Shown: positions 1 through 64,000 of the stretch, piece after piece
Numbering within the stretch: position 1 is the first letter of the stretch
Layout of the letters: every line of letters begins with the position of its first letter
Source of the DNA: Acidobacteriaceae bacterium
GTDB lineage: Bacteria; Acidobacteriota; Terriglobia; Terriglobales; Acidobacteriaceae
NCBI GenBank assembly: GCA_035505395.1
Contig: DATJQW010000001.1
Location: forward strand, 644-64,643
Direction of reading: 5' to 3'
Length of the DNA stretch: 64,000 nt
Notes under the pieces: generated by a model
Seen by the model: only the letters and a program-made list of their open reading frames with translations
Told to the model about the DNA's origin: nothing
Databases searched by the model: none
Translations under genes and position numbers: made by a program

Positions 1-784
1 GCAGATCCAGATGCGGCAGCACCAAAATGTAGACCAGCCGCCCCAGGTCCCACGTCAGCCCCATCACCACCGCCGTCGGTAGCACCGCCCGCATCGGCAG
101 CCGCCGGTTCGGCAGCACCCAATAGATGATGAAGAACATCCCCACGCCCAGCACCGCCACCGCGATCTGCAGAAACATGTGGTGGATGAACGCGTACACC
201 ATATTGTCGGTGTGCCCGAAAAACAGCACGTCCAGGAAGCCGGTCTGCATCGTCGCCAGCACCACGCACGCCATCGCCAGCAGCCCGATCGCGAAAGCCA
301 CCCCCAGCGACACCGCCTGGTTCATCACGTACGAGCGGTTTTTCTTCACGCCCCACACGCGATTCAGCGCGACTTCCAGCGGCAGGAACACTCCCGTCGA
401 CGAGATCAGCAGCGTTACCACCGAGGCCAGCTGCACGCTGCCTCGCGGATGCGCCAGCAGGCTCATGTTCCGCACCACAAAATCCTGGTTGGACGGCAGA
501 ACGTCGTGCAGCATCCCGCCGATGGTGTCCACCATCTTCGGCGAGTGGAAAATCTGCCGCGCCAGGGTGAACAGCATCACGATAAACGGAAAGATGGAGA
601 GGATCGCGTTCGCTGCCACGCTGAAGGCGTACGTATGCACTTCGGTCTGCGTCAGATACTTCGCCAGGGCGACCACATCCGGCCACAGCCCCCGTCCGTA
701 CGGCCGGACTGGCGGTTCCGGTGCATCGGGAAGCGCCGCCGGCGCCGGCAATTCCGTCCCTTTCTGCTCGATGGCCGCGGCCAA
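1..784 (-). CDS. YihY/BrkB-family inner-membrane protein (3' end runs off the left edge)
   Basis: Absent from the ORF track because it is open to position 1. My reverse-strand translation reads ...AKYLTQTEVHTYAFSVAANAILSIFPFIVMLFTLARQIF...LLISSTGVFLPLEVALNRVWGVKKNRSY...IIYWVLPNRRLPMRAVLPTAVVMGLTWDL, colinear with the YihY paralogue at 19867-20805. Start uncertain (TTG 784 or GTG 676). Confidence 0.7.
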   Translation of the reverse strand, partial: MAAAIEQKGTELPAPAALPDAPEPPVRPYGRGLWPDVVALAKYLTQTEVHTYAFSVAANAILSIFPFIVMLFTLARQIFHSPKMVDTIGGMLHDVLPSNQDFVVRNMSLLAHPRGSVQLASVVTLLISSTGVFLPLEVALNRVWGVKKNRSYVMNQAVSLGVAFAIGLLAMACVVLATMQTGFLDVLFFGHTDNMVYAFIHHMFLQIAVAVLGVGMFFIIYWVLPNRRLPMRAVLPTAVVMGLTWDLGRLVYILVLPHLDL

Positions 785-1071
785 ATCGCCCCCTTTTATC
801 GAAATGCTAGCAGCGTTTCAGCCAGTTCCGCATTGCGGAGCCGTGAACCTCAGGCCGCCATGGCTACCCCCGCCAGGCCGGCTCCCCGGCATGCCGGGAG
901 GGCTGGGAGCGGCCGCGTCCTCAGCTTCCTGAGGGGCAACGCGCGACTAAACCGCTGTAGCAGGGCTTCGCTCCCGCTCGCAGGAGTCGCCGGCCTGCGG
1001 TTACCCCATCCGAAAGTACCGGATACTTTCGTAACATCCCGCGAATTCTCTGTTTCTTCGCAATTTTTCTC

Positions 1072-1100
1072 TTGATTTCAAAGACGTTTCCTGCCATAAC
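1072..1100 (+). promoter_or_regulatory. candidate sigma70-type promoter of the cold-shock gene
   Basis: TTGATT (1072-1077), 17 nt spacer, CATAAC (1095-1100). It would give a ~240-nt 5' UTR, as is usual for cspA-type genes. By-eye prediction only. Confidence 0.3.
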
Positions 1101-1343
1101 TGGAGGACGATTCTGATCCCCATGGGCGAGTCGTTTGGAAGGCCAGCAATAATTTTGACGTACCTGCTTGATCGCTTCTGTGGTTGTGCGGTAACCCACT
1201 GAGCTGCCCGTGACCGCCGATGCTGGGCGGGCAATGGCAGCTTTTGGTGTCTCTGAGCCTCCGGCGCTCCGGCGCCGGATCTCGGCGGCAACCTCGCCAA
1301 TCCCGGATGCGCAATAGGGACCTACAACAATAAGGAGTCTCAG

Positions 1344-1553
1344 GTGAAAGAGAATGGTGTCGTGAAGTGGTTTAATGGCGCAAAAGGCTATGGGTTCATC
1401 CAGCGGTCCAGCGGCGAAGACGTCTTTGTCCACTTCTCCGCGATTCAGGATTCCGGTTACCGCACCCTGAACGAAGGCGAAGCCGTCGAGTTCGAGTGTC
1501 AGCAGGGCCCCAAGGGGCTCAGCGCGGCCAACGTCGTCCGGAATACTGCCTGA
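1344..1553 (+). CDS. cspA: cold-shock protein (CspA family)
   Basis: 69 aa, GTG start behind AAGGAG (1332-1337). RNP1 KGYGFI and RNP2 VFVHF cold-shock-domain motifs. Confidence 0.95.
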
Positions 1554-1681
1554 TCGGTCGATCTGCGGTTCAGGCGGCCTTCCCAAAGAGGCCGCTGAAT
1601 ACCCTTGCTGCTGCGGCAGGAATCGTCTCCTCCGCGGAAATCTCCGATCTTTAGCCGGTCTGCCCTCCCCGCCGAGCCGGA

Positions 1682-2824
1682 TCAGCCTTTCTCCGGCCGA
1701 AGCCGTTGTGCGGCCCAGCGCGCCGCCTCCGCGACAACCGCGTCGTCATCCTCGGCCCATCGCTCCAGGATGGCAAGGTACCGCGCCTGCCCGCTGTTGC
1801 CCATCGCAATTGCAACATTCCGCCGGAACCCCGCAAACTTCGCCCGCCGCACCGGCGATCCGTTGAACCGCCGCTCAAATTCTGACTCGTCCATTGCCGC
1901 CAGCCACTCCAGCGCCGGATTCACCAGCTCCCTGCGCGGCTCCAGCTCCGCGTCCGTCGCGATCGGCGCCCGCCGGTTCCACGGGCACACATCCTGGCAG
2001 ATATCGCACCCGAACACCTGCCGCCCGATGTCCGCCCGCAGCTCCTCGGGGATCTCGCCGCGCTTCTCGATCGTCAGGTACGAGATGCAGCGGCTCGCAT
2101 CCATCTGCCGCGGCCCCGTCAGCGCCCCCGTGGGACAAGCCTCGATGCACCGCGTGCACGATCCGCACCGGTTCGCCGCCAGCATAAACTTGTCATCCCG
2201 AGCGAAGCGCGAACCGCTGAGTCGAGGGACCTGCTGTTCTCCAACTTCCAGCGAGGTCACCACCACGCCAAGAAACAGCCACGAACCCAGCCGCTGGTTC
2301 AGAATGCACGTATTCTTCCCCACCCATCCCACGCCCGCATACCGCGCATACACCCGCTCCACTACCGGCCCCGTATCGACAAAGCATCGCGATTCAAAGG
2401 CACCTGTCTCCTCTGCCAGCCGGTCGCGCAGCCGCTCCAGCCGCCGCAGCAGAACCTTGTGATAATCCGACGGCCGTCCGCCGCGCGAGCTCCACGCATA
2501 GCGCGCAATCCAGCCTGTCCCTTGCGGCGCAGGATCGATCGACCGCGGCTCGGCCGACGCATAATTCGCCGCGCCCACAATCACCGACCGCGCCCATGGT
2601 AAAGCCACGCGCACCGACGACCGCAGCAGCTCGCCGGCCTCGTCGCGCCGCTTCAGATACTCCATCTCGCCCGCGTGCCCCGCGTCCACCCACTCCGCAA
2701 AGCGCGCGCGCTCCGCCTCGTCCTCCGGCGATCCCGGCGCAGGCACAGCCGCAATCCCCGCCGCGGCAAACCCCGCCTCGCGCGCCAGTACCTCCACCCG
2801 CTCCTGGAGCAACGTCCGACCCAT
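1682..2824 (-). CDS. queG: epoxyqueuosine reductase QueG
   Basis: Ferredoxin-type clusters CGSCTRCIEACPTGAL and FGCDICQDVCPWN, plus CISYLTIE. The track ORF (to 2968) is trimmed to the Met at 2824 (MGRTLLQERVEVLAREAGF) by comparison with the usual QueG N-terminus. Confidence 0.85.
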   Translation of the reverse strand: MGRTLLQERVEVLAREAGFAAAGIAAVPAPGSPEDEAERARFAEWVDAGHAGEMEYLKRRDEAGELLRSSVRVALPWARSVIVGAANYASAEPRSIDPAPQGTGWIARYAWSSRGGRPSDYHKVLLRRLERLRDRLAEETGAFESRCFVDTGPVVERVYARYAGVGWVGKNTCILNQRLGSWLFLGVVVTSLEVGEQQVPRLSGSRFARDDKFMLAANRCGSCTRCIEACPTGALTGPRQMDASRCISYLTIEKRGEIPEELRADIGRQVFGCDICQDVCPWNRRAPIATDAELEPRRELVNPALEWLAAMDESEFERRFNGSPVRRAKFAGFRRNVAIAMGNSGQARYLAILERWAEDDDAVVAEAARWAAQRLRPEKG

Positions 2825-3059
2825 CGCCACCCGCCTGCCCGCCTCCACCAACTTCCTTAATGTTACGAACGGATCAATCCCGTGCGCCCGATCCCGGTTC
2901 GATATTGCCCCCCCGCTCCCCTGCTCGTATACTGGCCTCATCGGGAGCTGGGTTTCAGCTTTCGGCATTCCGGCCTCCCGAGCGAGGTGCGTCTTCCGTA
3001 GTCAGGGTCTTCCGCTGACGTCTGAAGTCCCGCCATCTGCCGATACGGCCTGGCGCGCG

Positions 3060-3992
3060 GTGGTTCGCGTGCTCCGAAGTACGGCGCAATCCACACTCAA
3101 CAGCTTTTCCGCTGTACTCTTCCCCGCCGATTGCCGCGTCTGCGGCGTCCCGCTCGGCAGCTTCTCCCTTCTTCCCGTCTGTGCGTCCTGCTGGAATCAT
3201 CTTCCTCCACAACCGGGCACGCTCTGCGACCGATGCGGCGAGGCGTTGTCGTACGAACCTGATCTCACCACTGAAAAATCGCTCTGCCGCCCCTGCCGCA
3301 CGTCGGCACCGCCCTTCGAGAAGGCTGTCGCTTGGGGCCTCTACCGCGATGAACTGCGCGCCCTGCTCCACCTGTTGAAATACGACGGCATGCACCCCTT
3401 GGCGAAGCGCCTGGGCGCGCTCCTCGCCGATCCGGTACTCGCCATCTCTGATCTGCCCGCTGAGCTGGTCGTCGTGCCCGTTCCGCTCTTTGCCGGCAAG
3501 CGCCGCCAGCGCGGCTTCAACCAGTCGGAGCTCATCGCGCGTCATGCGATCCGTGCTCTCCGCCACCGCCGCACCGATCTGAACGTGCACCTGGCTCTCG
3601 ATGTCCTCGGACGTCACCGCGCCACGGAAAGCCAGGCCGGCCTCACCGCGCATCAGCGGCGCGAGAATCTCCGCGGCGCGTTCGTCGCGGCGCGCCCCGC
3701 GGCCGTTGCAGGGCTCCATGTGCTGCTCATCGACGACATTTACACCACCGGCGCCACGGCTCGCGCCTGCTCGCAGGCTCTTCGACGCGCCGGAGCCGCC
3801 AGCGTCTGCGTCGCGACCGTCGCTCGCGCGCAGAAAGAACAATGGCCGCACCGGGATTCGGCACAGCAGCACTTCGCTGCGCCCGAGATTCCTATGGAAA
3901 GGGATTTTGCTTTTTGGGATGAGGCCCGTACGGAGACCCTCCGTGGGCGCCTGAACAACAACTGGTCCGGACCGGCAATCCGGACCCGATAG
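3060..3992 (+). CDS. ComF-family protein (phosphoribosyltransferase domain)
   Basis: N-terminal Cys pairs CRVCG...CASCW and the PRTase motif VLLIDDIYTTGATA. GTG start. Confidence 0.85.
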   Translation: MVRVLRSTAQSTLNSFSAVLFPADCRVCGVPLGSFSLLPVCASCWNHLPPQPGTLCDRCGEALSYEPDLTTEKSLCRPCRTSAPPFEKAVAWGLYRDELRALLHLLKYDGMHPLAKRLGALLADPVLAISDLPAELVVVPVPLFAGKRRQRGFNQSELIARHAIRALRHRRTDLNVHLALDVLGRHRATESQAGLTAHQRRENLRGAFVAARPAAVAGLHVLLIDDIYTTGATARACSQALRRAGAASVCVATVARAQKEQWPHRDSAQQHFAAPEIPMERDFAFWDEARTETLRGRLNNNWSGPAIRTR

Positions 3993-4004
3993 CCGGGAGG
4001 ACAG

Positions 4005-4622
4005 ATGTCGGTCGCGAAGGCTGGTGTTCACGCCCGCAGACAATCGGCGGGTAAACCTCAGGATGCACGCAGCAACGACGCCGTGTGCGTCGTCACTACC
4101 GTTCAGGCCCTGCAGACTCCGGTGCTGGTGCTCAACGCTTCCTACGAGCCCATCAATATCTGCGGAGCACGCCGCGCTCTGGTCCTCGTCCTCAAGGGCG
4201 TCGCGCGCACCGAAGAGGAGCAGGGCTCCGAGCTGCACTCCGCCCGCGCGCGCATGGCCATGCCCTCAGTCATCCGCCTGCTTGAGTACCGCCGCATCCC
4301 CCATCAGACCCGCGCCCTCTCGCGCAAGAACATCCTGCTGCGCGATCGCAACAGCTGCCAGTACTGCGGCGTCATCCTGCCCTCCGCCGAGCTTACCCTC
4401 GACCACGTCCTGCCCCGCTCCCGCGGCGGACTCTCCACCTGGGAGAACCTCGTCGCCGCCTGCCACTCCTGCAACCGCCGCAAGGGCAATCACCTGCTCA
4501 GCGAAATCGATCACATGAGGCTGATCCGCGAGCCGCGCCCCTTCACCCTCCACACCAGCCGCCACATCATGCGCATGATCGGCCACTCCGACCTGAAGTG
4601 GCGCAAGTACCTCTACTACTAA
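4005..4622 (+). CDS. HNH endonuclease
   Basis: [11 protein letters not shown]-domain, then CQYCG...[10 protein letters not shown]...N...[10 protein letters not shown] (HNH/Cys4). GGGAGGA Shine-Dalgarno at 3995-4001. Confidence 0.85.
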
Positions 4623-4802
4623 CTCGTCTTACCCGCCGATGCCCGGCTTTCTGCAACCCACGACCTCGATACTCCGGCCCTCGGGTGCTTTGCCCTGTTC
4701 TCACCCGTTGAGGCTGGGATCGGTAAGCATCACCCAACTCACCGGTACGGTCCGGCCTCAGTGAGCGCATCGGCGATTTCGCGCTCACCGAGATCCGCCG
4801 AA

Positions 4803-5534
4803 TCAGATGGCCGACATGCCGCCGTCGACAGACAGCTCCACCCCATTCACGAAGCTCGAATCGTCGGAAGCAAGAAACAGCGCAACCGTCGCAATTTCCT
4901 CAGGACGACCGATCTTTCCCCGCGGGATCAGCGATTGGAACATCTTCTTTGTCTCCTCGTCGATTCGCTGAGAATCCGGTGTGTCGATCACCCCCGGGCT
5001 CAGCACGTTCACGCGGATATTCCTGCCCTTTAGTTCGTTGAGCCATGTGCGTGCGAAGGAGCGCAAAGCCGCCTTGCTCGCCGAATACGCGCCGAAACCA
5101 GGAAACCCTTTCACCGAAGCAACGGATCCGGTCATGAAGATCGATCCGCCATCGCGGAACAGCGGCAACGCCTTCTGCACCGTAAACAGCGTGCCGCGCG
5201 TGTTCAGGCCGAAGGCCGCATCGAAGTGCTCCTCGGTAATCTCGCCGAGTTGGGCGGCTTCGCCCTTGCCGGCGCTCGCAAACAGGACGTCGATCCTGCC
5301 CTTTTCCCTCCTGACCGTATCGAACAGGCGGTCAAGGTCGTCCAGATTGGACGCGTCCCCGCGCACACCGGTCACGTTCCGGCCGATCACCTTCACGGCC
5401 TCATCGAGCGCCTTCTGCCTCCGGCCGGTGATGAACACATAGGCGCCTTCTTCAACGAACCGCCTGGCGCTGGCCAGCGCCATGCCGCTCGACCCACCCG
5501 TGATGACTGCAACCTTACCCTCAAGCTTTCCCAT
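4803..5534 (-). CDS. SDR-family oxidoreductase
   Basis: TGGSSGMALA Rossmann motif and catalytic YSASK. Track ORF trimmed to MGKLEGKVAVITGG (Met at 5534). Confidence 0.85.
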   Translation of the reverse strand: MGKLEGKVAVITGGSSGMALASARRFVEEGAYVFITGRRQKALDEAVKVIGRNVTGVRGDASNLDDLDRLFDTVRREKGRIDVLFASAGKGEAAQLGEITEEHFDAAFGLNTRGTLFTVQKALPLFRDGGSIFMTGSVASVKGFPGFGAYSASKAALRSFARTWLNELKGRNIRVNVLSPGVIDTPDSQRIDEETKKMFQSLIPRGKIGRPEEIATVALFLASDDSSFVNGVELSVDGGMSAI

Positions 5535-5646
5535 AACTGCCCCCTTCGGTAGCATTCCGTACAGAAGAGTAGATTTCTCTGGTGATGGACGAGAACTGCT
5601 CGCGAGTCCTGATCTTTTGTCTGTTCGTCCAAAGGAGGAGGCTGCG

Positions 5647-6675
5647 TTGGACCCGATCACCGACATCTTCCGAACCATGCACGTAACCGCTTTCGGTCAC
5701 CACAGGCTCGAAGCCACCGCCCCGTGGGGCCTGACCGGCGGCGGGCGGACCGAAGAAAAAGTCGCGCCTTCCGGCAAAAACACTCCACCCGCAGACTTGG
5801 CGCACTTCGCCATGCTTGCGCGCGGTAACTGCTGGCTGAGCGTGGAAGGGATTCCCGAGCCGATTCCCCTCACCGGGGGTGATTGCATTTTGCTGGCCCG
5901 CGAGACTTCGATTGTGTTGCGCGACAGTCTGCGAACGCGTCCGAGGTCGAGTTTCCGTGAGGTCGCGGCCACAGCCAGCAGCAATGTCGCCCACTATGGA
6001 GGCGGCGGCGCTCCGACAACCATCGTCTGCGGGTCCCTGAGTTTCGATCGCGCCAGCCTGAAGCCGGTTACGCAGTTATTGCCGAGCTTCATTCTGATCA
6101 AGGCCGATCAGGCGCAGACGCTGGCTCTTCACACCACCATGCAGGCGCTGGCGTCGGAAATGGCGGAACAGGCGCCGGGATCGGAAGTCGTCGCGACCCG
6201 GCTGGGCGAGGTTCTGTTTATTCAGGCGCTTCGGGCGCATATCGCGTCGGGAGCGGGATGGCGCAACCAGGGATGGCTGCGTGCGATCTTCGATCCTCAG
6301 ATGGGCTCTGCCCTGCGTGCCGTTCACGACAGTGTGCATGCACCCTGGACGGTCGAATCCCTGGCCGAAACGGCGGGCATGTCCCGCTCCGCATTCGCAG
6401 CGCGTTTTAAAGAGCTGCTCGGACAAACACCGCTGGAATACGTCACCGAGTGGCGAATGCAGAAGGCGATGCCGTTACTCGAACAGCGTGACAAAAAGCT
6501 GATTGACGTTGCTCGATCGGTCGGTTATGAGTCCGACGCCGCGTTCAGTAAGGCGTTCAAGCGAGTGGTCGGAGCCAGCCCTGGTGAATACCTCAAACGT
6601 GGCTTTGAAGACCAGGGTCATGCCGGAATTGACGCGAGCCGCAGGCGTTCGACGACAAAAGAAGCCATAAGCTGA
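5647..6675 (+). CDS. AraC-family transcriptional regulator (cupin N-domain)
   Basis: C-terminal HTH SLAETAGMSRSAFAARFKELLGQTPLEYVTEWRMQKA. N-terminus LDPITDIFRTMHV resembles cupin-AraC starts, so I use the in-frame TTG at 5647. Divergent from the SDR gene. Confidence 0.8.
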   Translation: MDPITDIFRTMHVTAFGHHRLEATAPWGLTGGGRTEEKVAPSGKNTPPADLAHFAMLARGNCWLSVEGIPEPIPLTGGDCILLARETSIVLRDSLRTRPRSSFREVAATASSNVAHYGGGGAPTTIVCGSLSFDRASLKPVTQLLPSFILIKADQAQTLALHTTMQALASEMAEQAPGSEVVATRLGEVLFIQALRAHIASGAGWRNQGWLRAIFDPQMGSALRAVHDSVHAPWTVESLAETAGMSRSAFAARFKELLGQTPLEYVTEWRMQKAMPLLEQRDKKLIDVARSVGYESDAAFSKAFKRVVGASPGEYLKRGFEDQGHAGIDASRRRSTTKEAIS

Positions 6676-6786
6676 CGATACGTCTCAAGATGTCTTTGGG
6701 CGGTCGGTCAGTGTGGAGGGATTTCCGGCCAAAGGCCGCTCGCCTGTTGCCTTCACGCCAAATCACTCATCGAAGTCCTTTGCCCC

Positions 6787-7671
6787 TCACTGCACCACCG
6801 TCGCGCCCGGCTGCTGCACCGCCTCCGCGTGGAACTTCTTGTAGTCGCTGTCTGTCACCCGCACGTTCGCCCGCACCCCCACCACCGCGAACGCATGCGC
6901 CGTCACAAAAATCTCCGCGCTCGTCGGCAGCCACAGCTCGTTGTTCACCAGTTTCTGGTCAAACACCAGGTTGCTCCCTTTGCTCAGCGAGAACATTCCA
7001 AAGCCCACGTGAAAATTCTCGTCCAGCCGCGCCGTCAGCCGCCGCACCTCGCGGTCCTGCTCGTCGATCCACACCGTCCCCGACATCTTCCGCGCCGCCT
7101 CTTCCGCCACTCCATGCGCCTTCGCATGCGGGTCACCCGTGAAGTCAAACGCAATCGTCGGCCGCCCGTCCAGCGTCACGCGCCGCGGGCTCGACACCCG
7201 CGCCATCGCCAGAATACGGCTCACGCTCACCACCACCTCGCCCGACGGAGCCTGTCCCGGCGGCGTCTTCTGCGCCCTCTCGATCGCCTTCATCACCCGG
7301 CCCTGCTCTTTTTGCTGCTCCTCCGCGCTGAGCGCTTTGCCATCCCTTTCCACCAGCCGCCGCACCTCGTGCGTGTTCACATAGAAGACCTCGTACGTCT
7401 CCGACTCCGTCTTCTTCACGCTCCCGTTCTTGTTCAGTTCGTCGGTCACGTCCGTTTCGCGATAGGTGTAGTTTTCCTGGATCGCGTCCATCTGTTGCTG
7501 GTGCGCCCGCACCTGCGCCATCAGCGTGGGCACGTCCGGCAGCGGACCGGTCTGCGCAGCCGCCGTCCCCGCCCAAACAATTACCCCCAGCGCCGCGACC
7601 CACCCTCTCCGGCACGAAAAAGCGCCCGAAATCGCTGCCCCATACAACATGTTTTCCTGCAAACGGATCAT
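6787..7671 (-). CDS. exported hypothetical protein
   Basis: Signal-peptide-like N-terminus ending WAGTAAAQ and high GC3 coding pattern. No catalytic motif recognised. The alternative start at 7650 has the better AGGA spacing. Confidence 0.6.
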   Translation of the reverse strand: MIRLQENMLYGAAISGAFSCRRGWVAALGVIVWAGTAAAQTGPLPDVPTLMAQVRAHQQQMDAIQENYTYRETDVTDELNKNGSVKKTESETYEVFYVNTHEVRRLVERDGKALSAEEQQKEQGRVMKAIERAQKTPPGQAPSGEVVVSVSRILAMARVSSPRRVTLDGRPTIAFDFTGDPHAKAHGVAEEAARKMSGTVWIDEQDREVRRLTARLDENFHVGFGMFSLSKGSNLVFDQKLVNNELWLPTSAEIFVTAHAFAVVGVRANVRVTDSDYKKFHAEAVQQPGATVVQ

Positions 7672-7719
7672 AGCGTAAGCTGTTGACCGATACTCCTGAA
7701 CGAAGGAGCCTCAACACCC

Positions 7720-8058
7720 GTGTTTCGACTACTGGTGAAGTGGCTGCTGCAGGCGCTTGCTCTCCTCATTACGGCGAACATTGTGCCGGGGTTCCGCATC
7801 TCCAACTTTCCCGCGGCCCTCATCGCCGTCCTCGTTATTGGACTTCTCAACGTCACTCTCGGCGCCCTCCTCAAGCTCATCACCCTCCCCCTTGCCATCC
7901 TCACGCTTGGCCTCTTCTTCCTCGTCATCAACGCATTCATCCTGAAGCTCGCCGGATCCATCGCTCCCGGCTTCTACGTCCAGACCTGGGCCGCCGCGCT
8001 CGTCGGCGCCCTCGTTCTCGCCCTCCTCAACATGCTCTTTTCACTGGTGCTCGATTGA
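7720..8058 (+). CDS. small multi-pass membrane protein (phage-holin-4_2 / DUF360-like)
   Basis: 112 aa, almost entirely hydrophobic helices (LLQALALLITANIVPGF..., LITLPLAILTLGLFFLVINAFIL...). GTG start. Confidence 0.65.
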   Translation: MFRLLVKWLLQALALLITANIVPGFRISNFPAALIAVLVIGLLNVTLGALLKLITLPLAILTLGLFFLVINAFILKLAGSIAPGFYVQTWAAALVGALVLALLNMLFSLVLD

Positions 8059-8153
8059 AAACGCCTCTGCCTTTCCCCGCGCAACGTCTTCGCGCTTCTC
8101 AGAGAGCTACGGACGCGGCTCTCACGCGCATTCACCTTCGCTACAATGACCAT

Positions 8154-8459
8154 ATGTCGTTCGACAGCCTCTCCCGCCGCCGGCAGAAATCGCCTCCCCC
8201 GGGCGAAACCGGTCAGGAAGCGCTCTACCTGCGCTCCCTCAGCGAGCGGCAGATTCCCGTCCACGTCAAGCTCCGTGACGGCGAAACCGTCAGCGGCTGG
8301 ATCGAGTACTTCGACGACCGCATGATCCGCCTCACCCGCGAAGGCAAACCCAACCTCTTCATCTACAAGCACCAGATTCGCACCATCACCGAGCACGCCC
8401 GCGATGCGCGCCGCCGCCCGCGCCGCGACGAGCCGCGCCCCGCCGAGGACTCCCAGTGA
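8154..8459 (+). CDS. hfq: Hfq-like Sm-fold RNA chaperone
   Basis: PVHVKLRDGETVSGWIEYFDDRMIRL (Sm1-like) and LFIYKHQIRTI (Sm2 YKH motif). ATG at 8154 inside the longer track ORF 7683-8459. Confidence 0.6.
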   Translation: MSFDSLSRRRQKSPPPGETGQEALYLRSLSERQIPVHVKLRDGETVSGWIEYFDDRMIRLTREGKPNLFIYKHQIRTITEHARDARRRPRRDEPRPAEDSQ

Positions 8460-9355
8460 GCGGGCCCCGCGTCCCCGCAGAACTGGAACTGGCATCTCAG
8501 GCCGCGCAGATTGCTCTTGAAGCCGGCGCTCTCCTGCGCGACTTTTTCCATCGTGGCGTAGCCACCGAATATAAGGGCGAAGTCGACGTTGTCACCGAAG
8601 CCGATCGCGCCTCGGAAAAACTCATCGCCGACCGCCTCACCACCGCCTTCCCCGGTCACGGTATCTACGGCGAGGAAGGCGCCCGCCGCCGTATCGAAGC
8701 CGAGTACCGCTGGTACGTCGACCCACTCGACGGGACCACCAATTTCGCTCACGGTTTTCCTGTCTTCTGCGTCTCGCTGGGTCTCGAGCATCGCCCTGCA
8801 GGCCTGGGCGACGGCCAGGATGGCACGCTTATCGCGGCCGTCGTCTACGATCCCACCCGCGACGAGCTCTTCTCCGCCGAAAAGGGCCGCGGCGCCTGGC
8901 TCAACGGCCGCCGCATCCACGCTTCCCGCACCGCCACGCTCTCTGAAGCCCTGATCGCCACCGGCTTTCCCAGCCGCAAACGCCACGTCAGCCCCAACAT
9001 CCACTTCTACCAGGAATTCACTCTCCGTTCCCACGGCGTCCGCCGCGCCGGCTCCGCCGCGCTGGACCTCGCCTACACCGCCTGCGGACGCCTCGACGGC
9101 TTCTGGGAGTTCCACCTCAATCCGTGGGACACCGCTGCCGGAGCCCTGCTCGTCCAGGAATCCGGCGGCGCCATCTCCCGTTTCGACGGCGGCGCTTTCC
9201 GCCTCGACAGCCGCGAGGTCCTCGTCACCAACGGCCTCATCCACAGCGAGATGACAGCGCTGTTTAATGACATGTTCGCCGGCCGCGATCTTCATCCCAT
9301 CCCCTCGCCTCAGGAATACGCTGCGGCGCGCGCAATTCGCGCAGCACACCCCTGA
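8456..9355 (+). CDS. suhB: inositol monophosphatase family protein (SuhB-like)
   Basis: WYVDPLDGTTNF and NPWDTAAG motifs. The GTG start overlaps the stop of the upstream gene (GTGA). Confidence 0.9.
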   Translation: MSGPRVPAELELASQAAQIALEAGALLRDFFHRGVATEYKGEVDVVTEADRASEKLIADRLTTAFPGHGIYGEEGARRRIEAEYRWYVDPLDGTTNFAHGFPVFCVSLGLEHRPAGLGDGQDGTLIAAVVYDPTRDELFSAEKGRGAWLNGRRIHASRTATLSEALIATGFPSRKRHVSPNIHFYQEFTLRSHGVRRAGSAALDLAYTACGRLDGFWEFHLNPWDTAAGALLVQESGGAISRFDGGAFRLDSREVLVTNGLIHSEMTALFNDMFAGRDLHPIPSPQEYAAARAIRAAHP

Positions 9356-9401
9356 ACCCTCCGCCACATTCCCGAAGTTTCCCCGTTCGGCCTCTGTCTG
9401 C

Positions 9402-9429
9402 TTGCGGCGCTCCCAGGCCCTGCTAGAAT
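9402..9429 (+). promoter_or_regulatory. candidate promoter of the ferredoxin gene
   Basis: TTGCGG (9402-9407), 16 nt spacer, TAGAAT (9424-9429). Leaves a ~130-nt leader with small hairpins. Confidence 0.35.
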
Positions 9430-9563
9430 GATCCGTTGCAAGAACAATCGGGCTGAGAGACTGAGCCGAAAATCGGCCCCGCGCGCCCTTCCGGCGCAAA
9501 GGATTTCATTGCGGTCTCGCTCTCGCGCGATTGCTTCGCATACACTGCCTCAAGAGGACCTCC

Positions 9564-9824
<261 letters not shown>

Positions 9825-9847
9825 TCGCTTCCTTCACCACTCCACCC

Positions 9848-9884
9848 GGACGCGCGGCTCCTGCTGCGCGTTCTTTCGCTTTTG
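9848..9884 (+). terminator. intrinsic terminator after the ferredoxin gene
   Basis: 8-bp stem (GGACGCGC / GCGCGTTC, one G-U pair), 10-nt loop, followed by TTTCGCTTTT. Confidence 0.5.
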
Positions 9885-10038
9885 CGACCGCAGCTCCTCC
9901 CAGCCTTGAAGCAACCCTCCCACCTCCGGGGGCGTCTCAGACGTATTGCCGGTAACTTCACCCAAATCGTCCGCTATGATTCCTACTGCCCCAAAGGTTT
10001 CCAACAGCAGACTGTCTGGAGCGCCCTCTCATGGAACA

Positions 10039-10695
10039 ATGGCCATGGAAAGGTTTGTCCTGATGAATGCAGGACCGTCACAGCCGAGGCCCGCCAACCA
10101 GCACCTCCGCCGCAACCCTCCCATCGCCGGCGAGCAGGAGGCGATCGACAAAGCCCGTGAGGGCGACGCTCGCGCCTTTGAGACCCTCTACGCCATGCAC
10201 AAGCGCCGCGTCTACTCGCTTTGCCTGCGCATGCTTGGCAATGTCGCCGAGGCCGAGGATCTTACCCAGGAAGCCTTCCTTCAGCTCTATCGCAAAATCG
10301 GCACCTTCAGGGGCGATTCCGCTTTCTCCACCTGGCTCCATCGGTTGGCGGTCAACGTGGTGCTCATGCATCTGCGCCGCAAAGGGCTGCCCCAGGTCTC
10401 GCTCGAAGAGACACTCGAGCCCGCTCAGGACGACGGGCCGCGCAAGGATATCGGCGCCCGCGACCTGACTCTCTCCGGCTCCATCGATCGTGTCACCCTC
10501 GAACGCGCCATTGAAAATCTGCCTCCCGGTTACCGCCTCGTTTTTGTGCTGCACGATGTCGAAGGGTACGAGCATAATGAAATAGCAGAGATGCTCGATT
10601 GCTCCATTGGCAACAGCAAGTCTCAACTGCACAAAGCCCGGATGAAACTCCGCGATCTTCTCAGAACCGGGCAACGGAAGGAGCAGATCGCGTGA
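10039..10695 (+). CDS. ECF-type RNA polymerase sigma factor
   Basis: Region 2 ([43 protein letters not shown]) and region 4 ([41 protein letters not shown]). Start chosen at the Met at 10039. Confidence 0.85.
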
Positions 10696-10697
10696 CG

Positions 10698-10973
10698 ATG
10701 TTGCGCGCCATGGACCGAACCATGACCTGTGCCGAATTTCAGGAAACACTGCCCGAACTCTTCGAGGCACACGCCGACTTCTCGTCGAACGAGCATCTGA
10801 AGAGCTGCGAGAACTGCGCCGCGCTCGTCCGCGACCTCGAGTACATCGCCGCCCAGGCCCGGCTCCTGCTGCCCATCCAGGATCCCAGTCCCGCCGTCTG
10901 GGAGCACATCCAGAAGGCCATACGCCAGGATCGCAACTCCGGCGCTTCCTCCGCCCCTGCGGGCAGAAAATAA
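10698..10973 (+). CDS. zf-HC2 anti-sigma factor (short, no TM segment)
   Basis: CAEFQETLPELFEAH...HLKSCENC (H-x3-C-x2-C). Starts 3 nt after the sigma stop; an alternative GTG at 10692 overlaps that stop. Confidence 0.7.
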   Translation: MLRAMDRTMTCAEFQETLPELFEAHADFSSNEHLKSCENCAALVRDLEYIAAQARLLLPIQDPSPAVWEHIQKAIRQDRNSGASSAPAGRK

Positions 10974-11012
10974 CGCCGTTTCTCTCCGTCGCGCTTCATA
11001 TAATCAGAACGC

Positions 11013-11612
11013 ATGAGCGGCCCGCGGACCACGCCGGCAATACCCGGACTATCCCGTATCGTGCTTACCGGCTTCATGGGCGCCGGTAAGACCACCGTCG
11101 GCGCGCTCCTTGCTGGCCGCCTCGGCTGGCAGTTTGTCGATACCGACCGCATCGTCGAGGCCCGCGCCGGCCTCACCGTCGCCACCGTTTTCTCCCAGTA
11201 CGGGGAACCCTCTTTCCGCGAAATGGAAGCATCTGCCATCCGCGACACGGCCACCGGCGACCGGCTGGTCCTCGCCCTCGGTGGCGGCGCACTGGAGGTC
11301 CCCTCAACCCGTGAATTCCTCCAGTCCCTTCCCGCCTGCCGCATCGTCTTTCTTGAAGCGCCTCTCGACACCCTGCTCGCCCGCTGCGCCGCGCATGCCG
11401 CCGGACCCGTTCGCCCTGTCCTTCAGGACCGCGGCCGCCTCGCCGAACGCTGGCAAGCGCGCCTGCCGCTTTACCGCCAGGCTCATCTCACCGTCCCCAC
11501 CGCCGGTCTGACCCCTGAGGCGGTCGCCGAACAGATTCTCGCCGCTCTGTCCGGCACGGCGGGCGACTCATCTGACTGTTCATCGGCCCACGCCTCCGGA
11601 GCACGAGCATGA
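11013..11612 (+). CDS. aroK: shikimate kinase
   Basis: Walker A GFMGAGKTTVG followed by FVDTD and GEPSFRE. Confidence 0.9.
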   Translation: MSGPRTTPAIPGLSRIVLTGFMGAGKTTVGALLAGRLGWQFVDTDRIVEARAGLTVATVFSQYGEPSFREMEASAIRDTATGDRLVLALGGGALEVPSTREFLQSLPACRIVFLEAPLDTLLARCAAHAAGPVRPVLQDRGRLAERWQARLPLYRQAHLTVPTAGLTPEAVAEQILAALSGTAGDSSDCSSAHASGARA

Positions 11613-12676
11613 GCAAGCCGATCGGCCCGCGCGGCATCGTCCTCTACGCCTTCGGCGTCGCCATTGCCCTTTATCTGGCCTGGGTCCTGCGCGATGTTCT
11701 CGTGGTCATCTATGTCAGCGCCCTCTTCGCCGTCGTCCTCATGCCGGTGGTTCGCGCCATCATGAGGCTCCACATCCGCACCTGGCACCCGGGCCGCGGA
11801 ATGGCCATCTTCATCCTCACCGTCCTCACGCTCGGCAGCCTCACCGTCTTCTTTCTCTTCGGTCTCGCCCCCGCATTCAGGGATCTCCGCGAGTTCATCC
11901 GCGAGCTGCCGCGCCGCGGCCCTGAATTTTTCGCCCACCTGCAGACGGTCCCCGTCATCCGCAACATCAACCTCGACGCACTCCAGGAAAAGATCCAGGA
12001 CATAGTCGGCAACCTCGCCACCTATGTCGTCCGGTTCGCCAGCGACTGGGCGGGCACGGTCGTCCGTATCGTCGCCGGCATCGTCCTTACCATTTACTTC
12101 ATCATCGAGGGCGATGAGGCCTACGCCTGGTTCCTCTCTCTGTTCCCCGTCGAGCGCCGCCTTCGCCTCGATCAGACTCTCTCCCGCGCCTCTGCCCGCA
12201 TGGGCCGCTGGCTCCTCGGCCAGGCCACGCTCATGCTCATCCTCGGCGTCTGCAGCATCATCGCCTTCGCGCTCCTGCATATCCGTTATGCGTACGCACT
12301 CGGCATCATCATGGGCCTCTTCAACATCGTTCCGGTTATCGGCGCCGTCATTTCCGTCACCCTGGTCGTCATCGTCGCGGCCCTCGACTCCTGGACGCGC
12401 GTCGTCGGCGTTCTCGTCTTCTACTTCGTCTATCTCCAGATCGAGAACAGCTACCTCACCCCGCGCATCATGAAAGCCCAGGTCAACCTCGCCGGGCTCA
12501 CCATCCTTGTCGCGCTCCTCATCGGCTCTTCTCTTGCCGGCATCATCGGCGCCACCGTCGCCGTCCCCACCGCCGTCCTGGTCGCCGTGCTCATCAATGA
12601 GTACGCCGTCTACGAGGAGTCCATCATTGAGCCGCCCAGACCGGTCGACACCAACCCTCCCATCTCCCTCCCTTAG
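11609..12676 (+). CDS. AI-2E family transporter (PerM/UPF0118)
   Basis: 355 aa, about 8 hydrophobic helices, characteristic ...YLQIENSYLTPRIM... region. The ATG overlaps the aroK stop (ATGA). Confidence 0.85.
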   Translation: MSKPIGPRGIVLYAFGVAIALYLAWVLRDVLVVIYVSALFAVVLMPVVRAIMRLHIRTWHPGRGMAIFILTVLTLGSLTVFFLFGLAPAFRDLREFIRELPRRGPEFFAHLQTVPVIRNINLDALQEKIQDIVGNLATYVVRFASDWAGTVVRIVAGIVLTIYFIIEGDEAYAWFLSLFPVERRLRLDQTLSRASARMGRWLLGQATLMLILGVCSIIAFALLHIRYAYALGIIMGLFNIVPVIGAVISVTLVVIVAALDSWTRVVGVLVFYFVYLQIENSYLTPRIMKAQVNLAGLTILVALLIGSSLAGIIGATVAVPTAVLVAVLINEYAVYEESIIEPPRPVDTNPPISLP

Positions 12677-12817
12677 AATTTTCCCGACACCCGCCCGCTC
12701 GTCATCGCATCTCCCCAGCAGGTATCATGATGGGTTGAGCCGTCCCGCTCTTTCCCCGGATTCCGCCTGCATGATTCCGTCCTTCATTCCACGCGCCGGT
12801 CGCCACCCAGGATTCTT

Positions 12818-13843
12818 ATGCCCGTAAATCCAGCAGCCCCCGGCATGGAATCGACCCTCGCCGCTCTCGAGCCCACTGCTCCCGCCGACGCACTCGGCTG
12901 GAGCCAGCCGCCGCACATCCATCACCTCCACGCTCCGCGCGCTGGCGAGACCGCATCCCTTCTGGTCGACTACCGCGAGCTCTTCAAGCTCCGCGTCACC
13001 CTGATGGTCACGCTTACCGCCTGGGCGGGCTTCTATCTCGGATCCATGCGCTCGGGCATCAGCAGCGTGCAGCCCGGCCTGGTCGAGGCCCTCCTCGGCA
13101 TCGCCGTGGTCTCCGCCGGATCCGCCGCCCTCAACCAGGTCATCGAGCGCCGGCTCGACGCAAAGATGCACCGCACCGCCGACCGCCCCATGGCCGCCGG
13201 ACGCATCGGTCTCGCCCACGGCATCGCCATCGGTCTGTTCGCCATCGTCGCCGGAACGCTCTGGCTCACGCGCGAGACCAACCTCGTCACCGGTGGACTA
13301 ACCCTCCTCACCGCCTTCCTCTACGTCGCCGTCTACACCCCACTCAAGCGCTTCACCACGCTTGCCACATTCATCGGCGCGTTTCCCGGCGCTATGCCGC
13401 CGCTCCTTGGCTGGACCGCCGCCCGCGGGGTCATCGAATGGCAGGGTGTGGCGCTCTTCGCCATCCTCTTCGCCTGGCAATTTCCGCACTTCATGTCCAT
13501 CGCGTGGCTCTACCGCGACGACTACGCCCGCGCCGGCATCCGCATGCTTCCGGTCATCCAGCCGGATGGCTGGTCCACCGCGCTCGAGGCGCTCACCTAC
13601 GCTGTGCTCATCATCCCCGTCAGCCTGCTCCCGTACTGGCTGCACATGGACGGCAAGCTCTACGCCGTCGCCGCCCTCGCGCTCGGCCTCGTCTACCTCG
13701 CTTACACCATCCGTTTCGCTCGCATCGTGCGCGCCCGCAGCAACGCCGAGTCCCGCATGTTCGCCCGCGATCTGCTCAAGGTCAGCGTGATCTATCTGCC
13801 TCTGCTGCTCACCGCCCTGATGCTCAATGCTGTGGGAAAGTAG
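12818..13843 (+). CDS. cyoE: protoheme IX farnesyltransferase (heme O synthase)
   Basis: UbiA-type prenyltransferase pattern: NQVIERRLDAKMHRTADRP and YTPLKRFTTLATFIGAFPGAMPPLLGW. Confidence 0.9.
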   Translation: MPVNPAAPGMESTLAALEPTAPADALGWSQPPHIHHLHAPRAGETASLLVDYRELFKLRVTLMVTLTAWAGFYLGSMRSGISSVQPGLVEALLGIAVVSAGSAALNQVIERRLDAKMHRTADRPMAAGRIGLAHGIAIGLFAIVAGTLWLTRETNLVTGGLTLLTAFLYVAVYTPLKRFTTLATFIGAFPGAMPPLLGWTAARGVIEWQGVALFAILFAWQFPHFMSIAWLYRDDYARAGIRMLPVIQPDGWSTALEALTYAVLIIPVSLLPYWLHMDGKLYAVAALALGLVYLAYTIRFARIVRARSNAESRMFARDLLKVSVIYLPLLLTALMLNAVGK

Positions 13844-13851
13844 ACACAGCC

Positions 13852-14403
13852 ATGACCACCGCCACAACCCCCAAACGCTCCGCCTCGGCGCCCATCGCCG
13901 TCATCATCGCCATCAGCGCCGTTGCCACGCTCTTTCTTTTCTGGCTCATCTACGTCCACCCGGCCTCCGATGCTGCGGGCCGCCACTATACCTTCCTGCC
14001 CGATCTCATCGCGCTGCTCAATGGACTCGCCGCCATCGCCCTCCTCGCCGGCTACTATTTCGTTCGCCACCACCGCATCGCCGCACATCGCGCCAGCATG
14101 TTCACCGCCTTTGCCTTCAGCTCCCTTTTCCTGATCTGCTACATCGCCAACCATGCTCTCCACGGCGATACCCTCTACCCCGTGCACAGCCGCGTCTACT
14201 ACGACGCCTACCTGCCCATCCTCATCAGCCACATTGTGCTGGCCACCCTGGCCCTGCCCATCGTCCTGATCACCTTTTACCTCTCGCTCTCAGGACGCAT
14301 TCGCATGCACCGCAAGGTCGCGCGCGTCACTTTTCCCCTGTGGCTCTACGTCTCCATCACCGGCGTGGTCGTGCGCGTGATGCTGGTGGCCGCGTTCCAC
14401 TAG
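13852..14403 (+). CDS. DUF420-family membrane protein (cytochrome-oxidase-associated)
   Basis: ATG at 13852 inside track ORF 13438-14403. Four TM helices and the HRKVARVTFPLWLYVSITGVV tail typical of DUF420. Directly downstream of heme O synthase. Confidence 0.75.
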   Translation: MTTATTPKRSASAPIAVIIAISAVATLFLFWLIYVHPASDAAGRHYTFLPDLIALLNGLAAIALLAGYYFVRHHRIAAHRASMFTAFAFSSLFLICYIANHALHGDTLYPVHSRVYYDAYLPILISHIVLATLALPIVLITFYLSLSGRIRMHRKVARVTFPLWLYVSITGVVVRVMLVAAFH

Positions 14404-14407
14404 TTCT

Positions 14408-14704
14408 ATGGCAAAATCCTCCCCACCCGCTGCGGTCATGGAATCTCGACTCAGGACACAGAACGACGACGGAACCCGCGCTCTTCTGCGCACCGGCGCC
14501 GGCACCCTCATTGCCGGCATCCTCGCCGCCATTCTCACGATCACCGTCTTCGGCGGCATCGGCATCCACGGACCGCACACCAACGGCGGATGGCTCTCCC
14601 TCATGGTGGCCATGATGTGCCTGCCCTTCGGCCTGATGCTCTTCGCCCTCGGCTTTGCCAAGTGGCTGCGCAACCGCCGCCTCCGGCGCCAGTCGCTGCA
14701 ATAG
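14408..14704 (+). CDS. small membrane protein, hypothetical
   Basis: 98 aa with two hydrophobic helices and a basic tail. Same strand, 4 nt after the DUF420 gene. Confidence 0.5.
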   Translation: MAKSSPPAAVMESRLRTQNDDGTRALLRTGAGTLIAGILAAILTITVFGGIGIHGPHTNGGWLSLMVAMMCLPFGLMLFALGFAKWLRNRRLRRQSLQ

Positions 14705-14737
14705 GCACAGCCACGCAGCCGGGTCCTCGTCACTCCG

Positions 14738-15160
14738 CTATTTCTGATTCAGGTACAGCCCGTTCCCATCCGGATCCTCGAACGGCTGCATCCGCGCCGG
14801 AAACTGGGCGGCCCGCACGATCCCGCGCAGCCCCGACAGGGTAAGCGGTGGCTCTGCCCCGCGAACTGTCACACCCGAACGCTCGCGCGTCTCGATCAGT
14901 CCCCGGGCCAGCAACTCTTCGTAGGCCGCTACCACAACGCCTCGGCTCAGGTTCAGCATCCTGGCCAGCGCCCGTGTCGACGGGAGCTTCGAACCCCGCG
15001 CCAGCTTCCCGCTGCGGATTGCCGCCGCCAGCTGTCTCTCCACTTGCCTTTGCAGTGGCACCTTCCCCGCGCGGTCGAGTACGATATCCGGCACGGCGAA
15101 GCTCCGGCCGCTCGTCACTGGTACAGCCCTCTGGACCTGTTCATCGCCCGCGATCTCCAT
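14738..15160 (-). CDS. GntR/MocR-type winged-HTH protein, HTH domain only
   Basis: PLQRQVERQLAAAIRSGKLARGSKLPSTRALARMLNLSRGVVVAAYEELLARGLIE matches MocR/GntR N-domains, but no aminotransferase domain follows. The tail FEDPDGNGLYLNQK looks like a glyoxalase (VOC) C-terminus. Confidence 0.6.
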   Translation of the reverse strand: MEIAGDEQVQRAVPVTSGRSFAVPDIVLDRAGKVPLQRQVERQLAAAIRSGKLARGSKLPSTRALARMLNLSRGVVVAAYEELLARGLIETRERSGVTVRGAEPPLTLSGLRGIVRAAQFPARMQPFEDPDGNGLYLNQK

Positions 15161-15187
15161 CACTCTGTTGTGCAGGAGGATTCTCCC

Positions 15188-15592
15188 ATGGTTTCAGGCG
15201 GAAATGCCACAGTCTTCGTGACCAACATGGATGCATCGATCCGTTTCTATGTGGAGGTGCTTGGACTCAAACTCACCAACCGCTTCGGCGATGCCTGGGC
15301 GACCCTGAAGGCCGGCGATACGCTCACCATCGGCCTGCACCCGGTTTCTCCCAGCTACTCTGCGCCCGGCACAAAGGGCTCCATCGTCCTCGGCCTCGAG
15401 ATCGACACCTCGATCGAAACCGCCGTCTCCCGGTTGCTCCAGCAGGGCGTCGCTGTCAGGGGCACCATCACCAGGAGCGAGCCCGGCAACTTCGCCACGC
15501 TCGAAGACCCCGATGGCAACGAAATCTATCTCTGGGAGGTCAACCAGGGCGTCGTTCCGCAACCGGAACATGCCCACGCCGCTGCCGGTTAA
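15188..15592 (+). CDS. VOC (glyoxalase/bleomycin-resistance) family protein
   Basis: FVTNMDASIRFYVEVLGLK ... LEDPDGNEIYLWE. AGGAGG Shine-Dalgarno 9 nt upstream of the ATG at 15188. Confidence 0.8.
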   Translation: MVSGGNATVFVTNMDASIRFYVEVLGLKLTNRFGDAWATLKAGDTLTIGLHPVSPSYSAPGTKGSIVLGLEIDTSIETAVSRLLQQGVAVRGTITRSEPGNFATLEDPDGNEIYLWEVNQGVVPQPEHAHAAAG

Positions 15593-16527
15593 TCGCCCGC
15601 GGCCTTCTTCAGCACACCGACCGTCCGCAGCCATCGCTCAGCCAGTCGCGGCCATCCCGTAATCGGCAGCTCAGTCGGTCGCAGACCGTACCCGTGCCCG
15701 CCCTGCGCATAAACGTGCAGCTCCGCGGGCACGCCCGCCTTCTTCAGCGCCATAAAGTACTCGATGACATTCTCCACGTGCACCGGATCGTCCTCCGCCT
15801 GCACCAGGAACGTCGGTGGAACCGCTGCCGTCACTGGAATCGCCGGATTAAACTCGAAATCCTTCTCTGCAATCGACAAATACCCCGGGTAAATCACCAG
15901 CGCGAAGTCCGGCTTGCAACTCAGCGCATCCGCCCCGTCCACCGCCGGATACAGCCTCTGCTCAAAATGTGTGCTCAGCGCCGCCGCCAGATATCCTCCC
16001 GCTGAGAATCCCAGCACGCCAATCCGGTTTGGATCGATGCCCCACACCGCGGCATGCTCGCGCACCATCCCCATCGCCCGCTGCGCATCCTCAAGCGCCT
16101 CCGCCGACTTCGGATACGGCCCGGTCTGCGGCACACGATACTTCAGCAGCACGCAGCTCACGCCGATCCGGTTGAGCCACGCGCACACCTCCGTGCCCTC
16201 CAGGTCGATCGCCAGATACCGATATCCTCCGCCCGGAAACACCACGACCGCTGCGCCGCTGCGGTGCTGCGCGGCCGCCGCGTAGAGGGTGATGGTCGGA
16301 TCTGTCACGTTGCCGATCCGCATCACCGGCCGTCCCGCTACCAGTTTGTCGCTCGATGTCGTGAAGTTTCGCTCCGGCCCGTTCGCTGTCACCGGACCCG
16401 GTGCGCCGTGTGGCCACAGCGCCAGCGTCGGATGCCCGGGTGCCGGGCGCCAACCCTGTTCGGCCCATGTCGGAGCGGACGCAGCTGCGCCCACCAGAAT
16501 AATCAGCGCGCAAAGAATCGTCTTCAT
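15589..16527 (-). CDS. secreted alpha/beta hydrolase (esterase type)
   Basis: Signal peptide MKTILCALIILVGAAASAPTWA, FPGGGY oxyanion region, nucleophile elbow GFSAGG. The Arg-rich 85-aa extension of the track ORF is discarded; GGGAGAG Shine-Dalgarno lies before the Met at 16527. Confidence 0.8.
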   Translation of the reverse strand: MKTILCALIILVGAAASAPTWAEQGWRPAPGHPTLALWPHGAPGPVTANGPERNFTTSSDKLVAGRPVMRIGNVTDPTITLYAAAAQHRSGAAVVVFPGGGYRYLAIDLEGTEVCAWLNRIGVSCVLLKYRVPQTGPYPKSAEALEDAQRAMGMVREHAAVWGIDPNRIGVLGFSAGGYLAAALSTHFEQRLYPAVDGADALSCKPDFALVIYPGYLSIAEKDFEFNPAIPVTAAVPPTFLVQAEDDPVHVENVIEYFMALKKAGVPAELHVYAQGGHGYGLRPTELPITGWPRLAERWLRTVGVLKKAAGD

Positions 16528-16576
16528 GCCGGAATCTCTCCCGGCTATCTTAGTGCAGCGCTGGCGCCGGTTTTTG

Positions 16577-17944
16577 CTATTGCGTCGACGACACAAACTG
16601 CTGTGGCTGCGGCGGCGAACTCGGACTCGAATTCGCCTGCGCCGGCTTGCTCGTGCTCGCGCTTCCGTTAGTCGTGCTTCCAGCGCTGGGTGTCCCCGCC
16701 CCCTGCGTCTGGCTCGCTGAGGATCCCTGCTGCGCCGTGTTCTGCCCGCTCGCCGAGCTGGAGCTGCTCGGCGGCCCCGCATTGGCCGTACCCGCTTTCT
16801 GCGTTCCGCTTCCCGCCGTGCCCGAAGTTGTCGTGCTCGGCGGCGTGTAACCCGGGTCGCCCGGCTTCCGCAGGTCGGGAGGCCAGTTCACCGGCCCTTC
16901 CGTCTGATTCGTATCTTTCGGCAGCTTCTCGCCTGGAGTGCGCAGGCTGGGCGCAGGCCCCGTCACGTTCTCATTCGCGATGTCCTGGGCCGTCCGGTCG
17001 CCTTCCTCCACCGGATGTTGATTCGCCGCCACGATGGGAGTATTCCCCCAGTAGTCACCCATCTGGTTCGCCGCCTGCACCTGGATCGGCTCGCCAACCC
17101 GGGCAATCTCCACCCGCACCACGAAATCGCCGCTGAACCGCACGAACTCCACCGGATCCGGCGTCTTCCCGTACATCCAGATCACCGCCGGCTTTCCGTT
17201 TTCCTGCTCTCGAATCTTCTGGATCGGCTCCCCCTTTGCATACAGCACCATGTCCTGGTTCATCCCCACCAGCACCCGGTGCTCCAGGATCGCCTGACGC
17301 AGGAAGTCCGGCAGCGATTCCGCGAAGGCCTCCGCCTGCGACTTCACCCCAAAATCGATGATCGGCTTCAGCAGTTCTTCCACCTGCTCGCCGGTCAGGT
17401 CCGGCAGCTTCGATGGAAAGACCAGCGTGATCCGCGACCCCGTCGGCGGCGGATCATCCTCCACCACCGGATTGTCGGCATAGGGATCCATTCCGATTGA
17501 AATGTGCCGCAGGTATTTGTGCTTGTGCTCCGGCCCGTTGTTCAGGTCGATCACGATCCGATTGTCCTGGACCTTGATGTTCGTCACCACCACCCGGTCT
17601 CCAGGCTTGGCCGCAACCCCTTTGTTATGCAGCAGATCGATGTACTTTCCCCCTTCGGGGTCCATCTGTCCGTTGGCGCGCAGCACCAGGTTCGCGATCG
17701 GCAGCGGCCGCACCGCAAACCCCTGCTCCGACTCGATATACCGAACCAGACGCTCGCGGCCGACCGTCGTCATCGGTTCGCTCGAGAGTTTCACGTCGGT
17801 AGGCGCAATGTTTGCGTAGTGCTGATCGATGTGCGACGGCTCGACCACAAACACCTGCGCTCGCGCCGGACTCGCCGCTGCAAACGCCAAAACGCAGACC
17901 GCCGCGGGAATCAGGCGGCGAACCGATGTCTTCAGGCTTTTCAT
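16577..17944 (-). CDS. exported hypothetical protein with Pro/Ser/Thr/Gly-rich C-terminal tail
   Basis: Signal peptide ...AASPARAQ, a structured ~330-aa domain, then a ~110-aa low-complexity tail (PPSTTTSGTAGSGTQKAGTANAGPPSSSSSASG...). GAGGGGG Shine-Dalgarno. Confidence 0.65.
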   Translation of the reverse strand: MKSLKTSVRRLIPAAVCVLAFAAASPARAQVFVVEPSHIDQHYANIAPTDVKLSSEPMTTVGRERLVRYIESEQGFAVRPLPIANLVLRANGQMDPEGGKYIDLLHNKGVAAKPGDRVVVTNIKVQDNRIVIDLNNGPEHKHKYLRHISIGMDPYADNPVVEDDPPPTGSRITLVFPSKLPDLTGEQVEELLKPIIDFGVKSQAEAFAESLPDFLRQAILEHRVLVGMNQDMVLYAKGEPIQKIREQENGKPAVIWMYGKTPDPVEFVRFSGDFVVRVEIARVGEPIQVQAANQMGDYWGNTPIVAANQHPVEEGDRTAQDIANENVTGPAPSLRTPGEKLPKDTNQTEGPVNWPPDLRKPGDPGYTPPSTTTSGTAGSGTQKAGTANAGPPSSSSSASGQNTAQQGSSASQTQGAGTPSAGSTTNGSASTSKPAQANSSPSSPPQPQQFVSSTQ

Positions 17945-18232
17945 AAGGCCCCCTCAAGGGTGGAGGCTGTCAGCAAACAGGATGGGCCGGATTTGCGGAA
18001 ATTTCAAGCATGTTCGCGGCTCTCGCCCAGCGGAGCCACGGGCGGGCAGGGGCGGCACACCCCCTTTAGAAGAATAAATATCCCTTTGCGTTGCCGCGGC
18101 ACCCGCAGTGGAACGACACCGGTCGCCTCTCCGCTGGAGCTTCAGACGCGAAGCGCGCCCCGCAGGATGGGGATTGCGGGCTGAGCGCTAAACGCCGGAA
18201 TCCTCCATCTGCTCTTCCCGGATCGCCGTTCG

Positions 18233-19777
18233 TTATTTGCCGCCCGTTCGCTGGCGCGCCGCCTTCTTCGCCGCCGGCCTGGGCTTCCGCCTCGTTGTCG
18301 CCGCGCTTTCCGCCAGCCGGTCGCCCAGCACGTGCAGCCGCAGAAAGTTCGTCGATCCGGTCCGCGTCTGCGTGCCCGCTACGATGCCCAGGATCTCCTT
18401 TGGCTTCACGAAACCGCCTTCTTCCAGCGACGCTTCTGCCTGTTCCACCATCTGGTCGGTTGTAACCAGCTTCGGGCACTTGATCGGATGCACACCCCAC
18501 AACATCGCCATGCGATGGATCACCGCCTCCACGCTCGACAGCGCGAAGATCGGCGGCTTCGGCCGGTACTTCGAGAGCTGCCGCGCTGTCGTTCCCGTCT
18601 CGGTGAACACCGCGATCGCGCTCACGTCCAGGTCTTCCGCGGCATGCGCCGCCGACTCGCAGATCGTCTCCGCAATCGACAGCCGCGCATGCTTCGGACG
18701 CGAATCCCACGCGCGTGTCTCGCGCAGCTGGTTCTCGGTCTCGCTCACGATCTTTGCCATCATCTTCACGGCTTCCACCGGATACTTCCCGGCCGCCGTC
18801 TCCGCCGACAGCATCACCGCATCCGTTCCGTCATAAATCGCGTTGGCCACGTCGCTGGCTTCCGCGCGGGTCGGCCGCGGATTCTCGATCATCGATTCCA
18901 GCATCTGCGTTGCCGTAATCACCGGCTTGCGATACTCCGCCGCGCACTTGATCACATACTTCTGGATCGCCGGCACCTTCTCCGGGGGCATCTCCACGCC
19001 CAGGTCGCCGCGCGCCACCATCACCCCGTCGGCGTTTTCCAGAATCGCCTCAAGATTCTCAATGGCCTGCGGCTTTTCCAGCTTCGCGATGATCCACGTC
19101 TCCAGCCCCAGCGCCGCCACCCGGAACTTGACGTGCCGCACGTCCTCCGCCGTCCGCACAAATGACACCGCGACGGCGTCCAGCCCGTGCTTCATCCCGA
19201 ATTCCAGGTCTTCCTCGTCTTTTTCCGTCAGCGAGGGCACCCGCACCGGAATTCCCGGCAGGTTGATCCCTTTGTGCTCACCCAGCAGCCCGCCGTTAAT
19301 CACCTCGCATTCCACGTCCTCGCCGGGGATATCCATTACCCGCAGCTCGATCAGGCCGTCCGACAGCAGAATCCGCGCGCCCGGCTCAAGGTTTTCCGCC
19401 AGCGTCGGAAACGTCGTCCCGATCGTGGTCGACGTGCCCTGGATGTCTCTGGGCGTGATGATCAGCCGCTGTCCGGCCTTCAACTGGACCGGAATCCGGT
19501 TCTTGAGCCGCCCCGTCCGGATCTTCGGCCCCTGCAGATCGCCGAGGATGCAGACGGTTTTGGCCTCTTCGCGAGAAATCTTTCGCACCATCTCGATCAG
19601 CTTCAGCTTTTCCGGATGCGTTCCATGCGAAAAGTTCAGGCGCGCGACGTCCAGCCCTGCCCGCAGCAGCTCGCGAAACACCGATTCCTGCGACGATGCC
19701 GGGCCCAGCGTGCCCACGATCTTGGCGCGGCGCGGGTTTTCCCCCATGAGGCCGGGCCTTGACGATGAGAGATTCAT
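18233..19777 (-). CDS. pyk: pyruvate kinase
   Basis: RRAKIVGTLGPAS, NFSHG, MVARGDLGVE and the rest of the PK pattern throughout. Short basic C-terminal tail. Confidence 0.95.
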   Translation of the reverse strand: MNLSSSRPGLMGENPRRAKIVGTLGPASSQESVFRELLRAGLDVARLNFSHGTHPEKLKLIEMVRKISREEAKTVCILGDLQGPKIRTGRLKNRIPVQLKAGQRLIITPRDIQGTSTTIGTTFPTLAENLEPGARILLSDGLIELRVMDIPGEDVECEVINGGLLGEHKGINLPGIPVRVPSLTEKDEEDLEFGMKHGLDAVAVSFVRTAEDVRHVKFRVAALGLETWIIAKLEKPQAIENLEAILENADGVMVARGDLGVEMPPEKVPAIQKYVIKCAAEYRKPVITATQMLESMIENPRPTRAEASDVANAIYDGTDAVMLSAETAAGKYPVEAVKMMAKIVSETENQLRETRAWDSRPKHARLSIAETICESAAHAAEDLDVSAIAVFTETGTTARQLSKYRPKPPIFALSSVEAVIHRMAMLWGVHPIKCPKLVTTDQMVEQAEASLEEGGFVKPKEILGIVAGTQTRTGSTNFLRLHVLGDRLAESAATTRRKPRPAAKKAARQRTGGK

Positions 19778-19866
19778 CCAACCCCCAGATATTGAACGAT
19801 TGATCGAGATTGCCTTGCGGCGTGGGAAGTGGTTCTACCTCATTTTAGCGTGCGCCGCCGCCCGTC

Positions 19867-20805
19867 TCACAATGCCGCGAAGGGAGCCGCATTTTGATCG
19901 TTCTCGATCGCCGCTGCGGCCGCCGTCGATGCGTCCCGCTCCGGCAGCGGAAACATCTGCGCGTTGAATTCCGCCCCGATGAGCACGCTCAGCGCAATCA
20001 TGTACAGCCAGATCAGCGTTGCAATCCCCGCTCCCAGCGATCCGTACACGATGGAATAGTCCGCAAACCGCGTCAGGTAGAACCCGTAAACCAGCGTCGC
20101 GATAAACCACGTCGCCGTGGCGATCGCCGCGCCCGGCAGTGTCTCCCTCCATCGCCCTCGCACCAGCGCGAACTTCCCGGTGCGCAGCGGCAGCCTCTGC
20201 CGCGGAACTCCGTAGTGGTAGATCATGATCAGCGAAAGCACGCTGGCCGCCAGCGCGATCACCCACCGGATCAGCCGCCACAGCACGATCACGTACAGGT
20301 GCAGTTCGTGCTCCGAGTTCACGATCATCCAGCGCTCGATCGCGTGACCGAAAGCCAGGAACAGCGTCGCCACCGTCATGGGAATCATCGTTCCCGGCAC
20401 CAGCAGCAGCGCCACGATCCGCTCCTGCCAGAACCCCCACGTCCCCCGCGGCAACCGGTACGCCCGCCGGAACCCCTCCATCAGCGACAGCAGCACGCCC
20501 ATCGCTGCAAATACGCTCACGAACATCGATCCTGAAATGATTCGGATCGACCGCGAGTGGTAGGTAATAAAGTAGCTCTGCACCAGCATCATCGTGTCAG
20601 GCGGCAACACTTGCCCCAACGCCGCGCGCAGTACTCCGCGGATGTCGTCCCCCGCGGGCGTCATCGCGAACAGCGTCGTCACCACCAGCAACGCCGGAAA
20701 GATGCTCAGGATGGCCGAATACGCGGCCGCTTTCGCCATCGAAAGCGCGCTGTGCCCAAAGGCCGACCATACCGCTCTTCGAAAATTGTGAAACAGGCGC
20801 AGCAT
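19867..20805 (-). CDS. YihY/BrkB-family inner-membrane protein
   Basis: 312 aa, six hydrophobic segments, AAAYSAILSIFPALLVV N-terminal signature. Paralogue of the gene at 1-784. Confidence 0.85.
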   Translation of the reverse strand: MLRLFHNFRRAVWSAFGHSALSMAKAAAYSAILSIFPALLVVTTLFAMTPAGDDIRGVLRAALGQVLPPDTMMLVQSYFITYHSRSIRIISGSMFVSVFAAMGVLLSLMEGFRRAYRLPRGTWGFWQERIVALLLVPGTMIPMTVATLFLAFGHAIERWMIVNSEHELHLYVIVLWRLIRWVIALAASVLSLIMIYHYGVPRQRLPLRTGKFALVRGRWRETLPGAAIATATWFIATLVYGFYLTRFADYSIVYGSLGAGIATLIWLYMIALSVLIGAEFNAQMFPLPERDASTAAAAAIENDQNAAPFAAL

Positions 20806-20860
20806 GAGCGTTCCCAGTTTACCCGCCGCGGCTGCGAAGACTGAGCAGCGGTCCCGATTC

Positions 20861-21385
20861 TTAACCGTTCCCCTTCCACTGCTCCAGGAAGTTCGTCACC
20901 TGCGCCGGATCCACACGCCCCATAGCCGCGAACTGCCCGGTGGTCGTGCTGTAGATCACATGCCCCTGGGCACCCAGTACTGCCAGAGCTGGAACTCCGC
21001 GCTGCAACGGCACGTCGTATTTGTCGGCAATCTCCTCATTACGATCCATGTGCCCGACGTCGATGTCCACCAGCACGTAATCCGACGCCAGCAGCCCCGC
21101 GTTCGGCTGCTGGTGAAAATAGAAATCCAGAATCTGGCAGTCACCGCACCAGTTCCCGCCGAAATCCAGAATCACTCGCTTGTGTTCGCGCCCCGCTTCC
21201 GCCAGCGCCTGCCGAACCTGCGCGGATGCGTCGGCGTTTTCGTTGTATATCGCGTGAACCCGGAAGGCATTCGCCGTCTCGGCGGTCTCCGGTGTCTCCG
21301 ACGAGTTGCACGCCATCACCGCGCCCGTGACCACCATCGCGCATGCCAGGCGTGCCGCAGCGGCTCGAATGTTTCGCATCGTCAT
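20861..21385 (-). CDS. thioredoxin-fold protein, probably a lipoprotein
   Basis: WCGDC redox motif. N-terminus MTMRNIRAAAARLACAMVVTGAVMAC looks like a signal/lipobox. Track ORF trimmed from 21661. Confidence 0.75.
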   Translation of the reverse strand: MTMRNIRAAAARLACAMVVTGAVMACNSSETPETAETANAFRVHAIYNENADASAQVRQALAEAGREHKRVILDFGGNWCGDCQILDFYFHQQPNAGLLASDYVLVDIDVGHMDRNEEIADKYDVPLQRGVPALAVLGAQGHVIYSTTTGQFAAMGRVDPAQVTNFLEQWKGNG

Positions 21386-21468
21386 CCTTGAATCAATTTG
21401 TGAATCGCGGATCCCATCGTGATGCCACTGTTTGCTGATCGCTGTCTCCCGTTCACTGTCTTCTGCTC

Positions 21469-22380
21469 TCACGCCAGCCGCGCCTGCGCCAGCTCTTCCA
21501 GCACCCGCAGCGGCGATACTTCCGGCCGCACCATCGCCTCCGGCCGAACCAGAAAGGTCTGCTCCAGCGCGTACTGTCCTGCCAGCACCGCGTGCGGCAC
21601 CGTATCCGTGTACACCATCCAGCTCGACCCCGCCGGAAACTGAAACGAATACTTCGTGCACTCTGCCTGCCAGCGCGGGTTCTCTTTCAAAAAATTATGG
21701 AATCGCATCATGAAGTCGTCGTAGGGCGACCGCTTCAGCGACGGAATCGCCGCGCCCAGCCCAATCGCGCGCGCCGCTGCCTTCCCTGCCCGTTCCACCG
21801 CCGAATCCGGCTTCGGCGCAATCTCCTGTGGAGCAAACTGCCGCACTGTTTCCGCAAACGGATCGCTCACCACCCAGTCTCGCGTCCGCGCCGGATGGAT
21901 GTTGTTGAAGAACCTCAAAATCCTGGCCCCATGGGTCGGCCGTGTCGGGAACGCATCCGTGTGCAGCAGGTCGTTTCGCCGCCTCAGCGGCAGATCCCGA
22001 CCCTGCTCCTCCTGCGGCCGGAAGCTGGCATAATCCAGCTGCCAGTTCGCCTCGTAGGGCGACAAAAACTTCGTCAGGAACGCCACCACCGACTGCGAAT
22101 ACTTCCGCATGATTCCGTGCAGGCGTTCCACCGCTGCCGGGCTCGCCGTCTTTGCGTCGTATCCGCTCAGCCGGTCCACATTCGGCTTGTACGCGATGTT
22201 CTTATGCAGGGAGCTGTCCGCCTGCTGCTGCCCCAGCAAAAACCCGGCGTCGCCGGGATCCGGCGGCACCGGCGTCTGCGGGAAGTACAAAATGTCTCCT
22301 GCCTCCAGTCGCGCGCACCACGCGCGGGCCTGCTCCGGCGCCGGATTCACCGCCTCCGCCGGAATGGTCACCACGGCCAT
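21469..22380 (-). CDS. Kdo hydroxylase (KdoO-like Fe/2-oxoglutarate dioxygenase family)
   Basis: LEAGDILYFPQTP..., LHKNIAYKPN..., NDLLHTDAFPTRPTHGARILRFFNNIHP match my memory of the Kdo hydroxylase (DUF2843) family. Start at Met 22380, trimmed from 22719. Confidence 0.7.
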   Translation of the reverse strand: MAVVTIPAEAVNPAPEQARAWCARLEAGDILYFPQTPVPPDPGDAGFLLGQQQADSSLHKNIAYKPNVDRLSGYDAKTASPAAVERLHGIMRKYSQSVVAFLTKFLSPYEANWQLDYASFRPQEEQGRDLPLRRRNDLLHTDAFPTRPTHGARILRFFNNIHPARTRDWVVSDPFAETVRQFAPQEIAPKPDSAVERAGKAAARAIGLGAAIPSLKRSPYDDFMMRFHNFLKENPRWQAECTKYSFQFPAGSSWMVYTDTVPHAVLAGQYALEQTFLVRPEAMVRPEVSPLRVLEELAQARLA

Positions 22381-22667
22381 CAGTGCCCCCCGGTCAGCTT
22401 CCGCCGCAGCCATGTCCCCAGCAGGAACACGAATCCGCACGCCATCGCCGCCAGCCCCGCCGGCAAGGCCACGTAGCGATACGTGTCCGTATAGCTCACG
22501 TGCCCATGCGTCGCGGTATTCCAGATCAGCAGCCCCACGATGGCTGCGAAACAGCTTCCAAAAAATGTCAGGAATCCCGTCGCCAGGCTCAGCAGCACGC
22601 AGGAAAACAATCCAAAATCGCCCAGGGGAATGCCCAGCAGCCGGGCCGGCTCTGCGCTTGCGCTCAT
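22380..22667 (-). CDS. small 3-TM membrane protein, hypothetical
   Basis: 95 aa with GAAGGAG Shine-Dalgarno. Its TGA overlaps the ATG of the Kdo hydroxylase gene (ATGA at 22379-22382). Confidence 0.55.
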   Translation of the reverse strand: MSASAEPARLLGIPLGDFGLFSCVLLSLATGFLTFFGSCFAAIVGLLIWNTATHGHVSYTDTYRYVALPAGLAAMACGFVFLLGTWLRRKLTGGH

Positions 22668-22701
22668 TCGGGAACTCCTTCGTCCAGTAGAATACAGGCA
22701 G

Positions 22702-23445
22702 ATGGCCGGCGCCGCTCAAACCCCTTTATTTCCCGCTTCCCGGGTAGCCCAGGAAGCCCCTGTCCGCCAGGCCGACAATGGCCTTTGCTACGCGAGCTTC
22801 GGCCAGACCAACCTCGACGAACACGACCTGGAACGCATCGTTCAGGCCGTACCCTCGCTGATTGCCGTCGCCCTCCGCCAGCGCGCCTGGTACTTCGTCC
22901 CCCTCGCTATCGGCGAAGACGACGACACCAGCGTCGCCTCCGACTACTCCGTCGACCTCAGCGATCGCGCCACCTGCCATCGCAATGTCCGCTTCGGCTC
23001 CTCCGAGTGCATCTTCATCTCCACGCGTCTCATGCAGGACCGGTTCGCGCTCGCCTTCGAGTTCCTCATCAACGTGGGTCATCAGTTCGTCGACTCGATC
23101 GGCGTCCCTCAAACCTTCGCCGACCTCGTCTGGTCCCAGGCCGAAGCCGACGTCCGCGGCGAAACCAGCCAGGATGCCTGGGAGAATCGCCGCCGCGCCC
23201 AGGACCATGGCCGCTCCAGCGACGACGAGAAGGCCAAATCGGCGTGGTTCGAGGCCGCCTTCGCTGACGCCCTCGCCATCTACATGCTCTCCCTCACCCT
23301 CGACTTCGACTACGCCGACCTCCGCGAGCGCGAATACCCTCTGCTCGCGCCCGCCGCTCTCGCCGAGCGCCTCCGCCACGTCGCCGAGCTCTTCCCTCCC
23401 AACCCCGGCTACGAATTCGACATCCGTTACCGCCGCCGCGCCTAG
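22702..23445 (+). CDS. hypothetical protein
   Basis: High-GC3 ORF with no motif recognised. Start placed at ATG 22702 because the longer track ORF would overlap the divergent gene. Confidence 0.5.
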   Translation: MAGAAQTPLFPASRVAQEAPVRQADNGLCYASFGQTNLDEHDLERIVQAVPSLIAVALRQRAWYFVPLAIGEDDDTSVASDYSVDLSDRATCHRNVRFGSSECIFISTRLMQDRFALAFEFLINVGHQFVDSIGVPQTFADLVWSQAEADVRGETSQDAWENRRRAQDHGRSSDDEKAKSAWFEAAFADALAIYMLSLTLDFDYADLREREYPLLAPAALAERLRHVAELFPPNPGYEFDIRYRRRA

Positions 23446-23453
23446 GCTCACCC

Positions 23454-24002
23454 ATGCGGCCCCGCAAGCCACCCACCGCGCTCGACGAAGACGCCCTTTA
23501 CACCTATGCTGTCCGCCTCCTCGGCACCCAGATGCGCACGGTCGCTGAGTTGAAACGCCTCCTTCGCCGCCGTGCTGCTCTCGGCGAAGCAGGCCAGGCC
23601 GCTCTCGACGCCGTCATCGCACGCCTCAAAGAGCATCGCTACCTCGACGACACCGGCTACGCTCTGGACTACGCCAAACTCCGCCAGGAGAACTCCAGCT
23701 TCGGGCGCCGGCGCGTCCAGCAGGACCTTATGCGCAAGGGCGTCCAGGCCGACGTCATCACCAAAACTCTCGACACCGCTTACGAAGGGGTCGGCGAAGA
23801 AGCTCTCGCCCGCCGTCATCTTGCCCGCAAGCGCATTGCCCAGCCCGAAACCGACAAGGATGCCGCACGCGTCGCCCGTCTCCTCCTGCGAGCCGGCTTC
23901 TCCAGCTCGACCATCGTGCACATCCTCAAAAAATGGAACGTCGACGAAGCCGCGCTCACCGCCTTCGAGTCCGCCGGCGCCGACGAACCCTCGGACTCCT
24001 GA
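23454..24002 (+). CDS. recX: recombination regulator RecX
   Basis: Three-repeat helical pattern: ALYTYAVRLLGTQMRTVAELKRLL..., YLDDTGYALDYAKLR..., RRRVQQDLMRKGV. Confidence 0.8.
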   Translation: MRPRKPPTALDEDALYTYAVRLLGTQMRTVAELKRLLRRRAALGEAGQAALDAVIARLKEHRYLDDTGYALDYAKLRQENSSFGRRRVQQDLMRKGVQADVITKTLDTAYEGVGEEALARRHLARKRIAQPETDKDAARVARLLLRAGFSSSTIVHILKKWNVDEAALTAFESAGADEPSDS

Positions 24003-24087
24003 CTCCGCTGCTGCCCGCCCTCACACTCACGCGTCCTCTGTGGTAAGGTTTCGCGATTCCTCCCTGCTACGATTTCTCAGGCTTCTC

Positions 24088-25356
24088 ATGCCCGTCTTCG
24101 CCCTGCTCAGCACGCTCGTTTGCCTCGCTGCGGCCTTCACCCTTCTCAGCCGCCAGGTGCTGCGCCTGCCCGTCACCGTCGGCGTTATGCTTCTCTCGCT
24201 TCTGACCTCCACCATCCTCGCCATCGCCGGCCGCCACATCCCCGGCGTGCATGCGTACGTCTCCGGCATCATCGCCCACATCGATTTCTCCGCCGTCGTC
24301 CTTCACGGCATGCTCGCCTTCCTGCTCTTCGCAGGAGCCCTCAAACTCAATCTCTCCGATCTCGCTCGCCAGAAGGCCCCCGTCGCCGCGCTCTCCACCT
24401 TCGGCACCCTGCTCTCTACCGTCTTTGTCGCCGCACTGCTCCACGTCATCCTTTCCATCACCGGCCTCAAAATCGGATTCATCGGCTGCCTCCTCTTCGG
24501 CGCGCTCATCTCGCCCACCGACCCCATCGCTGTCCTCGAAATGCTCCGCCGCGTCGGCGCGCCGGCCTCGCTCGAAGCCCAGCTCACCGGCGAATCTCTC
24601 TTCAACGACGGCGTCGGCGCGGTGGTCTTCCTCACCCTCCTCGCCGCCTTTCACTCTGGAACACGCCCCACCGTCGCCAGCTTCACCTGGCTGCTGCTCA
24701 TCAAAGCCGGAGGCGGTATCGGTCTCGGCTTGCTCCTCGGTTATGCCGTCTATCACCTCCTCCGCCCCATTGACAGCTACCGAGCCGAGGTCCTGCTCAC
24801 CCTCGCCCTCGCTATGGGCGGTTATGCACTCGCTGACGCTCTCGGCCTCTCTGCTCCCCTTGAAGCGGTCGCCGCCGGCATTGTCGCCGGCGGCCGCGCC
24901 CGCGCTGTCGTCATGTCTCCGGTCACCCGCGAGCACGTCGACAGCTTCTGGGACCTAATCGACGCCATCATGAACGTCATCCTCTTCCTGCTTCTCGGCC
25001 TCGAGCTCCTGGCCATGCCGTGGAACCCCCACTACGTTTACGCCGGACTCCTCGCCGTCCCCGTCGTCCTCGCCGCCCGCTGGCTCAGCGTCGTCGCTTC
25101 TCTGCTCCTGGTCCGCTTCCGCCACAAGCCTTCCCGTGGCGCCGTCACGGTCCTTACCTGGGGAGGCCTCCGCGGCGCACTCGCCGTCGCTCTCGCTCTC
25201 TCGCTCGCCCCCGGTCCCGCGCACGATCGCCTCATCGCCATCACCTACGTCGTCGTCATCTTCTCCATCGTCGTGCAGGGCCTCACCATGGACACCCTCC
25301 TGCGCAAGCTCCGCTTCGCCTCCCCTGCCCGCGCCATTTCCCAGCGCTCACCCTGA
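24088..25356 (+). CDS. Na+/H+ (cation:proton) antiporter, CPA1/NhaP type
   Basis: Multi-pass membrane protein with FGALISPTDPIAVLEML and ESLFNDGVGAVVF signature. ATG at 24088 inside track ORF 23572-25356. Confidence 0.85.
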   Translation: MPVFALLSTLVCLAAAFTLLSRQVLRLPVTVGVMLLSLLTSTILAIAGRHIPGVHAYVSGIIAHIDFSAVVLHGMLAFLLFAGALKLNLSDLARQKAPVAALSTFGTLLSTVFVAALLHVILSITGLKIGFIGCLLFGALISPTDPIAVLEMLRRVGAPASLEAQLTGESLFNDGVGAVVFLTLLAAFHSGTRPTVASFTWLLLIKAGGGIGLGLLLGYAVYHLLRPIDSYRAEVLLTLALAMGGYALADALGLSAPLEAVAAGIVAGGRARAVVMSPVTREHVDSFWDLIDAIMNVILFLLLGLELLAMPWNPHYVYAGLLAVPVVLAARWLSVVASLLLVRFRHKPSRGAVTVLTWGGLRGALAVALALSLAPGPAHDRLIAITYVVVIFSIVVQGLTMDTLLRKLRFASPARAISQRSP

Positions 25357-25516
25357 AAGCAACTCCTAACTGCAAGAAACAAGGACCGCACTTAAGTAAC
25401 CTCGACGAACTGCCCGCAGAGGATTACCATCGGCGCCATGACTTGAGGCGAGGTCTGAATCCCTCCCCGAACTGTGGCCTCGATTCACCCCTCCCACACG
25501 CCCCGAGGTGAATCCG

Positions 25517-28500
25517 ATGCTCAAAACTGCTCTTTACCATTTATCGGCGGCCGCAGTTATTCTGGTTTGTCTTCCGTCGCTGTTGCCACAGGAGACGCCT
25601 GGTTCGCACTCCGCCAACAACGTGGGCGCGATCCGCACTGAGCGCGGAAATCACTCCTTTCGCGGACTGGATATCCCAGTAGGACAGGTCAGCGCCCCTT
25701 TCAACATCGACATCATCAACGGCGGCAGCTTGCCCGTGACCGGCCTGACGGCAGTCACGCACGGCGACTTCGTCATCGCCAGAAATGGATGCTCCCATAC
25801 GTTAACCGTTGGCACGGCCGCAGAGAGCAGATGCACCATATCTGTATCCTTTCAGCCGACCCATCCCGGCCTTCGCGTAGGCAACCTGACGGTCTCAGCC
25901 CCTGGAGTTCACCCCCTGGTGGTGGCCCTGGATGCCGGAACGCCAATCGACTTCGGCAGTTTGCTCTCGGGAGAGACTTCCGTGCAATGGGTCCAGCTTG
26001 CCACCGGGGGGCCCCTCACCGGTTCGGTGACCAGCCCTTTCACCATGGCGCTGCAAGGCCCCTACGCCTATGGCTCGATAGATGGCATCACCTTTGCCGG
26101 AACGAGTTCCAGCGCGGCCTCTTCGGGAACCCTCTTTCTGGGCGTCCAGTTGCAAGCCGCGGCGATCGGTAGTCTGACGGGAACGGTCTCGCTTTCCGAT
26201 GGATCCACATATTCTCTCTCTGCCAACGTGTCGGGCAATCCGCAGTTGATGCCGGCTGCAATCGATTTTCGCGACATTCCGCTCCAGAGCCCGAGCGGCG
26301 CGGCGACGTTCACAGTTGCTAATGATTCCAGCTCGCCGGTATCGATTGACGCCATCGTCGCGGCCGCGCCGTTTTCCGAGACCAGTAACTGCGGAAGCTT
26401 ACTTCAGGGAAACTCAACCTGTTCGGTCCAGGTAATCTTCACTCCAACTGCCACCGGGGAGTCGACCGGTCAACTTATGATTTCAACGGGCGCCGGCAAC
26501 CTGGTAGCCTCTCTGACCGGAGACGGTGTTCCGCAGATGGGAGATTCAAACATCTCTCCCGCCAGCATCTTTCTGAATTATGAAAGCCCGGGCGCTGTAT
26601 CCCCGCCGCAAACAGTCACCGTCACCAACAGGAATTCGAGTCTGGCGATGACAGTCCAGTACCTGGGTCTCGGCCTTTGCACTTCGTCGGTGACCAGCAA
26701 TTGTTTTCAGGTGCTTCCGAATGATTGCGCCACAATCGCGCCCAATACCTCATGCGATATCCAGCTTCAATATCTCTTTGGCCCAAGCGAGGGAATTGTT
26801 GAGGGCGACTTCAATCTGTTGATAACTCAGGGGAGTGGCGGCTGGGAGTATGCCTTCTTTTACCAGGTAAGTGGCGCTGTGAGCTCGGGGAGCAGCAATT
26901 CGCTCGTGGTGTGGCCGGCATCGCTGGTCTTCGCGCCAACTCTGCCCGGGAAGGTCAGCGATGAACAGCTCCTGACCATCTTCAACGAATCAACTTTACC
27001 CATGTTCGTCGGCAATACGACCGCGGCCGGTTCGGGCCCGAGCAGTTCGACCTTCGCGGTTCCTTACAACTTCAGCGTCGATTCAGCCTGCGGCGTGCTG
27101 GCTCCGGGCGCAGCCTGTACCGCACACGTCCGCTCCTTGCCGGTGGGTAGCGGCAGCAGCTCCTCCGATTATTCCCAGGCATCCGGCCTTCTCATCGGCC
27201 CCTCTTCTGATCAGTTTGCGATAGCCGATTTCCAGGTTCAGGGCTACGGCATTCCGACGACTGCGCTCGCCACCCCGAGTTATTTTCCCTTCGGGCCGCT
27301 CATTCAGCCCGTCTTCAACGGCGGCCCCGTACCGGACGGCACTTTGGTTCCGTTTTCATTGCCGGTCAGGAACATCGGCGCCGCGCCGCTGATCATCAGC
27401 AATGTTTATGAAACTTATCCCGGCGGCTCCCCTCCCCCGGCAGGCGGAACGGGGGTGTTTGCCGTGGATCCCTCGCAATGTGCTGCGCCGATCGCGCCGG
27501 GCGACGAGTGCACCCTGAACGTCACCTGGGATGCGGCGAACTGCCCTCCAAACGGGCCCCCAGGCCTGGATTGCTACGACAATGCGACTCTGATCGTTGA
27601 AAGCAACGCTGACAGCAGCCCCGACGCTTACAGTTTCTACGGCGATCACTATAACGTCGGCGGCCAGATCCCAGCCACTTATTCGCCTCCTCCGCAGCCG
27701 TCTTCGTACTACTTCGGCCGCGTCCAGGTGGGAGAGTCGGCTTCCCAGTCCATTCACTTCAGCGGCACAACCGGTGTCATTCCCTCAGTTTCAATTACCG
27801 GAAAGGGTTACTATCTGAGAAACGGCTGTGCGAGGCTCGCCGGAAGTCAGACGGCTTCCTGCACTGTCGACATTATCTTTGCGCCCGACGCTCCAGGCTT
27901 CTCTGCGGGCGCCGTGAAATTTGTATCCAGCCAGGGACTGACGACGAATCCGTTGTCCGGAAGCGGCATTCCCTCCCAATTGCGCGTGTTTCCGCCCGTT
28001 GTCAGCTTCCCTTCCACCCTCGTTTATCAATCGCCACCGGATCAGAAAGTCACCCTCATCAACATTTCTGATTCGGCCCTGGCCCTCGGAGCCACATACG
28101 TCGAACAGATCCGAGGCGTCTTCCAAATTGCCTCTTCGGACTGCGCTGACTTCCTCGCTGCTCACACATCCTGCAGTATGATCGTAAGCTTCACGCCCTA
28201 TAACTGGGTTGGTGCGAACCAGAGTTCCCTCAATTTCAGTTTTGGCATCGACGATGGGCTGGAGTCGATTCCCCTGAGCGCTCCGGTGACTTCTCTCGTT
28301 CTAACTCCACCTTTCTTCGACTTTGGAACCGTGCATCTCCGCCAGTCTGCCAGCCAGACCTTCTCCGTGGAGAACATCGGCACGGCGACTCAGCTATACG
28401 GCACGGCCCAGATTCAAGGTGCCGTGATTTCAGGCGTCCATGAATCCGATTTCGTGATCGCCGCGAATACCTGCACATCGGGTGTCCTCCTGTCGGGTTC

Positions 28501-28750
28501 GCAAACCTGCAGCGTAACTGTGCAGTTTGCACCATCCGCTGCCGGCCGCCGCCGTGCCGTACTGACTGTGACCTCCAGCAACGCGGGCGTAGTTTCCGCG
28601 AATCTCGTAGGTGAAGGGGTTTCGCCCGGATGCCGTCCAGCTGCAGTATGGAACGGGAACCAGCACGGTTGTCCCTGCGATCATGTCCCTTGCTTGATTC
28701 CGCCTTCCGGGCCGCCAGCTCGCACGGGCGATTATTCCAGCACGCAGTGA
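25517..28750 (+). CDS. large secreted repeat protein, choice-of-anchor-D / ASH-Ig-like modules
   Basis: Signal peptide, then about 9 modules that each end in a Cys...Cys...F.P strand pattern (NGCSHTLTVGTAAESRCTISVSFQP, SNCGSLLQGNSTCSVQVIFTP, NGCARLAGSQTASCTVDIIFAP, NTCTSGVLLSGSQTCSVTVQFAP). ATG at 25517 has better GAGG spacing than the GTG at 25508. Confidence 0.75.
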   Translation: MLKTALYHLSAAAVILVCLPSLLPQETPGSHSANNVGAIRTERGNHSFRGLDIPVGQVSAPFNIDIINGGSLPVTGLTAVTHGDFVIARNGCSHTLTVGTAAESRCTISVSFQPTHPGLRVGNLTVSAPGVHPLVVALDAGTPIDFGSLLSGETSVQWVQLATGGPLTGSVTSPFTMALQGPYAYGSIDGITFAGTSSSAASSGTLFLGVQLQAAAIGSLTGTVSLSDGSTYSLSANVSGNPQLMPAAIDFRDIPLQSPSGAATFTVANDSSSPVSIDAIVAAAPFSETSNCGSLLQGNSTCSVQVIFTPTATGESTGQLMISTGAGNLVASLTGDGVPQMGDSNISPASIFLNYESPGAVSPPQTVTVTNRNSSLAMTVQYLGLGLCTSSVTSNCFQVLPNDCATIAPNTSCDIQLQYLFGPSEGIVEGDFNLLITQGSGGWEYAFFYQVSGAVSSGSSNSLVVWPASLVFAPTLPGKVSDEQLLTIFNESTLPMFVGNTTAAGSGPSSSTFAVPYNFSVDSACGVLAPGAACTAHVRSLPVGSGSSSSDYSQASGLLIGPSSDQFAIADFQVQGYGIPTTALATPSYFPFGPLIQPVFNGGPVPDGTLVPFSLPVRNIGAAPLIISNVYETYPGGSPPPAGGTGVFAVDPSQCAAPIAPGDECTLNVTWDAANCPPNGPPGLDCYDNATLIVESNADSSPDAYSFYGDHYNVGGQIPATYSPPPQPSSYYFGRVQVGESASQSIHFSGTTGVIPSVSITGKGYYLRNGCARLAGSQTASCTVDIIFAPDAPGFSAGAVKFVSSQGLTTNPLSGSGIPSQLRVFPPVVSFPSTLVYQSPPDQKVTLINISDSALALGATYVEQIRGVFQIASSDCADFLAAHTSCSMIVSFTPYNWVGANQSSLNFSFGIDDGLESIPLSAPVTSLVLTPPFFDFGTVHLRQSASQTFSVENIGTATQLYGTAQIQGAVISGVHESDFVIAANTCTSGVLLSGSQTCSVTVQFAPSAAGRRRAVLTVTSSNAGVVSANLVGEGVSPGCRPAAVWNGNQHGCPCDHVPCLIPPSGPPARTGDYSSTQ

Positions 28751-28848
28751 GAGCTCGTGGTGCTGTGATCGATGCACCGTTATTTTGCCAGCACCTGTAT
28801 AGCTGCTCGGCGAGCTGAAGTCCTCTGTGCTATTCTTCAGCGTTCTCT

Positions 28849-29268
28849 ATGCCTGATCGCGCCACGCCCATCCGCGTCCTCGTCGCCAAGCCCGGCCTTG
28901 ACGGCCACGACCGCGGCGCCAAGGTCATCGCCCGCGCCCTCCGCGACGCCGGGATGGAAGTCATCTACACTGGCCTCCGCCAGACCCCTGAGATGATCGT
29001 TAACGCCGCAATCCAGGAGGATGTCGACTGCGTCGGCCTCAGCATCCTCTCCGGTGCGCACAACGCCATCGTCCCGCGCATCACCGCGCTCCTTCGCGAG
29101 CACAGGGCACACGACATCCTCGTCGTGCTCGGGGGCACCGTTCCCGATCAGGACATTGAATTCCTGAAGTCGCAGGGCGTCTCCGCCATCTTCGGTCCCG
29201 GAACCTCTCTCGATGCCGTGGTCAGCTTCATTCGCGACCACGTCCGTCCAAAGAGCGTGGAAGTCTAG
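28849..29268 (+). CDS. cobalamin-binding domain protein (methylmalonyl-CoA mutase C-terminal-domain type)
   Basis: [34 protein letters not shown] with the DxHxxG B12-binding motif. 139 aa, stand-alone. Confidence 0.85.
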
Positions 29269-29347
29269 AGCTCAACCCCGGCGCTTCCCCCCGCACCCGC
29301 AGAACGTCCCCGGCATCATGCACTCAAAATTTCTGAATCGCAGATAT

Positions 29348-29359
29348 ATGTATATACAT
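29348..29359. promoter_or_regulatory. perfect 12-bp palindrome ATGTATATACAT, candidate MarR operator
   Basis: Self-complementary 12-mer in a strikingly AT-rich ~50-bp spacer, 10 nt upstream of the MarR start codon. Confidence 0.45.
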
Positions 29360-29368
29360 CTTTATCCC

Positions 29369-29803
29369 ATGAACATTTCTTCCCTCCCCGCGCTGGACTG
29401 CCTGTGCGCCAGTTTTCGCCGTGCGTCACGCGCGCTCACTCAGCACTACGACGAGGCCCTGCGGCCTCTCGGATTGCGGGCTACACAGTTCACCGTTCTT
29501 CAGGCGCTTTCGATTGCCAAAGGCGTTACCCAGGGGCAACTGGGCCGCATTCTCGCGATCGATTCGACGACTCTGACACGCACGCTCGAAATCATGAGCG
29601 CCCGCGGCTGGATCGCAAAAGTCCCTGGGAAAGACCGCCGCGTGCGAAGACTGCGCCTCGCGAAGGCGGGCGAAGACCTGTTCCGGCGTGCTTCGCCTCG
29701 ATGGCAACAGGTGCAGTCCCGCCTTCGTCGCCGCATGGGAGCCGAGCAGTGGGATCGGCTGCTGGAGTTCACCAACAACGTGACCGCGACGGTCACCGAA
29801 TAA
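29369..29803 (+). CDS. MarR-family transcriptional regulator
   Basis: LRATQFTVLQALSIAKGVTQGQLGRILAIDSTTLTRTLEIMSARGWI...DRRVRRLRLAKAG winged HTH. Trimmed to the Met at 29369. Confidence 0.85.
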   Translation: MNISSLPALDCLCASFRRASRALTQHYDEALRPLGLRATQFTVLQALSIAKGVTQGQLGRILAIDSTTLTRTLEIMSARGWIAKVPGKDRRVRRLRLAKAGEDLFRRASPRWQQVQSRLRRRMGAEQWDRLLEFTNNVTATVTE

Positions 29804-29814
29804 GGAGATAGGTC

Positions 29815-30447
29815 ATGACAGGATATGCGAAGTTAACCCAAGCTCTGCTCGCAGCGTGGTTCGTGGTCTCCCTGGTTGCGTCGGCCCTGCATCTTTATCG
29901 CACCGCGGCGTATCAGCCCCCGCTTCCCCTGGGCCTGGCAGCCGTCACCCCGATCGCCGTATTTCTTGTGTGGTTCGCGGTCTCACCGCGCTTCCGCGAG
30001 TTCACGCTTTCGCTCAGTCCGCGGCTGCTTACCCTCGCCCAGACCTGGCGAGTCGGCGGCTTCGTCTTTCTTGCACTGGCGACCTATCGCATTCTTCCCT
30101 GGTTCTTCGCTCTGCCAGCGGGGCTGGGCGACATGGCGGTCGGCGCGACCGCATTGGCCGTGGCCCTGAACCGCGACAGTCCCGCGCACCGGACCAGCTT
30201 CATCGCCTGGCAGCTCTTCGGCATGGCCGACCTCGTCATCGCTGTTGCCCTGGGCACGCTCGCGGGTATTATCCAGCCGCACGGCGTTCCTACCGCCGCG
30301 ATGACCGTTCTGCCCCTAAGTCTGATTCCGACCTTCGCCGTTCCGCTTCTGTTCATCTTCCACATCATCTGCGTTGCACAGGCGCGCCGGTGGCCCAGGC
30401 AGAATCAGGTTCCATCCCCTCAGCCAGTCAGTGTTCCGGCGGCATAA
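29815..30447 (+). CDS. membrane protein, hypothetical (co-oriented with MarR)
   Basis: 210 aa, about 6 hydrophobic helices. AAGGAG Shine-Dalgarno 6 nt upstream. Confidence 0.6.
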   Translation: MTGYAKLTQALLAAWFVVSLVASALHLYRTAAYQPPLPLGLAAVTPIAVFLVWFAVSPRFREFTLSLSPRLLTLAQTWRVGGFVFLALATYRILPWFFALPAGLGDMAVGATALAVALNRDSPAHRTSFIAWQLFGMADLVIAVALGTLAGIIQPHGVPTAAMTVLPLSLIPTFAVPLLFIFHIICVAQARRWPRQNQVPSPQPVSVPAA

Positions 30448-30473
30448 GCCCGGTGGCCTGAGCCAGTGGCGGT

Positions 30474-30911
30474 TCAGGCCCCACTCCCCCAACCCGCCGC
30501 CATTCGCTCCTTCAGAATGCAGCGGTCCATCACCACTTTGATCCCTGCCGCCTCTGCCCATCCCGCGGCCTCTTCGTGCACTACGCCTTCCTGCAGCCAC
30601 AGATAAGGAATCTTCAGCCGGATCGCGTCCTTCACCACCTCCGGCACATGCTCCGGTGCGCGAAAGACGTTCACCAGCTCCACTCCCCCGCCCCCCGCCG
30701 CCATCGCCTCGCAAGCCGTGTCCAGATCCGGATACGCCCGCTCGCCCAGCGAGCTCTCGATTCGCGGATTCACCGGCACGATCCGATACCCCCGGCTCTG
30801 CATAAAACGCGACACCCCGTAGCTCGCGCGCCCTTCGCGGTTGGTCAACCCCACCACGGCAATCGTCCGCACCCGCTCCAGAATCTCGGTGATCGTCTCC
30901 GGCTCATTCAT
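30474..30911 (-). CDS. CoA-binding protein (YccU-like)
   Basis: ILERVRTIAVVGLTNREGRASYGVSRFMQSRGYRIVPVNP, a CoA-binding Rossmann pattern. Confidence 0.8.
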   Translation of the reverse strand: MNEPETITEILERVRTIAVVGLTNREGRASYGVSRFMQSRGYRIVPVNPRIESSLGERAYPDLDTACEAMAAGGGGVELVNVFRAPEHVPEVVKDAIRLKIPYLWLQEGVVHEEAAGWAEAAGIKVVMDRCILKERMAAGWGSGA

Positions 30912-30948
30912 CCCTAGACTGCACTCCGTTACCCCTGATCACGATTCC

Positions 30949-31701
30949 CTAGTACTTCACAATCTTCCCAAACGACTGCGGATCGAGACTCGCACCCCCC
31001 ACCAGCGCCCCGTCGATCTCCTCTTCTGCCATCAGCGACGTGGCATTCTCCGGCTTCACGCTCCCGCCGTACAGGATTCGCATCGCCGCCGCCGTTTCCG
31101 CACCGAGCAGCTTGTTCACCTCTCCGCGGATCACCTGGTGCGCCTCGGCCGCCATCTGCGGCGTCGCCGTCTTCCCGGTACCGATGGCCCACACCGGCTC
31201 GTACGCAATCACCACGGGAGCAGCCTCGCCTGCCGTGATTCCGGCCAGCACGCCGCGTGTCTGGCGCAGCAGCACCTCTTCGGTTTTACCCGCCTCCCGC
31301 TCGGCCAGCACCTCGCCCACGCACACAATCGGCGTCAGCTCGTGCTTCAGAGCCACCTTCAGCTTTTTATTCACCGTTTCGTCGGTCTCGGCAAAATACT
31401 GCCGCCGCTCGCTGTGCCCCAGAATCACGTGGGTTGCCCCAATCGCCTTCAGCATCACCGGAGAGGTCTCGCCCGTAAATGCGCCCTCCTCGGCCGAATA
31501 CATATTCTGCGCGCCTACTCCCACGCCCGACCCCGTCACCGCCGCAATCACCACGCTCAGCGATGTAAACGACGGGCACAACACCACCTCATCGCGTTCG
31601 TGATTGGCCACCAGCGGCAGAAAGACCTTCACATACTCCTGCGCCTGCGCAGGAGTCTTATACATCTTCCAGTTCGCGGCAATCAGCGGTTTTCTTGGCA
31701 T
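30949..31701 (-). CDS. tpiA: triose-phosphate isomerase
   Basis: AANWKMYK, ILGHSERR, YEPVWAIGTG. Trimmed to MPRKPLIAANWKM with GAGGAAAG Shine-Dalgarno. Confidence 0.95.
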   Translation of the reverse strand: MPRKPLIAANWKMYKTPAQAQEYVKVFLPLVANHERDEVVLCPSFTSLSVVIAAVTGSGVGVGAQNMYSAEEGAFTGETSPVMLKAIGATHVILGHSERRQYFAETDETVNKKLKVALKHELTPIVCVGEVLAEREAGKTEEVLLRQTRGVLAGITAGEAAPVVIAYEPVWAIGTGKTATPQMAAEAHQVIRGEVNKLLGAETAAAMRILYGGSVKPENATSLMAEEEIDGALVGGASLDPQSFGKIVKY

Positions 31702-31854
31702 CGTTACTCTTTCCTCAATGCCGATTGTAGTGGATGCCCGTCCCTGCCTCCGTGACCGTGAATACATCGCCCCGCCACCAGGTAACCGCTATCCGCTACC
31801 CGCCAGCCGCTTCCTCCGTGTATTGTGTTTCGTGATCGCATTTCCCCCTTTCGG

Positions 31855-32589
31855 ATGACCACGGAAACCACCAGGCCTCAGGCAACCGCGCTCACCAGCA
31901 CCGGACGCGTGCGTAACCACAATGAAGACGCCTTCGGCTATCTCGCCGATCGCGGCATCTTCGTCGTCTGCGACGGAATGGGCGGTGCCGCCGGCGGAGA
32001 AATTGCCAGCCGTCTCGCTACCGACACTGTCCTCGAGCACATCGCCCAGCGCTCCGACTCCGCGTCTCCTCAGGACCTCATGCACGCTGCCGTGCTCCGC
32101 GCCAACCGCGCCGTCCACGACCGCGCCGAGTCTGACCCCGGCCTCTCGGGAATGGGTACTACCCTCGTCGCACTGCTCCTCACGCCCCCGCACGCTCTCA
32201 TTGCGCACGCCGGCGACAGCCGCTGCTACCTCTTCCGCAACGGCCGCCTCACGCGGCAGACTCACGACCACTCCCTTGTCGACGAGCAGATCCGCCTCGG
32301 TACCCTCACCCGTGAAGAGGCCGAGCACTCGCCTTTCCGCAGCGTCATTACCCGCGCCGTCGGCACCCAGCCCAGCGTCACTCCTGAACTCCTCCAGATC
32401 GAGCTCGAGCCAGGCGATCTCTTCCTCCTTTGTACCGACGGCCTGACCCGCGAAGTCGACGAGGATTCCATCGCCGGCGTTCTCGAGGTCGGCGCCAACC
32501 TTGACCTCACCGCGCACACCCTCGTCGAAGCCGCCAATGAAGCCGGCGGGCGCGATAACATCACTTGTTTACTGGTGCGCATCCCCTGA
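31855..32589 (+). CDS. PP2C-family Ser/Thr protein phosphatase
   Basis: GRVRNHNEDAF, VCDGMGGAAGGEIAS, C-terminal GGRDNITCLLV. Confidence 0.85.
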   Translation: MTTETTRPQATALTSTGRVRNHNEDAFGYLADRGIFVVCDGMGGAAGGEIASRLATDTVLEHIAQRSDSASPQDLMHAAVLRANRAVHDRAESDPGLSGMGTTLVALLLTPPHALIAHAGDSRCYLFRNGRLTRQTHDHSLVDEQIRLGTLTREEAEHSPFRSVITRAVGTQPSVTPELLQIELEPGDLFLLCTDGLTREVDEDSIAGVLEVGANLDLTAHTLVEAANEAGGRDNITCLLVRIP

Positions 32590-32619
32590 ACCCCGGCCCG
32601 TAGCCCGTATCCTGATCTC

Positions 32620-33480
32620 ATGTCCGACATCCGCACCATCGCCGTCCTCGGCGCCGGAACCATGGGTAACGGCATCGCCCACGTCTTCGCACGCTCCGGA
32701 TTCATCGTTCACCTCTGCGACGTCGAGCAGCGCTTCCTCGACCGCGGCCTCGCCGCCATCCGCAAGAATCTCGGCCGCGAAGTTGAAAAATCGAAAATCA
32801 CCCAGTCCGACGCCGACCAGGCCCTCGCCCGGATTCATCCCACTCTCGACCGCGCATCGCTCTCCGCCTGCGACTTCTTCGTCGAAGCCGCCACCGAGCG
32901 CTTCGAGATCAAGTCGGAGATCTTTCGCGACCTCGACCGCATCGCAGGACCCGGCGTCATTCTCGCCACCAATACTTCGTCCATCTCCATCACCAGGCTC
33001 GCCGCGCAAACCTCGCGCCCGGATTCCGTCATCGGCATGCACTTTTTCAATCCCGTGCCCATGATGAAGCTCGTCGAGGTCATCCGCGGCCTCGCCACCT
33101 CTCAGGAAACCTTCGAAAAGGTTCACTCTCTCGCGAAAAAACTCGGTAAATCTCCCGTCGAGGTCAACGATGCCCCTGGCTTCGTCTCCAATCGCGTCCT
33201 CATGCCTCTGCTCAACGAGGCCATGTACGCGGTCATGGAAGGCGTCGCCACCCCCGAAGCCGTCGATGAGGTCTTCAAACTTGGCATGGCCCATCCCATG
33301 GGACCGCTCACTCTCGCTGACTTCATCGGCCTCGACGTTTGCCTCGATATCATGCGCGTCCTGCACCAGGGCCTCGGCGACCCCAAATACCGCCCCTGCC
33401 CGCTCCTCATCCGCATGGTCGACGCCGGCTGGCTCGGCCGCAAATCCGGCCGTGGCTTCTATACCTACGACTCGCCATAG
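32620..33480 (+). CDS. 3-hydroxybutyryl-CoA (3-hydroxyacyl-CoA) dehydrogenase
   Basis: [19 protein letters not shown]-binding motif, [22 protein letters not shown]. Confidence 0.9.
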
Positions 33481-33624
33481 ACATTGGGCCATGGTGGGTG
33501 ATACATGCCGCTTCCCCGCTATACCTTGACGGTCGACAACAAGGTAGTGTAGACCGTCATGGTATGAGCTGGCCGAGCGTTTTCTCCCGCTCGGCGACCC
33601 AGGAAACGAAATGGGGAGGGCGGC

Positions 33625-36357
33625 ATGCGTTGGTTGGACACGTTGCGGATGCGGTTCGAGATGCTCCTGCATCGCGGACGTGCGGGTCGGCGTCTGGACG
33701 CCGAGCTCGAGTTCCATCTCGACCAGCAGACCGCCGAAAACGTCGCTGCCGGCATGGACCCCGGCGAAGCCCGTTACGCCGCATTGCGCAGCTTCGGCAA
33801 TCCTGCCGCTCTCCGTGACCAGGCGCGCGCCAGCTGGAGCTGGAACCGGCTCGAAACCCTCTGGCAGGATGTGCGCTTCGCCCTGCGCCAGCTTCGCATC
33901 TCTTCCGGCTTCACCGTCACCGCCGTCCTCACCCTGGCGCTTGGCATCGGCGCAACCACAGGCATTTTCTCGCTCACGCGCGCATTGCTCTTCGATCCCC
34001 TGCCTGTCCCCGATCCCGCCAGCCTGGTGCGCATCTCGCTTGTCGTCAACAGCCCCGGCGGCGCCGTGCCCAATCTGCCACTCAACACCTTCATGATCGA
34101 TTCCCTCCGCCGCCATGCCACCACGCTCTCCGGCATCTTCGGCTGGAGCCCATATTTCTTCGTTCTCCAGCAGGACAACGGCCTGCACACCTACGACGGT
34201 GCCATGGTCAGCGGCAACACCTTCCAGGTCCTCGCTCTGCGCCCCGCTGCCGGCCGCCTGCTCACGCCCGACGATGATCGCCCCGGTGGCGGCCCCGATG
34301 GCTGGGCTGCCGTCCTCAGCTACCGCTTCTGGCAGGAGCACTTCGGCTCCGCCCCATCCATCATCGGCAAGCATCTCATCCTCTCCGATCACTCGGTCAC
34401 CGTGGTCGGCGTCGCCCCGCGCGGATTCGAGGGCGTCGTCGTCGGCGCCCAGCCCGATTTCTTTCTGCCCCTCGAGTACGAGCCGGTGCTGCGCGGCGCA
34501 GGTTCGCAGCTTCGCCGGCGCGGCAGCGTCTGGCTCATCGCCTGGGCGCGACTGCGGCCTGGCGTTCACTTCGCGGCGGCTGCGGCGCAAATCCGCGCGC
34601 TCTTTCGCCCCGTGGTCGAAGAAGTCCTGCCCCCCAACCTGCTCAATACTCCTTTGGTCGAGCATTCCGGCTTCGCGGTGGAATCCGGTGCGACCGGCTG
34701 GAGCGGTCTGCGCTCCACCTACATCCGGCCCCTGCTCGTGCTGCAGATTCTCACCGGCGTTGTGCTCCTCGTCGGCTGCGTCAACCTCGCCGGACTCTGC
34801 CTCGCGCGCGCCACCGCCCGCGAGCATGAGTTCGCCATCCGCACAGCTCTTGGCGCCGCACGAGCCCGTCTCATGCAGCAGATTCTGGTGGAGTCGCTGC
34901 TGCTCGCCTGCGCGGGCGGCGCGCTCGCCGTCGCCTTTGCCTGGTTCACTGCTGACTGGCTGCTGCGCTTTCTCAACAACAAGGAGGCCGCAAGCGCCCT
35001 CGCTGTCCATCCCGACGCCGTTCTGCTCGCCGTCACCGCAGTCGGCGCGCTGCTTTGCGCTCTTCTCTTCGGATCGGTCCCTGCCTGGCTTGCCAGCCAT
35101 TTCCCGCTCGAGCCTGCGCTGCGCAACAGCGGCCGCAGTCAGACCCACGGCGCGCGCAATCACTTCGTCGTCCGCCGTATGTTCCTGCCTGCGCAGTTGG
35201 CGCTCACTCTCGGACTGGTCTCCGTCGCCGCCATGCTCGGCGCGACCGTGATTCATCTGCGCGACGGCGCGCTCGGATTTCACCCCGGCAATATTCTCCT
35301 CGCCAATACGGATTTCGAGAGGCTCCCGCAGAAGGGCGAAGCGCTGGTTCATCTCTACCGCCGCATGATCGACCGCATGGCCCACATGCCCGGCGTCGAT
35401 CATGTGAGCGTGGCCGAAAATACGCCCCTCAGCGGCAATAGTTTCCTCGGTGCTTTCTCGTCCGATGAGAGCCCGGAGCCGGCCAGCAATCCCTTCCGCT
35501 TTGAGACCAACGTCATCGGCGCGAATTACTTCGCCACCCTGGGCACGCCCATCCTCGCCGGGCGCGACTTCACCGGAACCGATGCCGATGCCGATGCCGG
35601 CACCTGCATCCTCAACTGGACGGCGATGAATATGCTCTTCCCCATGATGCCCGCCCTCGGCCGCACCATCGATCGCAGGCTCAGCAACATGGGCACCGGC
35701 ACCGTCACCACCGAGACCTGCCGAGTAATCGCCATTGTCGGCGACACTCGCTACGTCAACCTGCGCAGCGCCCCGCCTCCGGTCGTCTATCTTCCTCTCA
35801 CTGCCGCCAGCGACCACCTCTATTCGCTGACGTTTGTCATTCATGCTGATACCCTGGCCGATGCAGGAGCTGCGTATCGCACTGCGCTCCACGAGTTCGC
35901 CCCTGCAAGTCCGGATACGAACCCCACTTCGCTGGGCGAACAGGTTGACGAATCAATGGCCCGCGAAAGCCTGCTCTCCACGCTCTCCCGGTTCTTCGCT
36001 CTTCTGACGCTGCTCCTCAGCGGTGTCGGCATTTACGGCCTCACCACGTCCTGGGTGGCGCGCCGCACCTCAGAGATTGGCGTTCGCATGGCTCTCGGCG
36101 CTACCCGCGCCGGCATTGTCTCGCTCGTGCTCCGCCAGGTGGTTGCGCTGCTCGCTCTGGGTGTCCTTGCCGGCGCCGGCCTCGCCTTTGTTGGTGGGCG
36201 CGCCATCCACACCTTCCTCTACGAGGTCAGCCCCGCGAGCCCGGGCCTGATTCTCCTGGCGGTCCTGCTCCTCGCCCTCGCTGCCCTGGCCGCCGCATGG
36301 CTGCCGGCGCTCCGTGCCGCCTCCATCGACCCTACGGAAGCTCTCCGGACGGAGTGA
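33625..36357 (+). CDS. ADOP-family duplicated FtsX/MacB-type permease
   Basis: Characteristic N-terminus MRWLDTLRMRFEMLLHRGRAGRRLDAELEFHLDQQTAENVAAGMDPGEARYAALRSFGN and two FtsX modules. 910 aa. No ATPase gene adjacent. Confidence 0.85.
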   Translation: MRWLDTLRMRFEMLLHRGRAGRRLDAELEFHLDQQTAENVAAGMDPGEARYAALRSFGNPAALRDQARASWSWNRLETLWQDVRFALRQLRISSGFTVTAVLTLALGIGATTGIFSLTRALLFDPLPVPDPASLVRISLVVNSPGGAVPNLPLNTFMIDSLRRHATTLSGIFGWSPYFFVLQQDNGLHTYDGAMVSGNTFQVLALRPAAGRLLTPDDDRPGGGPDGWAAVLSYRFWQEHFGSAPSIIGKHLILSDHSVTVVGVAPRGFEGVVVGAQPDFFLPLEYEPVLRGAGSQLRRRGSVWLIAWARLRPGVHFAAAAAQIRALFRPVVEEVLPPNLLNTPLVEHSGFAVESGATGWSGLRSTYIRPLLVLQILTGVVLLVGCVNLAGLCLARATAREHEFAIRTALGAARARLMQQILVESLLLACAGGALAVAFAWFTADWLLRFLNNKEAASALAVHPDAVLLAVTAVGALLCALLFGSVPAWLASHFPLEPALRNSGRSQTHGARNHFVVRRMFLPAQLALTLGLVSVAAMLGATVIHLRDGALGFHPGNILLANTDFERLPQKGEALVHLYRRMIDRMAHMPGVDHVSVAENTPLSGNSFLGAFSSDESPEPASNPFRFETNVIGANYFATLGTPILAGRDFTGTDADADAGTCILNWTAMNMLFPMMPALGRTIDRRLSNMGTGTVTTETCRVIAIVGDTRYVNLRSAPPPVVYLPLTAASDHLYSLTFVIHADTLADAGAAYRTALHEFAPASPDTNPTSLGEQVDESMARESLLSTLSRFFALLTLLLSGVGIYGLTTSWVARRTSEIGVRMALGATRAGIVSLVLRQVVALLALGVLAGAGLAFVGGRAIHTFLYEVSPASPGLILLAVLLLALAALAAAWLPALRAASIDPTEALRTE

Positions 36358-36477
36358 TGGCAACCGGCAATAAGACCTAAAATCACGGAAAGATTGCATC
36401 TCGCAGGTGACCACCGGAACACCCTCGCGCCCCCTCCGCCCTGCCCTTCCACATTCATCCGTCGTATCCTCAGCATT

Positions 36478-37407
36478 ATGGCGCGGATGACGGTGCTGGC
36501 CAGCGGTTCCAAAGGCAACAGCACCATTGTCGCCAGTTCCACCACCCGCATTCTCGTCGACGTCGGTCTCTCCTGCCGCGAACTGATGAAGCGCATGAAA
36601 GCTGCCGGCGAAGATCCCACAACCCTCGACGCCATCCTCATCACCCACGAGCACCAGGACCACGTTCAGGGCCTCGCCGTCACGGCACGCAAGCTTGGCA
36701 TCCCTGTCTACATCACGGAGCCCACCCACCGGGCCTGGGTTCGCTGGCTCACCCCGCGCCGTCGCATCACCTATGCCGAATGGCTCCAGCAGCGCCAGGC
36801 CCAGGCCAAGTCCGCCGCCATCGAGCCCGACGACGAGGAAAAGGCCGCCGCCGAGGAGGCTCTCACCGAATCCGAATCTGTCCCGGAGCGCGATCCCGCC
36901 GCCCTGCCCGCCGTCGAGCATTTCACTTCCGGCGCCGGATTTCGCGTCGGCGATATCGCTGTCACCCCCTTCACTATCCCCCACGATGCCATTGATCCCG
37001 TGGGATTTGTCTTCGAAACCGAAGGTGCGCGCATCGGTTTAGCGACCGACCTCGGATACATGCCATCTAATTTGCATATGCACCTGAGGGGGTGCGACAT
37101 TCTGATGCTGGAGTCCAACCACGACCTCGACATGCTCCGCGACGGGCCTTATCCCTGGGCCGTCAAGCAGCGGGTCATGTCCCGAGTTGGTCACCTCTCC
37201 AACGATGCCGCAGCCGAATTCCTGGCGAAGCGCTATGATGGCCACGCCGCCTGGGTGATCCTGGCTCATCTCTCTGAAAGCAATAATCTTCCCGCCCTCG
37301 CCCGTATGGCTGCCGAGCGCGCTCTCAGCGACCGCATGAGCCTTATTGCCAATCGCTTGTTGCTGGCCGAGCAAAATTCTCCCATGGAAGCGATTGTCCT
37401 CCGATGA
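36478..37407 (+). CDS. MBL-fold metallo-hydrolase (YycJ-like)
   Basis: MARMTVLASGSKGNSTIV..., HEHQDH metal motif, GHLSN near the C-terminus. Trimmed to the Met at 36478. Confidence 0.8.
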   Translation: MARMTVLASGSKGNSTIVASSTTRILVDVGLSCRELMKRMKAAGEDPTTLDAILITHEHQDHVQGLAVTARKLGIPVYITEPTHRAWVRWLTPRRRITYAEWLQQRQAQAKSAAIEPDDEEKAAAEEALTESESVPERDPAALPAVEHFTSGAGFRVGDIAVTPFTIPHDAIDPVGFVFETEGARIGLATDLGYMPSNLHMHLRGCDILMLESNHDLDMLRDGPYPWAVKQRVMSRVGHLSNDAAAEFLAKRYDGHAAWVILAHLSESNNLPALARMAAERALSDRMSLIANRLLLAEQNSPMEAIVLR

Positions 37408-37513
37408 AACACGCCTATAATGGTAACCAGCCGCTCCCTTGTAATTTGGTTACCCCAGGGTTGTCGCGGCCGCACGTTTTTCCATGGGGTAAGCGGAAAG
37501 TGGGGACCGAACG

Positions 37514-37966
37514 ATGAGCGCCTGTACCGATTCTGTCGTTGGGGACATACTTTCGAGCTGGCGATACGATATCTCGGGCATCTCCCCCGAAATGCGTATT
37601 GACTATGAGGAGCATTTGGCTACCTGCAGCCACTGCCGCTCCCGGCAGCGCCTGCACCGCACCATCGATGTCACCCTCATCAGTCTCAGCACGGTGTCCA
37701 TCCTCGCCTTCCTGCTGGCACTGGCCGTTATCCATCGCGTCGAACCGCTGCGCACCGCTGCCGTGGTCATGCATCTGGAGCACACGCAGCTGGTCCTCAC
37801 CCTCCAGGCCGCGGCCATTCTGGGTCTCCTGGCCTCTCTGGCTGCCTGGATTCTTGTCGCCATCGCCACTCCCGCTCCGGTCTACCTGACCGGCGTCGCC
37901 ATCGAGCAGGCTCGCGTTCTCCACGACCGTATCCCCGAGGAACTGCGCAGCCGCATTCGCGCCTGA
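37514..37966 (+). CDS. membrane protein with anti-sigma-type zf-HC2 N-terminus
   Basis: EEHLATCSHC (H-x3-C-x2-C) followed by 3 hydrophobic helices. Confidence 0.55.
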   Translation: MSACTDSVVGDILSSWRYDISGISPEMRIDYEEHLATCSHCRSRQRLHRTIDVTLISLSTVSILAFLLALAVIHRVEPLRTAAVVMHLEHTQLVLTLQAAAILGLLASLAAWILVAIATPAPVYLTGVAIEQARVLHDRIPEELRSRIRA

Positions 37967-37996
37967 TCGGAATTATCCCCTCAGCAACCCTGAGCA

Positions 37997-38026
37997 AAAG
38001 GCCCCGTCATGGGGCCTTTGTTAATT
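37997..38026 (+). terminator. intrinsic terminator
   Basis: AAAGGCCCC gtcat GGGGCCTTT, a 9-bp perfect stem, followed by GTTAATT. Confidence 0.7.
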
Positions 38027-38190
38027 CCGCCTAAGAATCGCCTCAGGATTCTTCCATTACTCGTGCATCACTCATGACCAGCTTTCGCTGAGGACAGACA
38101 ACGCGAGTGATCAATGTCACATCCACCACGCTGGGTCCTCTGGGAACATGCCCTTGTCCCTGACGTTCGACATATGGGCGAGGAGGAAAT

Positions 38191-38406
38191 ATGGTGACAC
38201 CCATCGATGCGGTTCGCTGCGGCATGGGATTCGATGAGAGAGGCCACTGGCACCAGGCGAGACCGCGCTTTATCCCCGCACCGCGTCAATCCACCGACCA
38301 AAATCCGCTCGCTCCCGCGCACGGCCTCGTCTGGGGTGCGGTCGCCGGCGGCGTTCTCTGGATCGGCATCATTGCCGCGGTTCGTGTGCTTCTGCACCTG
38401 CTCTGA
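38191..38406 (+). CDS. small hypothetical protein with C-terminal TM helix
   Basis: 71 aa. AGGAGG 5 nt upstream of the ATG. Third-position G+C clearly enriched by my codon-by-codon reading. The overlapping antisense 144-aa ORF is rejected. Confidence 0.45.
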   Translation: MVTPIDAVRCGMGFDERGHWHQARPRFIPAPRQSTDQNPLAPAHGLVWGAVAGGVLWIGIIAAVRVLLHLL

Positions 38407-38630
38407 ACTGCCACAATAGCTGAGAACTGTATCCCCGCTCCCGGCAATCCGCTGCACCTCCACGAGCACCCCGGCTTCCGCCGTCTGCCTGCGCCGGGCC
38501 ACGAGTCAAAAAACGCTCGCGCCAACGCCTTCGTGGAGCTGCTCCTCGATTCCGCCTCCGGAGCGCGCCTCCAGGCAGAAGCCGCCGGGTTCATCCGGCG
38601 GCCTCGCGTGGATACATTTCCTGGGGAAAT

Positions 38631-39080
38631 TTACTGCGGCTGGCTCTGCGGCTGCGGCTGGTTGTCTCCGCCCTGCATGCCGTGGCGCCCGCGCCGCTCC
38701 TGCATCGCTTCGAATTTCTGCTTCTGCTGGTCGTTCAACACTGCTTCGATCTTCGCGTTGGAATCCTGCCGGATGCTCATCATCTGGCTCCGGCGATCCT
38801 CCCGCGACAGCGACTGGTTCTGCCACAATGTCTGCATCTTCTGGTCGCGATCCATCAGGATCGGCCGGATCTGGCTCTGCTGATCGGTGGTCAGGTCCAG
38901 CTGTTTCGTCATATGCGCCAGTTGCGTATCGGGATCCATGCGCCCGTGCTCGGGCGGACCCTGCTGTTGCTGCTGGCCGTTGTCCTGCGCCGGTGCTGTG
39001 TTGTCCTGCGCTCGCAGCGCTGGATTCATACAGAGCGCCAGCATTCCACCCAGCGCCATCGTCATCAATGTCTTCTTCAT
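38631..39080 (-). CDS. periplasmic Spy/CpxP-like (LTxxQ) protein
   Basis: Signal peptide ...NPALRAQ, Gln-rich, LDLTTDQQSQI and LNDQQKQKFEAM LTxxQ-type repeats. Confidence 0.6.
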   Translation of the reverse strand: MKKTLMTMALGGMLALCMNPALRAQDNTAPAQDNGQQQQQGPPEHGRMDPDTQLAHMTKQLDLTTDQQSQIRPILMDRDQKMQTLWQNQSLSREDRRSQMMSIRQDSNAKIEAVLNDQQKQKFEAMQERRGRHGMQGGDNQPQPQSQPQ

Positions 39081-39225
39081 AGAGTCTCCAGTTTCCCCGG
39101 TTTCTCCCTCTGAACCCGTTCCGCCCGCTACCGTTGCGGCCGGATTCCAGAGGCGCAGCAGATTGGCTCTGCCTCACGCGAAAAGACGAGACCGGTCCCG
39201 CGGAAGATGCACCAGGAAACGAAAA

Positions 39226-39843
39226 TCAGTGCGATTTCCCGGCTCCGGCCGGGTGCGGGGGCATCGGCACCGGCGCCGAGCGCAGCCCGCAGCGCAGCAG
39301 ATCCGGCTCATGCTCATCCGGAGCCGGCAGGTACGCGTACGCGAAGATCGCCTGATACTGCGACTCCCCGGGATAATTGCACATTGGGCAGCTCGGATCG
39401 TAATTAATCGCGGGATGGTCTCGCATCGCCTCCGCCCATTGCTGCACCCCATGTGCCGGCACCGTAAGATATTGCGGGTCTGCTGGCATAGCGGTCGGCC
39501 GGTACGCAAACATAGGCCCTTTTTGCCGCTCTGCGTCCACCAGCGCCCCACCCCGCCCCGCCGAAGAGCGCCACAGCCAGCGGTTCCCCACCTCCGCGTA
39601 CCAGTGCGCGCTCGATGGTATGGGCCGCTCCAGACGGATGGCGTGCGCCGTTTTGTTCTCGATGCGGAACAGAAATCCGGGCCCCGCTCCAGGCGCCGCC
39701 TCCGCCAGATAACTCGCGGTCAGTGTGATCCCTGCGCAGGGCATGACCGTCGATTGTCCCGCGCGATGCTCCACGCCCGCGGAAATCGACCCTGCGCCGA
39801 TCGTCAGCATCAGCGGCAGGAGCACGTTGCGCAACAGCGCCAT
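39226..39843 (-). CDS. exported hypothetical protein
   Basis: 205 aa starting MALLRNVLLPLMLTIGAGSISAG (signal-like), inside track ORF 39226-40497. 14 nt downstream of the CYCXC gene. Confidence 0.6.
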   Translation of the reverse strand: MALLRNVLLPLMLTIGAGSISAGVEHRAGQSTVMPCAGITLTASYLAEAAPGAGPGFLFRIENKTAHAIRLERPIPSSAHWYAEVGNRWLWRSSAGRGGALVDAERQKGPMFAYRPTAMPADPQYLTVPAHGVQQWAEAMRDHPAINYDPSCPMCNYPGESQYQAIFAYAYLPAPDEHEPDLLRCGLRSAPVPMPPHPAGAGKSH

Positions 39844-39857
39844 CGTCGACTCGGGAA

Positions 39858-40340
39858 TCAGCTCTTCCCCAGCGCGTTCAGGTCGATGGACCGGTATTCG
39901 CCGCGCTCGATCCCCGCGCGAATCTGCTGCGGAGTCCAGCCGCGTTTCGTCATCCGGTACGCGTAGGCTTCCTCGGCCGCGCAGGTCTCGCAGATCGCCC
40001 CGTGCGTCCCCTCGAAGCAGCTGTGCAGGCTGGTGTGCCCCAGCTCGCGATCGCAGCGGCAATAGCAGGGAAGCTGATACAGGACCCTCGGGATCTGCGC
40101 CGCTTCCCGGTACACCGCCACCTGCCACTTCTTCTGGAAGTACGGTCCGGTAAGTTGTTGCCCTGAAAGAATCGGCGGCAGCACCTGGCCCGGCGCCGGC
40201 GGGCTGGCGTGATAGGCGGGAATGTCCGCCTGGGGATCGGACCATTGCGCCCGAACGCCCGTCAGGGTACTCGCCGGGAGAACGTACGCGGCCACGATCA
40301 GCAGGCCCAGTGCCATGCTGCCGACCATTCGCTTCACCAT
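39858..40340 (-). CDS. CYCXC / PCYCGC-motif family protein
   Basis: LPCYCRCDRELGHTSLHSCF...GAICETC Cys cluster after an N-terminal TM/signal segment. Start at ATG 40340 behind GGAG. Confidence 0.7.
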   Translation of the reverse strand: MVKRMVGSMALGLLIVAAYVLPASTLTGVRAQWSDPQADIPAYHASPPAPGQVLPPILSGQQLTGPYFQKKWQVAVYREAAQIPRVLYQLPCYCRCDRELGHTSLHSCFEGTHGAICETCAAEEAYAYRMTKRGWTPQQIRAGIERGEYRSIDLNALGKS

Positions 40341-40443
40341 AAACGCTCCAGAAACGCTCCAGGCCTCTATCGTACCAGGCGCGTTTTCCACCGGGGAAAG
40401 CTGCGATCACTCCCGCAACTTGGCAGGTCAGGCTGAAAAAGGC

Positions 40444-40480
40444 AAAAAAAGACGGCACGAACGGTATTTTGTCCGTGCCG
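40444..40480 (-). terminator. strong intrinsic terminator inside the 5' leader of the CYCXC cluster (or 3' end of an sRNA)
   Basis: Minus-strand reading CGGCACGGAC aaaatacc GTTCGTGCCG, a 10-bp stem with one G-U pair, followed by TCTTTTTTTGCCTTTTT. Confidence 0.7.
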
Positions 40481-40628
40481 GGAGGCCAGTGACGCAACCT
40501 GGAACCAGCCGGGAATTCTGAGTCACCGGTCTGGTTACTAACCCTTCACTCATTCTGATGCCCATTGCGGCCATCAGGTAGCATTCAAACTTTTCGGGAA
40601 CCCGAAGGACAGGCCCCTCCACTCGAAA
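40481..40628 (-). promoter_or_regulatory. candidate structured leader RNA (riboswitch-like multi-hairpin domain), class unknown
   Basis: Minus-strand reading: closing helix GGAGG..CC (40620-40612) with GGCCTCC (40487-40481) encloses three hairpins: TTCGG gttc CCGAA; CTGATG-11 nt-CATCAG; AACCAGaCCGG-13 nt-CCGGCTGGTT (40536-40503). The terminator follows immediately. Confidence 0.45.
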
Positions 40629-40629
40629 C

Positions 40630-40658
40630 AGTGTATCTCTGAAATCGTTCCCGCACAA
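40630..40658 (-). promoter_or_regulatory. candidate promoter of the structured leader
   Basis: Minus-strand TTGTGC (40658-40653), 17 nt spacer, TACACT (40635-40630). Confidence 0.35.
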
Positions 40659-40732
40659 TCCTCATTTACACTCAAATACATTCGAAAGTTGTATACGACT
40701 CGTACGATTTCGTCCCTGGAGGGACTTTTGGC

Positions 40733-40945
40733 ATGTCTGCCTATGCTGATTCTGCCGAAGATCAACGCCAATCTCGCTCCCGTCGCGGCTTGCGCATGCT
40801 CGGAACAGGTTTGCTGATCGCCGGTTCCGCACTCTTTGGCGGCCTCGCGGTAGCGCTTTGGGATCGAAAATCTCTGGCGAAGCTGCGCCAGCCGTCCCAT
40901 GTACCGCAAATCAGCTCTTCTCCTGAAGACGCAACGCTCGATTAA
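40733..40945 (+). CDS. small membrane protein, hypothetical
   Basis: 70 aa with one TM helix (LGTGLLIAGSALFGGLAVALW). GGAGGG 9 nt upstream. Codon bias weaker than in neighbouring genes. Confidence 0.4.
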   Translation: MSAYADSAEDQRQSRSRRGLRMLGTGLLIAGSALFGGLAVALWDRKSLAKLRQPSHVPQISSSPEDATLD

Positions 40946-41047
40946 AGTGTTCAGACGGGATTTTTAGGCGAAAGTTGCCCCGCTTCTCCTCCGGTCCCGA
41001 TTTTTTCCCTGAAGCTGCCGCTCGTCGAGCAATCGACTGGGCTGGCC

Positions 41048-41326
41048 TCAGTCCAGGCTGTCAATCGCCGCTGCCAGGTCAAAATCGCGATCTGTCAGCC
41101 CTCCGGCATCGTGGCTCATCAACGCCAGCCGCACCTTGCTGTAGCGGATGTCGATGTCGGGATGGTGTCCCGCGCCTTCGGCCAGCTCTGCCACGCTGTT
41201 CACAAACTGCATTGCCTCGATAAAATTCGAAAACTCAAGACGGCGCACCAGCTCGCCGCCGTCCAGCTTCCAGCGGGGCAGGCCCTGCAGCTTCGACGCG
41301 ATCGTTTTGTCGTCCAGCAACGGCAT
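41048..41326 (-). CDS. 4a-hydroxytetrahydrobiopterin (pterin-4-alpha-carbinolamine) dehydratase
   Basis: 92 aa. EFSNFIEAMQFVNSVAELAEGAGHHPDIDIRYSKVRLAL is the PCD signature. AAGGAGAA Shine-Dalgarno. Confidence 0.9.
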   Translation of the reverse strand: MPLLDDKTIASKLQGLPRWKLDGGELVRRLEFSNFIEAMQFVNSVAELAEGAGHHPDIDIRYSKVRLALMSHDAGGLTDRDFDLAAAIDSLD

Positions 41327-41367
41327 CGCGAGTTCTCCTTGCTTCCGGATTTTCGGCGAAGTTGAAT

Positions 41368-42474
41368 CTACACCTTCAGATCTTCAATCGCCCCGGCAAA
41401 TGAGAGCGGCGAGAAACGTGGATGGCGCGTCATCTCGGCACGCAGATCCTCCCACAGGCTGTCCGGCAGCCCCAGGAAAACCTCCACCACGGCCGGGTCG
41501 AACTGCGATCCTGCGCACCGCGCAATCTCTCTCCGCGCGGCCTCATAGTTGCTGGCTCTGCGATAAGGACGATCGGAGGTGATGGCGTCCAGTGTATCGG
41601 CTACCGCGAAAATGCGCGCCCCGAGGGGGATTTGGTCACCTTTCAAACCGCGCGGATACCCGTTGCCGTCATAAAACTCCTGGTGGCTGTAGACAATCTC
41701 CGCCGCTTCCTCGAGAAACGGGATCTTGCGCAGAATCTGGTAGCCTCGCGCGCAGTGCTCGCGCATAATAGCCAGCTCTTCCGGATCGAGCTTCCCCGGC
41801 TTGAGCAGGATCGCATCCGGGATCGCCATCTTCCCGATGTCGTGCAGAAACGCCCCGCGCGCGATCACCCGCGTCTGCGCCAGTTCCACTCCGCAGTGCC
41901 GCGCCAGCGCGATCGTGTAGGCCGTCACCCGGCGCGAGTGCCCCTCGGTCTCCGCGTCCTTCAGGTCCAGCGCATCGCCCAGCGCTTCCAGGGTGATGTC
42001 ATAGGATCGCTCCAGGTCCGCCATTGCCTGACGCAGCATCTCGGTGCGGGCCGATACCAGCTGCTCCAGATTGTGACGGTAAACCGAATTCTGCTGGACC
42101 AGGCGCCGGTAATCCAGCGCGCGCCGGACCGTCACCAGCAGCTGCTCCCGCTCGAACGGCTTCAGCAGGTAGTCGTAGGCGCCCTTGCGCATCGCCGAGA
42201 TCGCCACCCCCACATCGTGGATGGCCGTCACCATCACCATCGGCGTGTCCGGGTGGATCTCCCGAATCCGCTCCAGCAGGCCGATCCCGTCCAGCCCGTT
42301 CATCACAATGTCCGACAGGATCAGATCGTAGGGAGGGTCGCGTTCAACATGCTCGATGGCCTCCAGCCCGTTCGCGGCCAGCACCGTCGCGTAGTTCGAC
42401 TTCTCCAGCATGGTCGCCATCAGAGTGCGCACGTATGGCTCATCATCCACGATCAAGATGCGCTCTGATGCCAC
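41368..42474 (-). CDS. response regulator with HD-GYP domain
   Basis: REC domain ILIVDDEPYVR...LILSDIVMNGLDG. HD-GYP domain HSRRV...FLHDIGKMAIP...HQEFYDGNGYPRGL. The track start (42528) is a TTG, so I prefer the GTG at 42474 behind GGGAGGGG. Confidence 0.85.
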   Translation of the reverse strand: MASERILIVDDEPYVRTLMATMLEKSNYATVLAANGLEAIEHVERDPPYDLILSDIVMNGLDGIGLLERIREIHPDTPMVMVTAIHDVGVAISAMRKGAYDYLLKPFEREQLLVTVRRALDYRRLVQQNSVYRHNLEQLVSARTEMLRQAMADLERSYDITLEALGDALDLKDAETEGHSRRVTAYTIALARHCGVELAQTRVIARGAFLHDIGKMAIPDAILLKPGKLDPEELAIMREHCARGYQILRKIPFLEEAAEIVYSHQEFYDGNGYPRGLKGDQIPLGARIFAVADTLDAITSDRPYRRASNYEAARREIARCAGSQFDPAVVEVFLGLPDSLWEDLRAEMTRHPRFSPLSFAGAIEDLKV

Positions 42475-42827
42475 TTCCCCTCCCGGCCACGCCTTGCCAC
42501 TTCCCCGATTTGGTCGGACCACGAACAAACAACCCCCGGGGAACCTCCCGCGCTGCTACTGCGCGGATAAGTACAACAATCCGATCATCCGGGAAAGGTC
42601 TGTTCCCGATCTATCCTAACCTGGCTCTAACGCAACCGAGCACACTATTCCTCCCGCCTGGCAACCCTCCCCGTTCATTCTGAATCCATCCTCCTGCTGC
42701 GAATTTAAGAACCCCCGGCAGCGCCATATAGCCTCGGCCTTTTTGTGTCGATTCTGTTTCATCGACCGCATTACGTTGTGGTAAGCTTCCTCTTGCCGAT
42801 CGCTCTCCCAGGAGAAGTGGCGACCCC

Positions 42828-43361
42828 ATGCTGTTCGACATCGACAAACGTTTCGCGCGCGTGTCAGCGCGCCAGGAGTCGCCGCGCAGGCTGGAAGACC
42901 GCCAGCGCGATGTCTACGACAGCCACCGCCATCGCGTCTTTTCGGTTTCCTTTTACATGACCGGCAGCGAGATCGAGGCCGAGGATATCCTCGAGGGCAC
43001 CTTTGTGCGCGCCTTTCACACCGCCGACGAACCCGACCAGGCCATCGTTGACGGCGCGCTGGTCGAACAACTCGCCGAGCGCGTCGACCTGGTCGATGAG
43101 CGCCTGCCCACCCCCCCCACCGCCGATTCGCCCTGCGGCCGCAATATCCTCCGTACCGATCTCGAAGAAGCCCTGCGCTGCCTTCCCGCTCTCGAGCGAC
43201 TGGTCTTTCTCCTGATGGATGTCGAGGGTTATCCCGCCGTCCGCGTCGCCGAACTTCTGGGGAAAACTAACGCAGAAATCTTCCGCACCGCTCTCGCCGC
43301 CCGCCTTCGCCTTCGCGCTGAGCTCGCCCTGATGCGTCAGGACGGCGAACAGGCAGCCTGA
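42828..43361 (+). CDS. ECF-sigma-like protein (regions 2.1-2.2 and 4 recognisable)
   Basis: VYDSHRHRVFSVSFYMTGSEIEAEDILEGTFVRAF (region 2 start) and LPALERLVFLLMDVEGYPAVRVAELLGKTNAEIFRTALAARLRLR (region 4). The segment between them does not look like regions 2.3-2.4. Confidence 0.65.
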   Translation: MLFDIDKRFARVSARQESPRRLEDRQRDVYDSHRHRVFSVSFYMTGSEIEAEDILEGTFVRAFHTADEPDQAIVDGALVEQLAERVDLVDERLPTPPTADSPCGRNILRTDLEEALRCLPALERLVFLLMDVEGYPAVRVAELLGKTNAEIFRTALAARLRLRAELALMRQDGEQAA

Positions 43362-43380
43362 CCGGCATCGCTGTTCCTTC

Positions 43381-44793
43381 TTACTTTTTGCTGCTTCCCT
43401 TCCCGTGCAGCTCCTGCTGCGCCCGCCGGTTCTTCGCCCAGCCCTCCTTCGTCACCTGCCGCGCCCGGCCCAGCGCCAGCGCATCCGCCGGAACATCGTC
43501 CGTGATCACCGACCCTGCCGCTATGTAGGCGCCGTCACCGATCACCAGCGGGGCCACCAGCGCCGAGTCGCTGCCCACAAACACGCCGTCCCCGATCACC
43601 GTCGGATACTTGTTCACCCCGTCGTAGTTGCAGGTGATCGTTCCCGCGCCGACATTCGTCCTGCTGCCCACCTGGGCGTCGCCCAGATACGTCAGGTGAT
43701 TGGCCTTCGACCCCGCTCCCATGCGCGTCTTCTTCGCTTCCACGAAGTTCCCGATGTGGACGTTCTCGCCGATATGACATCCGGGCCGCAGATGCGCCAT
43801 CGGCCCCAGCCTTGCGCCCTTCTCGATCACTGCATCTTCAATCACACACGACTGCAGGATCTCTACCCGGTCCCCCAGGGTGGTATTCTCCAGCACCGCA
43901 TACGAACGGATCCGGCACTCGCTGCCCACCCGCGTTGTCCCCAGCAGCTGCACGAACGGCTCAATCACCGTGTCCGGCCCCACTTCCACGCCGGCGTCGA
44001 TCCTCACCGTCTCCGGCTGAAAAATGACCACGCCCTCAGCCATCAGTGCAAGTGCTCTCTCCAGCCGCATGGCGCGGTCCAGCTCCATCATCTCGGCGAT
44101 GGTGTTGGCGCCCAGCACCTCGGCTGCCTGCGCCGCCTCGACCGCGACGACTCGCTCCCCTGCGGCCTCGAGGATTCCTGCCATGTCCGTCAGATACAGT
44201 TCCCTGTGTGCATTCGTCGCCTGCAACTGGCCGATATGCTCGTAAAGCGATTGGCGCTGGAACGCATAAATGCCGGAATTGATCTCGCGCAGCCCCTCCT
44301 GCGCCGGCTTGAGCGCTCTCTGTTCGACGATCGCCGCAACCTCCGGCTTGCCCGGCGATTTCCGCAATACCCGCCCATAACCGAACGGATTCTCCGGCTC
44401 AGCCGTCAGGATGGTCATAGCCGCCCGCGCACGCAGGTGAAAGTCGCGCAGCGCTGCAATCGTCTCGCTTTTCAGCAGCGGCACGTCTCCGGAGAGCACG
44501 ATCAGGTGTCCATAGTCCCGCGTTTCATGCTCCGCGCACTGGATGGCGTGTCCGGTGCCGCGCTGCTCCTCCTGCTCCACGAAGCGCACGCCGGTGTCGC
44601 GTACTGACGCTCGCACCGCTTCCGCCTGGTGCCCGATGACCACCAAAATATCGTGCGCCGGAACCACCTGCGCCGCCGCCGCGATCACGTGCCGCAGCAA
44701 CGGCTGACCGCCGATCTCGTGCAGGACCTTCGCCCGCCTCGATTTCAGCCGCGTCCCCTTGCCCGCGGCCATAATCACGATTCCAAGTTGCAT
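43381..44793 (-). CDS. glmU: bifunctional UDP-N-acetylglucosamine diphosphorylase / glucosamine-1-phosphate N-acetyltransferase
   Basis: IVIMAAGKGTRLKS N-terminal motif and a C-terminal left-handed beta-helix hexapeptide region. 470 aa. Confidence 0.95.
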   Translation of the reverse strand: MQLGIVIMAAGKGTRLKSRRAKVLHEIGGQPLLRHVIAAAAQVVPAHDILVVIGHQAEAVRASVRDTGVRFVEQEEQRGTGHAIQCAEHETRDYGHLIVLSGDVPLLKSETIAALRDFHLRARAAMTILTAEPENPFGYGRVLRKSPGKPEVAAIVEQRALKPAQEGLREINSGIYAFQRQSLYEHIGQLQATNAHRELYLTDMAGILEAAGERVVAVEAAQAAEVLGANTIAEMMELDRAMRLERALALMAEGVVIFQPETVRIDAGVEVGPDTVIEPFVQLLGTTRVGSECRIRSYAVLENTTLGDRVEILQSCVIEDAVIEKGARLGPMAHLRPGCHIGENVHIGNFVEAKKTRMGAGSKANHLTYLGDAQVGSRTNVGAGTITCNYDGVNKYPTVIGDGVFVGSDSALVAPLVIGDGAYIAAGSVITDDVPADALALGRARQVTKEGWAKNRRAQQELHGKGSSKK

Positions 44794-44831
44794 CTCGCCT
44801 CAGGTGCCCCTGCTGTTGATGGTCTTTGCCT

Positions 44832-45284
44832 CTACGCCTGCGTTCGCCCGGATCGATCCAGCAGCGGCGGCCAGCCCTTCCACTCTGTAATGATGCCGAA
44901 CAGCGCCAGCCCCAGCGGCCCCACAAACAGATAATCGCTGTAATAGTCCGGTGCGATGCCCCGCGCGGACGCCAGGGAATGCTGCTCCGCGATCACCAGC
45001 GCCGCCGCGGCCAAACCCACCAGCAGCAGCCACAGCGAAGCCGCTCGCCGATGCCAGAACGCCAGCACACTCGCCGGCAGCACCGTGATGCAGAACGCGA
45101 TCAGCGCCACCACTTCGAGCATCGCGTCATGCTGCCCCAGCGTGGAGATCGCACCCGGCGGCGCCGCGAACGGAAGCATGCCGATTCCCATTCCCAGCGC
45201 GAAGACAACACGTCCCCAGAACCGGCGCAGATCATCCCTTTCTTCAGCCGTGATGCCATGCCGTTCAATCGATGCGCTGTGCAC
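44832..45284 (-). CDS. membrane protein, hypothetical
   Basis: 150 aa with 4 hydrophobic helices. GTG start behind AGGAG. Immediately upstream of glmU on the same strand. Confidence 0.55.
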   Translation of the reverse strand: MHSASIERHGITAEERDDLRRFWGRVVFALGMGIGMLPFAAPPGAISTLGQHDAMLEVVALIAFCITVLPASVLAFWHRRAASLWLLLVGLAAAALVIAEQHSLASARGIAPDYYSDYLFVGPLGLALFGIITEWKGWPPLLDRSGRTQA

Positions 45285-45399
45285 TCTTTGCTCCTGTCAG
45301 GTTCATCCTCCGGCCTGAGACATCGAATCAGGAAAGCAGGGCCGGCTTCATTCTGACCCTACAGCAAAATAAGGCGTGCTGCATCCCGCAGCCGCAACC

Positions 45400-46431
45400 T
45401 CATCCCTCGGCGCTTCGCGCACCCAGGTAATCTCCCCTGCGCTTGATCAGCGCCCACGTGATCAGCGCCACCAGAACGGCGCTGAATACGAATGCCCCCG
45501 CCAGAATTGGTCCCTGCTCAATCAGCGCCGGATTGCCCGGCGCCGCCGTCGGCAATCCCCACTGACTGATCAGCGTCCGCTGATACGCGAGGTACTTCCC
45601 CCACACCCCGGGAACCAGAAAGCTCACGAAGTACAGCACGCCGTACGCCTGGAACGCCAGCGCCAGGTACCACGCCGCCTTCCATTTCCGCAGCAGCCCT
45701 ACGCCCAGGTAGATCTCCACGAGCCAAAGAACCGCAAATGCCGCCATTCCCGCGCTGCCCTGCAGCACGGCGCCAAAAATAAACATGGGCGGACGCAGCC
45801 AAAGCAGGGCGGCCAAAAACAACGCGCTGACCAACATCAACCACGCCCACACCATGATCACAATTCGCCATCCCGGGATTGCGGGTTCGGACACGCTACC
45901 CCACGATCCCGGCGGCAGCACGGCAACCGAATCTGCCGAGAGCGGCCGCGATCCGGCAAACGCATCGCGTACCCGCGCCCGAGTGAAATAGACCAGCCAC
46001 CAGACGCCCGCCAGGGCAATCAGGAAGTAAAACGCCGCGATCATCGTCAGCGCCGTCTGCGCCATGCCCGCCGACGGAATCCCGGGCCCCGCCGAAGGTG
46101 GCAGCATCTGCGTGAACCGGCCTGCCCACAGCATCACGAGGCCAATCATCAGCGAGAAAAAGGCGATGACCCCGCCGATCGCGGCCATCGAGATCCTCGC
46201 CCACGGGCGCATCCGGAACAGACCCACTACCGTCCACGCGCATAACAGAAAAAACAGCAGCAGCAGGCCGTTCGTCACCACCATGAACGGCCGGACAAAC
46301 GGCAGATTCGGAATCAGCGGGCTGTGGTAGAAGAACGCAAAGCCCAGCGCTGCCGTCTCACCAAGAATCCCGAAGAGTGCGATTATTCCCAGAATGATCG
46401 CGGCAAGGATCACGCCCACAGGTCGGCGCAT
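45400..46431 (-). CDS. multi-pass membrane protein, hypothetical
   Basis: About 10 hydrophobic segments. Trimmed to MRRPVGVILAAIILGIIALFG (Met at 46431). Confidence 0.6.
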   Translation of the reverse strand: MRRPVGVILAAIILGIIALFGILGETAALGFAFFYHSPLIPNLPFVRPFMVVTNGLLLLFFLLCAWTVVGLFRMRPWARISMAAIGGVIAFFSLMIGLVMLWAGRFTQMLPPSAGPGIPSAGMAQTALTMIAAFYFLIALAGVWWLVYFTRARVRDAFAGSRPLSADSVAVLPPGSWGSVSEPAIPGWRIVIMVWAWLMLVSALFLAALLWLRPPMFIFGAVLQGSAGMAAFAVLWLVEIYLGVGLLRKWKAAWYLALAFQAYGVLYFVSFLVPGVWGKYLAYQRTLISQWGLPTAAPGNPALIEQGPILAGAFVFSAVLVALITWALIKRRGDYLGARSAEG

Positions 46432-46659
46432 ACGCTGTTCAAGCCCTTTCGCAGCAGGGATGGACTGCCTTCCGCTCCAGAATACCCCGCGCCGCTCGCC
46501 CGGGAACCCCTCCGCAGTCTCGGTGCATCCTCCCGTTACCAACCGGGCACACCCACCGATGGCCCATATCCCTCAGGGCTCCAAGACGATAAAGTATCTC
46601 TGATAGCGCGGGACGACCCCTGTTCCTCCAGGGTCGCAGCATTGCGCACGAGGATTTCG

Positions 46660-47358
46660 ATGCCTTGCCTGGAAATCAAAGTCGCCGTCCAGCGGATGGC
46701 TGCGCCCGTGACCCGGCTTCGTACCCTGCTCGAAAAGCCCGGCGCCGCGGTGCTGCGCCGCAATTTCCTCGCTGAGGCCCCCGGCCACGACGATCCCGAT
46801 CTGCACGCTCGTCTCCGCGTTACCGCCGTGCTCGCCGTCGACCTGACCGATCCGCCGCGCGAATCCCAGCCGCCCTCCCCGCCGCCCGAGGATCCCGAAA
46901 AGCCGCAGTCCGAAAGCCCTTCCCGCAACGCGGCCGACCCCCTCGCTGCCAGCTTTGCCAAGGGTCTGGAAATCTGGATCACCGACGGCGCACGACTCAC
47001 CTGCGTCCACGCCGACATCGAGGAAATCGCCGGCGCCCTCGCCATGTTCGACGCCTATCTGCGCCTCGCCCGCTATCAGCCGGCCTTCCAGCGCCTCGAT
47101 CAGCGCATCCTCGGCCTCAGCTTCGCCTTTCGCGAGGGCCTTACCCTCGGGGTCGCAGGCAGTCCAGGCGACGCTGCCCAGGTGCCGGAATACACTTTCA
47201 CCTCGATTTCCGCCATCCCCGAGATCGACGACTCTCGCGACACTCCATTTGTCATCCGGTTTCCCGACGCCGGTATTGCCTTCGTCCACGAGCTGCTCCG
47301 TTCAGCATCGGCGTGGCTCGAAGAGAATTCCTATCCCAACATCCTCGGATCAAAATGA
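46660..47358 (+). CDS. hypothetical protein
   Basis: ATG at 46660 behind GAGGA. No motif recognised. Contains a Pro/Glu/Ser-rich linker (PPRESQPPSPPPEDPEKPQSESPS). Confidence 0.5.
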   Translation: MPCLEIKVAVQRMAAPVTRLRTLLEKPGAAVLRRNFLAEAPGHDDPDLHARLRVTAVLAVDLTDPPRESQPPSPPPEDPEKPQSESPSRNAADPLAASFAKGLEIWITDGARLTCVHADIEEIAGALAMFDAYLRLARYQPAFQRLDQRILGLSFAFREGLTLGVAGSPGDAAQVPEYTFTSISAIPEIDDSRDTPFVIRFPDAGIAFVHELLRSASAWLEENSYPNILGSK

Positions 47359-47972
47359 GCCGTGCGGCGGGAGCGGGCGTCCTGGCCGGCCTGCTCTTCA
47401 TGGCCGCAGCCGCCCCGCAAGATGCTCCCGTCCCCCCGGCGAACACCGAGCAGATCGAGACTGGCCGGATTCATACCCCGGCGGGCGAGGTCGAGCAATA
47501 CCGCATCCGCCTGCTGCCGCCCAGTTCGTTCCCGGATCTGCCTCCCACTGTCGCCGCCCAGCTGCGCGATCGCCGCTGCATGATTCCCCAGTCCTTCGAG
47601 GCTCAGGCCCCGGAAAACGTCATTCACGGTGCATTTCGCGCTGCCGGAAGCAATGACTGGGCTGCGCTCTGCTCCTCCTCGGGCGCGACAACCCTCTACA
47701 TCTTCTTCGCCGGCCGGCTCGACGCGCCCATCCCGTTGCGCTCCCAGCCTGACACCGCCTGGCTCGGGGCCGAGCCCGGCAGCAACATCTTCGGCTCTGC
47801 CTGGGGCATCGCCACACGCTCGCTCGCCGACTTGCAGAATTCCCGCCTCACCGCCTCAGGCGTCTCCTTCGACCACGACGCCCTTGAGGACGCTGACCTC
47901 GAGCGCTCAGCCACCATTCGCTACTACGACTCCGGCCACTGGATCGTCCTTCACACCCAGTCGCAGGAATAA
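47355..47972 (+). CDS. exported hypothetical protein
   Basis: Signal peptide MSRAAGAGVLAGLLFMAAAAPQDA. The ATG overlaps the upstream stop (ATGA at 47355-47358). Confidence 0.55.
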   Translation: MSRAAGAGVLAGLLFMAAAAPQDAPVPPANTEQIETGRIHTPAGEVEQYRIRLLPPSSFPDLPPTVAAQLRDRRCMIPQSFEAQAPENVIHGAFRAAGSNDWAALCSSSGATTLYIFFAGRLDAPIPLRSQPDTAWLGAEPGSNIFGSAWGIATRSLADLQNSRLTASGVSFDHDALEDADLERSATIRYYDSGHWIVLHTQSQE

Positions 47973-48290
47973 GCAGCTCCGCATACCGCAACTTATTCTC
48001 CGCCTTTGCGGTCTAATCCGTTCGCTACCCCTTGGTTTGAGGTTGATTTGGGAAGGTAAATTCTTATTTACATTCCGCTCTTTCCGGCACTTTCCAGGCT
48101 GCGTTACAGTCACAGAGCCAGCAGCCAACAAAGCTCCCGCCCCGATTTCTGCCGACGCGTGTCACCGGGCGGGGATATTATGGGACGCATCACCGAATAG
48201 CCTCCGGCAGATTCTCCTTCCGGAGTGAGGTTTCCCGCGGTACGTTCCGGGAACTGCAATGTCTTCGCTCGATCATTCAAGAGGATGGCC

Positions 48291-51200
48291 ATGACTCGCC
48301 CCACAGTACATTTCCCCCGCATCCTTGCATGCGCTGCCGCAGTTCTCGCCCTGTTTGCGGTTTCGCTTCCGGCCCAGGACACCCAGACCGTCGTTCCCAG
48401 CCGCCTGACTCAGCCTATTGACGAGAGCGTCCGTGTCACATTTCACGGATACATCGCGCCCCAGGCCAATGCCGCCAACGATCGCGGCGTCGCTCCCGAT
48501 TCCATGCCCCTGGAGCGCATTCACCTCGTCCTCAAGCGCAGCTCCGCTCAGGAAGCAGCCCTTCAGCAACTCGTCGCCCAGATGCACACCCCGGGCAGCG
48601 CGAATTACCACAAGTGGCTCACGCCGGCTCAGTTCGGCCAGCAGTTCGGGCCCTCCGACCGGGACATCGCCACCGTCGAATCCTGGCTCTCCTCGCACGG
48701 CTTTCAGGTCACCGGCGTCGAGCCCGGCAAGCAGGTCATCGAGTTCAGCGGTAACGTCGCCCAGCTCCGCGAGGCCTTCCACGCTCAGATTCATCGCTAT
48801 CAGGTCAATGGCAACATCCATTACGCTACTGCCACTGAACCCGACATCCCCGCCGCTCTCGCTCCCGTGGTTGGCGGATTCGATTCGCTGAACGATTTCC
48901 AGCCGCATACCTTCACGCATGTACTGGGCACCGCCTCGTATAACCCCAAGACCGATCACGCCACGCCCAACTGGACCTATGGCACCTCGGCCGGCTTCAG
49001 TTTCGTCCTCGCCCCAGGCGACTTTGCCGTCCAGTACGACCTGCCTGCCAGCACCGCCGAACAGGGCCAGGGCGAAACCATCGCCATCCTCGACTTTGCC
49101 AACGTGAACATGGATCTGGTGAAGCAGTTCCGTACACTCTTCAACCTGCCCACCAATAACCTGCCTCAGGTCATCATCGACGGCAACGATCCCGGCATCG
49201 ACGGGATCAACAACCCCGACGGACCCAACTACGCCTCGATTGAGTCCTACCTCGATGTCGAATGGGCCGGAGCCGTCGCTCCCCAGGCCACCATCGACCT
49301 GGTCATCGCCGCCGACACCGCCCTCGAGAACGGCGGCCTGCTCGCCGCCGAACACGCCGTCTACAGCAACATCGCCCCCATCATCAGCTCCAGCATCGAT
49401 GTCGGCGGGTGCGAGCAGGAAGCCGGTTCGCTCAACGCGTTCATGTCCTCGCTCTGGGAGGAGGCAGCCGCACAGGGCCAGACCGTCGTGGTTGCCGCCG
49501 GCGACAGCGGCTCGGCCGGCTGCGACAACGAGAACACCGAGGAGTACGCCGTCAACGGGCTCGGCGTCAACAGCTGGGCCTCAACTCCCTACGACGTTGC
49601 CGTGGGCGGCACCGATTTCTATTACTCCGACTGGGCCAGCGGCGCCGTAAGCGCCCTCAACGACTGGAACCCGAATCCCACCCAGGCGCCGGGAACCTCC
49701 CTGCTTAAGTCGCTGCCTGAACAGCCCTGGAACGACAGCCAGTATGGCCTGGATGCCGTCAACATCAACAGCGATAACGACACCAACATCGTTGGTGGCA
49801 GCGGCGGCGCCAGCAGTTCGGCTGTCTGCGCCGGCAACGACTACGATTCCAGCGGCGATTGCGTCAGCAGCGTTTCCGGCTATGCCAAACCCTCCTGGCA
49901 AACCGGCACCGGCACGCAGACCGACAAGGTGCGCGACATCCCTGACGTCTCCCTCTTTGCCGCCGATGGCGTGAATTACAGCTACTATCCGATCTGCGCT
50001 TCCGATGGCGATTGCCAACCGCCCTCCGGCAACAATCTCTACCAGATCACAGGAGTCGGCGGCACCTCCGCCGCAGCGCCCACCTTCGCCGCCATCATGG
50101 CGCTCGTCGATCAGAAATACGGTTCCCAGGGTCAGGCCGACTTCGTCCTTTATCCGCTCAAGACTCAGTTCCCCGCCGCATTTCACGACATTACCAACGG
50201 CACCAACTCCGTTCCCTGCGGGCCAACCGGACAGAACAACTGCATTGCAGTCACAGACGGTCTTACCGTAGGCGGCGTTGTTGAAGGTCAGCTCGGCACC
50301 GGCACCACTGCCGATTACAACGCTGCCGCCGGCTATAACCTCGCCACCGGCCTGGGCTCTGTCGATGCCAACGTCCTCATCAACGACTGGGGTAATGTCA
50401 CCTTCAAATCCACATCCGTCACCCTCGCCCCGTCCAGGACATCGTTTAGCCACGGCACGCCTATCACCATCAGCGGCTCCGTCACCGGCTCCGGAACCCC
50501 GACCGGCGATGTTGCCCTTATGACGGACAGCACCCTGTTGTCGAACCAGGGCGAGGCTACCTTTGCCCTCAGCGACGGCTCCTACTCCGGCTCTATCAAC
50601 TATCTCCCCGGCGGCACCTACAATATCTGGGGGCAATACAGCGGAGACGGCACCAATGCCGCCAGCAAATCGGCCACAACCCAGATCACCGTCACTCCGG
50701 AGAACAGCACCACCCTCCTCTATCTCCTGAACACGATCAGCATCTACACCGGCGAGACCGCGGTCAGTTCCGGCCAGAGCGTACCCTACGGCTCTCAGCT
50801 GATTCTCGATGCTGAGCCCATTCCCACCAGCTGCGCATCGAGCGGCTGCAGCAGCACCGGCTATACCGAGCCCACCGGCACCGTCACCTTCGCTGACAAC
50901 GGGACCAGCATCAGCACCGCGGTGCTGAACACGGAAGGCGACGCGGAAACCAACTACGCCTTCCCGGTCGGCAACCACTCGGTCACCGGCAGCTATTCGG
51001 GTGACGCCAGCTATAACTCGTCCACCGCCTCGGCCACCACTTTCACCGTCACCAAGGCAACGCCGGCGATGGCGATCGTGACTCCGCCCACCACCCTGAA
51101 CACCTTCCATGTCATCGTCGAGAACACCTCCAACCTGACCATCGTGGAAAATCAGGTTGGAGCCACCGTTCCCGCCGCTCCGCCCACCGGCTCGGTCACC

Positions 51201-52562
51201 ATCACCAGCTCTCCGTCGGGCATCTCCGGCACCTTCCCACTCTCCGGCGCGGTTGACCCCTCAACCGGCTTCGTCGATGCCGTCGCCGCGGTCACCACCA
51301 GCGCTGCGGCCGGCACCTACACAGTCACCGCCAATTACTCCGGTGACGCCAACTACGCGGCCGCGTCAACCAGCGCCTCGGTCACTCTTACGACCGGCAC
51401 CGGCCTCACCTCCACCATCGCCGCCGCAACCAGCGGCACGATCTCGCCCAATTCGACCCTCACCATCTCCGGAACCGTCACCGGTCAGAGCGGCAGCGCA
51501 GCCCCAACCGGCTCGGTCGACTTCTTCTCCTCCGGAATTAACCTCGGATCGGTTGTGGTTACCGCCGGAGCCGGCACCGACGTCTCCACCTTCGGGGCTA
51601 CCGTCAACAGCAGCGAGCTCCCTCAGGGCGCCAACATCATCACCCTCCAGTACAGCGGCGACACCGTCTATAAGCCGTCCTCCACCACGCTGAGCGCCGC
51701 TGTTTCCAATCCGCTCTCCGACTTCACCATTGTCCCGAATTCGCCCAACGTGGCCGTTGCCGCCGGCAGCAGCGGCAGTGACACCATTCAGCTCGGCTCT
51801 GTGAATGGCTTCACCGGCGCCGTCTCGCTCTCCTGCTCCGGACCGACCGGCATCACCTGCTCGCCCAGTCCGGCATCCGCCACCTTGACCGCCGATGGCA
51901 CCGCATCCACCAACGTCACCATCAACGTGGCTTCTACGGTGGCCAACGGAAGCTATCAGGTCAGCGTCATGGGCACCGACTCCACAGGCGAATTCATCCA
52001 CACGGCCGGCGTAGTCATCATCGTTTCGGGATCCTCGACCACCTCCAGTTCCTTCGCCCTCACTGCCAGCAGCATCGGCACCATCACCGCCGGCGAATCC
52101 GGAACCTCCACCATCACGGTCACACCGTCCAGCGGCTTCACCGGTAATGTCGCGCTTACCTGCTCGGTGTCCAGCACCTCTACCGGGGTCGGCTGCAGTC
52201 TTTCGCCCACGAGCGTGGACATCACGGCAGGCGCGCTTACCTCCACTCTTACCGTCACCACCACCACTTCCAGCGCCGCTGTGCGCTTCCCGATGACGAA
52301 GTACCTCACCGGCGCCGGCGGAGTCGTGCTCGCCTTCGTGGTCTTCTTCGGCATCCCGGCGCGGCGTAAGAGCTGGCACACCATCCTCGGCCTGCTGGTC
52401 GTCATCGTCCTGGCAGCCGGCCTGGGTTGCGGCGGCAGCGGCGGCAGCGGAGGAGGAGGCGGCGGGGGCGGTCAGAGCGCAACCTACACCGTTACCGTCA
52501 CCGGAACCAGCGGCAGCCTCCCCGCGCAAACCACCTCGCTCAGCGTCACGGTCAGCAACTAA
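48291..52562 (+). CDS. sedolisin (S53) peptidase with pro-kumamolisin activation domain, long Ig-like repeat region and C-terminal membrane anchor
   Basis: Signal peptide. Pro-domain (HLVLKRSSAQEAALQQLVAQMHTPGSANYHKWLTPAQF...SWLSSHGFQV). S53 nucleophile motif GVGGTSAAAPTFAAIMALV (~50050-50110). Then ~800 aa of Ser/Thr-rich Ig-like repeats (...YSGDANY..., ...YSGDTVYKPS...). ATG at 48291 has the best GAGG spacing. Confidence 0.85.
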   Translation: MTRPTVHFPRILACAAAVLALFAVSLPAQDTQTVVPSRLTQPIDESVRVTFHGYIAPQANAANDRGVAPDSMPLERIHLVLKRSSAQEAALQQLVAQMHTPGSANYHKWLTPAQFGQQFGPSDRDIATVESWLSSHGFQVTGVEPGKQVIEFSGNVAQLREAFHAQIHRYQVNGNIHYATATEPDIPAALAPVVGGFDSLNDFQPHTFTHVLGTASYNPKTDHATPNWTYGTSAGFSFVLAPGDFAVQYDLPASTAEQGQGETIAILDFANVNMDLVKQFRTLFNLPTNNLPQVIIDGNDPGIDGINNPDGPNYASIESYLDVEWAGAVAPQATIDLVIAADTALENGGLLAAEHAVYSNIAPIISSSIDVGGCEQEAGSLNAFMSSLWEEAAAQGQTVVVAAGDSGSAGCDNENTEEYAVNGLGVNSWASTPYDVAVGGTDFYYSDWASGAVSALNDWNPNPTQAPGTSLLKSLPEQPWNDSQYGLDAVNINSDNDTNIVGGSGGASSSAVCAGNDYDSSGDCVSSVSGYAKPSWQTGTGTQTDKVRDIPDVSLFAADGVNYSYYPICASDGDCQPPSGNNLYQITGVGGTSAAAPTFAAIMALVDQKYGSQGQADFVLYPLKTQFPAAFHDITNGTNSVPCGPTGQNNCIAVTDGLTVGGVVEGQLGTGTTADYNAAAGYNLATGLGSVDANVLINDWGNVTFKSTSVTLAPSRTSFSHGTPITISGSVTGSGTPTGDVALMTDSTLLSNQGEATFALSDGSYSGSINYLPGGTYNIWGQYSGDGTNAASKSATTQITVTPENSTTLLYLLNTISIYTGETAVSSGQSVPYGSQLILDAEPIPTSCASSGCSSTGYTEPTGTVTFADNGTSISTAVLNTEGDAETNYAFPVGNHSVTGSYSGDASYNSSTASATTFTVTKATPAMAIVTPPTTLNTFHVIVENTSNLTIVENQVGATVPAAPPTGSVTITSSPSGISGTFPLSGAVDPSTGFVDAVAAVTTSAAAGTYTVTANYSGDANYAAASTSASVTLTTGTGLTSTIAAATSGTISPNSTLTISGTVTGQSGSAAPTGSVDFFSSGINLGSVVVTAGAGTDVSTFGATVNSSELPQGANIITLQYSGDTVYKPSSTTLSAAVSNPLSDFTIVPNSPNVAVAAGSSGSDTIQLGSVNGFTGAVSLSCSGPTGITCSPSPASATLTADGTASTNVTINVASTVANGSYQVSVMGTDSTGEFIHTAGVVIIVSGSSTTSSSFALTASSIGTITAGESGTSTITVTPSSGFTGNVALTCSVSSTSTGVGCSLSPTSVDITAGALTSTLTVTTTTSSAAVRFPMTKYLTGAGGVVLAFVVFFGIPARRKSWHTILGLLVVIVLAAGLGCGGSGGSGGGGGGGGQSATYTVTVTGTSGSLPAQTTSLSVTVSN
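52431..52472 (+). repeat. coding low-complexity tract (GGCGGCAGC x2 plus Gly codons) giving GGSGGSGGGGGGGG
   Basis: Read directly: ggc ggc agc ggc ggc agc gga gga gga ggc ggc ggg ggc ggt, inside the sedolisin gene. Confidence 0.8.
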
Positions 52563-52586
52563 ACCCGGATTTCCAACCTTCACGAG

Positions 52587-52616
52587 GGCCGCGTCTTCGG
52601 ACGCGGCCTTTCTCTT
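52587..52616 (+). terminator. intrinsic terminator after the sedolisin-Ig gene
   Basis: GGCCGCGTC ttcg GACGCGGCC, a 9-bp perfect stem with a UUCG loop, followed by TTTCTCTT. Confidence 0.75.
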
Positions 52617-52749
52617 GAGCAATAACTCTGTCATTCTGAACGAGCTTTCCAAATTCGTTGCGCTCCGTTGCCGGAGCGCAACGGAAATTCCGGCGCGAGT
52701 CGAATGGACCTGCATTTCCCATCCCACGCGCTGCCAGGCTGGAGGCGTG

Positions 52750-54369
52750 ATGCTTCGAGCGCGTGCCTTGTACCTTCTCTGGACGGTCGCCCTCTGCGCG
52801 CTCTACTGCCTCCATTTCCGCCATCTCCTCGCTGACTTTCCCAACGACTCCCCGTGGATGGATTTCTCCAAGTACACCGATGAGGGCTGGTACGCGAACG
52901 CCGCCATCCGCCATTTCCTACTCGGCCGCTGGTACCTTCCCGGAGATTTCAATCCCGCCGTCGCCGTTCCCGTCTGGCCGCTGCTCCTCGCCGGCGTCTT
53001 TCGCTTCACCGGAGTCAGCCTCGCCGCCGCCCGCGCCACTGTCCTCTGCGTCCTCGGCCTCAATCTGGTTCTCGTCTACGCGCTGATCCGCGCCCGCGCC
53101 CCCCGCTGGGCGGCCCTCCTCGCCGTCACTCTCCTGCTCGCCAACCCCTTTCTCTACGCCTTCAGTCGTCTCGCGATCCTTGAGCCGCTCTCCTTCGCCT
53201 TTCTCCTGTGCTCCTGGCTCACTGCGCTGCGGCTGCCGAGCGCCTCAGCCCGCGCCCGCGTTCCGCTTCTCATCCTCACCGGATTCCTGCTCTGCCTCCT
53301 CGTCCTCGCCAAGACCACCGGCATCTTCCTCATCCCCTCCACGCTCTTTCTGGTCTCCTGGGCCTGCGGATTCCGCTTGCGGCCCACGTTGCGCGCCATC
53401 GCCATTACCTCGCTCGCCGCCGCGTTGCCATGGAGCGCGTGGTATTGGCTGGCCATCCGTCCCCGCTACCTCAACGACTTCCGCTACTTCTTCAGCGCCA
53501 ACAGCTGGCCCATCCCCGATACTCTTACTGGAAAGCTCGCCGCCTTCTGGTACGCGCTCCACGGCACGCTCTGGATCTCCCCCGCGCTTTGCATCACCGT
53601 CATCGTCCTGCTCCTGCTCACGCTCATTGCTGCGTGCCGCTCAGTCTTCTGGCGCAATCCCCTCGTTCCTGCATCCCTCCTCGCCATCGCCGGAACTCTC
53701 TTTTTCATCGGCTGGCAGAATCGCCCCGCGCCTCGCTACTACGAAGCCGTCATCTTCCCGCTCTGCATCCCTGCCGTGCTCGCCGTCGCGCATCTTTTCG
53801 AAGCTCGCGCTGTTAACCAGTCCGATTCCCCCTCGCCCCCGCTTCGCGCGCGAAAAACTCTCGCCCTCCTGCCGCGCATCGCCGCGGCCGCCGCGCTGGT
53901 CGCACTGTCCATCGTCTCCATCAACGGCATCGTCCACACCATCCGCTACGTTCGCCATCCTCAATACACCTGGCTGACCGCCGCAACCAATCTCACCCGT
54001 TACATCGACACCCATCCCGCCCCGAACCGCCTGCTGCTCTCCATCAGTGGCGATCAGATCGCGCTCACCACGCATCTGCCCGCCATTTGCGACGATTACG
54101 GCCCGTGGGACCTCCCTTATCGCATCCATGTCTACCAGCCCTCGTGGTACGCCGCCTGGAACGCCATCGACGACGACACCCTTGCCGACCTCCAGACGCA
54201 GTTCTCCATCGAACAGGTCGCCGCCTTCCCAGCCTTCGACGCCGCCGAACGCGATCTCCTCATCCTCTACCGGCTTCACCCCCTCCCCGCGGACAAGCAG
54301 TGGTTCCCGGCAAAGCCTCAGAATTCGCTGGACCCCGGCCGATCACCGTCGTCACCCGCTGATCCCTAA
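52750..54369 (+). CDS. GT-C fold glycosyltransferase, family 39 / ArnT-PMT-like
   Basis: About 12 TM helices, with a first periplasmic loop ...FSKYTDEGWYANAAIRHFLLGRWY... carrying the acidic DE pair typical of PMT_2/GT39 enzymes. GGAGG Shine-Dalgarno before the ATG at 52750. Confidence 0.75.
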   Translation: MLRARALYLLWTVALCALYCLHFRHLLADFPNDSPWMDFSKYTDEGWYANAAIRHFLLGRWYLPGDFNPAVAVPVWPLLLAGVFRFTGVSLAAARATVLCVLGLNLVLVYALIRARAPRWAALLAVTLLLANPFLYAFSRLAILEPLSFAFLLCSWLTALRLPSASARARVPLLILTGFLLCLLVLAKTTGIFLIPSTLFLVSWACGFRLRPTLRAIAITSLAAALPWSAWYWLAIRPRYLNDFRYFFSANSWPIPDTLTGKLAAFWYALHGTLWISPALCITVIVLLLLTLIAACRSVFWRNPLVPASLLAIAGTLFFIGWQNRPAPRYYEAVIFPLCIPAVLAVAHLFEARAVNQSDSPSPPLRARKTLALLPRIAAAAALVALSIVSINGIVHTIRYVRHPQYTWLTAATNLTRYIDTHPAPNRLLLSISGDQIALTTHLPAICDDYGPWDLPYRIHVYQPSWYAAWNAIDDDTLADLQTQFSIEQVAAFPAFDAAERDLLILYRLHPLPADKQWFPAKPQNSLDPGRSPSSPADP

Positions 54370-55773
<1,404 letters not shown>

Positions 55774-55865
55774 TCGTTCCCGCAATCTCTTGCGCTCTGC
55801 GCCCTTTGCTGCCCTATACTTGCGTGCAAGGAGCCGCGCACCCCGCGGCTCCGCCCAGGCTCCTC

Positions 55866-56327
55866 ATGGCGAAACACGCAGTCCAGCGCCGCACGCATCG
55901 CGATCCCGTCATTCCCGACAAGCTCTACTTCCGCATTGGCGATGTGGCGAAGCTCTGCGGGGTCGAAGCCTACGTCCTGCGCTTCTGGGAAACCGAATTC
56001 CCCCAGCTTCGCCCCAACAAGAGCGGCACCGGCCAGCGCCTCTACCGCCGCCGCGAAGTCGAGCTGGCCATCCGCATCCGCCGCCTGCTCCACGACGAGG
56101 GGTATACCATCGCTGGCGCTCGCCAGGTTCTCGCCCAGGAATCGGCCCGCTCCAAATCCCCGCAGCTCCCGCTCATTCAGGGCAGCGGCAACGCCGCCGT
56201 CCAGGCAAAGCTCCAGCGGCTTCGCAACGATCTTCGCGAACTGCTCGGCATCCTCTCCACCGCCCCCGCAAAATCTCCCGCGAAAAAATCGCGCCTCTCG
56301 CAGCCCGGCCCCAAACTCTTCGAGTAG
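55866..56327 (+). CDS. MerR-family transcriptional regulator
   Basis: [58 protein letters not shown]. Trimmed to the Met at 55866. Confidence 0.8.
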
Positions 56328-56352
56328 CCCTCTAACCCGCTACACTGAAGTC

Positions 56353-56916
56353 GTGGTCTTCGTTTTAGACAACTACGATTCCTTCACCTTCAACCTCATC
56401 CAGTACATGGGCGAGCTGGGCGCCGACCTCGTCGTCCGCCGCAACGACGAGCTCACCGTCGACGAAGTCGAAGCCCTCGCTCCCGAGCGCATCGTGCTTT
56501 CGCCCGGCCCCTGCACACCGCACGAAGCCGGCATCTCCATCGAGCTCATCCGCCGCATGGCAGGCAAGGTCCCCATTCTGGGCGTTTGTCTGGGACATCA
56601 GGCCATCGGCGCAGCATTCGGCGGCCAGGTGGTCCGCGCGCCAAAGCTGATGCACGGCAAAACCAGCCCCGTCGAGCACGACGGCCGCACCATCTTTGCC
56701 GGTCTCGCCTCGCCCATGACCTGCACCCGCTACCACTCGCTCATCGTCGAGGAAAAGGGCCTGCCCGCCGATCTCGAAATCTCCGCGCGCAGCGCCGACG
56801 GCACCATCATGGGGCTCCGCCATCGCCGCTTTCCCATCGAAGGCGTGCAGTTCCACCCCGAAAGCGTCCTCACCGCCAACGGCAAGCGCCTGGTGCAAAA
56901 CTTCCTGGAGCTGTAG
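56353..56916 (+). CDS. trpG: anthranilate / aminodeoxychorismate synthase component II (glutamine amidotransferase)
   Basis: [22 protein letters not shown] catalytic Cys, [11 protein letters not shown] start at 56353. Confidence 0.9.
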
Positions 56917-56920
56917 CGCC

Positions 56921-57880
56921 GTGCGCCATGTCGTTTTCGCAGTCTTTGCCGCAGCCTGCCTCGCAGGACTCGCCGCTGCCCAGCAGCCCGCACCCCCGCC
57001 CGCTGCGGAGCCCGCTCCAGCTGTCGCGCCCATCTCGCTCGCGAGCGTCGAGATGCAGGGAGTCACGCTCTCCGGCTACATTTTCGTCAGGGACGGGCGC
57101 GCCATCGTCGGCAACGACACCTCCATCACTGCCGGCGGTCAAACCGCGCACGTTGCGCTCACCCGCGGCGGCTCGCTCGACGTTTGCGCTACCACCAAAA
57201 TCCACCTCGCCACGGACAACACCACTGTCGGCGGCGCGCTGATGTTCGCTCTCGACCGCGGAGCCTTCGAGGCTCACTACACCCCCGGCCAGTACTCCGA
57301 CGTGATCCTCACCCCCGACCTCCGCATCCTCATCTCGCCGCCCGGGCAGGCCGACCTCAGCCTGCGAGTGAACCAGCAGGGCGACACCTGCATCGACAAC
57401 CACGGCGACAACGCCCCCTACGTCACTGCGTCCAGCCTCTTTTCCGGCGGCGCCTACCGCATCCAGCCGAACCAGCGCGTGCTCTTCGAGCACGGCAGCA
57501 TCAACGAAGTCGTCGACACCGAGCAGGAGCCCTGCGGCTGCCCCTCCTCGCCGCCGCAATCCGTTGCCGCAGCGCCGGCCGCGCCGTCGAGCCACCGCCA
57601 AACGGCTGCCTCGGCAGCTGCGCAGAACCCCTTCCCGCTCGCCACCAGCGAAGGCCTCGCGCCGACTCCGCCGCCGCCGACCACCCCGGTCGTTCCACCG
57701 GGGCAGACTCATGCCGAAGTGCAGGTCCCGATCGTCTACAACGCCAATAACCCCGCACCGGCTCCGCCGCCGACAGCCGCGTCGAGCGCCGCACCCACTC
57801 CCGCGCCTCAGCCCAAACCCCACCGCGGCTTCTTCGGCCACATCGGACACTTCTTCGCGCGGATCTTCGGGGGAAAGTAA
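56921..57880 (+). CDS. exported hypothetical protein with Pro-rich C-terminus
   Basis: Signal peptide VRHVVFAVFAAACLAGLAAAQQ (GTG start) and Pro/Ala-rich segments at both ends. Confidence 0.6.
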   Translation: MRHVVFAVFAAACLAGLAAAQQPAPPPAAEPAPAVAPISLASVEMQGVTLSGYIFVRDGRAIVGNDTSITAGGQTAHVALTRGGSLDVCATTKIHLATDNTTVGGALMFALDRGAFEAHYTPGQYSDVILTPDLRILISPPGQADLSLRVNQQGDTCIDNHGDNAPYVTASSLFSGGAYRIQPNQRVLFEHGSINEVVDTEQEPCGCPSSPPQSVAAAPAAPSSHRQTAASAAAQNPFPLATSEGLAPTPPPPTTPVVPPGQTHAEVQVPIVYNANNPAPAPPPTAASSAAPTPAPQPKPHRGFFGHIGHFFARIFGGK

Positions 57881-58060
57881 GCAGGTCGCTGGCCGCACCG
57901 TCCGCTGGCTCGCTGACTTGCTGACTTGCTCGAGTGCCACCCCCCCTGCGCTAAAATCAAGGAGCCGGAGTATTTTGCCCGGACCCTCCGCGGTCCGCCG
58001 CCTGCGGCTCGTTTCTGCCGCGACCCTCCGCACAATTTCTTTCCGCAAGGAGCTTCATCC

Positions 58061-58621
58061 ATGGCGATTCCCGCCACCCAGATGCGCCCGGGCATGGTCA
58101 TTAAGCACAACAACGACCTTCACCTCGTCTTCTCCGTGGAGCACCGCACCCCCGGCAACCTGCGCGCCTTCATCCAGGCCAAGCTGCGCAACATCCGCAC
58201 CGGCGCCATGTTCGTGGAGCGCTTCCGCTCCCCCGACCCCATCGAGCGCGTCATCGTCGACGAAATCCCCATGGAGTTCCTCTACAACGACGGCGACGAC
58301 TACTACTTCATGAACACCGAGAACTACGAGCAGACTCACCTGAAGCGCGACACCCTCGGCGACGCGGTCGAGTACCTCACCGCCAATCTGCAGATCAGGG
58401 TCTCGTTCCACGATGGCGTCCCGGTGGGCATCGAGCTGCCCCAGACCGTCGAGCTCACCGTCGTCGAGACCGAGCCTGGCCTCAAATCCGCGACGGCCTC
58501 CTCGGTCACCAAGCCGGCCAAGCTCGAAACGGGACTGGTCGTGCAGGTCCCCCCCTTCATCAACGAAGGCGAACGCATCCGCGTGGATACGGCCGAAGGG
58601 GCCTACCTGAGCCGGGCATAG
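58061..58621 (+). CDS. efp: elongation factor P
   Basis: Full-length EF-P pattern (...AKLRNIRTG..., ...VVETEPGLKSATASSVTKPAKLETG..., ...IRVDTAEGAYLSRA). AAGGAG Shine-Dalgarno. Trimmed to the Met at 58061. Confidence 0.95.
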   Translation: MAIPATQMRPGMVIKHNNDLHLVFSVEHRTPGNLRAFIQAKLRNIRTGAMFVERFRSPDPIERVIVDEIPMEFLYNDGDDYYFMNTENYEQTHLKRDTLGDAVEYLTANLQIRVSFHDGVPVGIELPQTVELTVVETEPGLKSATASSVTKPAKLETGLVVQVPPFINEGERIRVDTAEGAYLSRA

Positions 58622-58650
58622 CGTAGCTAAGCCGGCCGACCTCGACCTGA

Positions 58651-59265
58651 TTTCTCCGCCCACGCAGGCGCTGGCGCGGGGCACAAGGAACTCCGTTCGC
58701 GCCCTTCATTGGGCCTATCGCGGCATTGCTGCTGATCGCATTCGGGGCAGCGGCAGCGAGCATCTGCTTCAACGCTGTGAATCGATTGCCCATGGTTGCA
58801 GGATGGGATCGCCTGCTGCCGGCCTGGCTGAGCCGCCTGCATCCGCGCTTCAGAACACCGGTTGGGTCCATCGTTGCGGTTTCCCTGGCCACCTTCGCGC
58901 TGACGCTCTTCGGCAACTTCGGCGTGGGTGCGCAGGAGGCATTTCAGTTTCTGAACAACGAAGCCATCATCTGCTGGGCACTGGCTTATCTGGTGATGTT
59001 CGACATTCCGCTTCTCGCGCGGGGCGAAAAGCCCGCGCCGGGTGTCCGTCTGGCGGCTGTTTCGGGCGCCATCATGACGCCTCTTTACGTTGTTCTTTCG
59101 TTGTTCCCGATCGTCGATGTTCGCAACCCGGCGTCGTTCACAGCCAGAGTCATCACGGTGATCCTCGTCATCAACGGAGCCGGGGCGCTGTATTTCCGGC
59201 ATGCGGCGAGGCAGAGACGGCTGACGTTATTGCCGAGTGATGTGCCGGAAATTCCGGGAGGGTGA
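58651..59265 (+). pseudogene. C-terminal remnant of an APC-family amino-acid permease
   Basis: The frame opens 30 nt after the efp stop and encodes only the last ~200 aa of an APC permease (NAVNRLPMVAGWDRLLPAWLSRLHPRFRTPVGSIV..., then 4 TM helices and a basic tail). The N-terminal ~280 aa are absent. Confidence 0.65.
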
Positions 59266-59476
59266 CTGGCAGCGCAGGGCTCCCAGGCTGGGCCGCTCGG
59301 GAAACGTGAATTGAGCTAAATCCGACAACTCAGGGACTGCCGCACCGAGGCGGCTCACTCAAAAGCCGACTTACCTGAATCAATCTGAATTCGCCGCACA
59401 AAGACTCAAGGTGTCGGGTTTCATAGATATAAGTTGTTTCGACGAAAGCGGCGGAATGACGGGCGAGAATAAGTTC

Positions 59477-59505
59477 TTGACAATCCGACTCGCGAACACC
59501 AGAAT
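59477..59505 (+). promoter_or_regulatory. candidate promoter of the orphan two-gene cassette
   Basis: TTGACA (59477-59482), 17 nt spacer, CAGAAT (59500-59505), in an AT-rich spacer. Confidence 0.45.
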
Positions 59506-59595
59506 AACTGCCACCCAAATCGCAGAGCACCCCGGAGCTGCCGCGGTGCTTGCTGTTATCTAAGCCAATCTGAATGTCCAGCGAGGAGCGCGCGT

Positions 59596-61128
59596 ATGAA
59601 CACCGCCGCAGTTCCCGTCGGCCCTGGCACTGACCAGCAAAGCATTCCTTCAACCACAAGTACGGGTGGGGAAGCCTATAAGTATGCGGAAACGACCCGC
59701 CTGCTCTGCGCCGCCGCCTGGCTCGACAGCGGTTTTCGCAACACTGTTCTGAAGTGGTACCACGAGGACAACCGCCATCGAGCCACGGCTCCGAATTTCG
59801 GGGTCGATATGGCCACGGTGGTGCGGCAATGTGCTCGCGCCCGCTCCGCCCTCAATAGCCGTGAGGCGTGGCTGCTGATTCCCGTAGTGCTGGCCCTTCT
59901 CGCGCTGGCTGCCGCTCCGGTGCCCGGACTGGTGCTGGTGTATCTGGTGGGTTTCGCTATCTGCCTCGTTTACACCTCGCGGGCGCGCTCGGTCGCGACC
60001 AAGCATTTCATGCGCGGCAAGTTCAATCCCGATGCGCTGCTCAGCCAGGACCAGACGACCAGCGTCTCGCTGCGCGAAGCCGAAGCGGGTAATTGCCTGG
60101 TCTACAGCGGATTCACTCCATTTGTCGGTTCGGGCGAGAACATTGGCGGATGGTCCTTCGCCCTGGATCTCCGCAAGCGTGCCGACGGGAGCGGGGGCCT
60201 GCCCGCTCGCGATTCAAGTCAGACGGTAGTGGTCATGAACGGCCAACCGGGCGAGCGCATCAGCCTCGCCGATCTCTACGATCGCATCAATCGGGACATC
60301 GGCGACCTGCACCTCGACCGCGTTTTCATCGACGACAAGCTTTACATCAACGGCCGCGACATCCGTACCGATCAGCGCTTCCTGGGCGATCCGCTGGCGT
60401 GTCCGCGCAACCGTGTCACTCCCGAGGTGATGCAGCAGGCGATGCTCGAGCAGACAGAACAGAAGCTGCGCCATTACCGCTGCATCCGCGTAGTCGACTG
60501 GAATGGCGAGCAGGTGCTCTCCATCTTCCTCCGCTTCAGCAGGCTCAGTCACAACCTCTTCGTCGAGGCAAGCTACTTTCTGCTGACGCCGGTCGGCGAC
60601 CGCTTCCGCAAGATTGACTCGCTCGATTCGAGAATGACCTTCCGCCGCGCATGCGAGACAACGCTGCGGGCTGCCGTTGCGGCCCCATTCCTTACGGTGT
60701 GGGCGCCGTTCGCCCTGCTGCAGCGCGTGATGGAGATCCTCCAGGCATCCTCGAGGCGCGGACATGAAGAGAAGCTGATTCTCGACGACCCCAGCTTCGA
60801 CTACGGCGCCGCGCTGTCATGCCGCCAGTGGGCCAGCCCAAACCTCTACCGCCGCTACTTTCAGAAGCTGGACAAGGAGATGTACTTCAAGGTCCTCGAG
60901 AAGAACGTGCTCGACTCCATCCTGACGTTCCTCGAGGAGAACAATGTCGACGTCAGCGAACTGAAGCAGCGCCAGGCCACGATCCTCAACAATGGCGTCA
61001 TCGTCTCCGGCGGATCGATGACGACCGAGAACCTGGCGGTGGGAGAAGGCGCGAAAGTGGACAACCTCAAACAGAAAGTGACGAATATCGCGGCCCGCAG
61101 TGCAACGACGGGGAAGCGGGCCAGCTGA
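59596..61128 (+). CDS. hypothetical membrane-associated protein (2-TM hairpin plus ~370-aa unknown domain)
   Basis: GAGGAG Shine-Dalgarno. 510 aa with hydrophobic hairpin LLIPVVLALLALAAAPVPGLVLVYLVGFAICLVY. No family recognised. The C-terminal peptide NNGVIVSGGSMTTENLAVGEGA is shared with the next gene. Confidence 0.65.
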   Translation: MNTAAVPVGPGTDQQSIPSTTSTGGEAYKYAETTRLLCAAAWLDSGFRNTVLKWYHEDNRHRATAPNFGVDMATVVRQCARARSALNSREAWLLIPVVLALLALAAAPVPGLVLVYLVGFAICLVYTSRARSVATKHFMRGKFNPDALLSQDQTTSVSLREAEAGNCLVYSGFTPFVGSGENIGGWSFALDLRKRADGSGGLPARDSSQTVVVMNGQPGERISLADLYDRINRDIGDLHLDRVFIDDKLYINGRDIRTDQRFLGDPLACPRNRVTPEVMQQAMLEQTEQKLRHYRCIRVVDWNGEQVLSIFLRFSRLSHNLFVEASYFLLTPVGDRFRKIDSLDSRMTFRRACETTLRAAVAAPFLTVWAPFALLQRVMEILQASSRRGHEEKLILDDPSFDYGAALSCRQWASPNLYRRYFQKLDKEMYFKVLEKNVLDSILTFLEENNVDVSELKQRQATILNNGVIVSGGSMTTENLAVGEGAKVDNLKQKVTNIAARSATTGKRAS

Positions 61129-61140
61129 CGGAGGTGAAGT

Positions 61141-61509
61141 GTGCCGCAGGCAGCCAACAATCAGGGCGTGATCGTCTCAGGTGGCTCGTTCACCGCTACG
61201 AACGTGGCTACCGGAACAGGAGCTGCGATCCATACATCCGCGGCAGCTCCTTCTCCCGAACTCGATGCAGTCCGGGAACAGCTTGCGGCGCTGATGAAGG
61301 CGCTCGACGATCACGCCCAGGCACTGCAGAACCCCGCCGAAGTGAAGGAGTCGGCGCGGGTGATGGCTGCGGAACTGGAGAAGCCGAAGCCCAACCGTAT
61401 AACCCTCAACGGAGTATTGAGCGGAATCGCGCAATCGGTGAAGTCGGTCAGCGTGCTTGCGACAGCCGCCGAGGGATTGAAGATCGCTTTAGCCGCACTG
61501 TTCGCGTGA
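61141..61509 (+). CDS. small hypothetical protein sharing an N-terminal peptide with the tail of the upstream gene
   Basis: GTG start 5 nt after GGAGGT (61130-61135). 122 aa with N-terminus NNQGVIVSGGSFTATNVATGTGA, then helical-looking sequence and a hydrophobic tail. Confidence 0.6.
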   Translation: MPQAANNQGVIVSGGSFTATNVATGTGAAIHTSAAAPSPELDAVREQLAALMKALDDHAQALQNPAEVKESARVMAAELEKPKPNRITLNGVLSGIAQSVKSVSVLATAAEGLKIALAALFA

Positions 61510-61766
61510 TCTGCCGATTCCGAGTGCGGCACTCCGCCGGGCTCCGCACCCGACGCTGTAAAGCTCCGATTGAGCGTCCGCCCAGTTGCCAGGATGACTC
61601 TCGGAAAACGGCCCCGGTCCGGCAATCTCCTGCGGGACGTCAGCGAACGCCAAATCGCCGAGTCATAAGCTGATTGCCGAGCGATGGGAAGGTGGCGCGA
61701 TGAGCGGTCACGCCTGCATGCGACGGTCGTTCGTCGGGCAGGCGCTGCGACCCGGGCGGATGTCCC

Positions 61767-64000
61767 CTATTCCATACGCAGCGCCTGGGTCGGGTTGATG
61801 GAGGCGGCGCGGCGGGCGGGAATCCAGACGGCGACCAGGGCGACCAGGGCCAGCAGGATCGGCACCAGGGTAAACGTGGCCGCATCGTGCGGCGCAATGC
61901 CGTAGAGGAAGCTGGACGCGATCTTCGCCAGCATCCACGCGGCGGGCCAGCCCAGTGCCATCGCTGCGAGGGTCAGCGCCATGCCCCGGCGCAGGACAAT
62001 CCGCAATACCGCTGCCGGCTGCGCACCCAGAGCCATACGGATGCCGATCTCGCGCGTACGCCGAGCGACTGCGAAGTTCATCACGCCGTACAGGCCCACG
62101 GTGGCCAGCACCAGTCCAATTCCGCCGAAAACCCCAAACAGCATGGCGGCCACCCGGGGCAGCACGTAAGCTGCGCGCACGTGCTCATCCATGGTTTCGA
62201 GGTTGTAGACGGCCATGGCCGGGTCCAGCCGGTGCACTTCGCGCCGGAGCGCATCGGCGATCCCGGACGGATTGCCTCGTGTGCGCACGATCAGGGTGTA
62301 CCCCATCATGGATGGGTCGTTGGCGATGCTCTGATCGAGCGAGCGGTAAAGCACGGCGCGAGTGTCTTCGCCAATGGTCCGGGATTTGACGTTTCCGACG
62401 ACGCCAACGATCTGGTAGGTCGAGCCGCCGCCGTCGACACGCTGTCCGATCGGATTGGCTGATCCAAACAAGCGGTCGGCGAAGACTTTGTTCACCACTG
62501 CAACGCGAGGTCCGGTGGCGGTTTCGTGGCTGAAGTCGCGCCCCTCCAGGCGCGGCATGCCCAGCGCGTCGAAATAGCCGGGAGTCACCATGTAGAGATC
62601 CGCGGGGGAAGACGGATCGCCTTTCCCGGAGTGCCCGCTCACCGAGAAAGTGTCGCTGCGGTTGCCGCCGGAGAGCGGGGCCACGTCGGTGCAGACCGCC
62701 ATCTGGACGCCGGGCAGGGCGGCTGCGCGTTCGCGCAACTGGGCGAGAAAGGCGCTGATTTTGGCGGGCGAGTAGCCGTTCAGGCGCGGGTCCACCGACA
62801 AGAGGAAAACTCCGCGGGTGTCGAAGCCGATGTCGATGCGCGACGCGCTCTGGAGACTGCGGAGGAAGAGGCCGTTGACCGAGAGGAGGATGAGGGCCAT
62901 GGCGATCTGCGCCACGACCAGCAGATTGCGGGCGCTGAGACGACGGCCGGGGGCGGCGAAACCGGTCTCTCCTTTGAGCGCGTTTGCAATTCCGGGACGC
63001 GAAGCCGCCCAGGCGGGGGCGAGTCCCAGGAACAATCCGCAGAGCACGCTGAGGAGGAACGTGTAGGCGAGCGTACGGCCGTCGATGTCGACGCGCAGAT
63101 CGAGCGGGATGGGCGCCGGCATGCGGAGCGACGACAGCGCTGCGGTGGACCACAACGACAGCAGCGCCCCCATGGCCCCGCCGGCCAGGCCCAGCAGCAG
63201 ACTCTCCATCAGCAACAGGCGGAGCAACCGGCCGCGCGTAGCGCCGAGAGCCAGCCTCACCGCCATTTCGCGCTGGCGGTTGATAGCCTGGGCAAAGAGC
63301 AGGTTGGCCACATTGAAGCCCGCGATGGCCAGCAGCAGCAGAACGACAATCGAGAGCGCGCTGAGGAAGAGCAGCGTCATGCGCCGTACGAAAGGCGGCA
63401 AGGACCCCGCCTGCTCGAATACGAAGTGGTTGCCCTTGTCGGTGGCGGGATAACTCGCAGCCAGCCGAGCGGCGATGGTGCTCAGTTGCGCAGCCACTTC
63501 GTTACGGGTGACGCCGGGTCGAACGCGGCCGATGACCGAGAGCCAGTGATAGTCGCGCGAGTCGCGCGGAGGCAGGTTGGCCGCGAGTTGCGGGGTCAGG
63601 CCGAGCGGAACCCAGAACTCCGCGTCGATGATCTGGTCGATGCTGTGAAAGGCAGCCGGTGCAATTCCGGTCACCGTGAAGGTGTGTCCGGACAGGATCA
63701 CGGTGCTGCCGATGATGCTCCTGTCACCGTTGAAGCGGCGCCTCCACAGCCGTTCGCTGAGCACAACCACAGGCTTGTCGCTATCGGAATCTGAGAAGCC
63801 TGCGCCCATGACCATGGGCAGCTCGGCCACGCGAAAGAAGTTGGGAGTGACCCCCTGGCCCCAGACGCGCTCCGGCTCCGAGCCTCCGCTGATGGAGGCC
63901 GGGATCAGATCGAAATACGCGGCAACGCCGGAAAACACGGCCGCCTGGCTGCGAACGTCGGTATACACCGGCCACGGAAACTGATTGCAGCAGCGGTCGC
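61767..64000 (-). CDS. ADOP-family duplicated FtsX/MacB-type permease (5' end beyond the right edge)
   Basis: Two FtsX modules; C-terminus ...WIPARRAASINPTQALRME parallels ...WLPALRAASIDPTEALRTE of the 33625-36357 paralogue. The frame stays open upstream of the GTG at 63968 to the window edge. Confidence 0.85.
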   Translation of the reverse strand, partial: DRCCNQFPWPVYTDVRSQAAVFSGVAAYFDLIPASISGGSEPERVWGQGVTPNFFRVAELPMVMGAGFSDSDSDKPVVVLSERLWRRRFNGDRSIIGSTVILSGHTFTVTGIAPAAFHSIDQIIDAEFWVPLGLTPQLAANLPPRDSRDYHWLSVIGRVRPGVTRNEVAAQLSTIAARLAASYPATDKGNHFVFEQAGSLPPFVRRMTLLFLSALSIVVLLLLAIAGFNVANLLFAQAINRQREMAVRLALGATRGRLLRLLLMESLLLGLAGGAMGALLSLWSTAALSSLRMPAPIPLDLRVDIDGRTLAYTFLLSVLCGLFLGLAPAWAASRPGIANALKGETGFAAPGRRLSARNLLVVAQIAMALILLSVNGLFLRSLQSASRIDIGFDTRGVFLLSVDPRLNGYSPAKISAFLAQLRERAAALPGVQMAVCTDVAPLSGGNRSDTFSVSGHSGKGDPSSPADLYMVTPGYFDALGMPRLEGRDFSHETATGPRVAVVNKVFADRLFGSANPIGQRVDGGGSTYQIVGVVGNVKSRTIGEDTRAVLYRSLDQSIANDPSMMGYTLIVRTRGNPSGIADALRREVHRLDPAMAVYNLETMDEHVRAAYVLPRVAAMLFGVFGGIGLVLATVGLYGVMNFAVARRTREIGIRMALGAQPAAVLRIVLRRGMALTLAAMALGWPAAWMLAKIASSFLYGIAPHDAATFTLVPILLALVALVAVWIPARRAASINPTQALRME

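Follow-up and report, generated by a model that had tools for sequence, protein, structure and literature searches.

The minus-strand segment at about positions 40624-40444 of the window (the whole stretch of DNA that was analyzed, 64,000 nucleotides) is very probably an independent sRNA gene. Each copy of this element consists of a position-conserved promoter, two hairpins (three in the clade of the window), an invariant single-stranded block (GUUGCGUCACUGGCCUCCC), and a Rho-independent terminator. Positional conservation over 55 to 175 homologues extends to the promoter, two of the hairpins (40577-40555 and 40536-40503), the block, and the terminator. Because the gene appears to have its own promoter, its own terminator, and an invariant stretch complementary to ribosome-binding sites, its RNA most likely regulates the mRNAs of other genes by base pairing. 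As an explanation of the locus overall, an independently transcribed, single-copy sRNA gene of the Acidobacteriaceae that acts in trans by base pairing is the best available and probably the correct one. A first-pass annotation of this DNA had read the region as a riboswitch leader of the CYCXC gene, whose ATG is indeed at 40340, and had kept a novel class or a stand-alone sRNA as its fallback; it is the fallback that fits the comparative evidence.

Distribution and boundaries of the element

When the sequence from the window was used in an nhmmer search, matches were found in 55 of the 80 loci that had been collected through the CYCXC protein, and their common core was the block plus the terminator. 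An independent metagenome search with the 22-nt block added at least 120 loci with one copy each, and the element is now known from at least 175 loci, including one (L019) in Granulicella rosea DSM 18704, a cultured carrier. In L019 the sRNA is predicted at 3808-3926 of the locus (contig NZ_FZOU01000002.1) and would be ∼115 nt long. A covariance model of the family (R1) matches positions 40566-40444 with 80.5 bits (E ∼1e-15), and this is its sole match in the 64-kb window. The features of the element are listed in Table 1.

Table 1. Positions of the sRNA gene features and of the proposed CYCXC promoter in the window
Feature	Position	Strand	Basis or remark
-35-like hexamer TTGTGC, sRNA promoter	40653..40658	-	read in sequence
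-10 hexamer TACACT, sRNA promoter	40630..40635	-	TAC[AG][CG]T conserved in clade
Predicted sRNA transcript, ∼180 nt, long form	40444..40624	-	bounded by conserved promoter and terminator
Clade-specific 5' extension	40586..40620	-	seen only in the clade of the window, sequence-variable there
Purine-rich GGAGGGGCC, 5' strand of the P1 helix proposed earlier	40620-40612	-	within 5' extension
Small hairpin UUCGGGUUCCCGAA	40606-40593	-	within 5' extension
Linker AAAGUUUG	40593-40586	-	within 5' extension
Hairpin CUGAUG-GCCGCAAUGGG-CAUCAG	40555..40577	-	forms in minimum-free-energy fold of the window
Single-stranded linker AAUGAGUGAAGGGUUAGU	40537..40554	-	counterpart of the family's semi-conserved linker AAGUUU
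Hairpin AACCAGaCCGG / CCGGCUGGUU, 13-nt loop, family HP2	40503..40536	-	covariation
Invariant single-stranded block GUUGCGUCACUGGCCUCC, then C at 40480; putative seed with anti-Shine-Dalgarno motif CCUCCC	40481..40498	-	
Rho-independent terminator: 10-bp stem CGGCACGGAC/GUUCGUGCCG, 8-nt loop, then UCUUUUUUU	40444..40480	-	terminator scan
Extended -10-like box TGgTACGAT, proposed promoter of CYCXC itself, outside sRNA	40369..40377	-	read in sequence

The promoter had been described before as TTGTGC (40658-40653), a 17-nt spacer, and TACACT (40635-40630), and all three were found as described. In each of the seven genome loci of the window's clade (7/7) and in further metagenome relatives, the motif TTGT[GA][CT] and the -10 box are separated by 17 nt. 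In other Acidobacteriaceae, the equivalent position is occupied by an extended -10 box (TGnTAnnnT), with a -35-like box 17 nt before it. Taken together, a -35-like box and an (extended) -10 box, 17 nt apart, stand at a fixed distance 5' of the first hairpin in 54 of the 55 loci, the exception being L009. From this conservation we infer the sRNA promoter, and from its spacing a transcription start is predicted at about 40624-40622. A promoter of this sigma-70 type would drive an RNA of ∼180 nt in the window and of ∼100-135 nt in most relatives. There is no credible ORF in the region, in agreement with the first-pass annotation.

Hairpins, invariant block, and terminator

In the alignment based on model R1, 92.4% of the cells pair, compared with 27-39% when the partners are slid, compensatory changes occur in 16 of the 21 pairs, and the covariation score was matched by none of 500 shuffles. 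R1 was built with a hand-drawn structure and the sequences were then realigned, so these covariation counts are biased toward the drawn structure; the slid-partner control is far lower despite this lean. When RNAalifold was run on the MAFFT-only alignment, it recovered the terminator alone, because the variable hairpins are misaligned in that alignment.

Over the family, the first hairpin (HP1) has compensatory changes in all six modeled pairs, with 79% of cells paired, and the second (HP2) in all five, with 94% paired. The hairpin at 40555..40577 occupies the expected place of HP1 and would be its counterpart, a match made by eye and apart from the model's own alignment. HP2 is the hairpin that had been noted earlier as AACCAGACCGG/CCGGCTGGTT with a 13-nt loop, and it is found at 40536-40503; the sequence of its loop (GACUGAGAAUUC) is conserved only inside the clade of the window. 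Between HP1 and HP2 the alignment gives the linker consensus AAnnTTTT, and a motif (A)AGUU(U/G) recurs 3' of each hairpin. The stems, loops, lengths, and flanks of the hairpins vary freely among homologues, and the junction nucleotides are not conserved.

The only invariant part of the element is a linear stretch of ∼19-24 nt that adjoins the terminator. Its 18-nt core, TGCGTCACTGGCCTCCCG, occurs once and without a mismatch in the window and in each of 54 genome loci, which were gathered via the neighboring CYCXC protein and independently of the element's sequence. Columns T61-G79 of alignment A1 are invariant, and 168 distinct 60-nt upstream segments adjoin one and the same block. Within the block, predicted accessibility peaks at the CUCC bases (unpaired probability 0.58-0.81), and the middle of the block is predicted to be partly paired (0.24-0.53), with partners that differ between homologues. 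A block of 19 nt that is invariant, predicted to be single-stranded and accessible, and to which the remaining RNA avoids complementarity has the properties of a seed.

Immediately 3' of the block, the 10-bp hairpin that had been placed at 40480-40453 and followed by TCTTTTTTT is present, and the terminator scan agrees. Among homologues, 99.6% of its cells are paired and 5 of its 10 pairs show compensatory changes (e.g. GC to CG, UA to CG); the stem is also conserved in sequence (CGGCAYGRAC).

Genes neighboring the element

The CYCXC gene, which matches PF13798 and NF041379, is the next gene in 71 of the 99 metagenome loci with enough downstream sequence. A membrane glycosyltransferase-like gene takes its place in 4 loci, and other genes, an HU/IHF-like gene among them, in 24. 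Overall, CYCXC lies 3' of the element in ∼72% of loci, and a pterin dehydratase gene lies 5' of it in 66%. Where both flanks are available (53 loci), both neighbors are present in 23, only CYCXC in 15, only the upstream dehydratase gene in 12, and neither in 3, so that CYCXC adjoins the element in 38/53 and the dehydratase gene in 35/53. This similar adjacency on either side looks like ancestral synteny that is decaying both ways. In two genomes (L025 and L041), only the element is flipped with respect to CYCXC. By this comparison the element behaves as a unit independent of the CYCXC gene, with a conserved promoter and a covarying terminator that persist together when either flank is changed or when the element is inverted.

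In loci of the Granulicella type, the dehydratase gene ends ∼50-130 nt 5' of the sRNA promoter. In the clade of the window, a divergent gene (40733-40945, plus strand) stands between the element and the dehydratase gene.

The CYCXC gene also appears to have a promoter of its own. A TAnnAT box is found within 50 nt upstream of its start in 89 of 117 loci, compared with 23 of 117 in a within-gene control. We propose that the box at 40369..40377, whose TACGAT is conserved in L001, L002, L200, L138, and L156, delimits the next transcription unit. In ∼30 loci, CYCXC looks leaderless.

These neighborhoods bear on whether the sRNA could double as a leader, with its own promoter and usual termination and with regulated or leaky read-through that feeds CYCXC expression and couples the two functionally. 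Read-through of the terminator into CYCXC is possible because CYCXC often adjoins the element on the same strand (72%) and its start is sometimes close to the U-tract, only about 15-30 nt away in about a dozen loci. The same-strand order of sRNA and CYCXC is also kept in the 15 loci whose upstream neighbors are lost or relocated (L132, L142, L180, and L189 among them), and the terminator stem directly abuts the invariant block. However, adjacency to CYCXC is hardly above that to the upstream dehydratase gene, most loci have a CYCXC -10 box past the terminator, unrelated genes lie downstream in 24 loci, and the terminator is a strong one (10 bp, GC-rich, at least 7 U). We therefore consider a leader function of this sRNA unlikely. 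Such read-through might be controlled by a protein that occupies the invariant block beside the terminator.

Predicted mode of action

As we picture the sRNA, two or three hairpins that are kept in structure and free in sequence would be followed by the invariant, unpaired (A)AGUUGCGUCACUGGCCUCCC and then by the Rho-independent terminator. Within the invariant stretch, the C/U-rich 3' portion carries CCUCCC, which is complementary to GGGAGG and would pair with the Shine-Dalgarno regions of target mRNAs, and the adjoining GUUGCGUCACUGG would confer specificity for those targets. Such pairing would prevent translation from starting or change the stability of the mRNA, and the hairpins and the terminator could serve as stabilizing and chaperone-binding modules. 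The conservation and accessibility of the block tip the balance slightly in favor of such anti-Shine-Dalgarno pairing. If the sRNA does act in this way, conserved GGGAGGCCAGUGACGCAAC-type sites are expected at ribosome-binding sites. An hfq gene was not found in the sequence examined, which is a part only of these genomes.

When the 64-kb window was scanned for duplexes with the seed, only the gene's own antisense strand rose above the shuffled-seed null. The start regions of six conserved neighboring genes and of a membrane-protein gene that adjoins the sRNA in some loci (in all, the CYCXC, dehydratase, and response regulator genes, the small membrane ORF, and the 205-aa, Spy-like, and glycosyltransferase-like genes) paired with the seed no better than with shuffled seeds, and no consistent complementarity to the seed was found in tmRNA. 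This outcome is weak evidence about targets, because the scan covered ∼64 kb of genome plus the flanking loci.

The invariant 19-24 nt exceed the length of a typical seed, and a protein-binding site is an alternative use for them. An sRNA that sequesters or scaffolds an RNA-binding protein would bind it through this stretch and the conserved terminator stem and would have no pairing seed. The unusual length of the stretch, the sequence conservation of the stem, the recurrence of (A)AGUU(U/G) past each hairpin, and the lack of mRNA targets in the window and in the start regions of neighboring genes are all consistent with this function. On the other hand, each RNA has the block only once, unlike known sponges with their many sites (e.g. 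CsrB), and CCUCCC is exactly the anti-Shine-Dalgarno type of many pairing sRNAs; the lack of targets also counts for little, given the limited scan. Based on these considerations, we regard binding of a protein in place of mRNAs as improbable.

It is less probable still that the block is a site at which a trans-acting factor (protein or RNA) switches the terminator off, or that it targets one universally conserved cellular RNA. With a factor site of this kind, the element would be something new, at once an sRNA and a factor-dependent attenuator, and would control the redox or metal-stress gene CYCXC in Acidobacteriaceae.

Comparison with riboswitches

In the transcription-attenuating riboswitch that had been proposed for this locus, a ligand-binding junction closed by a P1 helix would decide, according to its ligand, whether the terminator forms and so control CYCXC. 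The element does share with the TPP, cobalamin, SAM-I, yybP-ykoY, guanidine-I, and fluoride riboswitches the order of promoter, structured RNA, intrinsic terminator, and gene. In addition, of the 99 metagenome loci, an unbiased set, 71 have CYCXC as the next same-strand gene, and a P1 helix is drawn in the minimum-free-energy fold of the window. Unlike these riboswitches, however, the element lacks a conserved aptamer core (its covarying hairpins have no conserved loops, lengths, flanks, or junction nucleotides), and Rfam families match neither the window nor 17 homologues. The downstream gene is variable (not CYCXC in 28/99 loci, with the element inverted in 2), and CYCXC has its own -10 box past the terminator (89/117 loci) or looks leaderless (∼30 loci).

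The two strands of the proposed P1 helix, GGAGGGGCC at 40620-40612 and GGCCTCC at 40487-40481, are both present in the window, but their pairing is not conserved: the 5' strand varies, and its complementarity is that expected by chance. Most homologues lack the 5' strand, which is not kept even among the closest relatives (L002, L003, and L007 are without it), and most members of the family begin downstream of its expected position. In none of the 55 homologues did the 5' part match the block significantly better than its 200 shuffles did, and on average it matched worse (mean z = +0.62; window z = +0.48). The fold of the window, in which a junction closed by this helix had been seen, is modestly better than its shuffles (z = -1.78), and the claim of such a junction was not borne out.

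Antiterminators were sought by folding truncated transcripts, and full transcripts in which the terminator was forbidden. No conserved or competitive antiterminator was obtained, and loss of the terminator costs 12.5 kcal/mol on average. In the best terminator-less fold, the invariant block pairs only locally and weakly with the 5' arm of the terminator, and a conserved upstream partner is absent. With conserved P1, antiterminator, conserved aptamer, and constant downstream gene all missing, a riboswitch leader of CYCXC is very improbable. This removes a false lead, namely that the locus represents a new riboswitch class.

That the region is instead the terminator of the upstream gene plus chance hairpins, or a small protein-coding gene, is scarcely credible: ORFs of 76 and 111 aa overlap it and the dehydratase gene ends close to the sRNA promoter in Granulicella-type loci, but these ORFs have no Pfam match, the reading frame is broken by indels in the terminator loop, the block is without any third-position or synonymous variation, the promoter is conserved, covariation is seen in the hairpins, and the element is retained in loci that lack the upstream gene and, in the clade of the window, where the divergent gene intervenes.

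Relationship to known RNA families

The first-pass annotation had recommended a cmscan search against Rfam. At the gathering score, the whole window gave no match (Rfam 15, 4227 models), and 17 homologous loci gave only tmRNA and tRNA, elsewhere in those loci. At E ≤ 10, positions 40250-40850 gave nothing but a chance CRISPR-DR fragment, and the element of L055 gave only chance fragments. Searches of the literature for acidobacterial sRNAs, for the block sequence, and for CYCXC/PCYCGC did not find the element in the full text searched. An sRNA of this family is thus absent from Rfam 15 and from that literature, and the best reading of the element is a previously uncatalogued family of stand-alone sRNA and a candidate new Rfam family.

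RoxS/RsaE of the Firmicutes (Rfam RsaE) are C-rich anti-Shine-Dalgarno sRNAs that have several C-rich regions, partly in loops. Like them, the element appears to be a stand-alone gene of ∼100-150 nt with its own promoter, a Rho-independent terminator, and lineage-wide conservation, and its conserved core is an unpaired C-rich motif complementary to ribosome-binding sites of the GGAGG type. Unlike them, it belongs to a different phylum, has neither a sequence nor a structure match to them by cmscan, and has, where they have several C-rich regions, a single linear block (19-24 nt) that directly precedes the terminator.

The CCUCCUCCC-motif sRNAs of Alphaproteobacteria include CcsR1-4 (the "cuckoo" family) and alpha-r14 (NfeR1). 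Their motif lies in hairpin loops and is often repeated, and their genes are often in tandem or cotranscribed with a small protein gene. They share with the element a pyrimidine anti-Shine-Dalgarno motif (CCUCC) as the best conserved part of an RNA of simple hairpins. In contrast, the element is present in one copy and has one motif, single-stranded between a hairpin and the terminator, and it has no Rfam match.

Closer in lineage, the Acido-1 and Acido-Lenti-1 RNA motifs are sRNA-like Rfam families from Acidobacteria. They resemble the element in coming from the same phylum and in being presumed non-coding hairpin RNAs of unknown function. The element differs from both families, because no Rfam match was obtained for the window and L055 (E ≤ 10) or for the 17 loci (gathering score).

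Acidobacteriaceae rank among the most abundant bacteria of soil and peat, and almost nothing on their post-transcriptional regulation was found in the literature searched. A widely conserved sRNA gene that has a sharply defined putative seed and at least 175 loci, one of them in a cultured carrier, therefore offers an entry point to sRNA regulation in this phylum.

A type I toxin-antitoxin pair formed with the divergent 70-aa membrane ORF (40733-40945, plus strand) was considered and rejected. This ORF was detected beside the sRNA in only ∼35 of 175 loci, and at its start region the seed gains little over shuffled seeds (difference -0.66 kcal/mol, n = 11).

Conservation and anatomy of the element

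The element lies on the minus strand between the CYCXC gene and a divergent 70-aa membrane ORF, so its terminator must end a transcript that was begun within the intergenic region. To all appearances, this is an independent small RNA (sRNA) gene. Among 80 genome loci gathered via the CYCXC protein, an nhmmer search with the window's intergenic sequence found a match in 55. Only the six closest loci aligned to the window sequence over its full length, and the common part in the remaining ones was the 3' 70-90 nt alone. The window and 54 of the 55 matched loci each contain one exact copy of an 18-nt core, TGCGTCACTGGCCTCCCG; in the remaining locus (L006), a contig end cuts the element and the terminator alone is retained. 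The alignment contains 19 invariant columns (TTGCGTCACTGGCCTCCCG) and has a mean column identity of 51%. Metagenome contigs scanned with the 22-nt block, the invariant single-stranded stretch directly 5' of the terminator, yielded at least 120 further loci with one copy each, and across 173 loci the block is identical while 168 different 60-nt segments precede it. Seven loci from metagenome-assembled genomes (L028, L038, L043, L049, L051, L055, and L061) are titled Sphingomonas, Acetobacteraceae, Rhodanobacteraceae, Gammaproteobacteria, or Dormiibacterota; they have Acidobacteriaceae-type gene order, most with the sRNA, and these foreign titles are probably due to mis-binning.

A -35-like box, a 17-nt spacer, and a -10 box, often in the extended form TGnTAnnnT, are found at a fixed upstream distance in 54 of the 55 loci (the exception is L009), with the form TTGTRY-17-TACRST in the window's clade and TAGATT-17-TGnTAnnnT in Granulicella-type loci. 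From its predicted start, the RNA consists of hairpin HP1, a linker with the consensus (A)AAGUUU, hairpin HP2, the block (A)CAAGUUGCGUCACUGGCCUCCC, the terminator hairpin CGGCAYGRAC...GUYCRUGCCG, and 6-9 U. Structural hairpins, a single conserved stretch left unpaired, and an intrinsic terminator together give it the anatomy of a trans-encoded base-pairing sRNA. The RNA is predicted to be 100-135 nt long in most loci and ∼180 nt long in the window's clade because of an extra, variable 5' hairpin region.

A covariance model of the three-hairpin structure (R1, 48 sequences) has exactly one strong full-length match in the window (80.5 bits, see table) and one in each carrier locus; beyond these, it matches only the truncated copy in L006 and, weakly (E ≥ 0.04), the antisense strand of the terminator. 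Twenty-five CYCXC-carrying loci, of which 22 belong to more distant Acidobacteriota, gave no R1 match. In the R1-based alignment, 92.4% of cells pair, compared with 27-39% when partners are slid by 1-3 columns, a large gap even for an alignment fitted to the structure. Compensatory changes occur in 16 of 21 pairs (HP1, 6/6; HP2, 5/5; terminator, 5/10) and none of 500 shuffles reached the observed covariation score, although the covariation counts are inflated because the alignment was fitted to R1. Covariation in the terminator is also visible in a plain MAFFT alignment.

Features of the element and its surroundings
Feature	Position	Strand	Description
-35-like box	40658-40653	-	TTGTGC; 17-nt spacer
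-10 box	40635-40630	-	TACACT
5' strand of proposed P1	40620-40612	-	GGAGGGGCC
3' strand of proposed P1	40487-40481	-	GGCCTCC
R1 match	40566-40444	-	full length
Largest hairpin	40536-40503	-	AACCAGaCCGG/CCGGCTGGTT, 13-nt loop
Terminator	40480-40444	-	10-bp GC-rich hairpin, T-tract
CYCXC -10-like element	40377-40369	-	TGgTACGAT, TAnnAT-type box
Duplication in CYCXC 5' UTR	40341-40362	-	CTGGAGCGTTT x2
CYCXC start codon	40340	-
205-aa protein	39226-39843	-	Cys-containing
Spy/CpxP-like protein	38631-39080	-	periplasmic
Palindrome	40712-40725		GTCCCTGGAGGGAC
70-aa ORF	40733-40945	+	membrane protein
tmRNA examples	L014:4678-5032, L018:4578-4926, L029:4536-4891, L055:4956-5312		also in 6 other loci

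The element is not a riboswitch leader of CYCXC

The first-pass annotation had read this region as a riboswitch-like leader of the CYCXC gene. What it observed is real: the promoter boxes, the two pairing-capable sequences, the three hairpins, the terminator (also reported by a terminator scan), and the start codon are all present (see table), and the gene product matches PF13798 (PCYCGC) and NF041379 (CYCXC family). The cmscan search it proposed found no Rfam match in the window at the gathering score, and at E ≤ 10 there was one chance fragment around the element and nothing else. The whole region folds only modestly better than shuffled sequences (z = -1.78).

The riboswitch interpretation itself is wrong on several grounds, and we regard it as extremely improbable. 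An aptamer was rejected, as what is conserved is a linear stretch without pairing, not a set of junction or loop nucleotides that helices hold in place, and the sequence, length, and loop of the hairpins are all free to vary. The proposed closing helix, P1, fails since most homologues start 3' of the expected position of its 5' strand; the 5' end also differs among members of the window's clade: it reads GGAGGGGCC in the window itself, UGAGGAGC in L001, and CGGAAGC in L002, and is missing from L003 and L007. Complementarity between the 5' part and the block exceeded that of shuffled 5' parts in 0 of 55 sequences (mean z = +0.62; window, +0.48), and therefore this pairing is, if anything, avoided; a short GGAG:CUCC contact may form in the window's clade. 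No antiterminator was found: when the 3' arm of the terminator was blocked, the best fold was on average 12.5 kcal/mol worse and relied on weak local pairing alone between the block and the terminator 5' arm.

The link between the sRNA and CYCXC is also not obligatory. In an sRNA-anchored scan, CYCXC is next on the same strand in 71 of the 99 listed loci with enough downstream sequence; four others have a gene for a ∼500-aa membrane glycosyltransferase-like protein and 24 have unrelated genes (e.g. HU/IHF-like). The 53 loci with both flanks contain the upstream pterin dehydratase gene and CYCXC in 23 cases, CYCXC only in 15, the dehydratase gene only in 12, and neither in 3. Both neighbors are lost at comparable rates, the pattern to be expected if ancestral synteny is eroding around an independent gene. 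L025 and L041 show an inversion between these neighbors that affects only the sRNA. As judged from sequence, CYCXC has a predicted promoter element of its own: 89 of 117 loci carry a TAnnAT hexamer ≤50 nt before the CYCXC start, compared with 23 of 117 for a control placed inside the gene. The spacing between hexamer and start is bimodal within this one gene family (6-8 nt in ∼30 loci, or 15-35 nt), and the shorter spacing suggests leaderless CYCXC mRNAs. The frequent tandem arrangement and short spacers leave room for some terminator read-through into CYCXC.

Proposed mode of action

For the independent sRNA, we lean slightly toward anti-Shine-Dalgarno pairing as the mechanism. CCUCCC, at the 3' end of the block, is perfectly complementary to a GGGAGG Shine-Dalgarno sequence and more accessible than the rest of the block (0.58-0.81 unpaired in partition-function folds); on this basis, it would cover the ribosome-binding sites of target mRNAs, with GUUGCGUCACUGG adding target specificity. 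No target site in the window was better than the shuffled-seed null, the start regions of conserved neighboring genes paired with the seed no better than with shuffled seeds, and tmRNA, close by in many loci, showed no consistent complementarity to the sRNA. A role in protein binding is conceivable, given how long the invariant block is and that the terminator stem is conserved. A coding role is ruled out by zero synonymous variation and frame-breaking loop indels, and ORFs overlapping the element have no Pfam match.

Among C/U-rich anti-Shine-Dalgarno sRNAs, RoxS/RsaE in Firmicutes and the CCUCCUCCC-motif families CcsR ("cuckoo") and alpha-r14 in Alphaproteobacteria would be the closest known systems by mechanism. 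Acido-1 and Acido-Lenti-1 are acidobacterial motifs. Membership in any of these was rejected because no Rfam model matches. A full-text literature search found no account of an Acidobacteriaceae sRNA, of the element's sequence, or of CYCXC gene regulation. The element represents a new family within a familiar class of regulators and introduces no new regulatory principle. For an abundant, little-studied soil lineage, it is apparently the first sRNA candidate that is both well defined and widely conserved, and one open to testing in a cultured strain.

Other features of the loci

Granulicella-type sRNA promoters (L011, L022, L049, L051, L055, and ∼20 others) carry GTGAAAAAGGGTATAT, ∼12 nt, and AAATATGAAttGAAGTAGATTT between -100 and -35 of the promoter, upstream of the -10 box. 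This pattern may represent a binding site for an activator or an UP element, in which case the sRNA would be specifically regulated.

In about one-quarter of genome loci, the sRNA and CYCXC are separated by an inserted gene, 20-60 nt past the sRNA terminator, for a ∼500-aa multi-pass membrane protein (L011, L022, L030, L049, L053, and others); the label glycosyltransferase-like was given by eye from conserved DPNPPL and RGFDYAYDARSY motifs only. A tmRNA gene (RF00023, 93-192 bits) lies downstream of CYCXC in 10 of 17 loci scanned, usually within ∼1 kb and several kb away in L016 and L049; the 64-kb window has no tmRNA match.

The duplication in the window's CYCXC 5' UTR is an 11-nt tandem repeat that doubles the Shine-Dalgarno sequence, and its unit is single-copy in the close relatives L001 and L200. 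The 70-aa ORF, transcribed divergently from the sRNA, is predicted to have one transmembrane helix, matches no Pfam or NCBIfam family, and is conserved in ∼35 loci (36-85% identity). Its GGAGGG Shine-Dalgarno sequence is embedded in a palindrome, which accounts for a chance CRISPR-DR12 match. Downstream of CYCXC, the window encodes the 205-aa protein, which has no family match, and the Spy/CpxP-like protein (weak NF007769 match, 3.7e-08, far below the curated cut-off). The window's clade retains this gene order, a hint that these genes may form a cluster for envelope or redox stress.

Follow-up and report, generated by a model that had tools for sequence, protein, structure and literature searches.

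What might two adjacent genes do when their products share a peptide of about 25 residues, carried at the C-terminus of one protein and the N-terminus of the other? The question was raised by a cassette near the end of the window, the 64,000-nucleotide stretch of Acidobacteriaceae DNA analysed here, and all of its annotated features lie on the plus strand. Gene A (59596-61128) begins with ATG, encodes 510 amino acids and ends in a TGA stop codon at 61126-61128. Gene B (61141-61509) begins with GTG and encodes 122 amino acids. A direct reading of the sequence confirmed the original prediction of a 12-nt intergenic gap that contains a GGAGGT Shine-Dalgarno sequence (61130-61135), 5 nt upstream of the GTG at 61141. 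A consensus-like promoter had also been proposed. We found one sigma-70-like site in 59100-61800, TTGACA-17-CAGAAT at 59477-59505, which agrees with the consensus at 10 of 12 positions (0.4 expected from shuffles) and is promoter-like by consensus match only. The AT-rich pocket said to surround the cassette is there but weak, with GC falling modestly to 0.56 at 59200-59800 against 0.61-0.69 in the surroundings.

The cassette lies among housekeeping genes (efp, GATase, MerR and a MacB/FtsX ADOP-type permease), not in a defence island; efp and the permease had been named correctly at the outset. The ORF at 58726-59265, previously called a decayed permease, had no match in a Pfam search, and an Rfam search of 58600-61900 also returned no match. 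Nucleotide comparison with the closest relative, a locus from an Acidobacteriaceae MAG (L006), showed that the upstream region and both genes are conserved as one block: 59325-61523 of the window aligns to 3727-5928 of L006 with 89% nucleotide identity. No similarity to L006 remains over 3.6-4 kb to each side of this block, where one encoded protein is unrelated between the two loci. The differing genomic context in this relative suggests that the cassette is mobile.

The shared peptide comprises residues 463-487 of A (60982-61056; ILNNGVIVSGGSMTTENLAVGEGAK; motif profile E = 1.6e-14) and residues 5-29 of B (61153-61227; ANNQGVIVSGGSFTATNVATGTGAA; E = 2.6e-12). Applied to the entire 64-kb window in six-frame translation, the profile detected only these two sites, the next best having an E value of 0.21, and there is one copy per protein. 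When the tail of A was compared with 75 nearby ORFs by Smith-Waterman alignment, B scored 76 and the runner-up 41. Thus, the claim that the tail of A and the head of B encode the same peptide is borne out. The two copies are identical at 15 of 25 positions ungapped, and the previously counted 16 of 22 was reproduced with a one-residue gap, as was the difference at the third position in 4 of 8 codons of the GVIVSGGS core. Across the 21-residue core, 41 of 63 nucleotides are identical and 8 of the 14 identical residues are written in different codons, in agreement with the earlier view that conservation acts on the protein and that the peptide is no fresh duplication. We consider this to suggest selection at the protein level.

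Within the copy on A, residues N465, G467, G472 and G483 are invariant in 71 homologues. In the AF2 models of both proteins the peptide is of low confidence and flexible-looking, and the remainder is confident. The pLDDT is below 50 at residues 471-487 of A, so the tail of A is predicted to be flexible or disordered. The peptide of B is drawn as three short strands, again with low confidence. The composition of the peptide is enriched in G (3.7x), N (3.0x), V (1.6x) and I (1.5x; V, A and I together 1.5x) and depleted in P (0.08x), L (0.37x) and K (0.74x), and Q, at 1.15x, is not enriched. Published bacterial amyloid signalling sequences (BASS) favour Q, N, G, V and I and are poor in K, P and L (10.1101/2020.01.06.895854). 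Set beside them by this published bias, the peptide matches in composition.

The cassette had been described as an orphan. This is wrong, as both genes have many homologues. For A we identified >280, and a census of the family yielded 2,466 cluster representatives at E <= 1e-3 and 1,288 at 1e-30. The family is patchily distributed over at least ten phyla, many non-filamentous lineages included. No match to A was found in Pfam, NCBIfam or PADLOC, and the family is unnamed. The Pfam and NCBIfam searches detected no NTPase domain in A or elsewhere in the cassette, and A has no repeats. A scan of viral contigs found no relative of A, and a plasmid search returned two actinobacterial replicons, both of chromosome size; the one hit that was inspected lies in an unannotated region.

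The AF2 model of A (pLDDT 83.7, pTM 0.82) and the alignment of homologues indicate several regions. Residues 25-88 (59668-59859) form a conserved N-terminal helical domain with the signature ETTRxLCAAAxLD...HC..A.R and model helices within 25-86, in which R35, L37, C38, A39, A41, F47, G69, C79 and A82 are invariant or nearly so; C38 and C79 are two conserved cysteines. A hydrophobic hairpin had been anticipated, and it was located at residues 91-128 (59866-59979), where two model helices (94-106 and 108-137) coincide with a 19-residue Kyte-Doolittle mean of up to 2.6 (family mean 2.2) and positive charges on both flanks. This hairpin is probably transmembrane, and we predict from the model that A is anchored in a membrane. 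An alpha/beta core follows at residues 154-330 (60055-60585), with the motif GNxVxYSGFxPFVGSGxxIGGWSF, invariant residues N166, G172, P175, F176, G178, G180, W186, S187, R292, Y294, W302, F311 and L330, and strands between 167 and 329 with pLDDT >90. A second, weaker hydrophobic helix at residues 355-378 (60658-60729; Kyte-Doolittle mean 1.6), within a long helix at 349-397 and with positive charges on either side, may be membrane-associated. Among the representatives listed, the A module stops at the C-terminus of the protein, and some A proteins carry N-terminal FHA domains, which are typical of Ser/Thr signalling, or additional transmembrane segments. A PDB sequence-profile search with A gave 0 matches, and Foldseek of the model against PDB gave nothing significant, a recurrent START/Bet v 1-like signal remaining below significance.

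For B we identified 12 close homologues. In its AF2 model (pLDDT 74), residues 39-121 (61255-61503) form a four-helix bundle (39-61, 65-79, 86-100 and 104-121; pLDDT 85-90) whose C-terminal helix is hydrophobic (residues 103-121, Kyte-Doolittle mean 1.7). The bundle is distantly DUF5955-like: residues 38-117 align to positions 5-84 of the 88 in PF19380 with an E value of 0.003 and 18.3 bits, below the gathering cut-off of 27.1. A match to DUF5955 at E <= 0.01 was obtained for 12 of 24 diverse B homologues, with a best E value of 5.8e-6. To our knowledge DUF5955 has no known function, and a literature search for it found no paper. Assignment of either protein to a characterised housekeeping family, which would have spoken against the original proposal, was not obtained: A had no match in the three collections searched and B only a sub-threshold one.

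B and three of five tested partner homologues (L075, L028 and L060) match the C-terminal third of the PADLOC model PDC-M14B, weakly and in that part only (E 4e-5 to 7e-3). Every match to DUF5955 or PDC-M14B thus either stayed under the Pfam gathering score or was of weak significance. A and five of its homologues had no match to the PDC-M14 models. We rejected membership in PDC-M14, as the A component is unmatched and the match on the B side is weak and partial. Foldseek of the B model against PDB retrieved generic or designed helical bundles only (E > 0.6), and a PDB sequence-profile search designed coiled coils only. Among the solved structures in PDB, B had no sequence match and no significant fold match. 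B also differs from Bell, Bab and HeLo-like proteins in that its hydrophobic helix is C-terminal, and the PDB searches found no significant fold similarity.

We evaluated linkage in 156 loci with an intact 3' end of A, using the last 75 residues of A as query. The adjacent ORF was the best match to the A tail in 140 of these, 124 of them with a Smith-Waterman score >= 50, so homologues of A and B occur together almost without exception. The gap between A and its partner is typically 4-13 nt, one cyanobacterial clade has the two genes in reverse order, and no conserved third gene was found. In every locus the peptide has the same place, at the C-terminus of A and the N-terminus of the partner. 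A and the partners alike conserve the motif N-x-G-[VI]-[IV]-x-x-G-G-x5-N-[LV]-A-V-G-x-x-A, in A over at least ten phyla, which answers the question of whether the peptide is conserved outside this genome. A search for further architectures with a 42-column motif profile returned only 40 candidates and 2 short matches.

Identity between the two peptides of a locus averages 12.1 of 28 positions, against 10.5 for non-cognate combinations, a value reached by 0 of 20,000 permutations. In 40 non-redundant pairs the Smith-Waterman score was 66 for cognate and 42 for non-cognate peptides, and the cognate partner ranked first in 35% of cases (2.5% expected). Individual loci show the same behaviour. L077 has a radically different motif in which 23 of 23 residues are identical between both genes, L070, L065, L068, L047 and L059 have divergent motifs that are matched inside each pair, and a V-to-F change in L062/L063 is present on both sides. 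Identical residues are in different codons in L062 (9 of 14) and L044 (8 of 13), and the copies are nearly identical as DNA in L077 (66 of 69 nt) and L065 (56 of 69 nt). By these sequence comparisons, the two copies of a pair co-evolve, and in lineages such as L077, L070, L065 and L068 the peptide has been exchanged on both genes simultaneously. Linkage and co-evolution support the original proposal of a two-component module in which the peptide would mediate an interaction between A and B.

What such an interaction could serve is indicated by the domains that follow the peptide. B-like partners with the DUF5955-like bundle account for 67 of 91 unique partners (~74%). In other partners the peptide precedes TIR_2 (E down to 1e-25), a CAP12-PCTIR TIR domain (E about 1e-27), PNP_UDP_1 (E = 2e-22), a CHAT domain, an alpha/beta-hydrolase (DUF7379/Abhydrolase_6), or EAD1, EAD11 or TCAD2. 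The same effector types have been reported beside amyloid signalling motifs (10.1101/2020.01.06.895854) and for Bab/Agp (10.1101/2024.11.07.622273). The guess that the cassette is a membrane-associated conflict system is strengthened by this swapping of the partner domain among relatives. Because the small protein is replaced in relatives by immune "death" enzymes, the cassette is probably an undescribed, widespread defence module. We predict from these architectures that B is an effector with the shared peptide at its N-terminus. A is predicted to be a sensor or platform protein, the sole ground for a sensor role being that its partners are effectors.

On balance, we favour the reading that A and B make up a conserved conflict module of two genes, probably serving immunity or regulated cell death, whose proteins are coupled through the shared peptide by amyloid-like templating. 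By analogy with known systems, homotypic pairing of the peptide is probably amyloid-like. In this mechanism, A would be held in the inner membrane by its helical hairpin, with the folded body and the flexible C-terminal peptide facing the cytoplasm. A membrane-linked trigger, which may be perceived in some relatives by an N-terminal FHA domain or by additional transmembrane segments, would cause A molecules to cluster. The clustered tails would then stack into a cross-beta, amyloid-like nucleus of the HET-s/BASS type, and this would template the matching peptide of B by direct contact, so that signalling would run from A to B, which would be concentrated and activated. For the B of the window, membrane attack would be the likely action. 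In relatives, the outcome would be TIR, CHAT, PNP_UDP or hydrolase activity, or the recruitment of further effectors by the EAD/TCAD adaptors.

The module has much in common with described amyloid-signalling pairs, namely a motif of ~20-30 amino acids common to adjacent collinear genes, co-evolution within the pair, biased composition and an effector repertoire in relatives, the enzymatic effector domains all coming from those relatives as the window's own B is a helical bundle only. It departs from them in that the polarity of the motif is inverted and that A has a transmembrane hairpin in place of an NLR/STAND NTPase receptor with repeats. Bab/Agp already falls outside the classical NLR/STAND receptor definition (10.1101/2024.11.07.622273). 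The Bell/NLR pairs of BASS1-10 (Dyrka et al., 2020, bioRxiv 10.1101/2020.01.06.895854) likewise consist of collinear neighbouring genes that lie very close together. They have a common motif of ~25 residues, rich in G/N/V/I, poor in P/L and closer within than between pairs, and a small helical effector replaceable by TIR, CHAT or alpha/beta-hydrolase. In those pairs, however, the effector carries the motif at its C-terminus and the receptor, an NB-ARC/NACHT NLR, at its N-terminus. In A/B the effector has it at the N-terminus and A, a membrane protein lacking both an NTPase and repeats, has it at the C-terminus. The range of A/B also differs in taking in many non-filamentous lineages.

Bab/Agp, the E. 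coli abortive infection system with BASS11 (Ibarlosa et al., 2024, bioRxiv 10.1101/2024.11.07.622273), is similar in having two genes, a non-NLR sensor and a helical effector of ~110 residues with one hydrophobic terminal helix. Its two proteins have a common amyloid motif, which also accompanies TIR, CHAT and EAD domains, as in the relatives of A/B. The hydrophobic helix of Bab is N-terminal and its motif C-terminal; B is the mirror image. In HET-s/NWD2 of Podospora anserina (PMC13506858), a motif borne by the receptor templates the copy of itself carried by a helical effector that targets the membrane, as we propose for A/B, and the G/N turns have a beta-solenoid-like spacing as they do here. 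That system is fungal, has an NLR receptor and the opposite polarity, and its effector has two pseudo-repeats, compared with one copy per protein in A/B. The NTP-dependent conflict systems with EAD/TCAD domains (Kaur et al., 2020, eLife, PMC7159879) resemble the module in that homotypic adaptors join a constant core to swap-in effectors. They use STAND, MoxR or other NTPases and folded alpha-helical adaptors, unlike the short beta-prone peptide and NTPase-free composition of A/B, in which EAD1, EAD11 and TCAD2 are restricted to the partner proteins of some relatives; A/B is thus not of this class. That paper (PMC7159879) mentions neither amyloid nor a membrane protein of the A type. As read from the sequences, the polarity of A/B is the mirror image of that of every described amyloid-signalling pair. 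We found no description of the A/B architecture in the amyloid-signalling and EAD literature, of which our coverage was incomplete, and its absence there is therefore unproven.

Several observations count against amyloid-like templating in a conflict module: the reversed polarity, the lack of an NTPase or known oligomerisation engine in A and its unmatched fold, as well as the housekeeping neighbours, the absence of A from PADLOC and from viral contigs, the lack of Q enrichment, and the failure of the PDB searches to find a significant structural relative of the B bundle. Moreover, the co-evolution could be explained just as well by a single beta-strand zipper that pairs one-to-one. The strongest alternative is stoichiometric docking, in which the effector is attached to membrane-bound A by a 1:1 beta-zipper, with no amyloid or prion-like polymer. 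A could keep the effector inactive until a trigger arrives, as an antitoxin-like guard, or just recruit it to its site of action. Tight co-evolution within pairs and adjacency are expected of any obligate heterodimer interface, A has no obvious oligomerisation engine, and AF2 yields no confident structure for the peptide. However, the two peptides are near-identical, not complementary, and have sometimes been re-copied between genes, as in L077, so that homotypic in-register stacking fits better than a hetero-interface. The length and the G/N/V/I-rich, P/L-poor composition are those of amyloid signalling sequences, and oligomerisation is what generally activates TIR and CHAT effectors. We regard docking as a serious but unlikely explanation.

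A membrane complex for housekeeping or stress response, with no conflict role, such as a sensor of envelope stress paired with a small regulatory subunit, would suit the genes around the cassette, the helical and enzymatically unmarked nature of the commonest partner, and the FHA domains of some A proteins. We consider it improbable, as it does not accommodate the replacement of the partner by TIR, CHAT, CAP12-TIR, PNP_UDP, hydrolase and EAD/TCAD domains, the patchy distribution, the different genomic context of the nearest relative or the weak recurrence of the B bundle in PDC-M14B, a phage-defence candidate.

It is very improbable, and we rejected, that the peptide is a tag which some third party (such as a protease, chaperone or export machine) recognises, with A and its partners being parallel substrates or the partners polymorphic toxins that A helps to export. 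A conserved N-terminal leader ahead of variable enzymatic domains does resemble polymorphic toxin architecture, and A is predicted to be a membrane protein. Third-party recognition, raised originally as common recognition of the two proteins, is nevertheless unlikely because the peptide changes radically between lineages but in step within each pair. Furthermore, the loci have no conserved third gene and no evident pattern of signal peptides or immunity genes, EAD1, EAD11 and TCAD2 are adaptor domains that act inside the cell in conflict systems, and TIR, CHAT and PNP partners make sense only with a cytoplasmic A tail. Lastly, a functionless remnant of recent local DNA duplication, as the near-identical DNA copies of L077 and L065 might suggest, is hardly credible and was rejected, since the window and most other loci maintain identity at the protein level through many synonymous differences and the motif is conserved on both genes over at least ten phyla.

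A wider proposal, which seems to us plausible though somewhat more apt to fail than to hold, is that A is the founder of a large family of NTPase-free membrane immune sensors. Their C-terminal peptide would act by prion-like templating of interchangeable death effectors, as amyloid signalling in mirror image, in at least ten phyla that include unicellular lineages, and they would have been missed by NLR-centred screens. If amyloid-like templating in A/B is true, bacterial signalling of the amyloid type would no longer be confined to the NLR/Bell pairs known from filamentous bacteria and a single system in E. coli, but would include a family of membrane-anchored sensors that counts about 2,500 sequence clusters and spans many phyla, and the coupling peptide could occupy either end of either partner. 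The cassette would then be a further candidate defence system, whose sensor has a new fold, and would hint at what the DUF5955-like helical domain may do. The unrelated, pair-matched peptides of L077, L070, L065 and L068 would be natural orthogonal specificities for studying how templating specificity is encoded.

Gene A (59596-61128, + strand) is an ORF of 510 aa, and gene B (61141-61509, + strand, 122 aa) starts with GTG 12 nt downstream, with a GGAGGT 5 nt ahead of its start; ORF calling and sequence reading recovered the coordinates of the original prediction. Residues 463-487 of A (ILNNGVIVSGGSMTTENLAVGEGAK) and residues 5-29 of B (ANNQGVIVSGGSFTATNVATGTGAA) are two copies of a shared peptide, with 15 of 25 positions identical without gaps. 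Of the 14 residues that match in the 21-residue core, eight are encoded by different codons, and 41/63 nucleotides are identical. Thus, the likeness is maintained at the protein level, as had been proposed. A six-frame search of the 64-kb window with a motif profile matched only the A and B sites (E values of 1.6e-14 and 2.6e-12); the next-best match had an E value of 0.21. The predicted consensus-like promoter corresponds to a single promoter-like site, TTGACA-17-CAGAAT, at 59477-59505 (+ strand). The supposed AT-rich pocket is a modest dip in GC content.

The cassette is not an orphan, as had been claimed. A word-index search returned >280 homologues of A, and an exhaustive profile search returned 2,466 cluster representatives at E ≤ 1e-3 (1,288 at 1e-30). 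Genome scans placed relatives in Acidobacteriota, Chloroflexota, Actinomycetota, Cyanobacteriota, Pseudomonadota, Bacteroidota, Nitrospinota, Thermodesulfobacteriota, Gemmatimonadota and Armatimonadota. No family in Pfam, NCBIfam or PADLOC matched A, in line with the earlier failure to name one. One protein, at 482-2011 of locus L079 (Ga0335072_10006693, a 16.8-kb metagenome contig), is 100% identical to A and presumably derives from the same genome or a near-identical one.

Partner genes were sought at 156 loci in which the 3′ end of A is intact. The ORF best matching the last 75 residues of A was its immediate neighbor in 140, with a Smith-Waterman (SW) score ≥50 in 124 of these, and the motif N-x-G-[VI]-[IV]-x-x-G-G-x5-N-[LV]-A-V-G-x-x-A is retained on both sides. 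Both the co-occurrence of the two genes and the conservation of the motif, raised in the original prediction, are thereby supported. The partner usually lies 4-13 nt downstream of A. In one cyanobacterial clade it is instead ~95 nt upstream, and in L057 it is upstream on the opposite strand (cyanobacterial loci L002, L014, L016, L040 and L057), so translational coupling is not obligatory. The Caldilineaceae locus L054 has tandem A paralogues (3090-4568 and 4599-6524), each with its own C-terminal peptide and the second with an additional N-terminal hydrophobic region, followed by one partner (6528-7004) beginning SNQGIIVGKGGQMNSGPTAVG. In Fischerella muscicola PCC 7414 (L031, 5680-5760) a frameshift within the motif splits the leader peptide of a CHAT partner, and in Dictyobacter kobayashii (L058, ~5335), where no partner was detected, the A reading frame stops within its own motif; both loci may represent decaying copies or assembly errors.

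The peptides co-evolve within pairs. Among 30 ungapped pairs, cognate peptides were identical at 12.1 of 28 positions, compared to 10.5 of 28 for non-cognate peptides, an excess reached in none of 20,000 permutations. Among 40 non-redundant pairs, the SW score was 66 for cognate and 42 for non-cognate peptides, and the cognate partner ranked first in 35% of cases (2.5% expected). The comparison is sound, since copies evolving independently after an ancient duplication would show no such excess. The clearest cases are lineages in which A and its partner switched together to a different peptide: L077 has GATFHGGRHSFSGSTFGSGDINN on both, L070 has VHIGGSVGGSFSWGNNVVQ versus VHIGGSVGGNFSIGDNVTQ, and L065 and L068 have further motifs that are unrelated yet matched within the pair. 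A V-to-F change occurs on both sides in L062/L063, and L047 and L059 have matched variants. The DNA of the two peptide copies is identical at 66/69 nt in L077 (4901-4969 and 5092-5160) and 56/69 nt in L065 (4802-4870 and 4933-5001), which suggests that sequence was recently copied or gene-converted between the A 3′ end and the partner 5′ end. At the other loci synonymous differences are abundant, and we conclude that the copies are subject both to purifying selection over the long term and, from time to time, to re-copying.

The cassette (59325-61523) shares 89% identity with that of another Acidobacteriaceae MAG, in which the flanks are unrelated, suggesting that it is mobile. Its neighbors in the window encode efp, a glutamine amidotransferase, a MerR regulator and a MacB/FtsX permease, with no visible defense island, and a scan of viral contigs did not detect the cassette. 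A 14-nt direct repeat, ATTGCCGAG(T/C)GATG, brackets it at 59229-59242 and 61673-61686 (13/14 identical, 2,444 nt spacing), but alone is no evidence of insertion, as a rough calculation predicts about one chance occurrence of this kind in 3.4 kb. The 179-aa ORF at 58726-59265, previously described as a decayed permease, had no Pfam match at E ≤ 0.001, nor did Pfam match a 319-aa ORF at 56921-57880 whose N-terminus is hydrophobic and whose C-terminal half is rich in Pro and Ala.

The model of A is confident (pLDDT 83.7, pTM 0.82) and comprises an N-terminal helical domain, a transmembrane hairpin, an alpha/beta core built around an invariant GNxVxYSGFxPFVGSGxxIGGWSF motif, together with a long helix and a helical C-domain. 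The flexible tail, modeled with low confidence, corresponds to the shared peptide. Hydrophobicity places the hairpin, as anticipated, at residues 91-128 and a weaker helix at residues 355-378 (both + strand). All hydrophobic segments are flanked by positive charges and the TIR, CHAT and PNP partners are cytoplasmic in nature; thus, we infer that the body and tail of A are cytoplasmic. No PDB relatives were found by sequence or fold. C38 and C79 (nt 59707-59709 and 59830-59832; contexts YLCAAA and HC..A) in the N-terminal helical domain are near-invariant across the family, and could be involved in sensing as a redox or metal site. In the B model, a four-helix bundle distantly similar to DUF5955 follows three weak strands; no significant resemblance of the bundle to solved structures was found. 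Residues 39-121 of B (61255-61503) and its homologues in L028, L060 and L075 weakly match the C-terminal third of the phage-defense candidate PDC-M14B in PADLOC (E values of 4e-5 to 7e-3). The L152 partner matches Pfam TCAD2. Such a bundle could be a module that is reused as an effector or adaptor.

Coupling of A and B is very likely direct and mediated by the peptide. Clustered A tails would act by homotypic, amyloid-like templating onto the leader peptide of the effector. The length of the peptide, its G/N/V/I-rich and P/L-poor composition, its disorder in resting models, the pair-wise co-evolution, tight gene linkage and associated effectors favor this mechanism, and are defining criteria of bacterial and fungal amyloid signaling motifs (10.1101/2020.01.06.895854). 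On true amyloid templating we are nonetheless evenly divided, the main rival being a one-to-one beta-zipper tether or guard. We disfavor a third-party tag and a housekeeping complex, as well as a meaningless duplication, against which the abundant synonymous differences outside L077 and L065 argue. The logic of templating is that of the Bell/NLR BASS (bacterial amyloid signaling sequences), Bab/Agp and HET-s/NWD2 pairs. A-B differs from those systems in three respects: its polarity is mirrored, its receptor is a membrane protein that lacks an NTPase, and neither protein family has a name. An August 2026 review still describes only the known arrangement (PMC13506858), and we found no description of the mirrored one in the literature, our coverage of which was incomplete.

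The B-type helical domain occurs in 67 of 91 unique complete partners (including L152, whose TCAD2-matching helical domain is covered by the B-type profile), and the rest retain the leader peptide ahead of another domain. These are TIR_2 (L015, L029, L043, L047, L102, L120, L124, L131 and L132; E values down to 1e-25, with L102, L120 and L132 assigned by near-identity to the scanned L015 and L124), CHAT (L019, L031, L044 and L059), CAP12/Pycsar-type TIR (L065 and L068; E values of about 1e-25 to 1e-27), PNP_UDP_1 (L077; 2e-22), an alpha/beta-hydrolase (DUF7379; L050), EAD1 (L049) and EAD11 (L042). Such domains make up the effectors and adaptors of conflict systems in prokaryotes, NLR-type and others, and of amyloid-signaling pairs (10.1101/2020.01.06.895854; 10.1101/2024.11.07.622273), and a conflict or immune role for A-B is probable. 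The A module extends to the C-terminus in every one of the representatives listed, and N-terminal additions are either an FHA domain or ~300 residues of multi-pass hydrophobic sequence, suggesting that different input modules feed one output tail. Homologues with additions include P0155, P0234 and similar proteins (740-870 aa), and P0136, P0149, P0150, P0153 and P0218; the two extensions read (P0155 and P0234) are both multi-pass hydrophobic, and a Pfam scan of four extensions returned no match. As the effectors sit on the variable side, A is most simply a constant upstream sensor or platform.
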